From NCBI GenBank assembly GCA_002010065.2, contig MTMD02000008.1:64001-128000 (forward strand): a stretch of DNA of 64,000 bases, read 5' to 3'. A program made the translations under genes and the position numbers. Positions 1 to 64,000 of this stretch are shown piece by piece. The DNA comes from Candidatus Pyrohabitans jungbluthii. GTDB taxonomy: Archaea > Hydrothermarchaeota > Hydrothermarchaeia > Hydrothermarchaeales > BMS3B. The stretch's first letter is position 1; every line of letters begins with the position of its first letter. Under the pieces are notes generated by a model, which worked only from the letters and a program-made list of their open reading frames with translations, had not been told where the DNA came from and ran no database searches.

Positions 1-30
1 GTAGGAAGTATCGTCGAATGAGGTGGTATC

Positions 31-645
31 TTGGAAATCTATGAGATGACAGAGGAGCAACAGGACGCTTTTAAGGAAATTGGTAACATAGGCGCCGGAC
101 ATGCCTCTACTGCCCTCTCAGAGATGATAAACAAGAGGGTAACAATGGTCGTGCCCAGGGCATACGTAATCCCCATTCAGCGCGTACCAGAGGTTATAGG
201 CGGCTATGAGATTCCAATTGTGGGGATATACCTGAGTGTATTTGGAGACATACCAGGAAAGATACTTATTACCCTACCTGAGGAGACCGCCCATTATCTC
301 GCCTCGGAGCTTTTAGGGGAGGAGAGCTCAGATGGGCTGGTATCTCCTATGGAGCAGTCCGCTCTGGAAGAACTTGGGAATATAATTTCTGGCTCATACC
401 TCTCTGCCCTTGCAGAATTTTTAGGAAAGCGGTTTATTCCCTCTACGCCTAGCATGGCATACGACATGGCAGGTGCAATAGTTGACCTTCTCATTATCGA
501 GCTCGGTCAGAAGGTTGACTACGCAGTGACGATAGAGACTCAGTTTATAATATCCTCGCGAAGTCTCTCCGGACAGTTTTTCTTCCTTCTTGATGCTGAC
601 TCCTACAGAAAAATCCTAGAAAGCATAGGGATGTACCCGAAATGA
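31..645 (+). CDS. cheC: Chemotaxis phosphatase CheC
   Basis: Two D/S-xxxE-x2-N-x22-P motifs (DAFKEIGNIG, SALEELGNII); RBS GAGGTGG before TTG start; operon with cheD, cheR. Confidence 0.93.
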   Translation: MEIYEMTEEQQDAFKEIGNIGAGHASTALSEMINKRVTMVVPRAYVIPIQRVPEVIGGYEIPIVGIYLSVFGDIPGKILITLPEETAHYLASELLGEESSDGLVSPMEQSALEELGNIISGSYLSALAEFLGKRFIPSTPSMAYDMAGAIVDLLIIELGQKVDYAVTIETQFIISSRSLSGQFFFLLDADSYRKILESIGMYPK

Positions 646-1109
646 AGCACAGCGTGGGCATAGGGGAGTACAGGGTAGTTAGGCCGCCTGCGGTACTTGT
701 AAGCTTGGGCTTAGGCTCCTGTGTGGGCGTGGCTCTTTACGACCCGGAGAGGAAGATCGGCGGTCTGGCTCACGTCATGCTCCCATCCAGCAATGGTACT
801 GAGAAAATTACAAACCCTGGGAAGTACGCCGACCAGGCGATAAAGCTGATGCTGGAGGAGATGATTAAACGTGGCGCTTCCAAGAGCAGAATAGTAGCGA
901 AAATCGCCGGCGGAGCGACGATGTTCAAAAACTCCAAAAACTCCATAGGCGAGAGAAACGTTGAAAGTGTTAGAGAAATACTGAAAAAAGAAGGTATAAA
1001 AATAGTAGGTGAAGATACAGGAAAAAATTATGGAAGGAGCGTTGAATTCGATACAGAAACTGGCTTATTACATGTCAGAAGCTTTAAATATGGTGAAACT
1101 GTCCTTTAA
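642..1109 (+). CDS. cheD: Chemoreceptor glutamine deamidase CheD
   Basis: LGLGSCVGV, GGLAHVMLP, GKYAD, KIAGGA, IGERN motifs. Confidence 0.95.
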   Translation: MKHSVGIGEYRVVRPPAVLVSLGLGSCVGVALYDPERKIGGLAHVMLPSSNGTEKITNPGKYADQAIKLMLEEMIKRGASKSRIVAKIAGGATMFKNSKNSIGERNVESVREILKKEGIKIVGEDTGKNYGRSVEFDTETGLLHVRSFKYGETVL

Positions 1110-1126
1110 TCAGGAGATGATTTGGC

Positions 1127-1945
1127 TTGTCCGGACAGAATAGGTTTTTTGAGTATGCTGGCGACTTTAAAAAGCTTCTCGATGAGATATCAAGAAATAC
1201 TGGTCTGAACTTGGTGGGATACCGGGATTCCTATCTCAAGCGCAGAATCGGAGTGAGAATAAAAGCAAATCGCCTCAAGTCCTATGATGAATATATTGAG
1301 TTTCTCAGGAAAAATCCCTCAGAATATGACAAACTCCTTGACAGACTCACAGTAAACGTAACAGAGTTCTTTCGCAATCCCAGCACCTTCGAAGCTTTCA
1401 GGTCAAAGGTGCTACCTGAACTATCCTCCAAGAGGGAGATAAGGATATGGAGTGCCGGATGTGCCTCCGGGGAAGAGCCCTATTCCATCGCCATAACTGT
1501 TTCTGAGTTTTTTGGGAGAGAGCTTGAAAGGCGTTTTATAAGAATATATGCCACAGATATAGATGGTTTGAGCTTAAGAAGGGCTATTAAAGGAGAATAC
1601 GAAGCTAAGAAGGTGGCTAATGTTGATAGTGATATGTTAAATAAGTATTTTATTAAGACTGGTGAGAAATATATGGTTAAACCAGAAATAAAAAGGATGG
1701 TAATCTTTGAGAAGCAGGACATTCTGAAGAGAAGGTGGATTAATTTCTTTGATGTGGTCTTCTGCAGGAATGTAGCCATCTATTTTTCCCGTGATTCCTT
1801 AGAAATTCTCTACGGAAATTTGTACGATTCCCTGCGCAAAGGTGGCTATCTCATTACCGGAAAGGTGGAATCGCTTGCCGGCGATATAAAAAGCCACTTT
1901 GAGGTGGTGGATAACAGAGAGCACATCTACAGAGCCTTAAAGTGA
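1127..1945 (+). CDS. cheR: Chemotaxis methyltransferase CheR
   Basis: TVNVTEFFRN, IWSAGCASGEEPYS, FCRNV motifs. Confidence 0.96.
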   Translation: MSGQNRFFEYAGDFKKLLDEISRNTGLNLVGYRDSYLKRRIGVRIKANRLKSYDEYIEFLRKNPSEYDKLLDRLTVNVTEFFRNPSTFEAFRSKVLPELSSKREIRIWSAGCASGEEPYSIAITVSEFFGRELERRFIRIYATDIDGLSLRRAIKGEYEAKKVANVDSDMLNKYFIKTGEKYMVKPEIKRMVIFEKQDILKRRWINFFDVVFCRNVAIYFSRDSLEILYGNLYDSLRKGGYLITGKVESLAGDIKSHFEVVDNREHIYRALK

Positions 1946-1983
1946 GCCGCTCTTTCCAAGCCGGAGAAAGGAGCATCTACACA

Positions 1984-3297
1984 TTATTTGGCCAGTTCTT
2001 TAAGTATCCTTCTAACCTTTAAAACTATATCCTGTGGATTTTTGCCGAGAAGCCTTATCATAGGTTCCTTCCCCACTGCACCTTCATCATAGATGGCGTC
2101 TGGAAGCTCACCGTGATCCTCTATCGCCTTAAGTGTGCCCCACTCCATGGTACTAACTCCAGGTGGCTCATCATCTCTTGAAAAACTGGCAACCTTAAGT
2201 CCTGTCTCTTCTACCGCCTTTAGCGTCTCAGGGGAATACCTTATGTTTATAGCCGACCTTACGCTTGGGTGTTTGCGTGAAGCTGCGAGCAGAACCCTTG
2301 AGACGTGCTGGGAGGCTGCAAAACCAACGCAACCCGCAATTACAGCTCTACCACCAGCCTTTACTATCCTTCCTCTTATCCCAGCTACATCCTCTGCACC
2401 TTTCGGATTCGGAAGAGAGTAAACAAAGTTTATCCCCACCTCAGGTATCAATCTTTGGAAACCCGGGAGATTCACTACCTCCTCCACAGCCGCTTCTAAA
2501 TCCACAAGCACAGCATGCCTCATCGCTTCCCTTTCTATATTGATGAGCTGATTAAGAATTCGTGCACCCTTTCCTGGAGAATAAGAATACCTTATTGCGT
2601 CTGCAATATATTCCTTAGCCTTCTCTACAGCTTCCTTCAGCTCAAGCCCCTTTGCAAGGTATGCAGTTATAGCTGCGGAATAGGTACACCCAGTCCCATG
2701 ATATCTACCCTTATAGTACTCTGATGAGAACTCGTAAAATTCGCCTTCATGATAGAGTACGTCTACACCCCTGAGATGCCCGCCCTTTACAAGCACAGCC
2801 TTAGTATTTTCTGCAATCCTCAAAGCCGCTTCCCTCGCATCCTCAAGAGAGCGAATTTTTATCCCTGAGAGCACCTCCGCCTCATGTATATTGGGGGTAA
2901 CCAGCGCAGCTTTAGGCAGAAGGTGCTTTTTAAGGGCTTCAACCGCACTGCTCTCCTGCAATTTATCTCCAGATGTGGCCACCATTACAGGGTCAACCAC
3001 AAGGGGGTAATCGCCCACGTTATTAGCCACGAGCTTTATTATTTCCTCTGTGGCGAGCATTCCAGTCTTCGCAGTAGCTATCTCAAAGTCAGCGTGCACA
3101 GCTTCCATTTGCCTTTTAATAAAGCTCTGTGGAAGGTTGTGCACGCCCTCTACGCCCTGTGTATTTTGTGCTGTTACAGAGGTTATTACACTGACCCCAT
3201 GCACCCCAAGAGCGGCGAAGGTTTTGAGGTCTGCCTGAATCCCTGCCCCACCGCCACTATCTGCGCCTGCAATTGTCAGACATGTAACCTTTTTCAT
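1984..3297 (-). CDS. thiDN: Bifunctional HMP/HMP-P kinase - thiamine-phosphate synthase (ThiD-ThiN fusion)
   Basis: LTIAGADSGGGAGIQADLKT, HGTGC; C-terminal LIPEVGIN...GKEPMI ThiN domain. Confidence 0.93.
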   Translation of the reverse strand: MKKVTCLTIAGADSGGGAGIQADLKTFAALGVHGVSVITSVTAQNTQGVEGVHNLPQSFIKRQMEAVHADFEIATAKTGMLATEEIIKLVANNVGDYPLVVDPVMVATSGDKLQESSAVEALKKHLLPKAALVTPNIHEAEVLSGIKIRSLEDAREAALRIAENTKAVLVKGGHLRGVDVLYHEGEFYEFSSEYYKGRYHGTGCTYSAAITAYLAKGLELKEAVEKAKEYIADAIRYSYSPGKGARILNQLINIEREAMRHAVLVDLEAAVEEVVNLPGFQRLIPEVGINFVYSLPNPKGAEDVAGIRGRIVKAGGRAVIAGCVGFAASQHVSRVLLAASRKHPSVRSAINIRYSPETLKAVEETGLKVASFSRDDEPPGVSTMEWGTLKAIEDHGELPDAIYDEGAVGKEPMIRLLGKNPQDIVLKVRRILKELAK

Positions 3298-3448
3298 AAC
3301 TCCACCTCTTAACCTGTTGCATTTTTAATTATTAAAACAATTTTGTAAATTTCAATTTTGTTTTATGGTATAAAAGATTATTGTAAAAGTAGAAAAGTTT
3401 ATATATCATGAAAAATATATAATACAAGGTATAATGAGGTGGTAAGAA

Positions 3449-3979
3449 ATGGAAGAATTGTTTTTACAAAAAAAGCCAAAAGAGATACTATTTTATCTTA
3501 AAAATCAGACCTCTGCAAATATATCGGAAATCGCGGTTAAAACGAACTCTACATATGCACATTCATTTAATTTGGTAAAGGAGCTAGAGGATCTTGGAAT
3601 AATAATAACAAAAAAGAGAGGGAGGTCAAAGGTTGTAACCCTCACAGAAAAAGGTAGAGAACTTGCTACTCTGCTGGAAGAATTCATCGAGGTGTTGAGA
3701 AGCAAGAAAACCACGTCGCGACGCAGAAAGAGGCATGAGTCAGCTAAAAAAACACCTATCAGTGCTTCGGATAGATTGACTAAATACTATGAAAATTTGA
3801 AGAAAATTTCGGAAAACATAAAAAGCGGTGATATCGACTCACAAAAGTCAAAAATTAAGAGGGTTGTTGGAAGATACCGGCAAATTATAAAGAAGATGAG
3901 GCCCAGAGATGAGAAAGGAAGACAGCTCAGGAAAGCTGCACTGATGGAAATAGAATCCATTTTAAAGAATTTGTCGTGA
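3449..3979 (+). CDS. Winged-helix (MarR-like) DNA-binding protein with basic C-terminal extension
   Basis: ISEIAVKTNSTYAHSFNLVKELEDLGII...VTLTEKG wHTH pattern; TATA (TTTATATA ~3398) and RBS GAGGTGG. Confidence 0.75.
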   Translation: MEELFLQKKPKEILFYLKNQTSANISEIAVKTNSTYAHSFNLVKELEDLGIIITKKRGRSKVVTLTEKGRELATLLEEFIEVLRSKKTTSRRRKRHESAKKTPISASDRLTKYYENLKKISENIKSGDIDSQKSKIKRVVGRYRQIIKKMRPRDEKGRQLRKAALMEIESILKNLS

Positions 3980-4027
3980 TTAACATAAGGGAAAGATATA
4001 TATCAGCAATATTTTGAAAATATAACC

Positions 4028-4888
4028 ATGGCCAGAGTGAAAAAGAGAAGCAAAGATGAAAATGTGAAAAAAGTTGCAATATATGTTAGAGTTTCCACTG
4101 AAGACCAAGCAAAAGAAGGTTTCTCGCTAAATGCGCAGCTTGAAAGGCTGCGCAGCTACTGCTCTGCGAGGGGGTGGAAAATTTACAAGGAGTACGTTGA
4201 TGACGGATATTCAGGCAGGTACACCAACAGACCTGCGTATCAGAAGATGCTTGAAGAGATGGACAACTGGGATGTGCTCCTCGTTTTGAAAATGGACAGA
4301 ATTCACAGGAATTCAAGAAATTTCATGGAGATGATGGAACTTCTTAATGAAAACAACAAAGAATTTGTGAGCATGACTGAAAGTCTTGACACCAGCACTG
4401 CAATGGGGCGTTTTGTTATGGACATTATACAGCGCATTGCCCAGCTGGAAAGTGAGCAGATTGGTGAGAGAGTGTACACCGGAATGGAGCAGAAGGCACG
4501 CACACCGGCGGAGCAGCTTGGCCAGGGGAGGCATCCCTACCTAGGGTTTGCCCATCCGTACGGCTACCATTATTCAAATGGAAAGCTCATAGTCAACCCA
4601 AAGGAGGCGAAGTACGTTAGGTTCATCTTTCACGAATATGTAAAGGGAAAGACTCTCGACGAGATATGCAGACAGCTCAATGAGATGGGAGTCCCTACAA
4701 AGAAAGGAGGAAAATGGGCAAAATATACGATTTCAAAGATTTTAAAAAATCCGATTTATGCAGGATATCTCGAATGGAACGGAATTATTAAAAAGAACAA
4801 CCACGAAGCGATAATTGACAAAGAAACATACAATAAAGCACAAAAGATAATTGAGAGTCGAGGGGGTACACCGGTATATATACCCTAG
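4028..4888 (+). CDS. Serine recombinase (catalytic domain + recombinase domain, no zinc ribbon/coiled coil)
   Basis: AIYVRVSTEDQ catalytic Ser, D.G.SG...RP, KMDRIHR, PYGY, ILKNPIYAG, HEAIID motifs; 286 aa. Confidence 0.93.
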   Translation: MARVKKRSKDENVKKVAIYVRVSTEDQAKEGFSLNAQLERLRSYCSARGWKIYKEYVDDGYSGRYTNRPAYQKMLEEMDNWDVLLVLKMDRIHRNSRNFMEMMELLNENNKEFVSMTESLDTSTAMGRFVMDIIQRIAQLESEQIGERVYTGMEQKARTPAEQLGQGRHPYLGFAHPYGYHYSNGKLIVNPKEAKYVRFIFHEYVKGKTLDEICRQLNEMGVPTKKGGKWAKYTISKILKNPIYAGYLEWNGIIKKNNHEAIIDKETYNKAQKIIESRGGTPVYIP

Positions 4889-4900
4889 CTCTTAGTCCCG

Positions 4901-4926
4901 GTAAACAACGGTAGACCGTCGTTTAC
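4901..4926. repeat. 26-bp imperfect palindrome (12+2+12), candidate recombinase crossover site or terminator
   Basis: GTAAACAACGGT-AG-ACCGTCGTTTAC, one mismatch, 12 bp downstream of the recombinase stop codon. Confidence 0.7.
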
Positions 4927-4949
4927 GTATATATAAATAAAACTGTACT

Positions 4950-5310
4950 GCACAAGCCCCGTATTATCCTACGAGTATTTCACCAAGTTTTGAGTGAAGT
5001 TTTAAACCCAGGATATAGGAACTCACAGTTAATGGAATAGAGAAGATCATGTTTCAAATGGTCCGTCATAACCTCAGCACAAATTTCGCAGAGGAATAAC
5101 TTGGCATAAGTTGGCGTCAAAACCTACAGTTTGTAAATTTTGTACTGTGAATCGAGAGACCCTAGTGACTGGCTGCTCTGGAGCGGTCCCGGAAGACCGC
5201 GTGATTTGCCCTGAGAGCGATTTTTTCACATCAGGGAAGGGTAACGTACCCGGAAAACTGCAGCAATTAAAAATTTTCCCTTTTAGGGTCAATATCCAGT
5301 GGCCTCTGTA
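4950..5310. ncRNA. Candidate structured non-coding RNA of unknown family
   Basis: Series of stems (GCGGTC/GACCGC, CCCTGA/TCAGGG, GGGTA/TACCC, GGAAAA/TTTTCC, CTGGA/TCCAG, GACCCTA/TAGGGTC); no credible ORF; TATA-like boxes at ~4929 and ~5316. Confidence 0.35.
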
Positions 5311-5379
5311 GACTGTTTATATATAGTTTTTGTCTTGCTATATAGCAAGTATTGAGGGCGTACTAGCTTGTTGTTAAAG

Positions 5380-5541
5380 AAGGAGCTGCTAGATTCAGTG
5401 CACAGGAAGCCAGATCTGCGATGCCAATAATGGGCAAGTAAAATCCACAGAGATATACCCGTGAAGTATGGGAGTGGGTTGAGAAGAACAGCGGTGAGGA
5501 GAGAGACAACCACAACGTAAGCGCTCTTCCGCAGCCTATCT
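5380..5541 (-). pseudogene. Frameshifted fragment of a UbiA-family DGGGP synthase
   Basis: Colinear identities with 29863..30678: ATCTGCGATGCC (5414 vs 29986), ACGTAAGCGCTC (5515 vs 30086); peptides LLTAVLLNPLPY and FYLPIIGIAD lie in different frames. Confidence 0.8.
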
Positions 5542-5572
5542 CCAATGTCATACGCCTTACACCATCTTTTAT

Positions 5573-5873
5573 TACAATAATGTTTACAAAGTGAAACAAT
5601 TTTTGTAAAAGGTTTCTACCTAATTATATGTTATATAATATATTTTTTACAATATATTTTTAAGCTAAGAACGATGAAATGTTTTACAATAATGTTTGCA
5701 AAATAATGAATATACAGGGAAGAGGTAACAAAAAACTATTGCCTCGGTAAAGATTGGTGATTTAGAAACTCTGCCGGGGTAGCCTAGCCCGGAAAGGCGC
5801 CAGACTCGAGATCTGGTGCTCGCAAGAGCTCAGGGGTTCAAATCCCTTCCCCGGCGCTATAATAATGTTTGCA
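5573..5873 (+). repeat. Three direct repeats TA(C/T)AATAATGTTT(A/G)CA around tRNA-Ser
   Basis: Copies at 5573-5588, 5685-5700, 5858-5873; inverted partial copy at 3377-3388. Confidence 0.7.
5773..5856 (+). tRNA. tRNA-Ser (anticodon CGA)
   Basis: Acceptor GCCGGGG/CCCCGGC, anticodon arm CCAGA-CTCGAGA-TCTGG, long variable arm, GTTCAAATC T-loop; CCA not encoded. Confidence 0.97.
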
Positions 5874-5941
5874 TTATACTCTAGGGTAATGTATGCACCA
5901 CTTTTTTATATTCCCTCACCTCAATAAGTAGCGGTGATTGT

Positions 5942-6961
5942 GTGCAGCTGTTAAGCTGGGGAAAGCGATTAATTCTAAACCCCATATACTGGCCTAGCGC
6001 TGCGTCGCTTGCGAGCTTTATAGCACTTATAATATCTGGAATAGCACTGGGCTTCTGGTATGAACCTCACCCAAGCGTCGCCTATGAGAGCATAATATAC
6101 ATTGGAGATTATGTCGCCTTTGGACAGCTAATGTTGAGTGTACATCACTACGCCACCGATGTGCTGATAGCCTCAACCCTCTTGCATCTTATAAGAGTTT
6201 TCTTCATGGGCACTTACAAGGGCAAACTTTACGCCTGGACTGAAGGAAGCTATCTCATCTCCAAGCTCCAGCGCATTCATACCGAGGTAACAGAATTAAA
6301 ACTCGGCAATGCCTGGATAAGTGGCGTGGTGCTTCTTCTGATAACCGTGCTATTCCTCTTCTCCGGCTACCTGCTGCGCTGGGATGAGATAGGCTACTAC
6401 AGTATCCAGATAACCACCTCAATAGTCGCTTACACTCCAGTCATCGGCGACACCCTTCGCAGCCTGATTCTCGGCGGTAGTGAGATAACATCGCGCAGCC
6501 TGGCTAGGTTTTACATCGCCCATGCCATACTTCTCCCCCTCCTCTACCTTCTCTTCCTCGGACTTCATTACTATTACATAAAAAAAGCACGCTTCTACTG
6601 GCTTGAGGTAGGGGTGGGTAGTGTAACTTTGGGCTTTCTTCTGCTGGTGAGTGTTCTTAGTCCCTTTGGACTCGCTGCAAAACCATCTGCAGAGCTTACC
6701 GTGAGCCTAAAGCCACCGTGGCTATTTTTATGGCTCTATGTAATAGAGCGCGGCGTTGGATACATCTCGCCCCGCTTCAACTTTGTGAACATCCTGCTCC
6801 TTCTGAGCATACTCACCCTCCTGTTCCTGGTACCTTACATAGACTCGGGTGAAGAAAAACCTGAAACTAAGAAGAAACGAACCATTGTAGGCATCGCCAG
6901 CCTGACCTTTTTCATACTTCTCTCCATCATCGGCTACCTCTGGGAGGCATCCTCACCCTGA
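5942..6961 (+). CDS. Cytochrome b (b/b6 N-terminal domain fused to subunit IV-like domain)
   Basis: Heme ligand pairs VHHYATDVLIASTLLH and YIAHAILLP...LGLH; SGYLLRWD; KPPWLFLW at the PEWY position. Confidence 0.88.
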   Translation: MQLLSWGKRLILNPIYWPSAASLASFIALIISGIALGFWYEPHPSVAYESIIYIGDYVAFGQLMLSVHHYATDVLIASTLLHLIRVFFMGTYKGKLYAWTEGSYLISKLQRIHTEVTELKLGNAWISGVVLLLITVLFLFSGYLLRWDEIGYYSIQITTSIVAYTPVIGDTLRSLILGGSEITSRSLARFYIAHAILLPLLYLLFLGLHYYYIKKARFYWLEVGVGSVTLGFLLLVSVLSPFGLAAKPSAELTVSLKPPWLFLWLYVIERGVGYISPRFNFVNILLLLSILTLLFLVPYIDSGEEKPETKKKRTIVGIASLTFFILLSIIGYLWEASSP

Positions 6962-7125
6962 AGATACTCTCTGATTATGGCGATGCCAATCCCAACCAGT
7001 ACAAGACCCAGAAAGAAAGCGAAATAGTCCTCCCAGGTGTAAACCTTAACCCCACCTTCATTCTCCATGGCAAATGCTAGAGGGAGTGAGAAAACAAAAG
7101 CCAGCAGCGACAGCGTATTTTTCAT
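6934..7125 (-). CDS. Small membrane protein (signal peptide + one TM helix), ~63 aa
   Basis: MKNTLSLLAFVFSLPLAFA...YFAFFLGLVLVGIGIAII; follows the triheme gene on the same strand; start re-called to ATG 7125. Confidence 0.5.
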   Translation of the reverse strand: MKNTLSLLAFVFSLPLAFAMENEGGVKVYTWEDYFAFFLGLVLVGIGIAIIREYLQGEDASQR

Positions 7126-7157
7126 AAAATAAAAAAAGAAAGCAGAGTTTTTAAATT

Positions 7158-7526
7158 TTACTGCATTATAGCAGGAAGCTCGTGGCACTTCGTGCAGGTC
7201 GTCTGGATATCGTGGCACTCACTGCAGAAGTTCTTGTGCCCTTCAAACTTCTCAAACGCCTGCTTGTGCAAGCCTGTGCGCATGTCCGCTAAGGCAGGAG
7301 CGTCGTGACACTGATCGCACTTGCCTTCGCCGTGAAGCGCTACCTCTTCATAACCAGGAGCAGCTTCCTCTACAGTCTCCTTGGGTGCCTCTGTTGCTGG
7401 AGGCTGTGTAGCGGCAGGAGCCTCTGTAGCAGGCGCAGGAGCCTTGGTCTCGCCTCCACCACCGGTGCAGCCAGCAAAGGCAAGCACCAACAGTAGTATC
7501 CCTGCAGCAATCACAAACCGTCTCAT
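7158..7526 (-). CDS. Triheme c-type cytochrome lipoprotein
   Basis: Lipobox LAFAGC, Ala/Pro/Thr linker, CDQCH, CSECH, CTKCH; RBS AGGAGG. Confidence 0.88.
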   Translation of the reverse strand: MRRFVIAAGILLLVLAFAGCTGGGGETKAPAPATEAPAATQPPATEAPKETVEEAAPGYEEVALHGEGKCDQCHDAPALADMRTGLHKQAFEKFEGHKNFCSECHDIQTTCTKCHELPAIMQ

Positions 7527-7697
7527 GTTTTCTCCTCCTTAAGTTTCCGTTCCATCATGACTACTTTCAATATAAATAAGTTTCGTGTAGATTCCGTATC
7601 TGTAGAGAACGAATATTTTTCGCTAGGCGCGTGTTGTACCACAAGCCATACCTATCCACAAACTTTATATAGAAGTTCAAAAACATAGGTAAAGGAA

Positions 7698-7718
7698 AAA
7701 GTTACTTAATGTAACTTT
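7698..7718. promoter_or_regulatory. Palindromic operator upstream of thermosome gene
   Basis: AAAGTTAC-TTAAT-GTAACTTT perfect inverted repeat downstream of TATA box TTTATATA (7664-7671). Confidence 0.6.
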
Positions 7719-7744
7719 AACCCTTTGAAAATGGAGGTGAATAA

Positions 7745-9397
7745 ATGGTAGCACAGCTAGGTGGACAGCCAGTTTTAATACTCTCTGACAAGGCGCAGAG
7801 AACCTATGGCAGAGATGCGCAGCGCAGCAATATACTTGCGGCGCGCATAATCGCCGAGATAGTGAAATCAACGCTGGGTCCAAGAGGAATGGACAAGATG
7901 CTCGTGGACAGCATAGGCGACGTCGTGGTTACCAACGATGGTGTAACCATACTCAAAGAGATGGAGGTCGAGCATCCCGCTGCGAAGATGATGGTCGAAG
8001 TGGCGAAGACGCAGGAGGATGAGGTTGGCGACGGCACTACCACGAGCGTTGTAATTGCCGGCGAGCTTCTCAAAAAGGCTGAGGAGCTTTTAGACCAGGA
8101 TGTTCATCCCACAGTTATCGCCAAGGGCTACCGCATGGCGGCTGAGAAGGCAGAGGAAATCCTGAATAGCATGGCTGTGGATATCGACATAAGCGATGAC
8201 GAACTTTTGAAGAAGGTTGCATCCACGGCGATGACCGGCAAGGGTGCCGAGAAGGCTAAGGATTACCTGGCAGAGCTGGTTGTTAAGGCAGTTAAAGCTG
8301 TTGCCGAAGAGATGAATGGTGAGATAAGCATCGACGCGGACCACATTAAGATTGAGAAGAAGGTCGGCGGAGGAATAGAGGATACCCAGCTGATACAGGG
8401 CGTTATTATCGACAAGGAACGCGTACATCCAGGAATGCCGCGCAAAGTTAAAGATGCCAAGATAGCACTCATAAATGCTCCGATTGAGATTGAGAAGACA
8501 GAGTTCGACGCAGAGATACGCATAACCGATCCGAACCAGCTTCAGGCTTTTCTCGACGAGGAGGAGCGCATGCTCCGCGATATGGTGGAGAAGGTTAAAG
8601 CGAGCGGAGCCAATGTGCTCTTCTGCCAGAAGGGTATAGACGACCTGGCGCAGCACTTCCTTGCCAAAGAGGGGATCTTTGCTGTGCGCAGGGTGAAGAA
8701 GAGCGACATGGAGAAGCTCTCCCGCGCCACAGGGGCGAGGATAGTGACCAGCATAGACGACCTCAGCAGCGACGACCTTGGCTATGCAGGCGTAGTGGAA
8801 GAGGTTAAGATCGGCGACGACGAGATGGTGTTTGTGCGCGAGTGCCGCGATCCTAAGTCGGTGAGCATCCTCATCCGCGGTGGCAGTGAGCACATAACCA
8901 GTGAGGTTGAGCGCGCCATAGAGGACTGCCTTGGCGTTGTGCCGGCTGCGATTAGGGACAAGAAGATAGTGCCCGGCGGAGGCGCGCCAGAGATAGAGGT
9001 GGCGAGCAAGCTGCGCGACTACGCTAAAACTGTAGGCGGGAGAGAGCAGCTCGCAATAGAAGCCTTTGCCGATGCTCTTGAAGTCATACCACGCGCCCTC
9101 GCTGAGAACGCTGGCCTTGACCCAATAGACATGCTGGTCGACCTGCGCTCAAGACATGAGAAGGAAGGGCCAAACTACGGACTCAATGTTTACAAGGGCG
9201 AGGCTGTGGACATGTTAAAGGAGGGCGTGGTTGAGCCTCTCCGCGTCAAAACCCAGGCGATTGCCAGCGCCAGCGAGGTTGCTGTGATGATTCTGCGCAT
9301 CGATGACGTCATCGCTGCCAAGGGGCTGAGCAAAGAAGAGGCAGGCGGAGAAGGCGGAGAGATGGGTGGCATGGGCGGCGGCATGCCCATGATGTAA
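7745..9397 (+). CDS. ths: Thermosome (group II chaperonin) subunit
   Basis: [22 protein letters not shown]-rich C-terminus. Confidence 0.98.
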
Positions 9398-10069
9398 TCA
9401 CAGCATGCCTTGATGCAGAGCAGTGCCAATTAATGCGCCGCTTACGCCTAGGCTTTCAAGCCTGGGCAGGTCTTCCTTTTTTATCCCCCCAGCGGCATAC
9501 AGCCGCGTCTTTTCTTTTTTCTGTTTATTTATCTTTTTGAGTGTTTTCCAGGGGACACTGTTGAGCGTGCCCACGCGTGAGAGGTCAAGGTAGATTATCC
9601 TCGTCACACCGACTTTTTCGAGCACTTTAAAGGCATCTATTGGCGAAGCTGGCAGAAAGGGCGAAAGTACCTCACCATCCTTAACATCCAGGCTTGCGAA
9701 TAGCTCATCTCCCCACCTCGCAACGCTCGCCTCAAAAACCTCTACGCTCTGCGCTGTCTCTGTGCCTATCACAGGGATGCATCCCAGCTGAGAAGCAAGC
9801 TCCAGCTCATCCTCGCTTCTTACGCCGTAGTCGAGAAGCACCTTTTTCAGTGAGGCAAGCTTTTCAAGGATCTCAAGGTTAGGCGAACGGCGCATTATCG
9901 CGTCGAGGTCTGCGACGTAAAGCTCTGGGTAGGGCAGGTTCCGGGCTATCTCAACAGGAGAGCTGCTCTTCGCGAAGACGCTTTTAAGCTCCCTGTAGCG
10001 ATGGCGTTCCCCACGAACTGCGTGCACAGCCTTGCCGTGCATTATGTCGAGGACAGGGATTATTTTCAT
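9398..10069 (-). CDS. HisA/HisF-related TIM-barrel protein (C1-cofactor associated family)
   Basis: IIPVLDIMHGKAVHAVRGER, YVADLDAI, LDLSRVGT, AGGI; start re-called to ATG 10069. Confidence 0.8.
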   Translation of the reverse strand: MKIIPVLDIMHGKAVHAVRGERHRYRELKSVFAKSSSPVEIARNLPYPELYVADLDAIMRRSPNLEILEKLASLKKVLLDYGVRSEDELELASQLGCIPVIGTETAQSVEVFEASVARWGDELFASLDVKDGEVLSPFLPASPIDAFKVLEKVGVTRIIYLDLSRVGTLNSVPWKTLKKINKQKKEKTRLYAAGGIKKEDLPRLESLGVSGALIGTALHQGML

Positions 10070-10130
10070 CTTATCGTAAATCAGTAGTAGCCTGCGCAAG
10101 GGTTTTTATCTCAGAAAATAAAACCAGTGT

Positions 10131-12359
10131 ATGCGCATCGAGCAGCTCCTTGAGCAGGGACTTCCGAGGCAGGTGGTTGAGCTTCTGCGCGAGCAGGGCA
10201 TAGAAAAGCTATTTCCGCCGCAGGAGGAGTCAATAAAGCGGGGGCTGCTCAGCTTGAAGAAAAATTTCGTCGTGGCTGTGCCCACCGCCAGCGGAAAGAC
10301 GTTAATCGCCGAACTTCTAATGCTGCGGAGCCTTCTGGAGCGAGGGGGGAAGTGCCTCTACATCGTCCCGTTAAAAGCTCTCGCTTCGGAAAAGCTTGAG
10401 GAGTTCAGGAAGTACGAAAAGCTTGGGGTAAAGGTGGGCGTCACCACAGGCGACTACGACGCCAGCGACGAGTGGCTGGGAAGCTACGATATAATTGTCA
10501 CCACAAGTGAGAAGGCAGACTCGCTGATACGCCACCGTACCTCGTGGCTAAGCGAGGTTAATGTCGTGGTCGCCGACGAGGTGCACCTGATCCACGACTC
10601 CTCTCGCGGCCCAACGCTTGAGGTAACCCTCGCCAGGCTGCGCCACCTCTCAGAGAATTTAATAATCCTAGCGCTGAGCGCTACGATAAGCAACGCTAAC
10701 GAGATCGCCTCGTGGCTAAACGCAGAGCTTGTAGAAAGCGAGTGGCGTCCTGTTAAGCTGCGCGAAGGGGTTTACCACGCGGGCGAAATTCTCTTTACTG
10801 ACTCCTCCAGGCGAGGTATCGACGCAAGCTATGCGAACGAGGCGCTCAACCTTGCGCTGGATACTGTAAAAGAAGGCGGTCAAAGCCTGGTGTTTGTGAA
10901 TACTCGCCGTGGTGCTGAGCGCTTTGCTACCGAGGCTGCGCCGAAGGTGAAGAGGCTGCTCAGCGAGGCGGAGAAGGAGGAGCTTAAGGAAATCGCCCAG
11001 CGTGTGCTTCATGTGCTCGCTGAGCCAACGCGGATTTGCAGGCGGCTGAGCAAAGCCGTGGCAGGAGGCGCGGCGTTTCATCACGCAGGCTTAGCTCCGG
11101 AGCAGCGCAGGCTGATTGAGCATGCGTTCAGGCGGAATTTAATTAAGGTGCTCGCAGCTACGCCAACTCTGGCTGCGGGTGTAAACCTCCCTGCAAGGCG
11201 GGTGGTAATCCGCGACTATCGCCGCTATGATTCTTCGCTTGGCTACGTGGAGATACCTGTGATGGAGATAAAGCAGATGGCTGGGAGAGCGGGCAGGCCG
11301 CGCTACGACAGGTACGGCGAGGCTATACTCGTAGCGAGGGCCGAGGAGGAGCGGGATTTTCTGCTTGAGCGCTACCTCTTGGCTGAGCCAGAGCGTGTTT
11401 ACTCTAAGCTAGCGGCGCTGCCAGCGCTTAGAATGCACATCTTAGCAAGCATTGCCACCGGCTACGCGAGCAGCTTCTCAGGCTTGGTGGACTTCTTCTC
11501 AAAAACCTTCTACGGGCATCAGCAGGAGGCGTACACCCTGGAAAGCTCCCTGCTCAGCGTGCTCGAGTTTCTTGAGCACGAGGGTTTTCTGCAGGAGGAA
11601 GAGGAGAAAATTGTGGCAACCCCCTTCGGAAAGCGGGTGAGCGAGCTTTACATAGACCCCCTGAGCGCTGTCACCCTGCGCAATGCACTTGAGAGAGCAG
11701 AGAGCGTAGCTACAGAGGCGATTTCCTATCTTCATGCGATTGCGAGATGCTCAGAACTTGGCACCCTGTACCTGAGGAAGGGCGAGTATGAGGAGTATCT
11801 CCCAAAGCTTCTGGAGCAGGAGAGGTACCTGCTCTTTCCGCTGCCCTCGCAGTATTACGAGGCTTACGCCTTCGAGCACTTCCTTGCAGAATTCAAAACA
11901 GCGCTCTTCCTGCACGACTGGATTGAAGAGCGGAGTGAGGAATACCTGCTGGAGAGGTACAACCTAGCCCCTGGCGATATTCACAGCAGGGTGGAGATAG
12001 CCGAGTGGCTGCTCTACGCTATGGAGGAGATAGCCAGGCTCTTTAATTTTAAAAAGAGGGAGGAGATCTCAAGGTTGAGGCTAAGAGTGAAGCACGGCAT
12101 TCGCGAAGAGCTTCTGGAGCTGGTGAGCCTCAAGGGCATAGGCAGGGCAAGGGCGAGGAAGCTTTACACCAGATTTAAAACTCTGGAGGAGCTCAGAAAG
12201 GCGAGCTTGAAGGATATAGCCTCTGTGCCCCTGATTGGAGAAAAGCTCGCTGCCAGCATAAAGGCACAGCTTGGCGAGAAGGTTACCCGAAGTCCCGCTT
12301 CAGGTAACGAAGTTAAGGCCACAAAGACGACGAAGCAGAGCACCCTCACAGGCTTCTGA
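10131..12359 (+). CDS. hel308: Ski2-like DNA helicase Hel308/Hjm
   Basis: PTASGKT, DEVH, LSAT, TPTLAAGVNLP, QMAGRAGRP, C-terminal HhH. Confidence 0.95.
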   Translation: MRIEQLLEQGLPRQVVELLREQGIEKLFPPQEESIKRGLLSLKKNFVVAVPTASGKTLIAELLMLRSLLERGGKCLYIVPLKALASEKLEEFRKYEKLGVKVGVTTGDYDASDEWLGSYDIIVTTSEKADSLIRHRTSWLSEVNVVVADEVHLIHDSSRGPTLEVTLARLRHLSENLIILALSATISNANEIASWLNAELVESEWRPVKLREGVYHAGEILFTDSSRRGIDASYANEALNLALDTVKEGGQSLVFVNTRRGAERFATEAAPKVKRLLSEAEKEELKEIAQRVLHVLAEPTRICRRLSKAVAGGAAFHHAGLAPEQRRLIEHAFRRNLIKVLAATPTLAAGVNLPARRVVIRDYRRYDSSLGYVEIPVMEIKQMAGRAGRPRYDRYGEAILVARAEEERDFLLERYLLAEPERVYSKLAALPALRMHILASIATGYASSFSGLVDFFSKTFYGHQQEAYTLESSLLSVLEFLEHEGFLQEEEEKIVATPFGKRVSELYIDPLSAVTLRNALERAESVATEAISYLHAIARCSELGTLYLRKGEYEEYLPKLLEQERYLLFPLPSQYYEAYAFEHFLAEFKTALFLHDWIEERSEEYLLERYNLAPGDIHSRVEIAEWLLYAMEEIARLFNFKKREEISRLRLRVKHGIREELLELVSLKGIGRARARKLYTRFKTLEELRKASLKDIASVPLIGEKLAASIKAQLGEKVTRSPASGNEVKATKTTKQSTLTGF

Positions 12360-14457
12360 GCCAGCGCTCGTGGTACTCCTGGAATATCTCTTCCCCGGTC
12401 AGGTTGTACATAACCTGCATCTGCCACACGTGCATCTTATGGTAGTGCCGGTTTGCTTTATTTCCAAGGGCGTCGTAGTAGCTCCAGCCCCCGGCGTCGT
12501 ACTCGGGAAGAAATTTTATAAGTGCCTCAACTCCGCGCTGGTAAAGCTTCTCAGCCTCGCTGCTGTTGAAGTAGTCTGCATACTCCTTAAGCCAGAGGAG
12601 GGTGGTAATGAAGCCATTGAGAACATAGGGCGGCTCCTCTTTCACATACTCCGGATACCAGTAGTAGCCATCTCTGAGCTTTAGAAGACCTCCTTTCTCC
12701 ACTGGCACTGAAAACGCCTTAAGAGCCTTCTCTGAAGCCACCCTGTACTTCTCTTCCCCAGTGTACTTATAAGCCAGCATCAGTGCCTTGAGTATCCCTG
12801 CCTGACATAAGCTACCCCGCCAGCCTCTTTCAAGGTCGTAACCTGGCCAGGGGAAGGGGTACTCCCATATCAGGTAATCGCCTTTATCCACCGAGGTGTT
12901 CAGAAGGTAGTCCACAAGAAAAAGCGCCCTGGAGAGGTTCTCCTCGCTGCCCGTCTTTTCATACGCATAGAAAGCCTCTCTTGCAGCCTGGGCTATGCCA
13001 TGGGGAGCAGGCTGATAGCCGAGGTAAACACCGTCCACTGTGCCGTAGTAAATTAGGGGAATTTCACCTTCAACCAGGCTGTACTTTTTAACCTTTGAAG
13101 GCGAGGTAACGCCGATCTGAAGGGCGTATTCCCTGGAGAGGTAGGCAAACCTTAGCCTCTCGCAGGCGTCTTTAGCATTGAGGGCTTTTTTCAGGTAGGG
13201 CGTCTCTCCCAGAGCTTTTGCATCCTCTAAAGCCATGAAGGAGAACTCTTCAAGGTTTACCAATGCGTTAAGAAGTTCGCAGCGAAGCTTCGCCGGTGCC
13301 GTGCCCTTGCTATGCCTGGGATCGAGCAGGGCTTCAGGGGTTATCCCAGAAAGTCTGCCACGGTTGAGCACAACCACCTTACTAAAACCCTCCTCGGGCT
13401 CTCTGCCAATGGGAGAATAGTACACCACCACATCGTAGCTCTCCAGCTCAGAGAGGTTTGCTCTCTCCACCTTTAGCCCATAGCTCCTCAGAGCATAGAG
13501 GAGAAAACTTTCGTCGTTGAAGCTCTCCTTATTCGGGTTGTAATCCTCTCTTGGTTCAACAACTATGCCAACCTTGGGAGAGAACTCAAAGGGATTCTTT
13601 CCCAGCACGGGCACATAGCTGGCGATTTCACTGGCAGTTATAAACCTCACACCGGGCTTTGATTTAATGTACCTGATATTTTCTCTGAGAATTTTTATGG
13701 ACTCGTGATTCCAGTTTGTGGTGTGCAGCAGAGCAACAGCCACCACGGGGCCTTCCTCTTTCGCTGCTTGGTAAATATAATCAAAGCTTTTCATGTAGTG
13801 TTTGTTTATCTTCCTGGCCTTATACATGGGGTACTCAGGAAACCCACCTGTTATTATTAAACTCGTGGGCAGTAAGCTAAGGTTCTCCCTTATCAAAACT
13901 GGAAAGAAGGCTTTAGTTCTTGGGCTGGCGTAAATCTGGGGTGTGAGGTCGTAGCTTATGCCAGCCTCGCTCAGCACATCCCTCGTGGTCTCTCCTTCCA
14001 TGAGAGTTGGTGCTCTGAAAACTTTCCCTGAGTAATTGAAGTGCTGTTTAATCCAGGATATTGAGGAGAAAATTCTTTTCCTCTGCTGCTCTCTTTCCTG
14101 GAAGGTAAACTTCGCATGTCTGTCGCAGTGCAGCGATATGGGGTACTCGTTAACCCTCCCCACAACACTCAGGTTGTTTTTTACCGCCTCCCGCCAGTCA
14201 TCCACGGGCATTAAAATCTCCACCTTCCCCTTCAGTCCCTCCTCTTCAAAGATATCAAGCATTGCATCAAGAATGCCTCCGTGTATCCCGAGCAGGTCGT
14301 CCTTCTCCTCGGCGTCAACAGTTAAAACTAGGTAGAGCACAGGCGTGTGCACTGAGGTTTCGTCTTCATAAGAGGTTGTTTCAGGTGTTTCTAATTCTTC
14401 TCTGGCAGAGATTAAAATTATTAGAATAATCAGGATAATCAGCAATTTTTTTCTCAT
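12346..14457 (-). CDS. Secreted/membrane-anchored polysaccharide deacetylase-like + D-glucuronyl C5-epimerase family fusion
   Basis: N-terminal hydrophobic signal; TVDAE, HCDRH, FRAP (CE4-like); C-terminal WYPEY...YVLNGF, WSYYD, YHKMH (C5-epimerase C-terminal domain). Confidence 0.75.
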   Translation of the reverse strand: MRKKLLIILIILIILISAREELETPETTSYEDETSVHTPVLYLVLTVDAEEKDDLLGIHGGILDAMLDIFEEEGLKGKVEILMPVDDWREAVKNNLSVVGRVNEYPISLHCDRHAKFTFQEREQQRKRIFSSISWIKQHFNYSGKVFRAPTLMEGETTRDVLSEAGISYDLTPQIYASPRTKAFFPVLIRENLSLLPTSLIITGGFPEYPMYKARKINKHYMKSFDYIYQAAKEEGPVVAVALLHTTNWNHESIKILRENIRYIKSKPGVRFITASEIASYVPVLGKNPFEFSPKVGIVVEPREDYNPNKESFNDESFLLYALRSYGLKVERANLSELESYDVVVYYSPIGREPEEGFSKVVVLNRGRLSGITPEALLDPRHSKGTAPAKLRCELLNALVNLEEFSFMALEDAKALGETPYLKKALNAKDACERLRFAYLSREYALQIGVTSPSKVKKYSLVEGEIPLIYYGTVDGVYLGYQPAPHGIAQAAREAFYAYEKTGSEENLSRALFLVDYLLNTSVDKGDYLIWEYPFPWPGYDLERGWRGSLCQAGILKALMLAYKYTGEEKYRVASEKALKAFSVPVEKGGLLKLRDGYYWYPEYVKEEPPYVLNGFITTLLWLKEYADYFNSSEAEKLYQRGVEALIKFLPEYDAGGWSYYDALGNKANRHYHKMHVWQMQVMYNLTGEEIFQEYHERWLRSL

Positions 14458-14493
14458 AACCCTCCTTCAAAAAGGAGGCGACTATAAACCTTT

Positions 14494-16077
14494 CTATCTG
14501 GAATTTCTTACCTGCCTGCTCAGCCACCTCACAAAGCGACGCATCTTCTTCTCCCGGGCGAGCTCAGCGTAAAGGTAAGCCTCATCCTTTGTACCCTCTG
14601 CAATCAATATAACCACCCTGCCCACGTCGCTCCTCCCGGTTCTCCCACGGCGCTGAATCGCCCGAATCTCGCTGGGCACGGGCTCATAAAAAATTACCAG
14701 GTCAACGCTGGGTATGTCCAACCCTTCCTCTGCAACGCTGCTGGCGACGAGAACGTTGGCTTCGCCCCGCCTGAAGCGTTCTAGCGCCTCGCTCTGGGTG
14801 CGCTGGTTCATCCCCCGTTCTTCGCCCCGGCTCGCCTGCCCTACGAAGCGTATGGCTTTTATGCCTTCGCCACGAAGCCTGTCCACGACTGTAGCGATAG
14901 TGTCGCGATACTGCACAAAAATTATGATAAGTGAGTCCGGCTTCTCCCGCAGCTGGCGCTTAACCAGATCCACCAGCGCTTCCAGCTTAACATGACTCTC
15001 CTCTGTGCTCTGAAGCTTTTCCAGCGCTTCGCTCAATCTCGAGTCTGAGAGGAAAAGCCTCTCGCCCCGCGAAGGCTTGGACTTATTCTTAAGCCTCTCA
15101 ACATATGCAAGCGCTGGCTTTGCTCCCTGAGTCTCTATTAACTCAAGAAGGTTGAAGGCATGCAGCGCGGCGGTCTGCATCAACAGCGCTGAGAAGAGAT
15201 AACCCTTATTTTTACTCCTACCCAGCCTCCCCCTTATCTCGTTGCCCAGCTCTATTATATCCTTCTTCGAAACGTAGCGCGCCTTTTTATAGCTCAGGAA
15301 TCCCATCCGCTGAAGCTTTGTGACATTATCCTCCAAAAACGCTTTCACGAGTTGCGCCGCTTCCTTTAACTCCTCAGGCAGTTTTACTTTATGCCAGTGG
15401 ATTTTCACCTCCTTGACATAGCTGCGCACATCGCCATCGCTGGGTAAGCGTGCTTCAACCTGTGCGATTTTGAGATTTTTCAACACCTCCTCTATCTTCT
15501 CTTTGTCTCCCCCAGGAGAAGCGGTAAGCCCCAGAATTAAGCCATCGTAACGCTGCGCAATTTTAACATAGGCGTAGTCGCCCACGCTTCTGTGCGCCTC
15601 ATCAAAGATAACCAGCGCCACATCGCTGAGGTCGTAGAGCTTTGACTCCAGGTCGTTAAACACCGTCTGAGGGGTGGCGAAGACCACACGGCTGTGCCTC
15701 CACGCATGGGCGCGCTTCTTCGCAGGTTGCTCGCCCGTAAAGACTGCCATCTCATCTTCGCGAAGCTTCATAAAGCGCCTGAAGCTCTCGTGGTGCTGCT
15801 TCACCAGCGGCTTTGTGGGCGCGAGGAATAGCACCTTTCCCCTGGAGAGCGCATCTAAAGCCACGAGCAGTGCAATCACAGTTTTACCAAGCCCTGTGGG
15901 AAGCACCACTAGGGTGTTGCCCTTCTTTGCGCTCTCTGCTATGACAAGCTGATACTCCCTCGCCTGGAGAGTGCGTTCTTTAAGCAATGGGTGCTCTACA
16001 TAGCCTTCTTCCGCTTCCTCTTCAGCTCTTTTCTCCTTAGCTTTGGCTGCAAACTCATCCAGGCGAAGCTGGTGCAT
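14494..16077 (-). CDS. hef: Hef/FANCM-like SF2 helicase lacking the ERCC4 nuclease domain
   Basis: REYQ, LPTGLGKT, DEAH, LTASPG, EEGLDIP, IQRRGRTGR; start re-called to ATG 16077 (longer ORF runs into RNase P RNA). Confidence 0.88.
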   Translation of the reverse strand: MHQLRLDEFAAKAKEKRAEEEAEEGYVEHPLLKERTLQAREYQLVIAESAKKGNTLVVLPTGLGKTVIALLVALDALSRGKVLFLAPTKPLVKQHHESFRRFMKLREDEMAVFTGEQPAKKRAHAWRHSRVVFATPQTVFNDLESKLYDLSDVALVIFDEAHRSVGDYAYVKIAQRYDGLILGLTASPGGDKEKIEEVLKNLKIAQVEARLPSDGDVRSYVKEVKIHWHKVKLPEELKEAAQLVKAFLEDNVTKLQRMGFLSYKKARYVSKKDIIELGNEIRGRLGRSKNKGYLFSALLMQTAALHAFNLLELIETQGAKPALAYVERLKNKSKPSRGERLFLSDSRLSEALEKLQSTEESHVKLEALVDLVKRQLREKPDSLIIIFVQYRDTIATVVDRLRGEGIKAIRFVGQASRGEERGMNQRTQSEALERFRRGEANVLVASSVAEEGLDIPSVDLVIFYEPVPSEIRAIQRRGRTGRSDVGRVVILIAEGTKDEAYLYAELAREKKMRRFVRWLSRQVRNSR

Positions 16078-16131
16078 GGCATTACTTTGGCTGCGGTAAA
16101 TATAGCCCTTGTTAGTCTTTCTCTTTATAAA

Positions 16132-16492
16132 TGCCGAGCCGGAGGGCAGCTTACGCTCCTCCTTGGGAGGAGTGAGGAAACTCCGCCCATCTCCGCGGGA
16201 CCCGGGGGGCGCAAGCCCCGCGCCGAGAGGCGCAGCTCTGGAGCAGAAACGATACGCCGCGCAGGTGCGCCATGAGGCTGAAAAGCCGAGCTTGCCCTGC
16301 GATGGCGGTGAAACGGCCATCTCCGGGGATGCAAGCCCAAAAGGAGGCGTAACGCGACCCGCGGCGTGCCTCGGGTAGGGCGCTCAGACGAATGCTGCCG
16401 TAGGAACCACCCCTTAGATATGGGGGTGTAGAGAGGGGGCAGAGCCCCCTTCTGGTTCCTATAACAGAAGGCGGGTTACTCCCGGCACGGCA
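16132..16492 (+). ncRNA. rnpB: RNase P RNA
   Basis: GAGGAAACTCCGCCC / AACAGAAGGCGGGTTA P4 signature, GCAGAAAC, GGTGAAACGGC, GATGCAAG; terminal P1 pairing TGCCG...CGGCA. Confidence 0.95.
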
Positions 16493-16542
16493 CCTTTCTT
16501 TCTCACGGCAACTTTTTATTTAACCGCGCCAAAATTACTCCC

Positions 16543-17160
16543 ATGGATATAAAGACCCTGAGGGAGGCTCTGCGAAGGGAGAAGATGTCTCCCTACCTTC
16601 AGGAGCTTGGCAGGGACTTCTACCGCGAGGCTCAGAAGCTTTTTGAAAGGATGCTGGAAGATTATAAGGCTGCAAAGGACTCTGACCTGACGCAGCTATC
16701 TCTAAAGCTGGCGGAGCTGGAGAATCTCAAAAACATGATAAACGACCTTTATGAAACAAGGGAGCGCAAGATTGTGTCCAGTGCTCTGTACTATGTAAAG
16801 TCTGGCGAAGAGGTTGAGTTTGACAACCTTACCGAAGAAGAGGAAGCTCTACTCAGGGAGATTATACGTGTTATCAAAGCGAGCAGAGAAAAAGTGCTCA
16901 CTGGATTTGTAAAAGGGAGAACTGGGGAGAGAGTCGAGGAAAGAAGGGAAGAGGGTAGAAAAGAAATAAGAGAAGAGAAGCGCGGAGAGATACCATTTAT
17001 CACAGTGAGGATTCTCAAGGACTTACCCTCGCTGGTTGGGGTGGATGGGAAAATTTACGGAGACTTCAAGGCTGAGGATGTGGTAACTCTCCCTGAGCCG
17101 AACGCAAAGATTCTTGTTAAGCGTGGAGACGCTGAGCTGATCTCAGTCGGAGACTCATGA
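16543..17160 (+). CDS. GINS complex subunit (Gins51/Gins15-like)
   Basis: LYETRERKIV..A, NLTEEEE, C-terminal VRILKDLPSLVGVDGKIYG...EDVVTLP...AKILVKRG B-domain. Confidence 0.85.
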   Translation: MDIKTLREALRREKMSPYLQELGRDFYREAQKLFERMLEDYKAAKDSDLTQLSLKLAELENLKNMINDLYETRERKIVSSALYYVKSGEEVEFDNLTEEEEALLREIIRVIKASREKVLTGFVKGRTGERVEERREEGRKEIREEKRGEIPFITVRILKDLPSLVGVDGKIYGDFKAEDVVTLPEPNAKILVKRGDAELISVGDS

Positions 17161-17281
17161 GATTCTTTTTTGTTTCGCAGAATAACAGCCACGCTAAAAC
17201 CGATAACTTTATATTTATCCCACATGAAAAATCATGACAAATGTTAATGTAAACTTAGGCTATACCGGCTGCGGTGGTATC

Positions 17282-18118
17282 ATGCAGGACGACGAGCTTG
17301 GTTATTTCCTCAAGGTGAGAGAAAAAGAGACCTTCTTCAGGCGTGAATCTGCCCGGGAGACGAGGGAGCTCAGGTACAACGCTGAGGCGTGCGTAGGCTG
17401 TGGGCTGTGTTATGAAGCCTGCCCCGTAAAGGCTATAAAGCTTGGCCCCACGGGTGCAATAGCAAGGGGTTTAATTGATGCGCCACCTATTGAGATAGAT
17501 GCGGAGCGCTGCGTTCTCTGTGGAGTGTGCAGCGCCGTTTGCATGTTCAACGCCATCGATGTGAGCGTTAATGGTACCTCTGTGAGAGGAAACCCCGAGT
17601 ATCCAAACTTCCTTCGCGCCTTCGTGTTCAACCAAGATAAATGCAAAATGAAGGACGAGAGCAAGGGCGAAGCCTGCGACGAGTGCAAGCGTGCCTGCCC
17701 CAGAGAGGCGATAACCTTCGCCGGCATTATTGAGAGAGGTGGGAAGAAAATAAACACCATAGAGCGGGACGAGGCGAAGTGCGTTTTCTGCTCTTCCTGC
17801 AGCGAAGCGTGTCCCACTCAAGCGATAGCTGTGGAGAAAGTGTTCGAGGGCGAGGTGAGGGTGGACCACGACACCTGCACCGGCTGCGCTTCCTGCGTTG
17901 AGATATGCCCCACTCGGGCAATGCATATGCCACGAGGTGCTCCCTGGGAAAAATCACCCAAGGTGGAGGTTCGCGAGCAGGTGTGCATCTACTGCGGCGC
18001 GTGCGAGCATGTTTGCCCTGTGAACGCGATTGAAGTGGAGCGCACCAAGGTGAACTACTCGCGAGGTGAGGAGCGCTCCTGGACAAAGAAGTGGGAAAAG
18101 ATATTCCGCGAGCTGTGA
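17282..18118 (+). CDS. fwdF: Formylmethanofuran dehydrogenase polyferredoxin FwdF
   Basis: Six ferredoxin-type Cys motifs; first gene of fwd operon; start re-called to ATG 17282. Confidence 0.85.
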   Translation: MQDDELGYFLKVREKETFFRRESARETRELRYNAEACVGCGLCYEACPVKAIKLGPTGAIARGLIDAPPIEIDAERCVLCGVCSAVCMFNAIDVSVNGTSVRGNPEYPNFLRAFVFNQDKCKMKDESKGEACDECKRACPREAITFAGIIERGGKKINTIERDEAKCVFCSSCSEACPTQAIAVEKVFEGEVRVDHDTCTGCASCVEICPTRAMHMPRGAPWEKSPKVEVREQVCIYCGACEHVCPVNAIEVERTKVNYSRGEERSWTKKWEKIFREL

Positions 18119-18122
18119 TAGT

Positions 18123-18806
18123 ATGAGCTTCAAGCTTGAGATTGACCCGGAAGCCTGCCAGGGCTGTGGGAATTGCATCGTCGTGTGCCCTGTTAATGCA
18201 CTTAGCGATAGCGTAGCTGGTGGACGAGGAGACAGTGAGGATCGAAACTTTGGCGTTAAGGTAGGTGCTGTGCAGATATACGACCCGGAGTTCTGCACAG
18301 GCTGCGGAACCTGCGTGAATACCTGCGGCTATGAGGCGATAACGCTGAAGGCTGAGGTTGCGGAAGAGAGCAGGAAGGAGAAGGTGAAGATAGACGCCTT
18401 GCCTGCGACGGGTGACAAAGCGGAGGTTCTTAAGCTCATTGAGCGTGAGGGACCCCTCAGCATAGCTGAGATTGCTGAGAGGCTGGGTATTCCGCCGGCG
18501 AAGGCCGCAAGTGCTGTTTTTGCTCTGAAGAATGAGAACAAGGTATTCGAGTATGAAAAGCAGAGCGACGGACTAAGAGAGTGGTACACATACTCCACAA
18601 AGCCGCCGGCGAAAAAGGAAGAGGAGAAGAAGGAAGAGGCAGCTGCAGTTGTAAAAGTTGATCCGGCTAAGGCAAGGCGTGTGAGGCAGAGTCTTGCTAC
18701 TACGCTCGAGTCCTTCGATGTGGTTAAGATAAGGTTTCTGATAGAGACGGGCAAGCTGGACAAGGCTATTGAGGAGCTGGTGAGCCGGGTAAAGGAGGAG
18801 GCGTAA
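18123..18806 (+). CDS. fwdG: FwdG-like 2[4Fe-4S] ferredoxin fused to a winged-helix domain
   Basis: CQGCGNCIVVCPVNA...GGRG, CTGCGTCVNTC; then GPLSIAEIAERLGIPPAKAASAVFALKNENKV HTH. Confidence 0.72.
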   Translation: MSFKLEIDPEACQGCGNCIVVCPVNALSDSVAGGRGDSEDRNFGVKVGAVQIYDPEFCTGCGTCVNTCGYEAITLKAEVAEESRKEKVKIDALPATGDKAEVLKLIEREGPLSIAEIAERLGIPPAKAASAVFALKNENKVFEYEKQSDGLREWYTYSTKPPAKKEEEKKEEAAAVVKVDPAKARRVRQSLATTLESFDVVKIRFLIETGKLDKAIEELVSRVKEEA

Positions 18807-18807
18807 C

Positions 18808-19203
18808 ATGGAGATCACGCTAATAACCGGTAGAACTGTGGCGCAAGGCGAGGCCATGGAGAAGGGGAAAATCGGAGAGGGCTTTACGAAAGCATGCGCT
18901 GTTATCGAGCTTGACCCTGAGGACATGAGCAAGCTTGGAGCATACGAGGGCGACGAGGTAAGGGTGAAAACCGACTCGGGTGAGGTTGTGGTGGTGGCGA
19001 AGAAATCCAGCTCAGCCCCTCATCCCGGGGTTGCATTTATACCTATGGGGCCCTGGGCGAATGTAATCGTGGGCGGCGATACAGAGAGCACAGGTATGCC
19101 ACCCTTCAAGGGCACAAAAGCGGAGATTACCCTCGCTAAAGGGGAGCGTGTGCTGAGCGCAGCCGAGCTGGTGGCCCAGATTTACACCAAGGATAAGGAG
19201 TGA
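18808..19203 (+). CDS. fwdD: Formylmethanofuran dehydrogenase subunit D
   Basis: LITGRTVAQG, FIPMGPWAN, TGMPPFKG. Confidence 0.93.
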   Translation: MEITLITGRTVAQGEAMEKGKIGEGFTKACAVIELDPEDMSKLGAYEGDEVRVKTDSGEVVVVAKKSSSAPHPGVAFIPMGPWANVIVGGDTESTGMPPFKGTKAEITLAKGERVLSAAELVAQIYTKDKE

Positions 19204-20540
19204 GGCTCATGCAAAGATATACCGACGTGATATGCAGCTTTTGCGGCACCCTCTGCGATGATATAGAGGTTGTGGTGGAGGATAATAAGATCGTCGATGT
19301 GAAGCACGCGTGCAGAATAGGCACGGCGAAGTTCCTGGCGAGTAACGACTATGAGCACCGCCTTCTTAAGCCTATGGTGAGGAAGAATGGCAAGCTCGTG
19401 GAAGTGAGCCTTGACGAAGCCATTGAGGAAGCTGCCAGGATTCTTAAAGACGCAACCAAGCCCCTGCTCTACGGGTGGAGTAGCACCAGCTGTGAGGCTC
19501 ATTCTGTTGGTGTAGAGCTTGCGGAGGAGTTAGGTGGAGTTATAGACAACACCACTACGGTATGCCACGGTCCCAGTGTGCTGGCTATACATGACGCTGG
19601 TTACATAAGCTGCACTCTGGGTGAGGTTAAGAATCGTGCTGATTTGATAATCTACTGGGGCGCCAACCCAATGCACGGGCATCCGCGCCACCTCTCGCGC
19701 TATTCCATATTTCCGCGCGGCTACTTCCGCGAGCGCGGACAGCAAGATCGCGAGCTTATTGTTATAGATGTGCGCAAAACCGACACAGCGAAGATAGCCA
19801 ACAAGTTCATAAAGGTGAACTACGGCGAGGACTACGAACTGATCTCGGCGCTGCGCAAGGTTGTTAATGGCGGCGAGCTTCGCGAAGAGAGCGTTGCAGG
19901 CGTCCCCAGAGAGGAGATAATCGCCCTGGCGGAGAAGATGAAGAATGCGCAGTTCGGCGTACTCTTCTTCGGCATGGGGCTTACGCAGAGCTACGGCAGG
20001 CACCGCAACATAGACAATGCGATTAACCTCGTGCGTGACCTGAATGCTCACACAAAGTTTGTGATTATGGCGATGCGCGGGCATTACAACGTTACAGGCT
20101 TCAACGAGGTGCTCAGCTGGCAGGCAGGTTTCCCATATGCTGTGGATTTCGGCAGGGGCTATGCGTGGTACAACCCCGGCGAGACCACAGCCAACGACGT
20201 GCTGCAGCGCGGCGAATGCGACGCCGCGCTGATCATCGCCAGCGACCCTGTCTCACACTTCCCGAGGAAGAGTATAGAACACCTTGCTAGAATACCCTTC
20301 ATAGCCATAGATATACACCCCACGCCGACGACGCAGCTTGCGGATGTAGTTATTCCAAGCGCCATCGCGGGCATAGAGGTGGAAGGTACCGCTTACCGTA
20401 TGGACGCCGTGCCCCTGAGGCTTAGAAAGGTTAAGGAGCCTCCCGAAGGTGTGCTCAGCGACGTTGAAATACTCCGCCGCATCCTTGCCAGAGTGAGGGG
20501 CGAGGAGGCGCTCACGGCGAAGGCGGAGGTGGCAAAATGA
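19200..20540 (+). CDS. fwdB: Formylmethanofuran dehydrogenase subunit B (Cys form)
   Basis: CSFCGTLCDD, VCHGPS metal ligand, HPRHLSRYS, MRGHYNV. Confidence 0.96.
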   Translation: MRLMQRYTDVICSFCGTLCDDIEVVVEDNKIVDVKHACRIGTAKFLASNDYEHRLLKPMVRKNGKLVEVSLDEAIEEAARILKDATKPLLYGWSSTSCEAHSVGVELAEELGGVIDNTTTVCHGPSVLAIHDAGYISCTLGEVKNRADLIIYWGANPMHGHPRHLSRYSIFPRGYFRERGQQDRELIVIDVRKTDTAKIANKFIKVNYGEDYELISALRKVVNGGELREESVAGVPREEIIALAEKMKNAQFGVLFFGMGLTQSYGRHRNIDNAINLVRDLNAHTKFVIMAMRGHYNVTGFNEVLSWQAGFPYAVDFGRGYAWYNPGETTANDVLQRGECDAALIIASDPVSHFPRKSIEHLARIPFIAIDIHPTPTTQLADVVIPSAIAGIEVEGTAYRMDAVPLRLRKVKEPPEGVLSDVEILRRILARVRGEEALTAKAEVAK

Positions 20541-22243
20541 GTGGGCTCATCTTGAAGAACGGTTACGTTTACGACCCCCTCAACGGCATTAAGGGGGAGA
20601 AGATGGACATCTGCATAGAGAACGGGAAGATTGTGGAAGAGGTTAGCGATGCAAAGGTTATCGACTGCTCGGGTAAGGTGGTAATGCCTGGCGGAGTGGA
20701 GATACACAGCCACCTAGCGGGGGGCAAGGTGAACGTCGGTAGGATGCTTCGTCCTGAGGACCACCTCAAGAATGTTTACCCCAAGACGAAGCTCACCCGT
20801 GCGGCGAACGGCTATTCCACGCCGTCAACCTTCCTCACAGGCTACCTCTATGCGAAGCTGGGCTATACCACCGCCTTTACCGCGGCTCTACCCCCGCTCA
20901 TGGCAAGGCATACCCACGAGGAGCTTCACGACATACCTATGCTGGACAAGGGCGCGCTTACGCTGATGGGCAACAACTGGTTTATAATGCGCTACCTGAA
21001 GCGTGGTGATGTTGAGCTTGCCGCCGCCTTCGTTGCGTGGCTGCTCAAGGCAGTAAAGGGCTACGCGATAAAGGTTGTGAACCCGGGTGGAGGAGAAGCC
21101 TGGGGCTGGGGTAGAGACGTTCGCAGCCTAGACGACCCAGTGCCCCACTTCGATATAACACCCAGGGAAATAATCTCCGGTCTTGTTAAAGTTAATGAGA
21201 TGCTCGCCCTGCCGCACAGCATCCATCTGCACGCGAATAACCTGGGCAGAGTGGGCAATTTCGCCACGACGCTTGAAACAATGCAGGTGCCCAATGGCAC
21301 AAAACCTGCTCGCGAGAGACAGGTACTCCAGCTTACCCATGCCCAGTTCCACTCCTATGGTGGTGATTCGTGGAAGAACTTCGCCTCCGAGGCGGAGAGC
21401 ATAGCTAAGGCGGTGAACAGCAACGAGAATGTTATAATAGACATTGGACAGGTGGTCTTCGGCGACACAACGACGATGACCGCCGACGGGCCGATGGAGT
21501 ATTACCTTTCTTCCCTTACCGGCTTGAAGTGGGCAAACAAGAATATAGAGCTTGAGACATCGCCAGGGGTTACACCCTTCGTGTACTCAAAGCGCAGCCC
21601 GGTCTCGGCGGTGCAGTGGGCGGTAGGTTTAGAACTGGCGCTCCATATCAACGACGCCTGGAAGGTTCTGCTTACCACCGACCACCCCAATGGTGCGCCC
21701 TTCTTCAAGTACCCGACGATTATAGCGTGGCTTATGAGCAGCAAGTATAGGGAAGAGACGATGAAGGAAGTGCACAGCGCTGCACAGAAGAACACCACCC
21801 TCGCGACCATCGACAGAGAGTACGACTTCTATGAGATTGCGACGATAACCCGCGCGGGGCAGGCGAAGAGCCTCGGGATACAGGAGACGAAGGGACATCT
21901 TGGCGTGGGTGCTGATGCGGATGTAGCTGTGTATGACATTAATCCTGAGGAGATCGACCCAAGCAGGGACTACAAGCTCATTGAGGAGAAATTCGCCCGC
22001 ACCAGCTACACCATAAAGGGTGGCGAGATTGTTGTGAAAGATGGCGAGATAGTTAAGGTGGTACAGGGTAAAACGCTGTACATCGACGCCCGCGTGGATG
22101 AGAGCCTCGAGCGGGAGGTCATGCGGGATATAGACTACTACTTCAAGCGCTTCTACAGCGTTAACTTGGCCAACTACCCGGTGCAGGAGGTTTACCTTAC
22201 CAACCCCACACCTGTGCAGATAGACGCCACTAATGTAAGGTGA
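20537..22243 (+). CDS. fwdA: Formylmethanofuran dehydrogenase subunit A
   Basis: HSHLAGGKVN, KVVNPGG, HSIHLHANNLG, TTDHPNG amidohydrolase motifs. Confidence 0.97.
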   Translation: MSGLILKNGYVYDPLNGIKGEKMDICIENGKIVEEVSDAKVIDCSGKVVMPGGVEIHSHLAGGKVNVGRMLRPEDHLKNVYPKTKLTRAANGYSTPSTFLTGYLYAKLGYTTAFTAALPPLMARHTHEELHDIPMLDKGALTLMGNNWFIMRYLKRGDVELAAAFVAWLLKAVKGYAIKVVNPGGGEAWGWGRDVRSLDDPVPHFDITPREIISGLVKVNEMLALPHSIHLHANNLGRVGNFATTLETMQVPNGTKPARERQVLQLTHAQFHSYGGDSWKNFASEAESIAKAVNSNENVIIDIGQVVFGDTTTMTADGPMEYYLSSLTGLKWANKNIELETSPGVTPFVYSKRSPVSAVQWAVGLELALHINDAWKVLLTTDHPNGAPFFKYPTIIAWLMSSKYREETMKEVHSAAQKNTTLATIDREYDFYEIATITRAGQAKSLGIQETKGHLGVGADADVAVYDINPEEIDPSRDYKLIEEKFARTSYTIKGGEIVVKDGEIVKVVQGKTLYIDARVDESLEREVMRDIDYYFKRFYSVNLANYPVQEVYLTNPTPVQIDATNVR

Positions 22244-22247
22244 TAGG

Positions 22248-23036
22248 ATGAAGGAGGTTGTGCTTACCCCAAAGGAGCAGCCGAGCTATGGCTTAATCGC
22301 CGAGTGCATAAGTTGCGATGTGTTTGCCGGAAAAAGCATCGACGAGATTAAGGCTCTGCCCGTGTATTACGGCAATAAGCAGGGCGAGCTGGGAGACTTC
22401 TTTGAGATTAGTGGGGAGGTGGCGAGCAGCGCTGAGGAGCAGCGCATAGTTATAGCAGGGGACGTGCCCAAGACGCGCTGGATAGGTAAGGAGATGAGCG
22501 CCGGCGAGATTGTGGTTAAGGGCAGCGCAGAGATGTACGTCGGTGCCTGGATGCGCGGAGGTAAGATTATCGTGGAAGGCAATGTTGGCGCCTTCTCTGG
22601 CATGCTGATGCAGGGCGGCGAGCTTTACGTTAAGGGCAACGCTGGGGATTATCTGGGCTGCTCCTACCGCGGTGAGTGGCGCGGCATGCGGGGCGGCACG
22701 ATAATTGTCGAGGGCAATGCAGGCATGGAGGTAGGGCAGAACCTCAATGGAGGCAGAATTTTCGTAAAGGGTAGTGTGGAGAGCTTCGCCGGCGTGAGGA
22801 TGAAGAAGGGTCTGCTCGTGGTCGGCTCCGCTACTGATCGCGTGGGAGCGCAAATGGTGGGAGGCACCATAGTGGTACTGGGAAACGTTTTAAGGCTGCT
22901 CCCAAGCTTTGACCCCGCTGGCGAGGTGGAGAATCCAAGCGTCGCTGACGAGAGCTTTGAAGGTGTGTTTAACAAGTACACCGGCGACCACGCTGAGAGG
23001 CACGCGAAGGGCGTGCTTTACGTGAGGAAGGAGTAG
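22248..23036 (+). CDS. fwdC: Formylmethanofuran dehydrogenase subunit C
   Basis: GXGXG/M.GG.I.V.G beta-helix repeats, YRGEWRGMRGG. Confidence 0.95.
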   Translation: MKEVVLTPKEQPSYGLIAECISCDVFAGKSIDEIKALPVYYGNKQGELGDFFEISGEVASSAEEQRIVIAGDVPKTRWIGKEMSAGEIVVKGSAEMYVGAWMRGGKIIVEGNVGAFSGMLMQGGELYVKGNAGDYLGCSYRGEWRGMRGGTIIVEGNAGMEVGQNLNGGRIFVKGSVESFAGVRMKKGLLVVGSATDRVGAQMVGGTIVVLGNVLRLLPSFDPAGEVENPSVADESFEGVFNKYTGDHAERHAKGVLYVRKE

Positions 23037-23127
23037 TTGAGAATCAGGCGAAGCTGTATCAAAAAGGTCTGAATACCTTTTGCCCGCCTTTTTCATTTAT
23101 TTCCTTATTTGATTTTTACAAATTTAG

Positions 23128-26100
23128 CTACCCAATCCCCCTAATCTCCTCATAAAGCTCCCGTAGCGCCTCCTCATAATTCATCTCTCCCCTCTCAATG
23201 GCGTCCATCTTTTCCTCGAGTAGCTTTGTCCTCTCCTCTGATACGAAGTTACCATACCTGCGCGAAAGGTAGGTGTAGACCTCCTTCCCTAGCCTTGTGG
23301 GCAGGACTCTGCCGTTGCGCTCAACCACATACCTGCGCAGGAAAAGGCGGTCGAGTATTGTGGCGTAGGTGGAAGGTCTGCCTATGCCGCGAGCCTTCAT
23401 AAGCTGAATAATCTCAGCCTGGGTGAGAAGCTTCGCTTTTGGCAGGAGGAGCACCTTTGCCCTAGCTCTGATTCTGCCAAGAGGTAATGCCTTTCTCACA
23501 GGTGCAGCCCATCGGTAGAGCTCAACTGCTCTCCCCCTCGCCTCCAAAATGCGCTCCTCCTCGATGCTTTCCTCATCCCAGGCGACACGGTAGCGCGCCA
23601 CCTTAGCCACGAATGGCTTTGCCTGGCTTGCCATGAAGCGCCTGAATATTAAGTCGTAAAGCGCCAGGTGGCGCCAGGTTAATGCTTCTGCGTAAACCAC
23701 GCCCTCGCTTATCAATCGCTGCAGCGTCTCCTTGGGCACTGCCCTTGTCGGGCGAATGCACTCGTGCGCACCCTCGGCACGCCACTCTCTGCCGGCGAAA
23801 TCCTCGCCTAAGAATTCCCTCGCCAGCCTCAGTCCAACGTCGCTAACCCTAGTTGAGTCTGTGCGGTGGTAGGTTATAAGTCCGCTTTCGAAGAGTTCCT
23901 GCGCCAGCTTCATGGCATCCTTTGCAGGTATCTTGAGGATAGCGTAGGCGTCCCTGAGAAGGGTGTCTGTCGTGTAGGGTGGCAGAGGGGTGCGTTCTTC
24001 CTCCTTCTCCTCAATCAGAGAGATTTCCAGCTCCAGCTCTTCTCTGTCCACGCCCTCCAGGCTCAGCCCCAGCTCCTTGATCACAGCGACGCGCCTCTTC
24101 TGCTTGTGCTCTTCCGCGCGCCTGATAACCCAGCCCAGCACAGGTGTCTGAGCTCTGCCTGCGGAGAGGTTGGTTCTTGAGAAAACCTGCCACAGCTTCT
24201 GACTCAGGGTGAAGCCTATCCAGCGGTCCTCTATCCTTCGCACAATCTGCGCCTTCACAAGCCTCTCGTCTATGTCGCGGAGGTTGCTTAACGCCTCGCT
24301 TACCGCTCGTCTGGTAACCTCGTGGAACTCCGCCCGCTTAACACGACCGCAGCCCGCGAGAAGATTAGCTAGGTCCCATGCTATCTTCTCCCCTTCTGCA
24401 TCTGGGTCTGTGCCGATTATCACCTCGCCTGCGTCTTTTGCAAGCTTGCGAAGCGTCTCCACTCTGCGAGAAGCGTCGTCTATTGCAATGCTTCCGCATT
24501 TGGGGCAAGCCTCCGCAGTGAAGGTGAACTGGTAGCCGCAGTTTCGGCAGCGCTTTATGCTGGCATAGACCGGCACAAAACTGGAGTTGAGCTCTACTCC
24601 ATGAAAGCCTCGATCGGTTACCAGGTCCACCACATGACCTAAGCATGCGGTGACCAGAAGCACCCGTGTGGAGGTGGGCACCTCATACGCAATAAGCTCA
24701 GCTTCCTCGCCCCTTCGGAGCACGCGAACGCTGGGTTTGCCGAAGAATCGCGAGATCTGCCTTGCCTTTGTTGGACTTTCTACGATAAAAAGCGCAGGAG
24801 TTATCATTTCACTGAGCTTAGCTCTGCGTTTATACTGCACCCTGCTCTCATCAATCTCCCTTGCAAGCTTGGCGAAATCCACCTCCTCGAGGCTTTTAAA
24901 CTCTATATCGTAGTAGCTCGCACGCTGGATAAAGGCGTTGAGAAGTGCCTTATCGTTTTCAAGGAGGAATGAAGCACCCTTGGTAAGCCCTCCTGCGAAT
25001 AACCGTGAGGTTCTCCCAGAGCCCTGAATGTAGGTCCTGACGTCAGGGAATATCACCTCGCCCTCGCGGACAACCACGTCCTTCTCTTCCGTTTTTCCCT
25101 CCTTTACAAGCCTGCCAAGCACCTCACGAAGCCTCTTTTGAAGCTCTGCATCCCTCTCCAGTGTGGAAAGCTTTGGCAGAAACTCTTTAATCTCATCACG
25201 GTTCCTGAAAATAAGCGCAAGCACCCTGAGCATTCCGGGGCTCAAGCTATCTATTTCAGCGAGGCACAGCCTTATCGCGGGTGCGCCCACAAATATCGCG
25301 AAGCGTATGCGCTCCGGCAGGTCTAACCCTCGAACCAAGGTACCGTAGTAGTAGGAGGTGCCTATCAGGTGCTCGAGTTCGCCACGCTCAAAGGCTGCGA
25401 AGTCCCTTTTATCCCCAGAGCTTACAATGCCAACCTTGAGACCATTAAGGGCTTCATGCAGCCTCTCCGCCTCCTCAGCGCTCCTCGCGAAAATCAGCCC
25501 TCCAGAGCCCATTTTCCTGAGGATTTTCTTAATTATGCCAATGTTCTCATCGCTGACTGCGAAGTCCTCGACGTTGCGAAGCGCGTAGCTGGTTGCCCCC
25601 ACGTCAAAGTTCAGAAGCTCCCTGAAAAGCCTCGTCTGCTTCCCGGGCTTAGCCGTAGCCGTGGAAACCATGAGCGCACCCTTGGGTGAGCCCTTCCACT
25701 TTCCACCCTCGCGGGAGAAGCCCAGGAGAAGGAGAATCTTCTCCACATTTCTCGAGCCCTTAAGCACTGCATCCACGTCGTCCACGAAGATGAAGTTGAA
25801 ACTCCTGCCTCTGAGCAGGTCAAACCTCCTGGCAAGGAAGCTTGTTGTGGTAACAAGAATGCTGCATTTTCCCTGAGAAAGAAACTCAAAGAACCTTTCC
25901 TTCTCGTTCTTCTTGAGCTCCGAGTGGTAGTAGAGGACCCCTATGCCCTCACCATCGCCGTTGAAGGACGCGCTTAGCTCTGCTCTACCGGCATAGCTCC
26001 TTAAGCTCGCCACCACCTGATTCACGAGTAGCGTGGTGGGGAGCAGGATGTAGCTTCTTTTATTGTGCAGCGCAAGGAAGAGTGCCATCACAGCACCAAA

Positions 26101-26361
26101 GGACGTCTTCCCCACGCCAGTGGGCGCGACAGCCGCAAAGCTCTCGCCGCGAAGCACGCGCCGCGCCCAAAGCTGTTGGAGTGCCCTCGGTTCAGCAATG
26201 GTTTTCCTGAAAAAGCTCAGAAACTCCTCAACCAGTGCCTCCTCTTTTGTGAGGCACAGCAGCTTTCCCCGCAGCCTACATATCCCCTGCCCGGCTTCGT
26301 CTACGCTTAAATCACCGCCGCATTCGCTGCAGAGAGCCTCGTAAATAGCCTCGAGCATCAC
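23128..26361 (-). CDS. rgy: Reverse gyrase
   Basis: N-terminal Zn finger, APTGVGKT, DDVD, YIQGSGRTSR, ESPTKA, ITYHRTDS topoisomerase IA active site. Confidence 0.97.
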   Translation of the reverse strand: MMLEAIYEALCSECGGDLSVDEAGQGICRLRGKLLCLTKEEALVEEFLSFFRKTIAEPRALQQLWARRVLRGESFAAVAPTGVGKTSFGAVMALFLALHNKRSYILLPTTLLVNQVVASLRSYAGRAELSASFNGDGEGIGVLYYHSELKKNEKERFFEFLSQGKCSILVTTTSFLARRFDLLRGRSFNFIFVDDVDAVLKGSRNVEKILLLLGFSREGGKWKGSPKGALMVSTATAKPGKQTRLFRELLNFDVGATSYALRNVEDFAVSDENIGIIKKILRKMGSGGLIFARSAEEAERLHEALNGLKVGIVSSGDKRDFAAFERGELEHLIGTSYYYGTLVRGLDLPERIRFAIFVGAPAIRLCLAEIDSLSPGMLRVLALIFRNRDEIKEFLPKLSTLERDAELQKRLREVLGRLVKEGKTEEKDVVVREGEVIFPDVRTYIQGSGRTSRLFAGGLTKGASFLLENDKALLNAFIQRASYYDIEFKSLEEVDFAKLAREIDESRVQYKRRAKLSEMITPALFIVESPTKARQISRFFGKPSVRVLRRGEEAELIAYEVPTSTRVLLVTACLGHVVDLVTDRGFHGVELNSSFVPVYASIKRCRNCGYQFTFTAEACPKCGSIAIDDASRRVETLRKLAKDAGEVIIGTDPDAEGEKIAWDLANLLAGCGRVKRAEFHEVTRRAVSEALSNLRDIDERLVKAQIVRRIEDRWIGFTLSQKLWQVFSRTNLSAGRAQTPVLGWVIRRAEEHKQKRRVAVIKELGLSLEGVDREELELEISLIEEKEEERTPLPPYTTDTLLRDAYAILKIPAKDAMKLAQELFESGLITYHRTDSTRVSDVGLRLAREFLGEDFAGREWRAEGAHECIRPTRAVPKETLQRLISEGVVYAEALTWRHLALYDLIFRRFMASQAKPFVAKVARYRVAWDEESIEEERILEARGRAVELYRWAAPVRKALPLGRIRARAKVLLLPKAKLLTQAEIIQLMKARGIGRPSTYATILDRLFLRRYVVERNGRVLPTRLGKEVYTYLSRRYGNFVSEERTKLLEEKMDAIERGEMNYEEALRELYEEIRGIG

Positions 26362-26399
26362 TCAAAAAAGCGGCGCCACCAGAGATAAATACTTTCCCA

Positions 26400-28313
26400 T
26401 CACTTTACCCTGAATACATCCAGGTTCTGCACCGCCCGCGTCTCGCTGTAGGTGCGCTTGTAGAGCGAGGATGCAAGTTCTATGCACTTGCTCTCCTCGC
26501 CATGGCAGGTGATTATGCGCTCTGGCTTTGGATTCAGTCTGCGCACGTAGTTGATTAACTGGTTGCGGTCGCTGTGCCCTGAGAAGCCCTCTATGGTGTG
26601 AACCTCCATGTTTATCGTCACAACCTTGGTCTTGCCGTTCTCCTTCATGGGGATCTCCTTCCATCCCTTCTGGATGCGCCTGCCAAGGCTGCCCTCTGCT
26701 TGGTAGCCCACGAAGATCAGCGAGTTCTTCTCGTCGTCGGCGAGGTGGCGCAGGTACTCAATGCTTGGCCCACCTGTAAGCATACCGGAGGTTGCCAGAA
26801 TAACGCTGGGTTCGCCGTCAATTACCTCCTTCCGCTTCGCTGTGCCAGTGACGCGCTTGAATATGTCGCTGAGGAACGGGTTATGCCCGCGGTGGAATAT
26901 CTCTGTTCGCAGCATCCGGTTGAGGTATTCAGGGTAGGTGGTGTGTATCGCTGTTGCTTCCCATATCATGCCGTCCAAGTAGACTGGTATCTCCTCAAGA
27001 ACGCCATTGTTAACGTAGTCCTCCAGTGTGAGCATAAGCTCCTGCGCTCTGCCAACGCTGAACACAGGCACGAGAACCTTACCCTTGCGCTCTATCGTGC
27101 GCCTTATTATCTTAATAAGCTCCTCCTCGGCGCGTCTTCGACTCGGGAGAATGTCGCGCTTGCCGCCGTAGGTGCTCTCGATTATTAGCGTCTCCAAGCG
27201 GGGAAAGCGGAAGTTCGCGGGCTCAAGCAAGCGGGAGCGCTCAAACTTTATGTCTCCTGTATATGCCAGGTTGTAGAGCCCATCGCCGATATGGAAGTGT
27301 GCTATGGAAGAGCCCAGAATGTGCCCTGCGTTGTGAAGGGTTAAGCGAACATCTGGCGCAATGTCTGTGACATCTCCATACTCAAGGGGAATGACGTACT
27401 TGAGCATCTCCTTTATGAACTTTCGCGGGTAGGGTGGCTGCCTGCCTTCGCGCTCCACAACGTCGAGGTAATCCCACTGGAGCAGAAACATCAGGTCGCG
27501 AGTGGGAGGTGTGCAGTACACTGGACCCTCGTAGCCCATATAGTAGAGAAAAGGCACAAAGCCGCAGTGGTCAAGATGGGCATGGGTAATCACCACCGCA
27601 TCAAGCTGCTGGATGTCAAACTCAGGTATGTTCAGGTAGGGGTATGCCTTCTCAGAATCGCCGGCAGCAACGTTAACACCGCAGTCTATTAAAATCCTGC
27701 TCTCAGGTGTGTGGAGGTACATGCAGGTTCGCCCTACCTCGCGGAAGCCACCTAAAGCGGAGACACGTATCCAGTATGTATCCCTCGGGCGGGTGGAGCG
27801 GTGTATCCTTCGCCCTATCTTGAGAAGAATCTCCTTGCGCTTGTCGCTGCTCGCAAGGAGCTGATGGCGAATGCTCTTAACTATCTTTGACTCAATGGGC
27901 GGCGCACGTCTCACGCGGGGGAGCCAGCCTATAGCGACACGAATATCATTTAGCGTTTTCCCAGCCTTGCCTATAACCAAACCCGGCTTTATAGCCTCTA
28001 TGATAACCTCACCGAAGACAGGGTCGAACTTTATGTCTGTTATTCCCGCTTCCTCAGGTACAATCTCCTTTATCTTCTTTATTGCTGTCTCCTCGTCGCT
28101 TAGTACGCTGGAATCTGGGCGTATAATTATGCGTTTGCGTATTATCTTTGCAAGTTCTTTAATTATGTTGCTGTCCGCTGCAAGCACCGCTGGGTTTTTA
28201 GAGTACAGTACAAGCTCACTACCTTCAAAGTCCACCTTGGTAATCAACGCAGAGGCTGGAACGTTTTCCTTTACTATGCTTTTAATCTCCTCCAGTGTGT
28301 CTCTGGCTCTCAT
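26400..28313 (-). CDS. fttA: Beta-CASP ribonuclease aCPSF1 / termination factor FttA
   Basis: N-terminal KH domains, HAHLDH, NAGHILGS, GFSGHSD; next to psmB as usual. Confidence 0.96.
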   Translation of the reverse strand: MRARDTLEEIKSIVKENVPASALITKVDFEGSELVLYSKNPAVLAADSNIIKELAKIIRKRIIIRPDSSVLSDEETAIKKIKEIVPEEAGITDIKFDPVFGEVIIEAIKPGLVIGKAGKTLNDIRVAIGWLPRVRRAPPIESKIVKSIRHQLLASSDKRKEILLKIGRRIHRSTRPRDTYWIRVSALGGFREVGRTCMYLHTPESRILIDCGVNVAAGDSEKAYPYLNIPEFDIQQLDAVVITHAHLDHCGFVPFLYYMGYEGPVYCTPPTRDLMFLLQWDYLDVVEREGRQPPYPRKFIKEMLKYVIPLEYGDVTDIAPDVRLTLHNAGHILGSSIAHFHIGDGLYNLAYTGDIKFERSRLLEPANFRFPRLETLIIESTYGGKRDILPSRRRAEEELIKIIRRTIERKGKVLVPVFSVGRAQELMLTLEDYVNNGVLEEIPVYLDGMIWEATAIHTTYPEYLNRMLRTEIFHRGHNPFLSDIFKRVTGTAKRKEVIDGEPSVILATSGMLTGGPSIEYLRHLADDEKNSLIFVGYQAEGSLGRRIQKGWKEIPMKENGKTKVVTINMEVHTIEGFSGHSDRNQLINYVRRLNPKPERIITCHGEESKCIELASSLYKRTYSETRAVQNLDVFRVK

Positions 28314-28393
28314 AAGCACTTCCTCTTTTTAATTGAAATAAAATAATGAGAGATAATTGAGATTCTAAAGAAGGGAGAAGGGATAAAATCCCT

Positions 28394-29032
28394 TCAGAGG
28401 GTTTCTATTATCTCGTTTACTTCCTCTTCAGAAAGCTTTGTAGCTTTTTCCTTCGTTATTTTAATCACGTCTATTCCATTTCCTGTCATTGCATCGCGCT
28501 CCAGAGCGGCACGTATTGCGCGAATCGCAACCTTTGTTGCTGCATCTATATCCATGTCCTCCTTGTAAGCGTCCTCCAGCACGCCGTAAGCGTAGGGCGA
28601 GCCAGAGCCGGTGGCGATTACCCTGTCCTCAATGGCGCTGCCAAGTGGATCCAGAGAGTAGAGCTTAGCTCCGGTCTTGTCCACACCGCCTATTATAAGC
28701 TGCACTATAAGCGGGAAGTAGCGCGATGAGAATAGCACATTACCCATGAGGGTGGATATAGCCTGGACGCCTATCTCCTCACCCTTTCGCATCCTGTAAA
28801 GCCTTGCCTCGGCGCGCATCCACCTTATGAGTGCCTGAGCGTCGCCCACTGCCCCAGCCACTGTCGCAGCCAGGTGCTTGTCTATTATAAAGCTCTTCTG
28901 CACCACCTTGTGGGCTATCAGCGTACCCATTGTAGCACGCTTATCGCTGACAAGCACCACACCATCGCTTGTGGCTAGCCCCACTGTGGTGGTTCCCTTC
29001 ATGTATTCCTTTACCCTTTCCACGGCCTCCAT
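28394..29032 (-). CDS. psmB: Proteasome beta subunit
   Basis: Propeptide ...KG|TTTVG, DKRATMG, TGSGSPYAYGVLE. Confidence 0.97.
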   Translation of the reverse strand: MEAVERVKEYMKGTTTVGLATSDGVVLVSDKRATMGTLIAHKVVQKSFIIDKHLAATVAGAVGDAQALIRWMRAEARLYRMRKGEEIGVQAISTLMGNVLFSSRYFPLIVQLIIGGVDKTGAKLYSLDPLGSAIEDRVIATGSGSPYAYGVLEDAYKEDMDIDAATKVAIRAIRAALERDAMTGNGIDVIKITKEKATKLSEEEVNEIIETL

Positions 29033-29146
29033 TAATTAACCTCCAAGAAAAAGGGAGTAAAACCAGTTTGTTACTACTATTGAGGGTTTTCCCATATATA
29101 AATATTACTATAAAAATGCGAGAAGTTAAGCGCAAATCTGAAAAAC

Positions 29147-29866
29147 ATGAAAAAAATCTTCGGTGAGGCAGCTTGCATAATCGGGGATGCTCTAGTAGTG
29201 GCTGATCTCCACATGGGGGTGGAGAATGAACTACGAAGCCAGGGTTTAAGGGTGCCCTCCCAGAGGGTAAATATGGAAAGAAGGCTGCTTGACCTCATCG
29301 AGAAAACGAATGTCAAGAGGGTTGTGATCCTAGGCGACCTGAAGCACAGTATACCAAAAGCGAGCTGGCAGGAGTACGCCGAGGTTCCGCAGCTTATTCA
29401 TGCTCTTGAAGCTAGGGCAGAGTTGGTTGTGGTGAAGGGGAACCACGACGCCAGCATAGAGAGGCTGCTCCCCTCCACTGAGGTGGTGGACAGCCTTGTG
29501 ATAGGCGACGTGCTGCTGGTGCACGGGCACATGCGTGCGAAGAGCTTGGACTTCACGCGAATAGTGCTGGCACACAATCACCCGGCGGTGGAGTTTGTGG
29601 ACGAGCTTGGTGGAAGGATGCGTGAAAAGGTCTGGCTGGAGCTGGAGTTCAGAGAGGAGGCGCTACTAAAGCTTGGTTTGGAAAGGAGTCCCCGCATAAC
29701 TGTGATGCCCGCCTTTAATGAGCTTATTGAGGGCGTGCCATTTAACAACGTGACTCAGGGTCAAGGACCGCTGCTGAGGGAAGAGCTGGTGGACTTAGGG
29801 GAGGCGAGAGCTTACCTCCTGGACGGCACGGAGCTTGGCAAACTGAAGGAGCTTGCACAACTTTAG
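29147..29866 (+). CDS. Metallophosphoesterase (calcineurin-like)
   Basis: ADLHMG, LGDLKH, KGNHD, HGH, AHNHP, MPAFN. Confidence 0.9.
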   Translation: MKKIFGEAACIIGDALVVADLHMGVENELRSQGLRVPSQRVNMERRLLDLIEKTNVKRVVILGDLKHSIPKASWQEYAEVPQLIHALEARAELVVVKGNHDASIERLLPSTEVVDSLVIGDVLLVHGHMRAKSLDFTRIVLAHNHPAVEFVDELGGRMREKVWLELEFREEALLKLGLERSPRITVMPAFNELIEGVPFNNVTQGQGPLLREELVDLGEARAYLLDGTELGKLKELAQL

Positions 29867-30678
29867 TGCACCGCACCAGCGAGGAAGGAGAGCAGGGCGA
29901 TAAACATCGCCACCTTTATATATCTGGCGCTTTTGGCAGGGTCGCGTTTTTTTAATAGTACTGCGAGAGAGTAGAGGAAGATCGCATCTGCGATGCCCAC
30001 AATAGGTAGGTAGAAGACGCCAAGAATATTCATGTGGTAGGGAAGGGGGCTAAGAAGCACAGCAGCTAGTAGGAACGCAGACGCGACGTAAGCGCTCCTC
30101 CGCGTGCCTATCCTCACCGGTAAGGTTCTACACTCACCCCGGTCGCCTCTCAGGTCTGCGATGTCCTTTACAATTTCTCGGGAGGTGTTGGCAAGCGCTG
30201 CGAGAGCGACGAAGATGAGCGTCGCCTTAGGTTGAGACGTGGCAATGCCGCCATAAAGAAAGGGCGAGGCTACGAGGTAGCTAACTGTAAGGTTCTTGCT
30301 CAGCCCGCCAGCGCGCTTTATTCTCCATGCATACGAGTAGAGTAGCGCAGAGTTGAAGGCTGCCAGGAAGAAAGCAGCAGGGCTTATTAGTAGCGCAAGC
30401 GCAATGCCTGAAGCAAAGAGAAGTAACGCGTAGTTCCTCGCCACCCACCTCTGCAGCGCACCTCGAGGGAGCACCCTGTGAGGGGCGTTTATCTTATCTA
30501 TATCATAATCGTAGTAGTCGTTTATCACATTGCCAGCGCCGCACACCATGAAGGCAATAACGCACGCGAGAGCCACGTCAGCGCTGAAGTTGCCAGAGGC
30601 TATGCTTGCCCCGAGAAACACCGCAAAGGCTGCCATTGCACAGTTCACAGGTCTGAGGATTTCTAGATAGGCGCGCAT
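29863..30678 (-). CDS. Digeranylgeranylglyceryl phosphate synthase (UbiA family)
   Basis: ILRPVN, NDYYDYDIDKINAPHR, REIVKDIAD..GD. Confidence 0.9.
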   Translation of the reverse strand: MRAYLEILRPVNCAMAAFAVFLGASIASGNFSADVALACVIAFMVCGAGNVINDYYDYDIDKINAPHRVLPRGALQRWVARNYALLLFASGIALALLISPAAFFLAAFNSALLYSYAWRIKRAGGLSKNLTVSYLVASPFLYGGIATSQPKATLIFVALAALANTSREIVKDIADLRGDRGECRTLPVRIGTRRSAYVASAFLLAAVLLSPLPYHMNILGVFYLPIVGIADAIFLYSLAVLLKKRDPAKSARYIKVAMFIALLSFLAGAVH

Positions 30679-30782
30679 ACCACATAACACCGCCTTGCAG
30701 AGGTGCTATATAGGTGCAGCCATGAATATAAATCCCTTTCTATAATGGTTATTGGTCGTTAAAGGTGGAAATAAAAACTGAC

Positions 30783-30855
30783 AGCCCCGTGGTGTAGCGG
30801 TCAATCATGCGGGACTCTGGATCCTGCGACGGCGGTTCGAATCCGCCCGGGGCTA
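30783..30855 (+). tRNA. tRNA-Gln (anticodon CTG)
   Basis: Acceptor AGCCCCG/CGGGGCT, anticodon arm CGGGA-CTCTGGA-TCCTG, GTTCGAATC T-loop. Confidence 0.97.
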
Positions 30856-30997
30856 TCCAGGGGAGGGGAATGCCCCTCCCCTTCGGTATACCCCTCCCCG
30901 ACAGGGATACGAGGGAAAATACTATGGAAACATAGCGGTATTTAGCGTTAGCGAAAATACTGCAATATGATGATGCAACTGTCTGCAGTTGCGTTCT

Positions 30998-31014
30998 GAA
31001 TCCGCCCGGGGCTA
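30998..31014 (+). repeat. Duplicate of the tRNA-Gln 3' end (att-like direct repeat)
   Basis: GAATCCGCCCGGGGCTA identical at 30839-30855 and 30998-31014. Confidence 0.85.
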
Positions 31015-31146
31015 CTTACACTTTTTGATTTCAGTAAAATGATAGTTGCATGCCTGTTATATCAACACGGGAAGGTAATAACTGACAGACAATTATATAC
31101 ACAGGTCTTTTTAAAAAAATCAACAAAAAATATTATCCTTTCCAAT

Positions 31147-31184
31147 CAAAAAAGGAGGGGAACATGCGGCAAAGCCGCATGCTC
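31147..31184 (-). terminator. Hairpin + pyrimidine/U tract after NosL-like gene
   Basis: Minus strand GAGCATGCGGC-TTT-GCCGCATGTTC followed by CCCTCCTTTTTT. Confidence 0.6.
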
Positions 31185-31187
31185 TCT

Positions 31188-31766
31188 TTACATCTTCATT
31201 TCGCCTTCGCTACCCATATCCATGCCTTGCATGCCGCCCATCATCATTCCAAGGCTCTTTATAAGCTCTGGGGTAATGTCCTCGTAGGTTATCACCTCAC
31301 CGCCATGCTGCGAGGCAAAGGCATGGGCGTCTTCGCTCTTGGCAAAGGGCACAACATCATCACCCATAGGCCCCTGCACGTCGCTGCCCTTCACGTAGTA
31401 CGCCTTCGTCGCGTCGGTGTACTGCTTAGTAGCATAGTCGGTCACAAAAATCGCGGCTATGTCATTCTTGTTAATCCACTGCTTCGGCTCGTTTTTGTTG
31501 CTCAGGCCAAGCACAAACTTGAACATATCCTTGGGGGAGTCGAAGTGGTAGCGCTCGCCGTTCTTGAGCACCACCTGCGCACGCCACTCTGGATACTTCG
31601 CAGGCATCATACCGCACACCGGGCATTTGTCATTCATCGTTGGCTCAACAGGGGTAACCGCGGCGGGCTGTGCCTTCTCCGCAGGCGCCTTGGTGCATCC
31701 AGCAAATAAAAGCATGGCCATGGCGCTTATGAGGATTATCGTTCGCATCAACCTCAAATTATCCAC
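31188..31766 (-). CDS. NosL-family lipoprotein with Met-rich C-terminal tail
   Basis: Lipobox LFAGC, CPVCGM, FDSPKDMF, GPMG; tail MMMGGMQGMDMG. Confidence 0.88.
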   Translation of the reverse strand: MDNLRLMRTIILISAMAMLLFAGCTKAPAEKAQPAAVTPVEPTMNDKCPVCGMMPAKYPEWRAQVVLKNGERYHFDSPKDMFKFVLGLSNKNEPKQWINKNDIAAIFVTDYATKQYTDATKAYYVKGSDVQGPMGDDVVPFAKSEDAHAFASQHGGEVITYEDITPELIKSLGMMMGGMQGMDMGSEGEMKM

Positions 31767-31937
31767 CTCCTTATTTTTTAGTGATTTTTCTATTTAAAAA
31801 TGTTATATTTATAATTAATCATTGAAAGCGTTCCATGGTGAAAAATGCCTAGTACCCCCAAATGCAATATTGCCATATATGCGTAATATCGCGTTTAAAC
31901 GCGTAAATAAAATAAAAATTAAAAATTTATGGAGACA

Positions 31938-32090
31938 TCATCCACATCCGAGCTTGTGCGGCGGAACGGTGGTTATCACTGGAGTTTTTGATGCTGCATC
32001 AGGAGCAGAGCCGCCGAGTGCCAGCCACGCTACAATCACAGCAACAATTGCCACACCTACGCCAATGTAGATTAACGTGTTCCTGTCCAT
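31938..32090 (-). CDS. Small single-TM protein (50 aa) ending LGCG, absent from the ORF track
   Basis: MDRNTLIYIGVGVAIVAVIVAWLALGGSAPDAASKTPVITTVPPHKLGCG; RBS GAGGTGA; between multiheme and NosL genes. Confidence 0.7.
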   Translation of the reverse strand: MDRNTLIYIGVGVAIVAVIVAWLALGGSAPDAASKTPVITTVPPHKLGCG

Positions 32091-32133
32091 AGCCTATCAC
32101 CTCTAAAAAGTGAAGGTAGGGGCAAATAACCCC

Positions 32134-33492
32134 TTACAACAGCTCCACTTCAGCTACAGCCTCGTTGCTCATCCTCAGGGTTGCGCTGGGTACTGGGTCA
32201 ATGGGTCTGCTCTCCTTCTTCTTGCTGTCGTGGTACATCATCACCGCTTTCACTGTGACCTTCTTTGCGCTGCCATAGGGTATCTTGTACTCGAAGTTGT
32301 ACCACCTGCCTGGGTTGAACATCACACTGGTGTCATACTCCCACACTTTCCACACGCTGCCTGTGAACTTGCCCTGATAGTCGTAGCTTCCAACTTTCCA
32401 TGTCTCATTGGTATAGAATATCTGGTTCCCCTTCTCATCGTAGGCATACACGTGCAGCACTGGCTTGGCTGCGAGGATGCATCCATCTGGTAGAATGTGC
32501 TCTGCAAGGTTCTTGACCTCAACTTTGACGTGCACCACGTCTCCCATCTTGTGGGCGTCCAGATTCACCCTCGCTGCTTGTACCATCATCGCAGGCGAAT
32601 TTGGACCTGGGAAGTCGTGCCTGTGCCTTATGCGCATTTCGCCTCCCTTAGCGGCTGGCTCGTCAACTGTCTGCATGTGGCAGTACTGGCACTCTTTTTC
32701 TCTTCTCACATCGCTCTGAGCCCAGGCGTCGTAGTTTAAGCCACAGCGCACGTAGTCACCCATCTTGAGTGCCTCTTTTACATCTTGACTAACGAAGTCT
32801 ATCTTCAGCTTGCTATGACACGGTTTGCAGAACTCGCTTGTCGACATGTCCCTTGAGAACTTTGCGGCATGCGGCGCATTGGGGTCTTTGATTGTTCCGT
32901 AGTAGGTGTTCCCAAGCTCCCCTTCAACCATCATTGAATGACATGCTATGCATCCAACACGTATGCCGCGGAGATTCACCACGTCATCGCTGAGGAAGGC
33001 TTCATAAAGCCTATCTTTGACTTTATCGCTGGCATACTTCATCGTCGGCCCATGGCAGGCTCTGAAGCAGGCGTCCCACTCCTTGGATTTCGGGAACCTG
33101 TCTAGGTTCTTCTTGAAGTCAGAGGCGTAGCTCTGGAAGGCAAAGTAGCTGAAAACCACTGGGTTGTAGTGCTTCGACTTTGTCCACTCGTAGAAGTGCT
33201 GCGGGTGACAGGTGGCGCACTGGGAATCGTCCGGCAGAATCTTCTTAATTTCCTCATCCGTTGCGCCCAGTTTCTTCAGAAGCTTCGCTGTTGCCTCGTT
33301 CTCCTCTTTGTACTTCTTAACCAAGTCTGAGATGTCTACTGAGACCACCTTTGTCTCTACAGTAACTGGTGTGCTCTTTTTCTCTGCTGACTCAGCCGCC
33401 GCTGCAGGTGCTGAAGCCTCCTTCTTTGCGCACCCGCTGAATAGGCTCAACGCCAGCAGCACAGCTAAGGCTATGCCCACCCATTTCTTCAT
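32134..33492 (-). CDS. Pentaheme c-type cytochrome lipoprotein, ExtKL-like (Cys form)
   Basis: Lipobox LFSGC; CATCH, CFRACH, CIACH, CKPCH, CQYCH; extra VRCG and HILPDGC; start re-called to ATG 33492. Confidence 0.85.
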   Translation of the reverse strand: MKKWVGIALAVLLALSLFSGCAKKEASAPAAAAESAEKKSTPVTVETKVVSVDISDLVKKYKEENEATAKLLKKLGATDEEIKKILPDDSQCATCHPQHFYEWTKSKHYNPVVFSYFAFQSYASDFKKNLDRFPKSKEWDACFRACHGPTMKYASDKVKDRLYEAFLSDDVVNLRGIRVGCIACHSMMVEGELGNTYYGTIKDPNAPHAAKFSRDMSTSEFCKPCHSKLKIDFVSQDVKEALKMGDYVRCGLNYDAWAQSDVRREKECQYCHMQTVDEPAAKGGEMRIRHRHDFPGPNSPAMMVQAARVNLDAHKMGDVVHVKVEVKNLAEHILPDGCILAAKPVLHVYAYDEKGNQIFYTNETWKVGSYDYQGKFTGSVWKVWEYDTSVMFNPGRWYNFEYKIPYGSAKKVTVKAVMMYHDSKKKESRPIDPVPSATLRMSNEAVAEVELL

Positions 33493-33698
33493 TCTCTTAT
33501 CACCTCTCAAAACTCTTCAGGCGACCTCCTTTCAAAGAGGGAGGTGAACATGTGGCATAAGCCACACGTTCCGACAAGAAATTCCGTTTATCCAATAATA
33601 AAACACATATATTTATAATTTTTCGCTGAAATCTGAAAAATTATGAAATTTTACTATTTTGATTCACTTTCTGAAATGTCATAACGTGAAAAAATGCA

Positions 33699-34628
33699 TC
33701 ACAATACGTTTTTATCTGTTATGTAGATTCTATATGTCCTTTTAAAAGGTTCTCGCCTTATTATTCCCATGTTTTCTAGTTTAGCAAGTATCTGACTCAC
33801 CTTTGGACGTGAAAAGGTTATACATTCTGCTTTCCAAATCTCCTCCTGTAAGGCCACACCTCCTTTTGCCTTAATAAGGGAAAGAATTAGCTCTTCGTCA
33901 TCGGTGAGCTCATTCTTCCTTTCTTTTGAGAAAGAGACTACAATTTCTTTGATACGTTCCCAGTTCATCTTCAGAAAATAGATTAGCAGAAGAAGAGCGA
34001 AGATTAATCCCATGGCAGGAATCACAAAACCCATGGACTTCTTAGCAAGGGGATAAAAAACACCCACATGAAAAGACTCATACTCTCTCAGGGTTCTGTT
34101 CCAGACGAGGATGACATGATTATCTTCAATGTTTATGTAATCCGGCATAACTGTCAAATCTCCCGAAGCTTTAAAAGGGAAATTCGCTGACATAACCTCC
34201 GGAAAAGAGTTTTCCGGCAATTTGATAGTGATCAGAAAGTTTTCCACGAAATAGGGGAAGCTGATGTCCTTATAGTAAAAGTACTCCTCCCCCGCCAACC
34301 TGCTCTCTGTCCCGGTTAAAGCCTTTATTTCATGCCTTCCCGGAGGAATGACAATGCCCTCCTCACTTCTCACTAAGTCAATCTCGTCCCCGAGCACCTC
34401 CACATCGCCCACATTAATGGGGAGGAACACCTCCTCATCTGAGATCACCTCAATGAATACCTTCTCTTCGCCCCTCTCCAAGTCAACATGGATTTCTACC
34501 TTCTTTACCACAACTTCTCCATGCGCCGGAGGCATCGACAGGGCAAATAGCAGGACAAACCAGATTAGTCTCATATCTAAAAGAGCATCTGAGGGGGTAT
34601 TTATATCTATCAATTGAAAATGTATCAC
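33699..34628 (-). CDS. Membrane-anchored regulator: extracellular domain + TM helix + C-terminal wHTH
   Basis: Signal peptide, TM segment, LTDDEELILSLI...GG...QEEIWK...FSRPKVSQILAKLE.MGII.RE; start may be ATG 34574. Confidence 0.78.
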   Translation of the reverse strand: MIHFQLIDINTPSDALLDMRLIWFVLLFALSMPPAHGEVVVKKVEIHVDLERGEEKVFIEVISDEEVFLPINVGDVEVLGDEIDLVRSEEGIVIPPGRHEIKALTGTESRLAGEEYFYYKDISFPYFVENFLITIKLPENSFPEVMSANFPFKASGDLTVMPDYINIEDNHVILVWNRTLREYESFHVGVFYPLAKKSMGFVIPAMGLIFALLLLIYFLKMNWERIKEIVVSFSKERKNELTDDEELILSLIKAKGGVALQEEIWKAECITFSRPKVSQILAKLENMGIIRREPFKRTYRIYITDKNVL

Positions 34629-34689
34629 TCAAAAATAAAACCACCTTAATTACTGAATAAAATTAGATAATTATTCAAAAAATACGTCA

Positions 34690-35622
34690 TTAAACGTTAA
34701 GCTTCACCTTGAATGTCTTTTTATAAGGTTCGCGCACTATTAATCCACGAGACTCAAGTTCTGAGATTATTCTGCTTACCTTGGGTCTCGAGAATGGCAG
34801 AATCTCACTCTTCCAGATAGTCTCCTGTAGAACCTCTCCACCCTGGCTGCGGATGAACTCCACTATGGCGCGCTCCTCCTCATTGAGGAAGACGTTGGCA
34901 ACTTCCACGCGTCGCCTGCGTTTTGCATAGTGGAATCCCACAAGGAATGTGAGAGAAGCTATGAAAAGCGTTGATATCAAAAAATAATTCGGGCCTTCTT
35001 TTTCTGGGAGATGTATACCCACCTCAAAGCTCTCTCCAGCCTTGAGGGAGCGCTCCCACATCAGTGTTACCCTGTCGCCCCGAATGGCGACGCCATCAGG
35101 AGGTATGCTGGTGCTCCTCTGGAAAGTGTCTGCCGAGCAGCAGTTAGGCAGACTGCGGTTGAATGTCCTTATCTCGGGAAAGACCCCCTCTGGAAATATC
35201 ACCAGAAGGCGGAAGGTATCCACATCATAGGGGGTGGTGAACCCCTTGTAAAAATATGTACCTTCATTGATATCAACCTTTTCAACCGCCCTCATGGTGA
35301 AGGCGATGTTTTCTCCCGCTTTCAAAGGCTGCGGGAAGTACACTCTCTTTTTTATTCCCAGTTCCTCAACCCTCATAGGCTCTCCGCTTGCTGAGACTGC
35401 ACTCAGAGGCAAGTGAAAGGCGAAATCAAAGAATCGCAGGTCATTAACCTCAGAGGTGAGGTCCACGTAAAACTCTTCCTTTCCTGTCTGCAGGTCTATG
35501 GTCACAGTTATATGGTTTATATGGTAATCACCACTCTCGCTGGCAATGGCAAGGGGAAGCATGAGAAGAAAGATGCCAAGACAAGCTATCTGGGCATACA
35601 ACGGTGGTGTTTTCATCACCAC
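34690..35622 (-). CDS. Membrane-anchored wHTH regulator, paralog of 33699..34628, with extracellular CC motif
   Basis: Signal peptide, PNCCSAD, TM, LNEEERAIVEFI...GG...QETIWK...FSRPKVSRIISELE.RGLI.RE. Confidence 0.78.
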   Translation of the reverse strand: MVMKTPPLYAQIACLGIFLLMLPLAIASESGDYHINHITVTIDLQTGKEEFYVDLTSEVNDLRFFDFAFHLPLSAVSASGEPMRVEELGIKKRVYFPQPLKAGENIAFTMRAVEKVDINEGTYFYKGFTTPYDVDTFRLLVIFPEGVFPEIRTFNRSLPNCCSADTFQRSTSIPPDGVAIRGDRVTLMWERSLKAGESFEVGIHLPEKEGPNYFLISTLFIASLTFLVGFHYAKRRRRVEVANVFLNEEERAIVEFIRSQGGEVLQETIWKSEILPFSRPKVSRIISELESRGLIVREPYKKTFKVKLNV

Positions 35623-35720
35623 CTTTAATGTTATCTAACATCTGAACATCTGTTGTAAGTTTTTGTTAGCCCTGCGAAATCAGCGAAAATTTTAATACGT
35701 ATAAGAAAGCATGCTTTCAC

Positions 35721-36854
35721 ATGCGTTCGCTCCTCGTGGTTCTGCTTTTGCTCGCCATTATCGCGGGATGCACATCCAGCGAGCCCCTGAAGGACATTAG
35801 CAGCGAGGGCGCTGGCTGGGTGATGTTTCAGCATGACCTCGCCCACAGTGGCGTTGCGCAAGAAGAGGTGGCGCCACCTCTGAAGCTGCTCTGGCAGGCA
35901 GGCACGCAGGCGCAGATTGGCTACTCCTCGCCTGTGGTGGCAGATAATCTCGTGCTTATAGGCAGCACCGACTGGAATCTCTATGCCTTTGACGCAGCTA
36001 CGGGTAAGGTGGTGTGGAAGTTCCCCACCGGGGGCGAGGTTCACTCCACTCCAGCGGTGGCTGAGGGCAAGGTATACATCGGCAGCTACGACGGCTCTCT
36101 CTACGCCCTCGACCTCGCCACTGGAAAGAAGCTGTGGAGGTATAAGACAAAAGGAGAGATTTTAACCTCGCCGGCTGTAGCTGGGGGTATAGTCTACTTT
36201 GGCTCCTTCGATGGTTCGATAATCGCCCTCAATGCTGAGAATGGTAAGAAGCTGTGGGAAAAGAAGACCAAAGGGCAGGTGCACTCTTCGCCAGCGGTAG
36301 CTAATGGCAAGGTATTCACAACTTCCTACCACGAGTACAGGGTCTATGCGCTGGACGCAAAGACTGGAAAAACGCTCTGGAGCTATGAGACCCGGGGCTT
36401 TATCCATGCTTCGCCGGCGGTTTATAATGGCAGGGTTTACATCCCCTCGAAGGACTCCTTCCTCTACTGCTTGGACGCCGATAGCGGCAGTGAGTTATGG
36501 AGATTTGAAACCGGCGCACCAATAGATTCCACACCTGCCATTGCGAAGGGCATGGTGTACTTCGGAAGCTATGACGGCTATGTGTATGCAGTAGACGCTG
36601 AAACCGGCGAAGAGGTGTGGAAGACAGAGATAGGGGCGCAATTTATAGGCTCGCCGATAGTATCAGGAGATGTGGTGTACATCGGCGCGCTGGATGGCAA
36701 GCTCTACGCCCTCAGCGCTGAGAGCGGCGAAATACTGTGGAACTACCGCATCGGCAACATGATATACTCCTCGCCGGCTGTAGCCAAAGGCCTGGTCTTT
36801 GTCTCAAGCCTAGACGGCATTCTCTATGCCTTTGCTCCTGAGAGCGAGAAATGA
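35721..36854 (+). CDS. PQQ-like/BamB-like beta-propeller lipoprotein
   Basis: Lipobox IIAGC; about eight SSPAV..G.VY.GS.DG.LYALD..TG..LW repeats. Confidence 0.9.
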   Translation: MRSLLVVLLLLAIIAGCTSSEPLKDISSEGAGWVMFQHDLAHSGVAQEEVAPPLKLLWQAGTQAQIGYSSPVVADNLVLIGSTDWNLYAFDAATGKVVWKFPTGGEVHSTPAVAEGKVYIGSYDGSLYALDLATGKKLWRYKTKGEILTSPAVAGGIVYFGSFDGSIIALNAENGKKLWEKKTKGQVHSSPAVANGKVFTTSYHEYRVYALDAKTGKTLWSYETRGFIHASPAVYNGRVYIPSKDSFLYCLDADSGSELWRFETGAPIDSTPAIAKGMVYFGSYDGYVYAVDAETGEEVWKTEIGAQFIGSPIVSGDVVYIGALDGKLYALSAESGEILWNYRIGNMIYSSPAVAKGLVFVSSLDGILYAFAPESEK

Positions 36855-37267
36855 CGGTACTCGTTCTGCCCAGGAAGCTGGTGGAGGAGATTCTCAGCGA
36901 CGCAAAGAGAAGGGCTCCTCAGGAAGCGTGCGGGGTGATTGCTGGAGAGGTTAAAGGAGAGCGCAAGCTTGCTCTTGCGGTTTATCCCTGCAGGAATGTA
37001 TCTCGCAACCCCTTAGTGAGGTATACTATAGCTCCTGAAGACTTGGTAAAGGCGCTGAGCGATATAGAGGGTCGTGGAATGGAGGTTCTGGGCTTCTACC
37101 ACTCCCACCCCATGGGAAGTGTTGCACCTTCTGGAATAGACCATGCTAAGGCAAGCTGGGATGGCGCGAGCTACGTTATCGTCAACCTCAAGGGAGAGGT
37201 TGCATCGTGGGTGTGGGAGGAGGAGGCAAAGAGGTTCAGGCGGGAGAAGGTGGTGGTTGAGGACTAG
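36851..37267 (+). CDS. JAMM/MPN+ (M67) metallopeptidase
   Basis: EACG and HSHP-x6-S-x2-D motifs. Confidence 0.9.
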   Translation: MTVLVLPRKLVEEILSDAKRRAPQEACGVIAGEVKGERKLALAVYPCRNVSRNPLVRYTIAPEDLVKALSDIEGRGMEVLGFYHSHPMGSVAPSGIDHAKASWDGASYVIVNLKGEVASWVWEEEAKRFRREKVVVED

Positions 37268-38289
37268 TGGTAAAACACCGTACCCACCATGGAATAAAAG
37301 AGGAGCATAAATGCAAGGGATATAAGAAGAAAGCCGCCGAAGCCCAGAAGAGCGAGCTTTGCAAGTTGCACCTGAAGCTTTGCAGCGCTATTACGAAGCG
37401 AGGGCTTTGCCTTCAGAGGTTCAACCACTGCAACAAGAACCCCAGCAATGCCACCAAGGAAGAGGAGGGCATAAAACGGGTAGCCTATTGCCGGGGCGCG
37501 AAGAACCTCAAAGGGGCAGCGATGCTGCGTGGGTAAGCCGAATAGTACGACGTTGAAGTAGGGGCTAAGGAAGGTGAACATCGCCAGGAGAGAGACGGCA
37601 AAGGCAGCGAGGCTGGCTATACCTGAAGCGAGGGCGAGGCGTCGCTGCCTTCTTCGCAGGTAGGTGTAGAGCAGCCCCAGCGTCAGAGCGTATGCGATGA
37701 AGAACGCAAGCATTGCCACGTTGGTGGGGAATTTCATAGCCACAAAGCCGTAGGGGTTGGTCTCGGTGCGCAGAGCAGAGCCACAGCAAGAGGTTATCAC
37801 ATTGGGCGATATGCTTGTGTAGTAGCGAATTTCAAGGTAGGCATCCGCTATGAGCAATGGCAGGAAGAGCAGGAGAAGCGCGTACTTGAGCTTCACCAAC
37901 GGGTAGTCCTCAGCCTGGGTGTCGAGGTGGTTAATCACAAGCCACGAGGAGTAGACAAATATGGCGAAAATTTTAACCCAGAGGGTGGCGAAGCCGTAGC
38001 TGTTTGCGTTAAGCGAACCAAAGGCACACATTGCGCCTCGAATAAAGCTCGCCAAGTAGTCGGCAGTGGCTGCGAATAGTAGCAATGAAAGCACCTGAAA
38101 GGCAAGGGCGTACTGCATCAGCGTTGAGATTAAATAGGTGCGCTTCTCCAGCTCAAGCTGCTCTTCGCTTGCGCTCTCAAGCTGCCAGCGCAGGAGTATG
38201 CGCACACCTTGCGATGCCGCATATATGCAGAGGAGGAGCACAATAACTGTGCCCACAATCTGGGAGATAACCCAGAAGTTGAGTATCAT
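37264..38289 (-). CDS. Polytopic membrane protein with conserved-looking Cys motifs
   Basis: About 9 TM helices; GAMCAFG, TSCCG, HRCPF; last gene of NosL-ABC operon. Confidence 0.75.
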   Translation of the reverse strand: MILNFWVISQIVGTVIVLLLCIYAASQGVRILLRWQLESASEEQLELEKRTYLISTLMQYALAFQVLSLLLFAATADYLASFIRGAMCAFGSLNANSYGFATLWVKIFAIFVYSSWLVINHLDTQAEDYPLVKLKYALLLLFLPLLIADAYLEIRYYTSISPNVITSCCGSALRTETNPYGFVAMKFPTNVAMLAFFIAYALTLGLLYTYLRRRQRRLALASGIASLAAFAVSLLAMFTFLSPYFNVVLFGLPTQHRCPFEVLRAPAIGYPFYALLFLGGIAGVLVAVVEPLKAKPSLRNSAAKLQVQLAKLALLGFGGFLLISLAFMLLFYSMVGTVFYH

Positions 38290-38966
38290 CTCACTACCTC
38301 TACAAGCCTGCCATCGCGCATGTCGAAGATAACGTCGACCATCTCATGCTGAAACACGAGAGGGTCATGTGTGGCTATAACTATCGTCCTGCCCTCCCGC
38401 TTGAGGTTGTGCATTATCCTGAGAAACTCCTCCGCAAGGGCAGTGTCGAGATGAGCTGTGGGTTCATCCGCCACTATTATTCTCGGGTTGTTTACAAGCG
38501 CCCTCGCAATAGCTACGCGCTGCTGCTCTCCGCCGCTCAGCTCGCGAACCTTGAAGTCGCTTCGCCTCTCCATTCCCAGATTCTTGAGCAGAGCTAAAGC
38601 ACGCTTCCTGCTCTCATTCGCAGGCAACGGTGTTGGAATTAGAGGCACAACCACGTTGTCAACCACGCTCAGTTCTGGAATGAGGTTGAACTGCTGGAAG
38701 ATTATACCCACGTGCTCCCGCCTGAAGAGGGTGAGAAACCTCTCAGGAAGCTTGGACACCTCTTTACCAGCGACAAAAACGCGCCCAGAGGTTGGCTTGG
38801 CAACGCAGGCGATTAGACTCAAGAGTGTGGTCTTGCCTGAGCCGCTGGGACCGCGAAGCACAGCAACCTCGCCCTCATTAACCTCGATGCTTACATCCCT
38901 AACTGCTACCACCTCATTTGGCTTACCTCTGTTAAACACCTTTGTCACGTGCTCGCAGCGTATCAC
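38286..38966 (-). CDS. ABC ATP-binding protein (LolD/MacB type)
   Basis: GPSGSGKT, LSGGEQQR, ADEPT, ATHD. Confidence 0.95.
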   Translation of the reverse strand: MIRCEHVTKVFNRGKPNEVVAVRDVSIEVNEGEVAVLRGPSGSGKTTLLSLIACVAKPTSGRVFVAGKEVSKLPERFLTLFRREHVGIIFQQFNLIPELSVVDNVVVPLIPTPLPANESRKRALALLKNLGMERRSDFKVRELSGGEQQRVAIARALVNNPRIIVADEPTAHLDTALAEEFLRIMHNLKREGRTIVIATHDPLVFQHEMVDVIFDMRDGRLVEVVR

Positions 38967-40133
38967 CTATATCCCCCGCATGGCTTCGTCCGGGTCAATG
39001 GTGCTCGCGCGCCAGGAGGGCACCACCACCGCCGCAAGGAATGGTACAACGCTTATGAAGAATATGAGCAGGAGGTCCTCTAGGGTAACCACAGGCATGA
39101 GCTCAAAGCTGGGGTAAAGGGTGGACCAGCCAAGCAGCACAGGTTTGAGCAGAGGGGCGCCGAGGTAGAACACGTGGAGGTAGGCGAGGATAACGCCCAA
39201 GAGGTAAGAGTTCAGCGCCAGCACAACGCCCTCGAAGGTTCGCATCTCAAGCACATCGCCGGTGCTCCAGCCAAGGGCTTTTAGGATGCCTATCTCGCGC
39301 TTCTCCTCAGCGGTTAAGCCAGAGGCACGGTCCCATACAAGTATGGCGAAGGCGAGCAGCGCACCCAGAAGGCTGGCGAGGAAGACGCCAGAGCGCCAAC
39401 CGAAGATTGCGTCGTAGGTCTCGCGTATCTGCTCCCTGGTTAATACCCGCGTGTCAGGAAGCTTTTGAGCGATTTTTATAGCTATGTTCGGAAGCTCCGC
39501 AGGATTGGCTACGTATACAGCAATGTCGTTGGAGTACCCGCTTGGGATACCGAAGAAGTCTCTCGCCTTATCCTGAGGCATGACTATTAAATCTGCGCTC
39601 TGCAGTGCTGAAGAAGAGGAGAATACCCCAGCCACAACAAACTTTACGTACTCCCCCCGGTGGTCGCGCAGCAGTAGCTTATCGCCAACGTTAAGGCGCT
39701 TTGCCCTTGCAAGAGCTTCGCCTACCAGCACAGCGCTCTCTCCAGAGAAGCCTCCCTCAGAAATAGCGAGGGGAAGACTTTCAAGGCTTTGAACCCCTAT
39801 AATGGTGTAGGTAGCATCCTCATCGGCGTCGTAGTAGTAGCCCCACACCCTAGGCTCAGCCCTGCTCACGCCGCGAATGCTCTGAATGGTTGAGATATAC
39901 TCCAATGGGACAAGCCCCTGCCTCCCGGCGATGATCTTCTGAACGGTTATGTCGGGCGCCAGCGAGAGCGTCTCCCGCGCTTCATGGTTCAGGGAGTTCA
40001 TCATCATGACAACACTTGCAAGCATGAAAACCACAAGGGTAAACACGAGTATTGTTGCCAGGTTTTTGCCCTTCCTGCGGAGCAGGAAGTTAACTGAATA
40101 ATCCAGGATGTTGCGGTGCTTCTCGAAACTCAT
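38967..40133 (-). CDS. ABC permease (FtsX/MacB type)
   Basis: N-terminal TM, large external domain, REIGILKALGW, DPDEAMR. Confidence 0.9.
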   Translation of the reverse strand: MSFEKHRNILDYSVNFLLRRKGKNLATILVFTLVVFMLASVVMMMNSLNHEARETLSLAPDITVQKIIAGRQGLVPLEYISTIQSIRGVSRAEPRVWGYYYDADEDATYTIIGVQSLESLPLAISEGGFSGESAVLVGEALARAKRLNVGDKLLLRDHRGEYVKFVVAGVFSSSSALQSADLIVMPQDKARDFFGIPSGYSNDIAVYVANPAELPNIAIKIAQKLPDTRVLTREQIRETYDAIFGWRSGVFLASLLGALLAFAILVWDRASGLTAEEKREIGILKALGWSTGDVLEMRTFEGVVLALNSYLLGVILAYLHVFYLGAPLLKPVLLGWSTLYPSFELMPVVTLEDLLLIFFISVVPFLAAVVVPSWRASTIDPDEAMRGI

Positions 40134-40432
40134 CTCTCCACCTCAATGCGCGTATCGAAGCCCGCGAACTTCGGTCTGCCAAAGCCCGTGCAGGAGGCAT
40201 GGTAGCACAATTGCGCGGGGAGGTCGCGGAAGCAACCAGAGAAATCGACTACACTTGGATTGCGTGTGGAGTAGCAGTCCGTGGCTATTACCAGGTCGCT
40301 CAGCTCGAGACTCTTAGCCAGAGAGCGCTTCTCCTCAAGCTTCGCCACCCTGCTTTGTGCATGAGCCGTAAGAGCTGCCAAGCTGAGAAGCTGGAGTACA
40401 AGGATGAGGGCCACGCTTGTGGAATGCCTCAT
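40130..40432 (-). CDS. Small secreted Cys-containing hypothetical protein
   Basis: Signal/TM segment; start/stop overlaps with both neighbours (translational coupling). Confidence 0.65.
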   Translation of the reverse strand: MRHSTSVALILVLQLLSLAALTAHAQSRVAKLEEKRSLAKSLELSDLVIATDCYSTRNPSVVDFSGCFRDLPAQLCYHASCTGFGRPKFAGFDTRIEVER

Positions 40433-40893
40433 CGCGGCTTAACACCTCGCGCTGCAAGTTCTGAGAAGCTGAGGATATCGCCAGAAGGATAATCATTGCG
40501 GAAGCTCTCTGCATCCTCCAGACGGGCGAACACCACTATGCCAAAGCCCATGGGTGTTGGTATAGCAGCATCTGTAACATAATAAGCGTTCTCTGCATCC
40601 ACCCATTCTTGGGTGTAGTAGTCCCTGCAGTATATCTTAGCGATAGCCTCGCGGTGCTTGGTGTAGTAGAGGAACATATCGCCCGGGTCGTCGAAGAACT
40701 TCACCTCGTGGCTTTTGAGGATGACCTCACACGCCCAGTTTTCGTAGTCTTTGACAAACATCCCACACTCTGGGCAGCGAGCCTCCGCAGGTATTGGCAC
40801 CGGCTCAAGCTTGGGGGAGGTGACACTCTCGTCGCCCTTCTGAGCACAGCCTCCAATCACCAGAAGTGCAACCAGAAGCACTGTTGCGCGCAT
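40429..40893 (-). CDS. NosL-family lipoprotein
   Basis: Lipobox VIGGC, CPECGM, FDDPGDMF, TPMG. Confidence 0.85.
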   Translation of the reverse strand: MRATVLLVALLVIGGCAQKGDESVTSPKLEPVPIPAEARCPECGMFVKDYENWACEVILKSHEVKFFDDPGDMFLYYTKHREAIAKIYCRDYYTQEWVDAENAYYVTDAAIPTPMGFGIVVFARLEDAESFRNDYPSGDILSFSELAARGVKPR

Positions 40894-41070
40894 AAGATAA
40901 TTTGCTCCCCGGGAGTATATAAAAATTTAATCCCTGAAAATGTGATGAAAAAATAGCTTAGGTGATGTTTTTCTGGTGAGCTGAGAAGAAAACGCGTCAA
41001 AACGTGAAAAGAGTCTTCGCTAAGCAGGGCAAAATATTTATTAACTCCACCGTCCTAAAACACGATACCC

Positions 41071-42273
41071 ATGAAGATAGACATAATCTACCTCGCGCTA
41101 CAGAATATCAAGAAAAGGAAGTTCCGCACCATTGGCGTGGTCATAGCTATAGCCATAGCCTCGGCTACGCTCTTCTCCTCGATTATACTAATGAAGAGCA
41201 TGTCCTCCTCCCTCGAGCTGGGCATAGCTCAGCTTGGCGCAGACATAATGGTGGTGCCTCGCGAGGCAGAAGAGCCATTGAGCGCCATCCTTCTGGGCAG
41301 CGCCCCCTCGAAGCACTACCTGAGTAGGAAGTACGAGGAGCGCATCGCAGGCATAGAGGGAGTGGAGAAAGTTGCGCCTCTCGTATTTCTTGAAACCTCA
41401 GAGCAGGGGTGCTGCTTCAAGCCGGGCATTTTTATCATTGGCTTCGACCCTGAGAAGGACTTCATAGTAAAGCCATGGGTGGAGAAGCAGCTTGGCAGCC
41501 TAGCTGCCTTTGAGACTATCGCTGGCTCAGGTTATGACTGGATGCCGGGCTTCAAGGTCTACCTGTACGGCTTCCCCTTCACCATAGCTGCGAAGATGCC
41601 AAGCACCGGCGTAGCCTACTTTGATAAAGGTATCTTCATGCCTCTCGACAGGCTCTACTGGTTGGCGAAGCGCTCTCGAGAGTATGAGGACATCGCCGAT
41701 CTCACGTTGCGCTCTGGGCAAGTGTCTGCGATTATGATACAGGTTGCCCCAGGGGAGGAGGCGGAGCGCATCGCAAAGGCAATTGAGTTCTACTTCCCAG
41801 AGCTTAAGGCAGTGGTTGCTCAAAAAGCTCTGGGCAACGTAAAGAAGCAGATGCTAATGCTGCTGCGCAGCCTCTTTGCCCTAAGCGCCTTTACCTGGCT
41901 AACAGCCGTGATTCTTGTCTCTGTAATACTCTCAATGAGCGTCAATGAGCGCCGCCGGGAATTTGGAATCCTGCGCGCCCTGGGAGCGACAAAGCGGTTC
42001 ATCTTCGGGGAGGTTATCGCAGAGGCTTACATCCTCGCCACCCTTGGAAGCGTGCTCGGCATGCTCGCGGGCTACGCCTTTCTCACAGGCTTCCAAGACT
42101 TCGTCATAAACTACCTGAACATGCCTTACCTCATACCCAACAAGTTCTATGTTGCTCTCATAAGTCTTGTAATAATCGACGTTTCCCTCTTGCTGAGCAC
42201 CGTAGCCAGCTTTTACCCCGCCTACAGAAGCGCAGAGCTTGAGCCCTACGAAGCTATAAGGTCGGGTGAGTAG
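41071..42273 (+). CDS. ABC permease (FtsX/MacB type) with external CC motif
   Basis: LGADIMVVP, EQGCCF, NERRREFGILRALGA, EPYEAIR. Confidence 0.9.
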   Translation: MKIDIIYLALQNIKKRKFRTIGVVIAIAIASATLFSSIILMKSMSSSLELGIAQLGADIMVVPREAEEPLSAILLGSAPSKHYLSRKYEERIAGIEGVEKVAPLVFLETSEQGCCFKPGIFIIGFDPEKDFIVKPWVEKQLGSLAAFETIAGSGYDWMPGFKVYLYGFPFTIAAKMPSTGVAYFDKGIFMPLDRLYWLAKRSREYEDIADLTLRSGQVSAIMIQVAPGEEAERIAKAIEFYFPELKAVVAQKALGNVKKQMLMLLRSLFALSAFTWLTAVILVSVILSMSVNERRREFGILRALGATKRFIFGEVIAEAYILATLGSVLGMLAGYAFLTGFQDFVINYLNMPYLIPNKFYVALISLVIIDVSLLLSTVASFYPAYRSAELEPYEAIRSGE

Positions 42274-42957
42274 ATGCTCATTGAAACGCAGAACCTAACA
42301 AAGGTATACAGGCTGAAGGAGTATGAGGTTGAAGCGGTTCGCGATGTGAATCTCGCCGTAGCTGAAGGTGAGTTTATCTCAATAGTGGGGCACTCGGGCA
42401 GCGGAAAAACAACACTTTTATCCCTCATTGGTGGGCTCACAAAGCCAACCTATGGTAGGGTTCTCATCGACGGCATAGATATATGGAGCCTGAGCGATGA
42501 GGAGCTTTCACGCATGAGGAATAGAAAGATAGGGTTCATGTTCCAGTTCTCAAGCCTAATACCCACCCTCACGGTGAGGGACAACATGCTCTTACCTGCG
42601 GCGCTCTCTGGAAAGGTGGGAAGCGCTGAAATGAAGCGAGCGCGGGAACTTCTGGAGCTTGTGGGTCTGGCAGATAAGATAAACGCTTACCCCACGCAGC
42701 TCTCCGGCGGCCAGCAGCGGCGAGTTGCAATTGCCAGAGCATTCATGAACAGCCCGAAGATTATCCTCGCCGACGAGCCCACTGGCGACCTAGACGAGAA
42801 GTCAGAGATGCATGTAATGAAGCTGCTCAAAGCTATGAATGAAGTTGAGGGAACAACCATAATCCTCGTTACACACAGCCGCGAGCTTGCAGCGCAGACG
42901 CAGCGCAGGCTTGTGATGAAAAACGGGCGACTTTTTGAAAAAAAGAATTTTCTATAG
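42274..42957 (+). CDS. ABC ATP-binding protein (LolD/MacB type)
   Basis: [25 protein letters not shown]. Confidence 0.95.
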
Positions 42958-43064
42958 TATAAAAAGGATTTTAGTAAGCCCGAGATTATTTATAACGCTC
43001 TTTTTATAATAATTTCGAAAACTCTTAAAGTGGTTATCAGAATAATAAAAAAAGGTGCTGTAAG

Positions 43065-43988
43065 GTGAAGCTCAGGCTGGATTATCTTGAGACTTTTAAG
43101 GAGGTTGTTGAAGAGGGAAGCTTTCTCGGCGCCTCGAAAGCGCTGGGTATGAGTGTGAGCACAATAAGCCTGCATATCGATGCTGTGGAGAAGTTTTTTG
43201 AGGCAAGGCTTCTTGAGCGCAACGTCAGCGGGGTAAAGCTCACAAGAGAGGGGGAGATTGCCTACAACGGCATAAAGGAGCTTTTCACACTCCTTGAAAA
43301 GACAAAGAAGGGGATAAAGAACCTGAGCACCAAGATTGTAAACATAGGCATAGGCTGCGTGGGAGTGCCCATAATCGCGGAGATTCAGATGGGTTACAAG
43401 GAGGTTCGTCCTGACGTAGACGTCAGGGTGAAGCTCACCGGAGAGTACACGTGCTTAGAGCTGCTGGAGCATGGCGAGGTCAGCATTGTGCTCGCTGGTT
43501 ATCCGACGCCGCTCAAGCTGGGCGACGGCTACCGCGTTGAGGAGATAGGCTACGACCGCTTTGTTTTAATAGTGCCTCCCAACCACGAGCTGGCGAAGAA
43601 GAAAGAGGTCACCGTGGAGGATGTGCTCTCATATCCCATGGTTACCCTGAACAAGGGGTACAGCAGCACCGCCATTGAGGATACCCTGCGAGAACTCAGG
43701 AACGTAGAGAAGGAGCAGAAGATTGAGTGCAGCGTGAACGACATCTTTTCTCAAATTTACGGCGTCTCCTCAGGGCTGGGCACGGCAATCGCAAGTTACG
43801 TGCTTTCAAAGCGCTACGAGGAAGGGGGTCTGGTGGTAATTAAGGAGATAAAAGACTTTACCGATGAAAGACCAATATATGCGATAACCACAGATAAAGC
43901 GCTTGAAAATCCAGTTATAGCAGATTTCTACACCTACCTTGTTGAGAAGGGAACTGAACTTCTTGAAAAGTACAAGGTGGTTAAATGA
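43065..43988 (+). CDS. LysR-family transcriptional regulator
   Basis: GSFLGASKALGMSVSTISLHI...LLER...VKLTREG HTH; ~300 aa with substrate-binding domain (VPPNHELA). Confidence 0.9.
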   Translation: MKLRLDYLETFKEVVEEGSFLGASKALGMSVSTISLHIDAVEKFFEARLLERNVSGVKLTREGEIAYNGIKELFTLLEKTKKGIKNLSTKIVNIGIGCVGVPIIAEIQMGYKEVRPDVDVRVKLTGEYTCLELLEHGEVSIVLAGYPTPLKLGDGYRVEEIGYDRFVLIVPPNHELAKKKEVTVEDVLSYPMVTLNKGYSSTAIEDTLRELRNVEKEQKIECSVNDIFSQIYGVSSGLGTAIASYVLSKRYEEGGLVVIKEIKDFTDERPIYAITTDKALENPVIADFYTYLVEKGTELLEKYKVVK

Positions 43989-44512
43989 AGGAGAACACAA
44001 AAAAGTACATCCCCTACATCTGGCTGGACGACGAAACGGGGCATCCCCTGATGATGAACGAGAGGTGTACAATAATCTTTAGCGAGACCCTCAGTACGCT
44101 GAGGCTTAGCCTCTACAAAATAATCGGCGAGGGCTCAGAGATGCTTCTCCGCCTGATAGGCAGAGATATGGGGAAGAAGTATGCGCAGCTTGTTCTAAAG
44201 CAGTACCCAGAGTTGAACGAGGTAAGCAAGCACACGCAGATTTACGAGCTATGCTCAATAATACTCAGAAATACAGGCTTTGGGAAGATAAAGATTCTCG
44301 AGCTCGACGTGACCAAGCCAGAGATGAGGGCGATAATCAAGGACGCACCTTCTGGGCTGGGAATCAAGTCTCTCCCTCCCATCTATAACCTCGAAGCAGG
44401 GATGCTGTGCGGCATCCTGGAGGAGATCTTCGATAGGGAGATGGTAGTCTCAGGCTACAGGTTCAATGAAAGCGAGGATAATTATGAGTTAACAATAACG
44501 AAGGTGGAGTGA
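43985..44512 (+). CDS. V4R-like ligand-binding protein
   Basis: LRLIGRDMGK, TGFGKI, EAGMLCGILEEIF pattern. Confidence 0.55.
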   Translation: MKENTKKYIPYIWLDDETGHPLMMNERCTIIFSETLSTLRLSLYKIIGEGSEMLLRLIGRDMGKKYAQLVLKQYPELNEVSKHTQIYELCSIILRNTGFGKIKILELDVTKPEMRAIIKDAPSGLGIKSLPPIYNLEAGMLCGILEEIFDREMVVSGYRFNESEDNYELTITKVE

Positions 44513-44734
44513 ATGCGGGTGTTGGACGTTAGAGGTGAGATATGCCCCGTTCCCCTCGTGCGCTGCGTGAATGAAATAAAGAACATGAAGCCCGGAGAGG
44601 TGCTGAAGGTTATCTCAGATCACCCCCCCGCGAAGAAGAGCATACCAATGGAGATGGAGGCACAGGGACACGAGTACACCATTGAGGAAGACGGCGCTGA
44701 GTTTACAATAACCATAGTCGTCAAGGGTAAGTAG
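44513..44734 (+). CDS. TusA/YeeD-family sulfur carrier
   Basis: LDVRGEICPVP motif. Confidence 0.92.
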   Translation: MRVLDVRGEICPVPLVRCVNEIKNMKPGEVLKVISDHPPAKKSIPMEMEAQGHEYTIEEDGAEFTITIVVKGK

Positions 44735-44735
44735 T

Positions 44736-45206
44736 ATGCGCTACCTTTCCCCTACAACAGCAGCGATTCTTCTTGCCCTGCTGAACCTCTCGCTGTACAT
44801 TACCCTCGACAGACCCTGGAGTATAACCACCGGCGAGAGCCATTTTGTTGCCTATGTGGAAAACCTATTTTTTCCAGAGCACGTGGCTAACAATGCCTAC
44901 TTCCAGCGGTATATACCTGAGCTCAACTGGCGGGTGTATCTGAACTTCGGGATAATCTTCGGCGCTTTTATTGGTGCATACCTTGGAGGCGACTTTAAGG
45001 TGCGCATCCCCAGGGTTAAGATGCGCTTTCTTCAGGTTTTCATAGGCGGGCTACTTATGGGTTATGGTGCTCGCCTCGCCATAGGGTGCAACATTGGTCA
45101 CATAATGTCTGGCGTACCTCAGCTGGCCATCTCCAGCATAATCGCCTTCATAGCAATAGCTGCCGGTGCTTACATCGGCGGGAAGATTCTAATGCGGGTG
45201 GTGTGA
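44736..45206 (+). CDS. YeeE/YedE-family sulfur-compound transporter, half-subunit
   Basis: GGLLMGYGARLAIGCNIG motif. Confidence 0.88.
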   Translation: MRYLSPTTAAILLALLNLSLYITLDRPWSITTGESHFVAYVENLFFPEHVANNAYFQRYIPELNWRVYLNFGIIFGAFIGAYLGGDFKVRIPRVKMRFLQVFIGGLLMGYGARLAIGCNIGHIMSGVPQLAISSIIAFIAIAAGAYIGGKILMRVV

Positions 45207-45737
45207 ATGGACGCTCTATTGGGATTCCTCTTCGGCGTTGCAATAGGCTTTGTGCTTGAGCGCGGACAATTTTGCATGGCCTCCGCCTTTAGAGATTTCT
45301 TCCTATTCCGCCACACCCATATTCTACGCGCTGTGATGCTCTATCTTGCTCTGCTTACCCCAGCCTTCTTCCTGTTTCACAGCGCAGGCTTGATTGAGAC
45401 CTACCCTTACATAAAGGATGCAGGGTTATTCACCGCCGTGGGTGGAGTAATCTTCGGCATAGGCATGGTGCTTGCCGGAGGCTGTGCCTCTGGCACACTT
45501 TATAGAATAGGCGAAGGTTACGTCACCTCGCTCGTGGCACTTGTGGGAATGCTTATTGGTATTGGCGCCTTTGGTGAGAGTTACTCCTGGGTAAAAGAGG
45601 TTTTAATTGACACCACGAGCATGGGTAAGCTGACGCTTGCCGAGGTTGCAGGTATTTCGCAGAGCGTAGCTGTACTCTTTGGTACTGCTAGTTTTGCAGC
45701 GCTTTATCTGTGGATGAAGAGGAATTTTAAAAATTAA
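45207..45737 (+). CDS. YeeE/YedE-family sulfur-compound transporter, half-subunit
   Basis: RGQFCMASAFRD and GMVLAGGCASG motifs. Confidence 0.88.
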   Translation: MDALLGFLFGVAIGFVLERGQFCMASAFRDFFLFRHTHILRAVMLYLALLTPAFFLFHSAGLIETYPYIKDAGLFTAVGGVIFGIGMVLAGGCASGTLYRIGEGYVTSLVALVGMLIGIGAFGESYSWVKEVLIDTTSMGKLTLAEVAGISQSVAVLFGTASFAALYLWMKRNFKN

Positions 45738-45977
45738 CAAAAGGCACTGTCTCCCCGCTCAACGGTGATTTCGAATTTAGTGTAAGGGCTCTCACTCTAT
45801 TTTCGTTATTACTGTAAAAGCTTTCGAAAAATTTAAATACATGTTCCTATACCTAATAAATCAAAATGTTTAATGTAAAACCTGCATGACATCATAGGCA
45901 TTAAAAAATAATTTAACAAAAGAGGAGGTGAAAGTGTTGGAAACCTGCCAACCCGCTAAAATAAGGAGGTGGAGGGC

Positions 45978-47138
45978 ATGAACAAAGGTTTACTGGCGCT
46001 GCTTGTAGGCGTGCTGTTTTTTGCCAGTGCCTCGCTGGTAAGTGCAGCAGAGTATCCCGGCCCACTGGTTTCCATGGACTGGGTTGAGGAGCACCTGGAC
46101 ACCATAAAGAACCCTGACCAGACAGAGATTCGCCTTGTCGAGGTGAGCAAGTCTGGTTATGATAAGGGGCACATCCCCGGAGCGGTGCACATCAAGTGGG
46201 GAAGTGAGGTATTTGGTCCCGGAACAGACCACATGCTTCCTGATTATGCAGCGATGTCTGCAGTGATGAAGAAACTCGGAGTTACCCCGGACACCCACAT
46301 AGTTATATACGCCGACAAGCTTGACCAGGCAACCCGCTTCTACTGGACGCTCAAGTACTGGAATGTGGAAAAGATAAGCATAATGAACGGCGAGAAGAAG
46401 GAGTGGAAGGAAGAAGGTCGCCCCATGACCACAGAGGTGCCGGATGTTAAGCCACTCGACTACCCGCTCAAGTATCCACCCAACTCAAAGGTAAACGCAC
46501 TGCTTCACCCCGACGTCATGGAGGGTCTTGCAACTGGAAAAGTACTCTTCGTAGATGCCAGACCCGCCGCCTACTTCGAGGGCAAGAAGTTCTCCCTCAG
46601 CAAGTGGGTGAGAAGCGGTCACATACCTGGTGCAGTTAACGTAGCCTCCCCGGAAGAGGTCGTGAAGGATGGCAAGATACTGCCCATCGAAGAGCTCAAG
46701 AAGATTTACGAGAGTAAGGGAGTGACCCCCGACAAGAACATCATAGTGTACTGCAACACTGGCGTCAGGTCTTCGCTGGCATGGTTCATACTCCACGAGC
46801 TTCTGGGGTATCCAAATGTCAAAAACTACGACGGCTCTATGAGAGAGTATGCCAACAGCTTCTACCTGCCGATGGAGCCTGACTCCTTCAATGTGTACAA
46901 GGACTTCCCCAAGGTCCCAATGCAGGAAGTTAAGGACATAGCCACAGAAGCAAAAAGCGCAGCAGACAGCAACGCTGCAAAGATCGCCGAGCTGGAGAAG
47001 CAGCTTGCAGAGACAAGACAGATAGCTGAGGCAGCAAAAGCCGAAGGTAAGGGCTTGTGCGGACCCACAAGCGTCGCACTACTCGCTGCGCTTCCGCTCG
47101 CAGGGTATGCCCTGCGCAGGAGGTACATGAAGAACTAA
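45978..47138 (+). CDS. Secreted tandem-domain rhodanese with CGP-CTERM-like anchor
   Basis: Signal peptide, two GHIPGA motifs, YCNTGVR active site, YDGS; C-terminal GLCGP-TM-RRR. Confidence 0.9.
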   Translation: MNKGLLALLVGVLFFASASLVSAAEYPGPLVSMDWVEEHLDTIKNPDQTEIRLVEVSKSGYDKGHIPGAVHIKWGSEVFGPGTDHMLPDYAAMSAVMKKLGVTPDTHIVIYADKLDQATRFYWTLKYWNVEKISIMNGEKKEWKEEGRPMTTEVPDVKPLDYPLKYPPNSKVNALLHPDVMEGLATGKVLFVDARPAAYFEGKKFSLSKWVRSGHIPGAVNVASPEEVVKDGKILPIEELKKIYESKGVTPDKNIIVYCNTGVRSSLAWFILHELLGYPNVKNYDGSMREYANSFYLPMEPDSFNVYKDFPKVPMQEVKDIATEAKSAADSNAAKIAELEKQLAETRQIAEAAKAEGKGLCGPTSVALLAALPLAGYALRRRYMKN

Positions 47139-47351
47139 ACCCCTCCTCTCTTTCTTTTTTATTGTTAGGTTGCTCCATTATGGTTAAAACAATGAGGAAG
47201 ATATTGTGCGTTTTCTTTTAACCATGATGAAGATGCTTCCTACGCCGCTTTGGATTAACCAAGTAAAGAGGTGTAGGAGGCTGACGTTAGCCTCAGGCTC
47301 TTTGATGAGAATCAATGTGAAAAGAAATATTGACCGGAGGTAGCCTGAAAG

Positions 47352-48758
47352 TTGAATGGAAAATTTGGAACCGCCGTGCTGGGCGCTGGCTTGGCTGGCC
47401 TAGCGTCGGCGTATACCCTGGCAAAAGCAAAGAAACGCGTGGTTGTAGTTGAGAAAGACTCTCAGGTGGGCGGACTTTCGCGTACAGTGGTGCATAACGG
47501 CTTTCGCTTTGATCTCGGTGGGCACCGCTTTTTCACAAAGAACCCCGAGATTGAAGAACTGGTGAAAAACCTGCTCAGCGATGAGCTGGTTGTGGCGAGA
47601 AGAAGCAGTAAGATTTTTATGCGGGGAAAGTACTTCGATTACCCCCTTAAGCCTTTCAACGCCCTTTTAGGACTTGGAATGAGAGAGAGCGCAAAGATAG
47701 TTATAGACTATTCCCTGGAGAGGCTGCGCTCGAGAAAAAGCATAATATCCCTAGAGGACTGGGTAGTGGCAAACTTCGGCAGGGAGCTTTTTAATATCTT
47801 CTTTAAAGAGTACAGCGAGAAGGTGTGGGGAATAAGCTGCGACAGGATCAGTGCTGAGTGGGTGGCACAGAGAATTCGCGGGCTCTCGCTCGGTGTAGCA
47901 CTTAAGGATGCGTTGCTTAGAATTAACCACCGCAAGCCAGCGACGTTGATTAGGGAGTTTCTTTACTCGGCGAAGGGCATCGGGAGGCTGGCTGAAAGGC
48001 TCAGGGAAGAAGTGGCACCAAACCCTGTGCTTCTCGGATGCAGGGTGAAGAGGGTAGACCATGCCCGAGGAAGAATTCTCAATATTACTGCGCAGAACTG
48101 CGATAGCGAAATCACCATTGAGGCTTCCAACTATATCTCCAGCATCCCCATCACCAGCCTGGTTAAAATGCTTTCACCTGAACCGCCTGAGGAGGTGCTC
48201 CAAGCCGCTTCCAAGCTCAGGTTCAGGGATACGGTAATAGTTGCGATTATGGTGAATAAGCCCAGGGTAACCTCGCTGAGCTGGATATACATCCCTGAGA
48301 AGAAGATACCCTTTGGCAGGATACACGAGCCCAACAACTGGAGCGAGGCGATGTCTCCCAGGGGTAAGACTTCGCTCGTGACCGAGTACTTCTGCTTCTC
48401 CGGTGAAAAGCTGTGGAACATGAGCGACGAGGAGCTTGCCCAGGTTACTGTAGAGCACCTGGAAGAGCTTGGGTTCATAAAAGAGAAAGATGTGATAGAC
48501 TCTCGCGTGGTGCGCGTGCGCAACGCCTACCCCCTGCTGGAGGTGGGCTACCGTAGGCACTATGAAATGATACTGGACTACCTCTCAGGCTTTGAGAACC
48601 TGCAGCTGGTTGGCAGAACAGGGATGTTCCGCTACCACAACATGGACCATGCCATGGAAACAGGGATAAAGGCAGCAAGAAACATTCTGGGAGAGAAGCA
48701 TGACCTGCTCACAGTGAACTGCGCCACTGAGTACATAGAGGAGGTACACCCGCGGTGA
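47352..48758 (+). CDS. FAD-dependent oxidoreductase (protoporphyrinogen oxidase/UDP-galactopyranose mutase-like family)
   Basis: LGAGLAGL, FDLGGHRFF, GRTGMFRYHNMDH. Confidence 0.85.
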   Translation: MNGKFGTAVLGAGLAGLASAYTLAKAKKRVVVVEKDSQVGGLSRTVVHNGFRFDLGGHRFFTKNPEIEELVKNLLSDELVVARRSSKIFMRGKYFDYPLKPFNALLGLGMRESAKIVIDYSLERLRSRKSIISLEDWVVANFGRELFNIFFKEYSEKVWGISCDRISAEWVAQRIRGLSLGVALKDALLRINHRKPATLIREFLYSAKGIGRLAERLREEVAPNPVLLGCRVKRVDHARGRILNITAQNCDSEITIEASNYISSIPITSLVKMLSPEPPEEVLQAASKLRFRDTVIVAIMVNKPRVTSLSWIYIPEKKIPFGRIHEPNNWSEAMSPRGKTSLVTEYFCFSGEKLWNMSDEELAQVTVEHLEELGFIKEKDVIDSRVVRVRNAYPLLEVGYRRHYEMILDYLSGFENLQLVGRTGMFRYHNMDHAMETGIKAARNILGEKHDLLTVNCATEYIEEVHPR

Positions 48759-50176
48759 GGGCGGCGCTGATAATGCCCTCCTGGTTGCCCGAAGACATCT
48801 TCCCCACAAAAACCGCCAAAGCTCAGGTGAACTACTGGCAACCCCTGGGTTTGCTATACCTCGCTGCCTCCCTCCGCGAGGCGGGGCATGAAGTGAAGTT
48901 TTTTGATGGCTCCTTCCTGAACCATGATGAGGTTATACAACGCGTTAAGGAGTTTTACCCCGACTTTGTGGGGATATATGCAAACACCCCACTCTGGAAA
49001 AAGGCAGTTAAGACCGCGGAGGATGTTAAGAAGATAACCGATGCCTTCACCTGCGCAGGCGGCCCTTACCCATCGGCAATGCAGGAGAAGGCACTGGCAG
49101 ATGCTCCTGCTCTAGACGCCATCGTAGTTGGGGAAGGTGAGCTTACCCTCTGCGAGGCTCTGGAAAGGCTGGAGAAGGGCAGGAGTTTGGTGGACGTAAA
49201 GGGGGTGATTTACAGAGAGAATGGAAGAATAATCAAGAATCCTCCACGACCACCAATTGAAAACCTGGACGCGCTGCCATTCCCTGCAAGAGACCTGCTG
49301 GAGGACAAGAACCTGTACGTACCCCCTGCGGGCACCTACCGGCGAAAGCCAGTGGCGATAGTCATGACTTCTCGCGGTTGTAATGCTCGCTGCATATACT
49401 GCTACCAGCTCACCGGCGAGCGAAGGATACGCTACAGAAGTGTTGAGAATGTGCTCGAGGAGATTGAGCTTTGCCTGGAGCAGGGATACCGCGAGATACG
49501 CTTCCTGGACGACACCTTCGCTGGCGATTACTCTCGCGCCATGAAGATAGCTGAGGAAATTAAGCGCAGGGGTCTGGACTTCACATGGTTCGTTTCAGCA
49601 CGTGTTAATCAGGTGGATAAAAAGCTGCTCAGGGCTTTTCGAAGGGCGGGCTGCTGGGCAATATTCTTCGGCGCAGAGAGCGGGGTGCAGAAGAACCTCA
49701 ATGCCTTGAAGAAAGGCATAACCTTGGAGCAAACGAGGCGTGCTGTGAAGGCTGCGAAGAAGGCTGGACTTAGAGTTGTTACTGCCTTCATCTTCGGGAT
49801 ACCCGGCGAGACCTACGAGGAGGCATTGAAAACAATAGACTTTGCGATTGAGCTTGACCCTGACTTTGTGAACTTCCACACGCTTACGCCCTTCCCTGGA
49901 ACTGAGCTTTACGACCGTGTCTCTGAGCTGGGGCAGATGTCTCCGCGATGGGAGGACTTCACCTTTGAAGGCGCCGCCTTTATCCCCCACACAATGACGA
50001 AGGAGCAGATTGAAGAGCTCCGCAGGATGGCATTTAAGCGCTTCTATTCCAGACCGCGCTACATCCTCAGGAGACTCCTCGGAATACGCACTCTGGACGA
50101 TTTGAAGCTTGTAACCCGAGGTTTGAGGAGCCTCTTCTGGATTTGGGTCAGGAAGGATGTTTTTAAGGTGAAGTAG
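48755..50176 (+). CDS. B12-binding (class B) radical SAM protein
   Basis: PLGLLYLAA, GGPYPS, GEGE, TSRGCNARCIYC, GAESG, PFPGT. Confidence 0.92.
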   Translation: MRAALIMPSWLPEDIFPTKTAKAQVNYWQPLGLLYLAASLREAGHEVKFFDGSFLNHDEVIQRVKEFYPDFVGIYANTPLWKKAVKTAEDVKKITDAFTCAGGPYPSAMQEKALADAPALDAIVVGEGELTLCEALERLEKGRSLVDVKGVIYRENGRIIKNPPRPPIENLDALPFPARDLLEDKNLYVPPAGTYRRKPVAIVMTSRGCNARCIYCYQLTGERRIRYRSVENVLEEIELCLEQGYREIRFLDDTFAGDYSRAMKIAEEIKRRGLDFTWFVSARVNQVDKKLLRAFRRAGCWAIFFGAESGVQKNLNALKKGITLEQTRRAVKAAKKAGLRVVTAFIFGIPGETYEEALKTIDFAIELDPDFVNFHTLTPFPGTELYDRVSELGQMSPRWEDFTFEGAAFIPHTMTKEQIEELRRMAFKRFYSRPRYILRRLLGIRTLDDLKLVTRGLRSLFWIWVRKDVFKVK

Positions 50177-50260
50177 CCAGCATATCAGTAATATTATTGT
50201 AGAACACATACCTGAAGAAATCTTCAACCATATTCTCCTCAGGCGTATTAGCTGGCTACT
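50172..50260. repeat. 89-bp segment bounded by 10-bp perfect inverted repeats
   Basis: AGTAGCCAGC (50172-50181) ... GCTGGCTACT (50251-50260) with internal CCTGA/TCAGG pairing. Confidence 0.55.
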
Positions 50261-50529
50261 AAATCAGGATTTTATACGTGGAAATCGACGAGAAATATGT
50301 AAACGCCTTTAAGGATCGCGAAGCCTTTACCCAGCAGGCAGGCGAAATAGCAAGGTGGATCTGGTATTTAACAGGATATTTCCGGGGCGGTTAAAGAATG
50401 AAAAACACGCAATAAAATAATACGCTTCACTTCGTCCAAACGCAACAAAGCCCTGCAAAAAGAAAACTTTATATATCTCTATACCGATTAGGACTTGGCT
50501 ACTAATGTACCAAGGAGGAGGAAGTAGGG

Positions 50530-50658
50530 GTGAAAATAGACATAAACAGTGAAGAATTTGAGAAACTCCCACTGTTGCAGAAGCTACTGCTGATAGAAGA
50601 GAGGAAGAAGGAAATATACAGAGAAATTGAGAATATTTTTCAGAACAATCGCCTCTAA
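50530..50658 (+). CDS. Small helical protein (42 aa), absent from the ORF track
   Basis: MKIDINSEEFEKLPLLQKLLLIEERKKEIYREIENIFQNNRL; TATA TTTATATA at 50468 and GGAGG upstream. Confidence 0.5.
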   Translation: MKIDINSEEFEKLPLLQKLLLIEERKKEIYREIENIFQNNRL

Positions 50659-50659
50659 G

Positions 50660-51670
50660 CTACTCACGCACTCCGTGAATTTTCACCCCGCACTTGGGGC
50701 ACTTCCCTTTTTCTATCCTGTATTTGAGGATATCAAAACCATGGCGCTCAATCAGAAGTTCGCCACAGTTGTAGCAGTAGGTATTTTCCCCCTCATCACC
50801 CAGTACGTTGCCAGTATAAACGTACAGCAACCCCTCCTCTTTCCCTATATCCCTTGCGCGCCTAAGCGTATCTAAAGGCGTATGAGAAACGCCCATAAGC
50901 TTGTACTCAGGATGAAAGCGTGTGACATGCCACGGAATCTCTTCGCCGACGCTCTTTATAAACTTCGCTATGCCCCTGAGCTGCTCCTCATCGTCGTTGT
51001 AGCCAGGAATTATAAGGGTGGTTATCTCTATCCACACACCCAGCTTTTTATAAAGCTTTATGCTCTCCAGCACCGGCTTGAGCTTTGCTCCGCAGACCTC
51101 GCGGTAGAACTCCTCTGTAAAGCCTTTAAGGTCAATATTTGCAGCGTCTATATAGGAGGCGATCTCCTTGAGGGCCTCCGGGGTGATGTAGCCATTTGTG
51201 ACAAAAACATTTTTAATGCCTTTCTTTTGCGCAAGTTTTGCACAGTCCACTGCGTACTCTGCAAAAATTGTAGGTTCTGTATAGGTGTAAGAGATGCTGG
51301 CGCAGTCGTACTGCGCAGCTTGCCTCACCACCTCTTCCGGTGGAAGGTCCAGGCCCGCGATCTCGCCATCCCTCTCACGGGGCATCTGGGAAATCTCCCA
51401 GTTCTGACAGTGAAGGCAGCGGAAGTTGCACCCCACGGTGGCTATGGAGTAGCTCCTTGTGCCCGGAAGGAAGTGATATAGGGGCTTTTTTTCAATCGGG
51501 TCGATGTTGTAGGATATAGCCCTGCCGTAAACAAGCGTATAGAGCTTCCCATCTTTATTCTCCCTCACGCCGCAAATACCGCGCTTTCCGGGAGAGATGA
51601 CACAGCGATGGCTGCATAGGTAACACTTAACCTTCCCCTCCTCCGCCGGCGTGTAAAACCTCGCCTCCAT
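50660..51670 (-). CDS. amrS: AmmeMemoRadiSam system radical SAM enzyme
   Basis: CYLCSHRC..G.CGVR, DPIEKKPLYHF, GCNFRCLHCQNWEISQ, YTYTEP. Confidence 0.92.
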   Translation of the reverse strand: MEARFYTPAEEGKVKCYLCSHRCVISPGKRGICGVRENKDGKLYTLVYGRAISYNIDPIEKKPLYHFLPGTRSYSIATVGCNFRCLHCQNWEISQMPRERDGEIAGLDLPPEEVVRQAAQYDCASISYTYTEPTIFAEYAVDCAKLAQKKGIKNVFVTNGYITPEALKEIASYIDAANIDLKGFTEEFYREVCGAKLKPVLESIKLYKKLGVWIEITTLIIPGYNDDEEQLRGIAKFIKSVGEEIPWHVTRFHPEYKLMGVSHTPLDTLRRARDIGKEEGLLYVYTGNVLGDEGENTYCYNCGELLIERHGFDILKYRIEKGKCPKCGVKIHGVRE

Positions 51671-51758
51671 GAAATAAGGTTGTCGCCCGCAGTATTAAAC
51701 TTTTCCTATGTGTCCTTCCATTATTTCAACAGAAAAATAAGAATAAAAGAGCGAAATC

Positions 51759-52250
51759 TTAAACAAAGAGGGTCACATCAGCGTCGCTGGCGATGTCCAG
51801 GAAGCCCGCCGCACCAAGGCAAGCGTCCACCACTGGCAGGAGGTCACTCTCAGGGCAGCCCATCACATCCATGGTCATCTGGCAAGCGTAGAACTTGACA
51901 CCCATCTCCTTGCAAATGTTTATCAGCTCTTCAATGCTGGGCACATTGTGCTTTTTCATCATGTTCTTCATCATCATCGTTGCCATGGCTGTCATCCCAG
52001 GAAGCATGCCTATTATGTTGGGCACTGGCATGGGCATCGCCGGGTTAGCTATGGGGGCAACCTTCAGGCTCTTGTACTTCTTCTTGTTGATTATGTCCAG
52101 GCCATAGAAGGTGAAGAACAGGTGCGCCTCCCAGTCCATGCCCGCAGCGGTGCTCGCGAGTATGAGGGGTGGGTAAGCAGCATCAAGGGTACCTTTGGTT
52201 ACAATTATACATATCTTCTTTTTCTTCTTCTCTTCTGCCATTTTAACCAC
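51759..52250 (-). CDS. DsrE2-like (DsrE/DsrF/DrsH family) sulfur relay protein
   Basis: TKGTLD.AYPPLILASTA, FFTFYGL, ACQMTMDV. Confidence 0.9.
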   Translation of the reverse strand: MVKMAEEKKKKKICIIVTKGTLDAAYPPLILASTAAGMDWEAHLFFTFYGLDIINKKKYKSLKVAPIANPAMPMPVPNIIGMLPGMTAMATMMMKNMMKKHNVPSIEELINICKEMGVKFYACQMTMDVMGCPESDLLPVVDACLGAAGFLDIASDADVTLFV

Positions 52251-52493
52251 CTATGCGGGCTTCTTAACGTAGAATATGAACTTCCCGTCCTCCTCACTCA
52301 TCTCCAGGAGCTCAAAGCCCATCTGCTTTGCCCATGCAGGTATATCGTTCTTTGAGCCCTTGTCCGTGGATATTATCTTCAGCACCTTTCCGGGAGCGAG
52401 CTTCTGCATAGCCTGCTTGGACTTGAGCACAGGCATGGGACAAACAAGACCGCTGCAATCGAGAACCTCATCAGCCTCAACCACAATACACAC
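52251..52493 (-). CDS. tusA: TusA-family sulfur carrier
   Basis: LDCSGLVCPMP, DIPAW. Confidence 0.9.
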   Translation of the reverse strand: MCIVVEADEVLDCSGLVCPMPVLKSKQAMQKLAPGKVLKIISTDKGSKNDIPAWAKQMGFELLEMSEEDGKFIFYVKKPA

Positions 52494-52573
52494 CTCCTCT
52501 TTTTTACTTGATTTTAAGTAAATAATTTATATATAAAGTTTTCCTATTTATACCTGCTGAGCGAGGTCTGGAG

Positions 52574-53386
52574 ATGCTGGATGAAAGGCTGATAGAGAAC
52601 CTCAAGCTGATGAATCTAACAGAGTACGAGTCGAGGACTTACCTGGCGCTCGTAGTGAAGGGCACTGCAACAGTTAAAGAGATTCGTGAGCTTGCCCAGA
52701 TTCCATACTCACGGGAGTATGACATCCTTGAGAACCTGGAGCAGCGGGGCTACGTGGTGGTTCAGCCAGGGAGACCAAGGAGATACCGCGCCGTTGATCC
52801 TCGCGAGATCCTCTCAAAGGAGCTTAAGCTTCGCGTAAAGGCGGTGGAGGAGCTGATAGCCAAGCTAACACCGCTGTATCAGAAGCATATGAATGAGGTT
52901 TCCTTTGATGAGGTCATCTGGATGCTCAAGGGCAGGGACAACATCCACGACAGGCTGATTAGCATGCTGGAGAGCGCCAAGAAGGAAGTGCTCATCGTCG
53001 GAATAAAGCCTGTTACCAGCGAGGCTATCGCCAGAGCGTTAGAGGAGGCGAAGAGGCGTGGCGTAAGCATCAAAGCCCTTGGAGAGTTCGGCAAGAACAC
53101 CACAGAACTTTTTGAGAGGATCGGTGTGGAATACAGGATGTACCCCCACGACCACTCGCGCTTCGTTGTTGTTGATGAAAGGGAGCTTATTCTTGCGAGC
53201 GAAGACCCTGCAAACTACGTCTTCGCGCTTTACAATCGCAACCCGGGGTGCATAAAGCTGTACAGGAACTACTTCCACCACATATGGGAGGAAACCCCGG
53301 CACAAGATTTAAAACCTCAAGGAGAGATTCACAAGTATGGAGAGAATAAGCATCTCACTACCGGAAAAACTTCTGGAAGAGTTTGA
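52574..53386 (+). CDS. TrmB-family transcriptional regulator
   Basis: LTEYESRTYLALV...IP.SR.YDIL..L...G.V....RP..Y.AVDP; PLD-like effector domain. Confidence 0.9.
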   Translation: MLDERLIENLKLMNLTEYESRTYLALVVKGTATVKEIRELAQIPYSREYDILENLEQRGYVVVQPGRPRRYRAVDPREILSKELKLRVKAVEELIAKLTPLYQKHMNEVSFDEVIWMLKGRDNIHDRLISMLESAKKEVLIVGIKPVTSEAIARALEEAKRRGVSIKALGEFGKNTTELFERIGVEYRMYPHDHSRFVVVDERELILASEDPANYVFALYNRNPGCIKLYRNYFHHIWEETPAQDLKPQGEIHKYGENKHLTTGKTSGRV

Positions 53387-53747
53387 CAGAATTCTTAAAG
53401 AGAAAGGATACGTGTCGAGGAGTGAGGGGATTCGCGACGCCATAAGGAACTACATAATAGAACATGGGATTATAAGTCAGGTTTCCGGCGAAATCGCAGG
53501 TACCATCTCCATAATATACGATCACGATGAGAGCAATGTGCTTGACAAGCTTACAGATGCTCAGCACGACTTCGCCGAGGTTATTGATTCGTCGCTTCAC
53601 ATTCACCTAGACAAGCACCACTGCCTTGAGGTTATTGTGGTGCGCGGAGACAGCAACGCGATAAAGCAGCTTTTGAATCGCCTTACGGCAATTAAGGGTG
53701 TGAAGTACGCCAAGCTCACAACCAACGTGGCGGAGATTCCGGAATAG
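53337..53747 (+). CDS. nikR: Nickel-responsive regulator NikR
   Basis: RISISLP RHH, SRSEGIRDAIR, YDH, QH, HIHLD.HHCLE. Confidence 0.95.
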   Translation: MERISISLPEKLLEEFDRILKEKGYVSRSEGIRDAIRNYIIEHGIISQVSGEIAGTISIIYDHDESNVLDKLTDAQHDFAEVIDSSLHIHLDKHHCLEVIVVRGDSNAIKQLLNRLTAIKGVKYAKLTTNVAEIPE

Positions 53748-53795
53748 CACCGGAAACTTTTATATCGCACGAGTCAGGTTATTTTATATAAGGAT

Positions 53796-54716
53796 ATGAA
53801 TAAAATGAATAAAGCCCAGCTATTTACGGTAGACCTTCTTATCGCACTTGTGCCTATTACAATTGCGTTAGGTCTTTCAGCAAATGCTCTCTCCGGTCTT
53901 GCAGGACAGGTGCAGGACTACGCTTACTATTATGACATGAAACGCGTTGTAGACGACGCAGCGGACATTCTTGTAAAAACCCCCGGAGAACCCCCTGACT
54001 GGAATTTCACAAATCCCCCCTCAAAGCTTGGGCTTGCAAAGTACAGTAGTAAGGGGAGAGGTTTTAACAACATAGACTATGAAAAGGTGCAGGCGCTGAA
54101 TGTGAGCTACATAGGCGAGCTCTTGGGCTGGCGCTATCCTTACTTTAGGCTCACCATCTCGGCCATAGGCGGGACCTCAGTCAAGAGCTGGACTTACGGT
54201 TCGCGTGATTCCGTGAGAGAAATCTTCGCCACCGAGAGAATTGCATCCATGGTCCCAAACCAGCTCTGGAGCATTGTTAACGTGACATACAGGGGCACAC
54301 CCCTGAGGTGCGACTATACTTGCAAATTCAATAACTCCCGCTACTACATAGAATTCGAGGCCAGGGATTTATCTATTTACGATTACTGGCTGCTTGTGGA
54401 AAGGACTGGCGAGTCAAGCTACGATGACCAGTACATCATAAATAATACCTTCTTTTCTCCGGCGTATCCTCATTGTTGTGAGGAATTTCCTTCTGATGCC
54501 ATAAATATAAACAAATCCAGACTCGTGAAGCTTAAACTCAGTGAAAGCGGAAAATACAGTGTCCAGCAGGGCACCAATTACCTCTTCCTTAACGTCTTTG
54601 CAGATGTGCTCTCCTCCTACTACGTTATCCAGGTACCGGAAGGAACCAACGAAAGTGAAGTTTCACCTGACTTAAGTGGTACTGCAACGCTTGTTGTTTT
54701 GGAGGTGGGGCGGTGA
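53796..54716 (+). CDS. Pilin-like protein with class III-type signal peptide
   Basis: KAQ|LFTVDLLIAL N-terminus; ADILVKTPGEPPDW. Confidence 0.65.
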   Translation: MNKMNKAQLFTVDLLIALVPITIALGLSANALSGLAGQVQDYAYYYDMKRVVDDAADILVKTPGEPPDWNFTNPPSKLGLAKYSSKGRGFNNIDYEKVQALNVSYIGELLGWRYPYFRLTISAIGGTSVKSWTYGSRDSVREIFATERIASMVPNQLWSIVNVTYRGTPLRCDYTCKFNNSRYYIEFEARDLSIYDYWLLVERTGESSYDDQYIINNTFFSPAYPHCCEEFPSDAININKSRLVKLKLSESGKYSVQQGTNYLFLNVFADVLSSYYVIQVPEGTNESEVSPDLSGTATLVVLEVGR

Positions 54717-55624
54717 ACTCGAAGCTGCACTTGCGTAAAGCGGAAAAAGCTGCTTTCCTATTCACAATGGATGCCGTCCTTGCATTGATACCTGTCTTCA
54801 TAATACTTGCGACGGTTTCTCAGATAAACCCTATTTCTGCGAGTTTAGATTTGCAGAGCAGAGTCCTAGATAAGGAGAAGAGGGCAAACGACATCCTTGA
54901 GAGCCTCTACTATGCCGGCCTCTTTGAGGAGGAAAATATTTCCTATATAGAGGAGGTGCTGGAGGAGGTGGTTACTCCTCACTACAACTATTCTTACACT
55001 GTAGAGTACAACAACTCCGTAATCATCAATTTTTCCCGGGGTAATATCTCCAGAGCCAGAGATGTAGCACTAGCAAAAAAGACTGTCTCCATCTATGTTG
55101 AGAAGATAGTTGGGCAGATTCGCGCTATCTCCAGAACCAGCAAGGCTGCGGAGCCGTGTTATCAGACCAGTGTAAAAGGTAGGGGCATTGGGGGGCAGGT
55201 TTTTACCTTTTCCTTCAACACCTCCGAACTAAGCATTTACGATTACTGGTTTGTTGCAGAGCTTGACGAAGATGCCCAAGGGCAGCCCCATAAGGTAATG
55301 ACGCTCACGCAAAATATATCCTGTGAGGATGCTTACAATCTAATAACAAGCTGGGGAACGAAAATATGCCAAAATGACTGGATAATAGAAGGTGAAATAT
55401 GCAAAAAACAGTTTCCATTTGATGGTAATCCCGTAAACAGTTCCGATTGGGATTCATTCACAACATATTACACCTATATAAGACTCTCAGGTATTCCGCC
55501 AGCTGAGGCAAGCTTTTACGTAATAGAGGCACCTAAGGAAACAGAAGAAGACGCGATAGCCCCTGAGACAGCAGCAAAGAAAAAGCAGGTTATAATCACC
55601 CTCAAGCTCTGGGAGGAGGAATGA
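54713..55624 (+). CDS. Pilin-like protein, paralog of preceding gene
   Basis: FLFTMDAVLAL N-terminus; shared LSIYDYW and YVI..P..T motifs. Confidence 0.62.
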   Translation: MNSKLHLRKAEKAAFLFTMDAVLALIPVFIILATVSQINPISASLDLQSRVLDKEKRANDILESLYYAGLFEEENISYIEEVLEEVVTPHYNYSYTVEYNNSVIINFSRGNISRARDVALAKKTVSIYVEKIVGQIRAISRTSKAAEPCYQTSVKGRGIGGQVFTFSFNTSELSIYDYWFVAELDEDAQGQPHKVMTLTQNISCEDAYNLITSWGTKICQNDWIIEGEICKKQFPFDGNPVNSSDWDSFTTYYTYIRLSGIPPAEASFYVIEAPKETEEDAIAPETAAKKKQVIITLKLWEEE

Positions 55625-56790
55625 TGCGAGCCTTCGTATTTACAGGCATGGCATTTCTCATGGCGATACCTGCGCTTATTTTGGCCGCTTCTCTGGTAAA
55701 CATGGCTAAAATAGGAGATACTACTACAATACTTGTAATGAAATCTGATAAGGCCGCCTACTCTTTTAACAGCATTGCTCAGAGCTTTCAGGATGCTGCA
55801 GAGAATCTTGTAAACGTGTATGGAAAAAATGTAACCAAAATTCAGGACGAACTTGTCAACTGGGCAATTTTTATAGAGCAGAACTTTTCGAAGGAAGCGG
55901 GACTTAATGTTTCCATTCTCGAAGAGAGGATAAACGTAACCTATGACAACTCAACAGGTGTGCAGTACGTTTATGTGGGGGATGTAAGTGACCCCAAAAC
56001 TAAAGGAATTGAGATTAATGTCTCTCTGCTGAGCGACAGCAGCTTTGCTGTTAAGACCGTTCTGGGCCCTCTGGAGATAATTATACCTCCAGAGAATATT
56101 CCACCTGAGGTTAACATAACAGAAATTGTTTATACACAAAATGGCACTTCAATAACGCAAAATATCAACAACTCAAATCTGAGCTGCACAGTTAACTACA
56201 CATTTAAAGGCTATGCATGGGATGAAGACGGGGGGATAAAGAATGTTTTTGTTCTAATTGACGCTGTTCAGTATAACGCTAATTTCTCTTCCCTAGAGGG
56301 CATATACCATAACTGGAGTTATATATGGCATCCTGAGGAGCAGAAGCAATACGAATTCTGTGCTCAGTCTCAAGACGACGAGAACATTTACTCAAACGAA
56401 TACTGCATCATCGTATATGGAGATGCCTCCTGTGGCGTGGCATGCTCTCTCATCTATGTATTAGGGTCGGGATATGTAACCGGAAAGTCAGTTTATTTCA
56501 GCATTGAAAATGTAAATTCGAGCGATGTTACTGTAGAAAATATGACAGTAAGCTGGGAACCCACAGAAGACAACAAATTAACACGTATAAAATTTGATAA
56601 TCAGCAAAAATGGAGCGGTAGTGCTGATAGCGGCAAAACAGTAGACATCGACGATACATTGATTTCAAGCGGTGCTACCCCAGAGGTGCGGCTGGATTTC
56701 TCAGGAAAGGAAAATATGGACAATAGAAAAATCACCGTCATCTTCCACCTAAATACCAACGAAAACTGCACCATTAACTTCACCACCTGA
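55621..56790 (+). CDS. Pilin/adhesin-like secreted protein with Ig-like domain
   Basis: RA|FVFTGMAFL hydrophobic N-terminus; NIPPEVNI...GYAWDEDG Ig-like pattern; many N-x-S/T sequons. Confidence 0.58.
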   Translation: MMRAFVFTGMAFLMAIPALILAASLVNMAKIGDTTTILVMKSDKAAYSFNSIAQSFQDAAENLVNVYGKNVTKIQDELVNWAIFIEQNFSKEAGLNVSILEERINVTYDNSTGVQYVYVGDVSDPKTKGIEINVSLLSDSSFAVKTVLGPLEIIIPPENIPPEVNITEIVYTQNGTSITQNINNSNLSCTVNYTFKGYAWDEDGGIKNVFVLIDAVQYNANFSSLEGIYHNWSYIWHPEEQKQYEFCAQSQDDENIYSNEYCIIVYGDASCGVACSLIYVLGSGYVTGKSVYFSIENVNSSDVTVENMTVSWEPTEDNKLTRIKFDNQQKWSGSADSGKTVDIDDTLISSGATPEVRLDFSGKENMDNRKITVIFHLNTNENCTINFTT

Positions 56791-56945
56791 GATAACCTTC
56801 CGGCTTGAGCTATTGCTGCTTTGGGCATATTGGATGTGTTTTCATTCTCTATTTCTTGACACCCTTTACTACCCTTCACAATATATTCACAACAAAGATT
56901 GAATAAGATAGGGAATAACACATCCCTGTTAACAGGTGCAAGGCG

Positions 56946-57851
56946 ATGATAACCATCCTATCAGGCGGCACGGGCACGCCTAAATTGCTTCAGGGTTTCA
57001 TGCAGCTCCTCAAGCAGGAGGAGATCGCAGTTATCGTAAATACCGCTGAGGATATATGGCTGCCTCATGGCTACCTTTCGCCAGATATAGACACCGTGAT
57101 TTATACTCTAGCAGGCATAGTGAATGAGGAGACTTGGTACGGGATTCGCGGCGATAGCTTCGTAACGCATAGGCGACTTCTGGAGCTGGGCTTTGATGAG
57201 TTCATGAACATTGGCGACTTAGACAGGGCGACTCACATCTTCAGAGGAGAGCTTCTAAGGCAGGGGCTGAGCTTAGAGGAGGCAACGTTCAGGCTGTGCA
57301 GAGCTCTCGGAGTAAAAGCAAAGGTGCTACCCATGAGCAATCAGCGCCTTGAGACGGTGGTGGTCACCTCCCGCGGGGAGATGAATCTCCACGAGTACCT
57401 AATAAAGCACAGAAGCGAACCAGAGATAAAGCAGGTGCGCTTTGAAGGTGAAGCTGAGCCATGCGAGGCTTGCATTAGCGCCATCAAGGAGGCGGAGTTT
57501 GTTGTAATAGGGCCAAGCAATCCTGTTACAAGCATACTTCCCATTCTTTCCCTTGAGAAGCTGAAGAAGGCTGTTGCAAGCCGGCGAGAAAGCGTTGTAG
57601 CGGTGTCGCCCATAGTTGGGGGCAAACCTGTAAGTGGACCTGCGGATAAATTTTTGAAAGCTGCTGGGATAGAACCCACTTCGCGGGGGGTTGCGCAGTT
57701 CTACAGCGATGTGGCTGCGAATTTCGTGGTTGATAAGAGCGATGAGAAGTTTGTGGTTGAAGGGGTGAATATATATAAAACCAATACGATAATGAAGACC
57801 CTCGAAGATAAGAAGGCACTTGCCAGATTTTTACTTGAAATAATGAGGTAG
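56946..57851 (+). CDS. cofD: 2-phospho-L-lactate transferase CofD (F420 biosynthesis)
   Basis: LSGGTGTPKLL, VNTAED, SPDIDT, IGDLDRATH, GPSNPVTSI, SGPA. Confidence 0.95.
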   Translation: MITILSGGTGTPKLLQGFMQLLKQEEIAVIVNTAEDIWLPHGYLSPDIDTVIYTLAGIVNEETWYGIRGDSFVTHRRLLELGFDEFMNIGDLDRATHIFRGELLRQGLSLEEATFRLCRALGVKAKVLPMSNQRLETVVVTSRGEMNLHEYLIKHRSEPEIKQVRFEGEAEPCEACISAIKEAEFVVIGPSNPVTSILPILSLEKLKKAVASRRESVVAVSPIVGGKPVSGPADKFLKAAGIEPTSRGVAQFYSDVAANFVVDKSDEKFVVEGVNIYKTNTIMKTLEDKKALARFLLEIMR

Positions 57852-57855
57852 ACTT

Positions 57856-58818
57856 ATGGTAATACTCGAGACCCTTTTGCTCTTCCTGATTATAGTCTTC
57901 GCAGCCTCGCTGCTCAGTTACGGCGCAGAGATGATAGCAGAAAAGTATGGGCCCAACTTTGCGGGAAGCATTATTTTGGCCTTTGTAACTACATTGCCAG
58001 AGTACATGTTTGTGTTCTGGGCGAGTGTAAAGGGCGCATACGACGTCGCCCTGGGCAGTGCAGTGGGTGCTGCTACGATGCTGGTAACTTTGGGCTATGG
58101 CATGGTGATCCTCACTGCCACCACAAAGGTGAGTCGCAAACCTGTGAAGGTGATCAAGCTTTCCCGCGCCACACGCATAGATGCCATTTACCTGGCTGCC
58201 ACCGCTGTTGTGGCGTACATTCTTGCCTACATTGGCGACGGCTTCAGCCTCGAGGATGGACTGATACTCTTCGCCATCTTCTTTGCATACGTTGGACACC
58301 TCGGCCTTGCCGCGAGGGAGTTTGGAAAAAAGCACAGCGTTAAGATACCAAGGGAGAGGTTTATTAAGGGTATGGGCTACTTAATATTAGGCGGGATTAT
58401 AACAATCACCGTAGCTGAGCGTTTCGTTGAGGCGATGATTTCATTAGCCAAGTCCTTTGGAGTTAGTCCTGTCACCATAGCCATAATAATAGGTCCCCTT
58501 GCCAGTGAGCTTCCTGAAAAGCTAACCGCCTTCCTCACAGTAATGAGAAATGCAAAACTGGCAGAGATAAGCGTGGCAAACTTTATTGGCTCCAAGGTCA
58601 ACCACAACTCTGTGCTTCTGGGTACGATGCCCATAATCGCCTACGCAACGGGCAACGGGAGCGTTACAGGCGTCATCTCGCCCCAGTTTACGGCGATGAC
58701 CCTCTTAACCTTCATCGCAGGCATAAGCGTGGCCAGGCGCAGGCTCGATAAATGGCAGGGGTTCTTCTTCACAGCGCTTTACGCGGTGCCCCTCTACATC
58801 GCCTACTCAATAAGGTGA
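57856..58818 (+). CDS. Na+/Ca2+ (CaCA family) antiporter
   Basis: Alpha repeats TTLPE and ASELPE...NFIGS; ~10 TM. Confidence 0.85.
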   Translation: MVILETLLLFLIIVFAASLLSYGAEMIAEKYGPNFAGSIILAFVTTLPEYMFVFWASVKGAYDVALGSAVGAATMLVTLGYGMVILTATTKVSRKPVKVIKLSRATRIDAIYLAATAVVAYILAYIGDGFSLEDGLILFAIFFAYVGHLGLAAREFGKKHSVKIPRERFIKGMGYLILGGIITITVAERFVEAMISLAKSFGVSPVTIAIIIGPLASELPEKLTAFLTVMRNAKLAEISVANFIGSKVNHNSVLLGTMPIIAYATGNGSVTGVISPQFTAMTLLTFIAGISVARRRLDKWQGFFFTALYAVPLYIAYSIR

Positions 58819-58882
58819 GGGTGCTGCGTTGTGGAGGGTAAATTCAAATATAATGTGAAGTTAGATTATTAAGTTTGAAAGG

Positions 58883-59200
58883 GTGAAAAACATGGGAGAG
58901 TTTAATAGAGAAAGAATACTAAAGATTTTAAAGGAACATAGAGAAGAATTGAAAAAATTTGGTGTTAAGAAAATAGGGTTATTCGGGTCATATATCAGAG
59001 GAGAACAGAAAAGAGAAAGCGATATTGATATACTTGTAGAATTTGAAAAAGGAAAAAAGAATTTTAATAATTTTATAGAATTAGCATTTTTTTTAGAAGA
59101 TTTGTTTGGAACAAAGGTTGATTTACTTACAGAAGAATCCATGAGTCCTTATTTGAAGCCTTATATAATGAGGGAAGTGGTCTATGAAAGTATACCTTGA
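58883..59200 (+). CDS. Minimal nucleotidyltransferase (MNT) antitoxin
   Basis: GS-x10-DID motif; AT-rich. Confidence 0.92.
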
Positions 59201-59531
59201 GTATTTAAGGCATATCATACAGGAGACTGAATATTTAATCGCAGCATCAGAAGGTTTGACTGTAGAGCAGTTTATAGAGGATGAGAACTTGAAAAGGGCA
59301 TTTGTTAGAAGTTTGGAGATTATAGGGGAAGCTGTTAAAAAACTTCCGCTTGAATTTAGAGAAAAACATAAGGATATCGAGTGGAAGAAAATAGCTGGTA
59401 TGAGGGATAAACTTATACATGAATACTTCGGAGTTGATTATTATTTGGTCTGGGACGTAGTAAGGAACCATATCCCGTTTTTGAGAGATCAGATAAAAGA
59501 TGTATTGAAACAGGAAGAGAAACAATGTTAG
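59184..59531 (+). CDS. HEPN (DUF86/HepT-like) RNase toxin
   Basis: [16 protein letters not shown]-x4-H motif; overlaps MNT gene. Confidence 0.92.
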
Positions 59532-59591
59532 ATTTGAAAAACATCCTTTTCTTTATTCTCATAGCAGTCCAGCTGCTTCAATGCCCACAAA

Positions 59592-60518
59592 ATGGTGAAT
59601 GAAATGCGAATAAAGGATATAGCTACGGCGGCGCAGCTTGCAATTCTTATCGAGGTCTCCGCACCCAAGCCGGGAAATGTAACCTGTGGCAGGGACTTTG
59701 AGGACACGCGTTATGAGCACTTCTTAGCAAGCGCTGCCGCCTTTGCTCCAGTTGCTGGAGAAGCTGCGCAGCGAGGCTACAGCGCGGCTACGGGAAGGCT
59801 GCTCATTGAAAAGATAGGCATAGGGAGGCTGATTAAGAAGGCTGTTATAGAGGCGAAGCACTGGCACCGCGGGGGAAACACCATTCTGGGCGAGGCGATG
59901 CTCCTCCTGCCCTTGTGCGCAGGCGCAGGCTATGCGCTCGGCAGCGAGGGAGAGGTAAAGCTTAACGCTCTGAGGGAGTGTGCTCTCAGCGTTGTTAAAG
60001 CGGCAACGTATAAAGATACTATAGAATTATATAAAGGGATAGGTATAGCCTCGCCACGACTGCGGAGCGCAGAGAGCTTAGACGTTTTTGATCCGCGCAG
60101 CCTTGCAGAGATTGCAGAGCGCAGGATAACTTTCTACCAAGTAATGGAAATGAGCGAAGGTGATTCTATCGCCAGGGAGCTTGTTCAAGGCTATCCCGTC
60201 ACCTTTGAGCTGGGCTACCCTGCGCTGAGGCGGGCGTATGAGAGCTCTGGGGACCTGCGACGCGCCACTGTGGAGTGCTTCCTCTCTATACTTTCAGCGG
60301 TACCAGATTCCCTGATAATAAAGAAGGCTGGCAAGCGCATAGCAGAAGATGTTTCAAAGCGCGCTCGCCGCGTACTTGAGGAGGGAGTTACAGAGCGAGC
60401 GCTGGAAGAGCTGGACGAATACCTGCGCAGCGAGGGAAATTTGCTAAACCCGGGCACAACAGCCGACCTAGTTGCAGCGTCGCTATTTGTTGGGCTTATC
60501 AGCGGGATTAGACCATAG
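59592..60518 (+). CDS. CitG-family triphosphoribosyl-dephospho-CoA synthase-like protein
   Basis: EVSAPKPGNV, NTILG, NPGTTADLVAA. Confidence 0.88.
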   Translation: MVNEMRIKDIATAAQLAILIEVSAPKPGNVTCGRDFEDTRYEHFLASAAAFAPVAGEAAQRGYSAATGRLLIEKIGIGRLIKKAVIEAKHWHRGGNTILGEAMLLLPLCAGAGYALGSEGEVKLNALRECALSVVKAATYKDTIELYKGIGIASPRLRSAESLDVFDPRSLAEIAERRITFYQVMEMSEGDSIARELVQGYPVTFELGYPALRRAYESSGDLRRATVECFLSILSAVPDSLIIKKAGKRIAEDVSKRARRVLEEGVTERALEELDEYLRSEGNLLNPGTTADLVAASLFVGLISGIRP

Positions 60519-60526
60519 GTGATGGC

Positions 60527-61120
60527 ATGCTTAGCGAGCTTGGATTTAAAAAGGGCAGCGTGGTGGAATGTATAGTTACGACATACAACAGCGACGGCTC
60601 GCCAAACGCGGCGCCCATGGGGGTTTACACGCTGGGCGACGCCGAGGTGGTGCTAAAGCTGCATAGAGGCAGCGACACCCTCGCAAACATCTCCCGCGAG
60701 GGGTGTGCGGTGCTGAATATTACCTACGATGCGCTGCTTTTTCTCAAGTCGGCGCTTTTAAAGTACTCGCCGGAGGTTAGCCATAGCGAGGTTTCGCGTT
60801 CGAAGCTCAACGCACCTTATTTAAAAGCCGCCCATGCGTATGCAGCAATAGAGGCAAAGGCTGTGAAGAGCTATTCGCTCAGTGATTCTCTTGGCGAAAG
60901 CCACATTAGCGTTTTGAAGGGCATGGTAAAAGAGGTCAAGGTGCTCAAGCCTTTCCCGCAGGCGCCCTGTCGTGGCTTCTTCGCTGCTGTGGAGCTGGCG
61001 ATAGACCTCAGCAGGGGGAAGAGGGAAAGGGAAGAGCAGCTTAAGAGAATAATGCGTCGCACCCTGCCAGCGCGAGAATATAGAGAAATAGAAGAATTTT
61101 TGAGGAGTCTAAACATTTAG
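60527..61120 (+). CDS. DUF447-family protein
   Basis: ECIVTT...PNAAPMGV...S.TL.N pattern; downstream of CitG-like gene. Confidence 0.78.
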   Translation: MLSELGFKKGSVVECIVTTYNSDGSPNAAPMGVYTLGDAEVVLKLHRGSDTLANISREGCAVLNITYDALLFLKSALLKYSPEVSHSEVSRSKLNAPYLKAAHAYAAIEAKAVKSYSLSDSLGESHISVLKGMVKEVKVLKPFPQAPCRGFFAAVELAIDLSRGKREREEQLKRIMRRTLPAREYREIEEFLRSLNI

Positions 61121-61678
61121 CTGCGCAGCCTCAGGCAAGCGGTACTCCCACTGCGCTCGAGAGCCGCGCCTCTGCAGCACACCTGACTCATAGAACCTGG
61201 CGAGGTAGGTGGAGAGGCTGCTGAGCTTTATCCTCTCACCGAAGAGTATCTCATACTCCTCCTGTATATCCTGGGAGCGAACCCATTCGCCGGCGTGATT
61301 GTGCCTGAGCAGAAGCAGGAGCTTCTCCTTCTGCGTCATCTTCTCTATGTCATACCTGCCCAGCCAGTTCTCAGCAGCGGGAGCAAAGTCTTCGGTGATT
61401 TCCAGCTCCTCCACACCATACACATAGCTTAGAAAGTCCAGCACCTTCTCCAGAGCAACGCGGTGGCTGAGCTTTTTAAACTCCCTCTCTACCTCCTTGT
61501 CCTCACTCTTCGCCGAAACCTTTATCCCCACGAACCTCTCAGTGCGAAAGATGTAATTGAGGTGCTCTTTAATCTTTTCTTTTGCCTCGCTGTATTCTAA
61601 CCCCTCCAGCTTGAGGCGTGAAGTACCACTGCTCTCCCGTGTCTCCAGAATTATTTCAAGGTACTCCATCTTCACCAT
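61109..61678 (-). CDS. Protein with C-terminal winged-helix domain, divergent from ftsZ
   Basis: WVRSQDIQEEYE..FGERIKLSSLSTYLARFYESGVLQRRG....WEY. Confidence 0.7.
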   Translation of the reverse strand: MVKMEYLEIILETRESSGTSRLKLEGLEYSEAKEKIKEHLNYIFRTERFVGIKVSAKSEDKEVEREFKKLSHRVALEKVLDFLSYVYGVEELEITEDFAPAAENWLGRYDIEKMTQKEKLLLLLRHNHAGEWVRSQDIQEEYEILFGERIKLSSLSTYLARFYESGVLQRRGSRAQWEYRLPEAAQLNV

Positions 61679-61679
61679 C

Positions 61680-61889
61680 TATTCACATTCACAGAAGTTA
61701 ACATTATTCAGTGAATACCTGCATATATAAAGCTTGTGCATATCCTTTAAATATGAGCAATGGCAACAGATATTAGCGACATTAATAAGACAGAATATAT
61801 CTACAGCTATTTTTGTTGAATGATGTTTCGAAAATTAAATCGAAAGATTTATATATGTATACTGTGAATGAGTGAATACTAATGAATAC
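61680..61889. promoter_or_regulatory. Divergent promoters with repeated (G)TGAAT(A) boxes
   Basis: TTTATATATG on each strand followed by CTGTGAATG(AG)TGAATA; palindrome TATTCAGTGAATA at 61705-61717. Confidence 0.65.
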
Positions 61890-61907
61890 CTGGGGGGTAA
61901 GAAAAAG

Positions 61908-63083
61908 ATGAGAAACCTCGTACAAAAAGCGAAGGAAAATACCGAAAAGATGCAGCCGATAGGAGATGCTCTTGATAAGGAGATAGGTGAAGCCAAGATC
62001 GTCGTCGTTGGATGCGGCGGCGCTGGGAACAACACAATAAATCGCCTTGCGCACATAGGTATCAATGGCGCCCAGCTGATTGCAATAAATACCGACAAGC
62101 AGCACCTCGCCGTTATAAAGGCGGACAAAAAGGTGCTTATAGGCTATGAGATCACCAAGGGCTTGGGCGCTGGCGGCTATCCTGAGATTGGGGAGCAGGC
62201 AGCCATCGAAGCCAAGCCTGCGCTGAAGGACCTCCTCGACGGCGCCGACCTAGTTTTCGTCACCGGTGGTTTGGGCGGCGGCACTGGCACAGGCTCACTT
62301 CCAGTCGTAGCGGAGGTCGCCAAGGACATTGGCGCAGTCGTCGTGGGCGCTGTGACCATGCCTTTCAAGATAGAGCGCGCGCGCATCGGCAAGGCAAAGC
62401 AGGCGTTGGTGAAGCTGCGCAACAACGCTGACAGCGTGGTTGTGATAGACAACAACAAGCTTCTCAGCTATGTGCCTGACCTGCCCATGAACGACGCCTT
62501 CGCCGTCGCCGATGAGGTTCTCGCAAGAATGGTGAAAGGCATCACCGAGACAATTTCCATGCCCAGCCTCGTAAACCTTGACTTCGCTGACGTCCGCGCT
62601 GTTATGCGCGAGGGCTCAAAGAATGGCATCGCAATGATTGGCCTGGGCGAGAGCGACACCCGCAATCGCGCAGAGGAGGCGGTGCTCCACGCCCTGGAGA
62701 ACCCGCTGCTCGAGGTGGACTACCGCGGTGCCACAGGTGCACTGGTGCACATTACCGGCGGCGAAGACCTGACCCTCGCGGAAGCCACAAAGATAGGCGA
62801 GATTGCCACAAGCTACCTGCGCGAGGATTCCAACGTCATCTGGGGCGCCCGCATTGACCCCGAGTTCAACGGCATGGTCCAGGTCATGGTTATCATGACC
62901 GGTGTGCACTCACCTGACATAATGGGGCCTGAGGGAAGCGATATTCAGATACCCAAGCGAGTGGAGATGTCCCGGTTTACCCGCCCAAAACAGCCCAGAA
63001 TCCCCACTCGCCCAGAGATGAACAGCACGCAGCGCGAAGTGCCAGCGATGATCGCCAATCTGGGGATAGACTACATCTTCTAA
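61908..63083 (+). CDS. ftsZ: Cell division protein FtsZ (FtsZ2-like)
   Basis: GCGGAGNN, INTDKQHL, GGGTGTG, NLDFAD; start re-called to ATG 61908. Confidence 0.96.
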   Translation: MRNLVQKAKENTEKMQPIGDALDKEIGEAKIVVVGCGGAGNNTINRLAHIGINGAQLIAINTDKQHLAVIKADKKVLIGYEITKGLGAGGYPEIGEQAAIEAKPALKDLLDGADLVFVTGGLGGGTGTGSLPVVAEVAKDIGAVVVGAVTMPFKIERARIGKAKQALVKLRNNADSVVVIDNNKLLSYVPDLPMNDAFAVADEVLARMVKGITETISMPSLVNLDFADVRAVMREGSKNGIAMIGLGESDTRNRAEEAVLHALENPLLEVDYRGATGALVHITGGEDLTLAEATKIGEIATSYLREDSNVIWGARIDPEFNGMVQVMVIMTGVHSPDIMGPEGSDIQIPKRVEMSRFTRPKQPRIPTRPEMNSTQREVPAMIANLGIDYIF

Positions 63084-63302
63084 TCCCCTCCCCTTTTTTG
63101 GGGGGTGGCAAAAGTGTCTGAGGTTTGTGTTTCCCACAATGTTGGTGGTTTTGAACTGGGCTCAGAGCAGCGTTATCCCTCGAGGACATATTCTCTGCTC
63201 TGCCTCTCTGAAAATCGGGATATCTCCAACTATGTTCTCATACCCATCGAAGGCGCAGGCTTCGTTGTGATAAAACATGAAATTGATGTGGAGGAGTAGG
63301 TT

Positions 63303-63782
63303 ATGATAAGTCAGGAATTTTTCAAAGAGGTGGCTGGAAACGTCGTAACCAAAGACGACTTTCTTATGCTCAATGTTGAGTTCATCGAAAGCAGCGATCT
63401 GGATTATCTACCAAAGGTTGTAGACAGGCTGCTTGAGATGAAGGGCATATCTACAGCACTGGTTTACGGTATCAAGGGGGGGATGGTTTACCTCGTAGGT
63501 AAGAGCAGAAAGAGAGTCAACCTGACAGCTATGATAAAGCGCGCCTTCCCGGAGCTCGGCAAAGTTAAGGAGGTCAACGGGTACACCTTGGCAATGATCC
63601 CCTTGGGAATGCTGGGATACTTCCACAGTCAAGAGAAAATCCTTCATGTTATTGATGAGCTGATGAACGAGGCTCTCGCAGGTGGGACAGCAACACGAGG
63701 TTTTGGCACAGTCTTTGAAAGAATTGCCGACATAAAGAATCTGATAAGCTTGCCTACCAGAAAGCAGGAGGTTGTATGGTAA
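63303..63782 (+). CDS. Hypothetical protein resembling the DHHA1-like C-terminal region of archaeal DHH proteins
   Basis: DYLPKVVDRLLEMKGISTALVYGI...IPLGMLG; RBS GGAGG. Confidence 0.5.
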   Translation: MISQEFFKEVAGNVVTKDDFLMLNVEFIESSDLDYLPKVVDRLLEMKGISTALVYGIKGGMVYLVGKSRKRVNLTAMIKRAFPELGKVKEVNGYTLAMIPLGMLGYFHSQEKILHVIDELMNEALAGGTATRGFGTVFERIADIKNLISLPTRKQEVVW

Positions 63783-63790
63783 TGGGGGTG

Positions 63791-64000
63791 ATGCGTGTGA
63801 AGAAGTTCGGAAACGTCTCGCACAAGGTGAATGTGATTCTGAGCGTTTTTAAAGAGGGAGAGAAGCTCAACGGCAAGCAGATTGTAGAGAGAGTTCGCGA
63901 AAAGGGGTACAAAATTACAGACTCCCATCTGAAAATGTTCATATACTACAACATGCTGCACAAGCACCTGAAGAAAGAGGAGATAAACGGCGTCAACTAC
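63791..64000 (+). CDS. Hypothetical small basic (wHTH-like) protein, truncated by window end
   Basis: Open frame MRVKKFGNVSHKVNVILSVFKEGEKLNGKQIVERVREKGY...; GGGGTG RBS. Confidence 0.55.
   Translation, partial: MRVKKFGNVSHKVNVILSVFKEGEKLNGKQIVERVREKGYKITDSHLKMFIYYNMLHKHLKKEEINGVNY

What the first reader, a model, noticed from the sequence alone, without database searches (positions are those of the whole stretch)
3335..5873. Compact wHTH + serine recombinase module with its own candidate site, structured RNA and terminal boxes at tRNA-Ser
Seen: an AT-rich 2.5-kb block between thiDN and tRNA-Ser holds only a wHTH gene and a 286-aa serine recombinase, then a 26-bp palindrome, ~400 nt of hairpin-rich DNA and a host-gene relic, with related TTACAAWAWTGTTT boxes at both ends. 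Known: large serine integrases need a zinc-ribbon/coiled-coil for att-site pairing and directionality; this protein stops after the recombinase domain and also lacks the HTH of resolvases or IS607 TnpA. Inference: a minimal recombination system in which the wHTH protein and/or an RNA supplies the missing specificity function (mini integrative element, or a domesticated resolution system).
Basis: partly seen in the sequence, partly recalled or inferred. Interest (0 to 1): 0.78.

Follow-up and report, generated by a model that had tools for sequence, protein, structure and literature searches.

The report
Chromosomal serine recombinase with own site
An archaeal chromosome carries a short, strongly conserved serine recombinase next to the only copy of its palindromic DNA site, and this pair may untangle joined sister chromosomes, a job so far known only for tyrosine recombinases.

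Summary
The genes, the 26-bp palindrome and the AT-rich boxes are at the stated places. The 'structured RNA' is not supported: no Rfam hit, fold z -1.7, not conserved in same-genus genomes.

The 286-aa recombinase (catalytic domain plus 'Recombinase' domain, no zinc ribbon) is not truncated. It belongs to a family of about 270-290 aa in Hydrothermarchaeota-like and Thermoplasmata genomes, 52-92% identical. It evolves more slowly than the flanking thiDN and cytochrome b genes.

The palindrome GTAAACAACGG-TAGA-CCGTCGTTTAC (4901-4926) is the key part. A site of the form arm-CGG-N4-CCG-arm lies at the 3' side of the recombinase operon in 18 loci of two phyla. Its arms co-vary. It occurs once per genome in 6 of 6 recombinase-bearing genomes checked, and in 0 of 5 genomes lacking the gene.

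Among 151 Thermoplasmata genomes, 41 have the recombinase only, 91 a XerA-like protein only, 14 both and 5 neither. The gene lies 40-60 kb from a GC-skew turn in 3 genomes.

Best reading (about 0.5): a domesticated single-site system that resolves chromosome dimers, a serine analogue of Xer/dif. The wHTH gene is a lineage-specific companion. A mini integrative element is not supported. No recombination was observed.

The parts
3333..3365 (.). Imperfect dyad AAAACAATTTTG-N7-CAATTTTGTTTT upstream of the wHTH promoter; candidate operator
   Evidence: Inverted repeat I12. Conserved in G002, G003 and the G004 contig end (alignment A2). A perfect 15-nt-arm version occurs in G002. Genus or family specific.
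3373..3388 (.). Inverted copy of the AT-rich box (AAAGATTATTGTAAAA)
   Evidence: 94% complementary to 5682-5697 (I9). Conserved in A2.
3398..3405 (+). TTTATATA, a TATA-box-like sequence about 45 nt before the wHTH start codon
   Evidence: Read from the sequence. Invariant block in A2. The promoter role is inferred.
3449..3979 (+). wHTH gene, 176 aa: winged helix (8-65), long helix, disordered basic linker (88-101), three-helix C-terminal bundle with conserved GRYR...RPR motif
   Evidence: Alignment A3. AlphaFold model, mean pLDDT 83.8. Foldseek top matches are AF1382, pNOB8 AspA and Sso10a-2. Found directly upstream of the recombinase in 9 of 12 loci of the order.
4028..4888 (+). Serine recombinase, 286 aa: catalytic domain plus recombinase (DNA-binding) domain; no zinc ribbon or coiled coil
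   Evidence: Pfam PF00239 at 3.8e-40 and PF07508 at 1.8e-25. Catalytic Arg21, Ser23, Asp90, Arg91 and Arg94 are invariant in 15 homologues (A4). Closest solved structures are the TP901-1 integrase catalytic domain and the A118 recombinase domain. Single copy in the genome.
4901..4926 (.). 26-bp dyad site GTAAACAACGG-TAGA-CCGTCGTTTAC; centre between 4913 and 4914; candidate crossover site
   Evidence: Unique in the 1.99-Mb genome. Conserved in sequence in families f1, f3, f5 and f8. The generalised pattern is found once per locus in 18 loci and only 3 times in the whole genome. One copy in each of 5 further recombinase-bearing genomes, none in 5 genomes lacking the gene.
4942..5572 (.). Variable spacer, not part of the conserved module; holds a relic of a UbiA-type prenyltransferase gene (about 5289-5599, minus strand)
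   Evidence: No similarity to G002 or G003 here. A co-occurring strain about 90% identical diverges after 4935. 5350-5572 is conserved only in G001. Relic. Fold z -1.71. No Rfam hit.
5573..5593 (+). AT-rich box, copy 1 (TACAATAATGTTTACAAAGTG)
   Evidence: Family D1. Local clustering.
5685..5705 (+). AT-rich box, copy 2, 73 nt before the tRNA
   Evidence: Conserved upstream of the tRNA in G003 (A1).
5773..5857 (+). tRNA-Ser(CGA), a conserved neighbour of the module in the window's order
   Evidence: Lies within 1.5 kb of the recombinase in 8 of 12 loci from four families, downstream on the same strand or upstream and divergent.
5858..5878 (+). AT-rich box, copy 3, directly after the tRNA and 69 nt before the cytochrome b start
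   Evidence: Conserved in G001 and G004 (A1).

Best explanation
The wHTH gene, the recombinase gene and the palindrome form a chromosomal, vertically inherited recombination module, not a mobile element.

Proposed mechanism (inferred). The recombinase comes from the large-serine-recombinase lineage but ends after the recombinase domain. A dimer binds the two 13-bp half-sites of the single 26-bp dyad site at the 3' end of its own operon. Because a chromosome has only one site, the only available partner is the same site on a second chromosome copy. When homologous recombination has fused two copies into a dimer or multimer, two dimers synapse the directly repeated sites. They cut at the central AG/CT dinucleotide and exchange strands. 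This returns monomers, as Xer does at dif but with serine chemistry.

The wHTH protein is a lineage-specific companion. It most likely represses the operon at the upstream dyad, and possibly also shapes the DNA. In other lineages its place is taken by a Zn-ribbon plus recombinase-domain partner or by a second recombinase paralogue.

Shown: domain make-up, conservation, uniqueness and co-variation of the site, co-occurrence of gene and site, complementary distribution with XerA in Thermoplasmata, and an origin-distal position.

Inferred: binding of the site by this protein, the crossover point, and dimer resolution itself.
For: 1. The protein is whole and the short form is the norm. The 120 best of 4005 hits in the 'near' length search are 219-335 aa, all with PF00239 and PF07508 only. 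In the 'longer' search the only close relative is one 526-aa protein, 50% identical and without a Zn ribbon. All other long hits are <=41% identical, and most of them carry PF13408.

2. Descent looks vertical and constraint is strong. Identity falls with kinship: 85% in the genus, 75-78% in the family, 63-69% in the order and 52-60% in Thermoplasmata. The locus thiDN | module | tRNA-Ser | cytb is the same in G000, G002 and G003. Against G003, dN is 0.116 for the recombinase, 0.177 for cytb, 0.291 for thiDN and 0.455 for wHTH; dS is saturated. Catalytic residues are invariant.

3. The site is conserved and co-varies.
- A core AACAACGG-N4-CCGTTGTT (<=2 mismatches) occurs in L001-L006, L008, L009 and L011.
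- The pattern 8-nt arm (>=6/8 complementary)-CGG-N4-CCG-arm gives one hit at the 3' side of the operon in 12 of 12 loci of the order and in 6 of the 27 distinct Thermoplasmata loci.
- The same pattern occurs only 3 times in 1.99 Mb of the own genome.
- The arms co-vary: GTAAACAA/TTGTTTAC, GTACGCTT/AAGCGTAC, TTGATATT/AATATCAA.
- In L003-L005 the stop codon lies in the centre of the site, and in L006, L020 and L021 the site lies inside coding sequence. So it is not a terminator.

4. There is one site per genome. The own genome has one, as do 5 of 5 further recombinase-bearing genomes. In 5 of 5 genomes lacking the gene there is no site at <=1 mismatch, and 2-mismatch hits are at the level of the control.

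5. No link to mobile elements was found. No relative turned up in viral contigs. The best phage and plasmid relatives are <=40% identical bacterial integrases.

6. The distribution is complementary to XerA. In 151 Thermoplasmata genomes, 41 have the recombinase only, 91 a XerA-like protein only, 14 both and 5 neither. XerA scores over its curated cut-off in 69 genomes, and only 1 of these (G045, 3.6 Mb) also has the recombinase. G041 and G043 have no XerA-like candidate at all.

7. The position is origin-distal. The gene lies at 0.52 of the chromosome from the main orc1/cdc6 in G092 and at 0.55 in G170. A local apex of cumulative GC skew lies 40-60 kb from the gene in G092, G170 and G113.

8. 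[quoted passage not shown]
Against: - No recombination event was seen. The runs available hold contigs only and show no joint at the centre of the site.
- The XerA complementarity rests on related genomes whose taxonomy was not shown to me. It may reflect as few as one or two replacement events, so the Fisher p of 2e-19 overstates it. Fourteen genomes have both proteins.
- In the window's own order the pattern is not clean. Of 41 genomes, 14 have the recombinase (E<=1e-60), 6 have XerA-like proteins (E<=1e-40), 2 have both and 23 have neither. These include near-complete genomes such as G009 (98%) and G017 (96%). The system is therefore dispensable or replaceable there.
- The own genome also has a 402-aa tyrosine recombinase. 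It scores 87 bits against XerA, whose cut-off is 220, and could do the Xer job.
- The skew apexes are 40-60 kb from the gene, not at it. The G170 profile is noisy. Only +-200 kb was examined, and the three genomes are related.
- GC skew on the window's own contig is uninformative.
- The persistent link to tRNA-Ser(CGA) across four families is not explained by a dif-like role. It hints at an origin as an integrated element.
- A bare crossover site has no obvious means of favouring resolution over fusion.
Confidence: 0.5

Rival explanations
1. It is a relic or minimal form of an integrative element that once entered beside tRNA-Ser(CGA). Alternatively it is a host-kept integrase with an attB-like landing site that serves mobile elements carrying a matching site. 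In either case the recombinase integrates and excises foreign DNA rather than resolving dimers.
For: - The nearest characterised relatives are phage and SCCmec-type large serine integrases: CcrB 166 bits, TP901-1, A118.
- tRNA-Ser(CGA) lies within 1.5 kb of the gene in 8 of 12 loci of four families.
- The DNA just past the site is variable between close strains, with a gene relic in G000 and an IS-like ORF in G002.
- Assemblies of G001 and G004 break inside or at the edge of the module.
- The tRNA is an integration hot spot. G001, G003 and G004 carry a roughly 100-nt scar after it that ends in a duplicate of the tRNA 3' end.
Against: - There is only one full site per genome, and no half-site hybrids flank anything.
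- Both half-sites are conserved together across families, which is unlike attL or attR.
- No close relative was found on viral contigs. The 12 viral contigs that match the site pattern encode no recombinase relative.
- The module is flanked by housekeeping genes, and the recombinase is more constrained than they are.
- In Thermoplasmata the gene sits beside RFC-large or thermosome genes with no tRNA nearby.
Confidence: 0.2
2. The palindrome is only a binding site for regulation, either of the operon's 3' end or of the downstream tRNA or cytochrome b genes, or for chromosome organisation. The recombinase rarely or never exchanges strands there, and any recombination targets lie elsewhere or are lost.
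For: - The site lies at a gene end close to the next promoters.
- No recombination products were seen.
- The wHTH protein resembles centromere-binding and chromatin proteins, AspA and Sso10a.
Against: - All catalytic residues are invariant across two phyla. That is not expected for a mere DNA binder.
- The site has the size and dyad form of a serine-recombinase crossover site (size comparison recalled, not tested).
- The site keeps an AG/CT or similar asymmetric centre in either orientation.
- The site lies inside coding sequence in several loci.
Confidence: 0.12
3. The module performs some other programmed rearrangement with a diverged partner site that my searches missed. Examples would be inversion or deletion that controls nearby genes such as tRNA-Ser or the cytochrome b operon.
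For: - The centre of the site points either way relative to the gene in different genomes: TAGA/TAGT against TCTA/ACTA. This holds even within one genus, L008 against L009.
- The tRNA sits on either side of the module in different families.
Against: - No second site within 7 mismatches of the 26 bp in the own genome.
- No alternative arrangement among the contigs of 4 runs.
- Neighbouring genes differ between families and phyla while the module stays the same.
Confidence: 0.08

Closest known systems
Single-recombinase Xer/dif modules (XerS/difSL, XerH/difH, archaeal XerA/dif)
   Same: - One chromosomal recombinase and one dyad-symmetric site of about 26-31 bp per chromosome.
- The site is genetically linked to the gene. 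XerS is described as 'genetically linked' to difSL, and some archaea have a xerA/dif module (PMC5357621, abstract and passages read).
- Origin-distal position.
- Distribution complementary to XerA.
   Different: - Serine, not tyrosine, chemistry. This would mean a 2-bp staggered double-strand cut and subunit rotation (mechanism recalled) instead of a Holliday junction.
- The proteins are unrelated.
- The function is inferred here, not shown.
Large serine recombinases (phage integrases TP901-1, A118/LI, Bxb1; SCCmec CcrA/CcrB)
   Same: - Catalytic domain plus recombinase domain, in the same order and clearly homologous: TP901-1 E 2e-30, A118 recombinase domain E 5e-6, CcrB 166 bits.
- 36-40% identity to phage integrases over residues 5-282.
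   Different: - The protein stops after the recombinase domain. There is no PF13408 zinc ribbon or coiled coil.
- The site is a short symmetric dyad present once, not an attP/attB pair.
- It is chromosomal and vertically inherited, not on a mobile element.
Small serine resolvases and invertases (gamma-delta/Tn3 resolvase, Sin, Hin/Gin)
   Same: - Homologous catalytic domain.
- A crossover site of about 26-28 bp with 12-13-bp half-sites (sizes recalled).
- A resolution role for circular multimers.
   Different: - The C-terminal DNA-binding part is the roughly 100-aa recombinase domain, not the small HTH. No such Pfam hit appeared.
- No array of accessory sub-sites was recognised next to the site.
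- It would act on a chromosome rather than a plasmid or transposon.
pNOB8 AspA, Sso10a and AF1382-type small archaeal wHTH proteins (for the wHTH gene)
   Same: Winged helix followed by a long helix. Foldseek E 9e-6 to 1e-4, TM-score about 0.8 normalised to the target.
   Different: - It has an extra disordered basic linker and a conserved three-helix C-terminal bundle.
- Sequence matches to named families are all below their cut-offs.

Membership tests
Serine recombinase superfamily | Resolvase-type catalytic domain with the nucleophilic serine and the conserved Arg/Asp/Arg residues | tested here: met
   PF00239 at 137.8 bits, residues 16-158. R21, S23, D90, R91 and R94 are invariant in 15 homologues. 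Which residue plays which role is recalled from gamma-delta resolvase.
Large serine recombinase (serine integrase) | Recombinase domain (PF07508) after the catalytic domain | tested here: met
   PF07508 at 89.5 bits, covering profile positions 1-102 of 102. Aligns to the A118 integrase C-terminal domain in 4kis and 6dnw.
Large serine recombinase (serine integrase) | Zinc-ribbon domain with embedded coiled coil (PF13408); total length about 400-700 aa | tested here: not met
   No PF13408 hit at E<=0.01, and the protein is 286 aa. The 120 best family members have only PF00239 and PF07508. Long forms carrying PF13408 are all <=41% identical.
Large serine recombinase (serine integrase) | Distinct attP and attB sites, with hybrid attL/attR flanking an element and a directionality factor | tested here: not met
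   There is one symmetric site per genome and no second or hybrid site. A directionality factor cannot be tested with these tools.
Small resolvase/invertase | Short C-terminal helix-turn-helix domain; accessory sites or an enhancer | tested here: not met
   No small-HTH Pfam family was hit. The NCBIfam invertase and YneB models score far below their cut-offs. Accessory sites were not searched for systematically.
IS607-type serine transposase | N-terminal MerR-like HTH before the catalytic domain; an element with two ends, often with tnpB | tested here: not met
   The catalytic domain starts at residue 16. NF033518 scores 54.8 bits against a cut-off of 110. The gene is single copy and has no second end.
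Xer/dif-type chromosome dimer resolution (functional class) | Single-copy chromosomal recombinase with one cognate dyad site per chromosome | tested here: met
Xer/dif-type chromosome dimer resolution (functional class) | Site in the replication termination region | tested here: inconclusive
   The gene lies at 0.52 and 0.55 of the chromosome from orc1/cdc6 in G092 and G170. A GC-skew apex lies 40-60 kb away in 3 related genomes. The window's own contig is uninformative.
Xer/dif-type chromosome dimer resolution (functional class) | Tyrosine recombinase of the Xer family | tested here: not met
   It is a serine recombinase. It can only be a functional analogue, not a member.
Xer/dif-type chromosome dimer resolution (functional class) | Resolves chromosome dimers; loss gives segregation defects | not testable with these tools
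   Only indirect support: the complementary distribution with XerA.

The most novel reading that the evidence does not exclude
This would be the first serine-recombinase chromosome dimer resolution system. A truncated large serine recombinase with a single dif-like dyad site beside its gene would have taken over the role of XerA in whole lineages of Thermoplasmata and Hydrothermarchaeota-like archaea. Different lineages would use interchangeable small partners: a wHTH protein, a Zn-ribbon plus recombinase-domain paralogue, or a second catalytic paralogue.
Probability: 0.45. Interest if true: 0.9.

Novelty: new variant of a known kind. Interest (0 to 1): 0.8.

Why it matters
Every chromosome dimer resolution system described so far uses tyrosine recombinases. 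A 2022 review states that no case of chromosome segregation by a serine resolvase is known (PMC8987985, passage read). A 2021 review says archaeal serine recombinases 'were never fully investigated' (PMC8371274, passage read).

If this family does the job, three things follow:
- It answers how the many Thermoplasmata genomes without XerA resolve dimers.
- It shows a second, independent recruitment of a mobile-element enzyme for chromosome maintenance.
- It offers a very small recombinase (about 270-290 aa) with a short 26-bp site, possibly thermostable, which could be useful as a genetic tool.

Even if the dimer idea is wrong, a recombinase-and-site pair conserved across two phyla and more constrained than neighbouring housekeeping genes needs an explanation. 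The claim can be tested directly with two purified proteins and a plasmid.

Tried and rejected
- **Truncated gene.** I checked whether a zinc-ribbon part decays downstream. No recombinase-like coding remnant lies in 4889-5770; the partner-gene proteins of L006 and L012 match only the recombinase gene itself. Family lengths also argue against truncation.
- **Structured RNA.** Rejected.
- **Empty site in relatives.** Not obtained.
  - G001's contig ends at about window 5270.
  - G004's thiDN contig ends exactly at the wHTH start. Its cytochrome b is preceded by katG plus a 17-nt copy of the tRNA end, and its tRNA-Ser lies after cbf5 on another contig.
  - The recombinase was not found in G001 (82% complete) or G004 (93%) with this query. 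This shows neither absence nor an empty site.
- **Reads.** No RNA holder was listed. All 4 runs laid are contigs. They show no joint at the centre of the palindrome, and rare variants cannot be seen in contigs.
- **Complex prediction, recombinase with wHTH.** No verdict: score 0.00 against a mark of 0.32. It is not used as evidence either way.
- **Site pattern in viral contigs.** 12 loci matched; none encodes a recombinase relative, and the flanks differ. I treat them as chance matches.
- **GC skew of the window's contig C8.** Noisy and uninformative.
- **Chromosome fractions.** The values for G150, G107 and G100 (0.59, 0.39/0.61 and 0.30) use rounded genome sizes and unverified contig lengths. 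G113's C1 is only 1.06 of about 1.4 Mb. I rely only on G092 and G170.
- **XerA anticorrelation in the window's own order.** Not seen.
- **Site in other loci.** In the tandem-paralogue Methanomassiliicoccales loci (L033-L041) and in several soil Thermoplasmata loci, no CGG-N4-CCG site was found. Other palindromes occur there, and I did not resolve them.
- **Quality filter.** min_completeness=90 was requested. No quality figures were returned, so I cannot confirm the filter was applied.
- **Literature.** Searches found no paper proposing a serine recombinase for chromosome dimer resolution, or describing this family. Only listings, abstracts and the cited passages were read. Supplements are closed and were not seen.

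Full report
**What is there.** The window is G000:C8:64001-128000 of a 1.99-Mb, 15-contig archaeal genome. Its closest named relatives are MAGs labelled Candidatus Hydrothermarchaeota or Methanobacteriota.

Between thiDN (1984-3297, minus strand) and tRNA-Ser(CGA) (5773-5857) lie two genes on the plus strand:
- a 176-aa winged-helix gene at 3449-3979;
- a 286-aa serine recombinase at 4028-4888.

The recombinase has a Resolvase catalytic domain (PF00239, residues 16-158) and a complete Recombinase domain (PF07508, residues 191-278), and nothing else at E<=0.01. Thirteen bases after its stop codon lies the palindrome GTAAACAACGG-TAGA-CCGTCGTTTAC at 4901-4926.

Three direct copies of an AT-rich box (AYAATAATGTTTRCA) lie at 5574, 5686 and 5859. 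Only one other copy at <=1 mismatch exists in the whole genome. An inverted relative lies at 3373-3388.

- *Structured RNA.* The stretch 4889-5772 has no Rfam match. The piece folded, 4889-5330, is barely better than shuffles (z -1.71; 5 of 100 shuffles fold as well). The stretch 4942-5572 has no counterpart in the same-genus genomes G002 and G003, where the spacer is shorter or holds an IS-like ORF. In metagenome contigs a strain about 90% identical also diverges right after 4935. This spacer holds a relic of a UbiA-type prenyltransferase gene. It is filler, not part of the module.
- *Terminal boxes.* They belong to a promoter region conserved within the genus: a dyad AAAACAATTTTG-N7-CAAAATTGTTTT in the genus consensus, then the box, then TTTATATA (alignment A2). 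Other families lack them. I read them as operator and promoter sequence, not element ends.
- *Missing DNA-binding function.* The protein does not lack a DNA-binding part. Its C-terminal domain aligns to the recombinase domain of the A118 integrase structures.

**The recombinase is a family, not a truncation.**
- The 'near' length search gave 4005 hits. The 120 best are 219-335 aa, 60-92% identical, and all have the same two Pfam domains.
- Among proteins of 502-2000 aa, the only close relative is one 526-aa protein, 50% identical and without a zinc ribbon. It is probably a fusion of two tandem copies. All others are <=41% identical, and most of them carry PF13408.
- In 41 related genomes, identity falls stepwise: 85% in the genus, 75-78% in the family, 63-69% in the order. 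In Thermoplasmata it is 52-60%.
- The gene is single copy in the own genome.
- Against G003, dN is 0.116 for the recombinase, 0.177 for cytochrome b, 0.291 for thiDN and 0.455 for the wHTH gene; dS is saturated. So the gene is more constrained than its housekeeping neighbours.
- The catalytic residues and the whole helix-E region are invariant in 15 homologues from two phyla (A4).
- No relative was found in viral contigs by the peptide-pattern scan, which reaches close relatives only. The best phage and plasmid matches are bacterial integrases at <=40% identity.

**The palindrome is the conserved partner of the gene.**
- In the 12 loci from the window's order, the same sequence recurs just after, or overlapping, the end of the operon. 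It reads GTAAACAACGG-TAGT-CCGTTGTTTAC in L002-L005. In L003-L005 the TAG stop codon is the centre of the palindrome.
- It reads GTGAACAACGG-TAGT/TCTA-CCGAYGTTCAC in L008 and L009. L007 has a degenerate form.
- L006 and L011 have ATCAACGACGG-TGGA/TCTA-CCGTCGTTAAG. L010 has a variant.
- I then used a purely structural pattern: 8-nt arms with at least 6 of 8 complementary, around CGG-N4-CCG. It finds one site at the 3' side of the operon in all 12 of these loci. It also finds one in 6 of the 27 distinct Thermoplasmata loci, with one extra GC-rich hit in L045.
- In those loci the arms have changed on both sides together: GTACGCTT/AAGCGTAC, TTGATATT/AATATCAA, TTTACATT/AACGTAAA.
- The same pattern occurs only 3 times in the whole 1.99-Mb genome.
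- The four central bases are TAGA, TAGT, TGGA, TTCA or TTTA, or their complements. The centre points either way relative to the gene, even within one genus (L008 against L009).
- A site inside coding sequence (L006, L020, L021) cannot be a terminator. Sequence-level conservation with symmetric co-variation is what a dimer-bound site that evolves with its protein would show.
- The full site is unique in the own genome: no second place within 7 mismatches of the 26 bases.
- Five further recombinase-bearing genomes each have exactly one site. Five genomes without the gene have none beyond control level.

**Companions.**
- A profile of the wHTH protein finds it directly upstream of the recombinase in 9 of the 12 loci of the order. 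It finds none in L007-L009 or in any Thermoplasmata locus.
- Its model (mean pLDDT 83.8) is a winged helix with a long helix, a disordered basic linker and a three-helix bundle. The closest solved folds are AF1382, the pNOB8 centromere-binding protein AspA, and Sso10a-2.
- In 16 loci the recombinase is followed by a gene of about 242 aa. It has a CxxC...CxxC N-terminus and a Recombinase domain but no catalytic domain. That gene is broken in L011.
- The Methanomassiliicoccales loci have two tandem full-length paralogues of 256 and 288 aa.
- The window's clade has lost the partner gene. So the wHTH protein cannot be a general requirement of this recombinase family.

**Function.** A recombinase with one site per chromosome can only pair that site with a copy on another chromosome molecule. 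That is the logic of dif. Three further observations fit this.

1. *Linkage and uniqueness.* Gene and site are adjacent, as in XerS/difSL (PMC5357621).

2. *Distribution against XerA.* I compared, tabulated, for a sample of 151 Thermoplasmata genomes.

| | XerA-like (NF040815, E<=1e-40) | no XerA-like |
|---|---|---|
| recombinase (E<=1e-60) | 14 | 41 |
| no recombinase | 91 | 5 |

   XerA scores above its curated cut-off in 69 genomes, and only one of these (G045, 3.6 Mb) also has the recombinase. One unpublished genome, G119, is among the XerA-only group. These genomes are related and their taxonomy was not shown, so the number of independent replacements is unknown. It could be as low as one or two, and the nominal p-value is not meaningful.

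3. *Position.* In the two genomes whose single contig equals the genome size, the gene lies at 0.52 of the chromosome (G092, 1,666,795 bp) and 0.55 (G170, 1,931,651 bp) from the best orc1/cdc6 gene. Within +-200 kb, the cumulative GC skew has its apex 55-60 kb from the gene in G092 and 40-50 kb in both G170 and G113. The G170 curve is noisy and the three genomes are related.

**What argues against.**
- In the window's own order the pattern is not clean: 14 of 41 genomes have the recombinase, 6 have XerA-like proteins at E<=1e-40, 2 have both (G012, G022) and 23 have neither. Several of these are near-complete genomes.
- The own genome has one 402-aa tyrosine recombinase with a C-terminal zinc ribbon. 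It scores 87 bits against the XerA model, far below the cut-off of 220, but it could still serve.
- No recombination product was observed.
- tRNA-Ser(CGA) stays next to the module in 8 of 12 loci from four families, on either side. A dif-like role does not explain this. It suggests the module began as an element integrated beside that tRNA.
- The tRNA is an integration hot spot in any case. G001, G003 and G004 carry a roughly 100-nt insert after it that ends in a duplicate of the tRNA's 3' end. The window lacks this insert (A1).

**Verdict.** The RNA is not. The module is best read as a domesticated, single-site serine recombination system, with dimer or multimer resolution as its most likely job (about 0.5). 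The rivals are an integration platform or element relic (0.2), binding without exchange (0.12) and another programmed rearrangement (0.08).

A 2022 review states that no serine resolvase is known to act in chromosome segregation (PMC8987985). My six literature searches found no description of this family. I therefore rate it a new variant of a known kind, of high interest, and directly testable in vitro.

Noticed in passing
L066 (G001), L002 (G003), L065 (G004), aligned to window 5857-5860 (alignment A1): Directly after tRNA-Ser(CGA), three same-genus genomes carry an insert of about 100 nt. It ends in a 13-17-nt duplicate of the tRNA 3' end, which looks like the scar of an old integration. 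The window has the tRNA end joined straight to the AT-rich box, as if the scar were never there or had been precisely removed.
   Followed up: partly
G004: L065 1-2671, L068, L073: In G004 cytochrome b is preceded by a 730-aa catalase-peroxidase gene plus a 17-nt copy of the tRNA-Ser end. The full tRNA-Ser lies after L14e and cbf5 on another contig. The thiDN contig stops exactly at the wHTH start. The locus is rearranged or variable in that population.
   Followed up: partly
window 5289-5599 (minus strand): A relic of a UbiA-type prenyltransferase gene, similar to the C-terminal part of the intact ORF at window 29863-30690(-). It is conserved at 93-96% in G001 only.
   Followed up: partly
G000:C6:72522-76016 (L013, ORF 1243-2451 minus strand): The genome's only tyrosine recombinase: 402 aa, weakly XerA-like (87 bits against a cut-off of 220), with a C-terminal RanBP-type zinc ribbon. 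It lies between a thermonuclease-like gene and a thymidylate-kinase-like gene (names judged by eye from the translations). Similar proteins of about 400 aa occur in one to several copies in related genomes.
   Followed up: partly
L006 2340-3170, L012 2318-2980, L024 4854-5594 and 13 further loci: A partner gene family of about 242 aa: an N-terminal CxxC...CxxC motif, a conserved 'FLRFASPKEMI'-like motif, and a Recombinase domain without a catalytic domain. It always follows the recombinase directly. It is broken by stop codons in L011.
   Followed up: partly
L033-L041 (e.g. L034 3998-4768 and 4761-5627): Methanomassiliicoccales-type genomes carry two tandem, overlapping serine recombinase paralogues of 256 and 288 aa after the thermosome gene. 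This is reminiscent of XerC/XerD or CcrA/CcrB pairs. Their site was not identified.
   Followed up: no
L003 / L016 (G002), between the site and tRNA-Ser: An ORF of 143 aa on the opposite strand with a transposase-like 'DNGGQF' motif (judged by eye, not tested). It is inserted in the variable spacer downstream of the palindrome.
   Followed up: no
L007-L009, upstream of the recombinase: Family f8 lacks the wHTH gene. It has a conserved 112-115-aa ORF ('MEFEEFWE...') on the opposite strand between tRNA-Ser and the recombinase. Its function is unknown.
   Followed up: no
L025, L027, L031, L032, about 150-160 nt after the partner gene: Soil Thermoplasmata loci that lack the CGG-N4-CCG site share another palindrome, CATAGTACTATGTG..CACATAGTACTATG. 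It may be their version of the site.
   Followed up: no
window 31-1945: The window starts with three ORFs on the plus strand (31-645, 642-1109, 1127-1945) that I took by eye for chemotaxis genes cheC, cheD and cheR. They were not checked with any tool. The ORF at 7745-9397 likewise looks like a thermosome subunit by eye.
   Followed up: no
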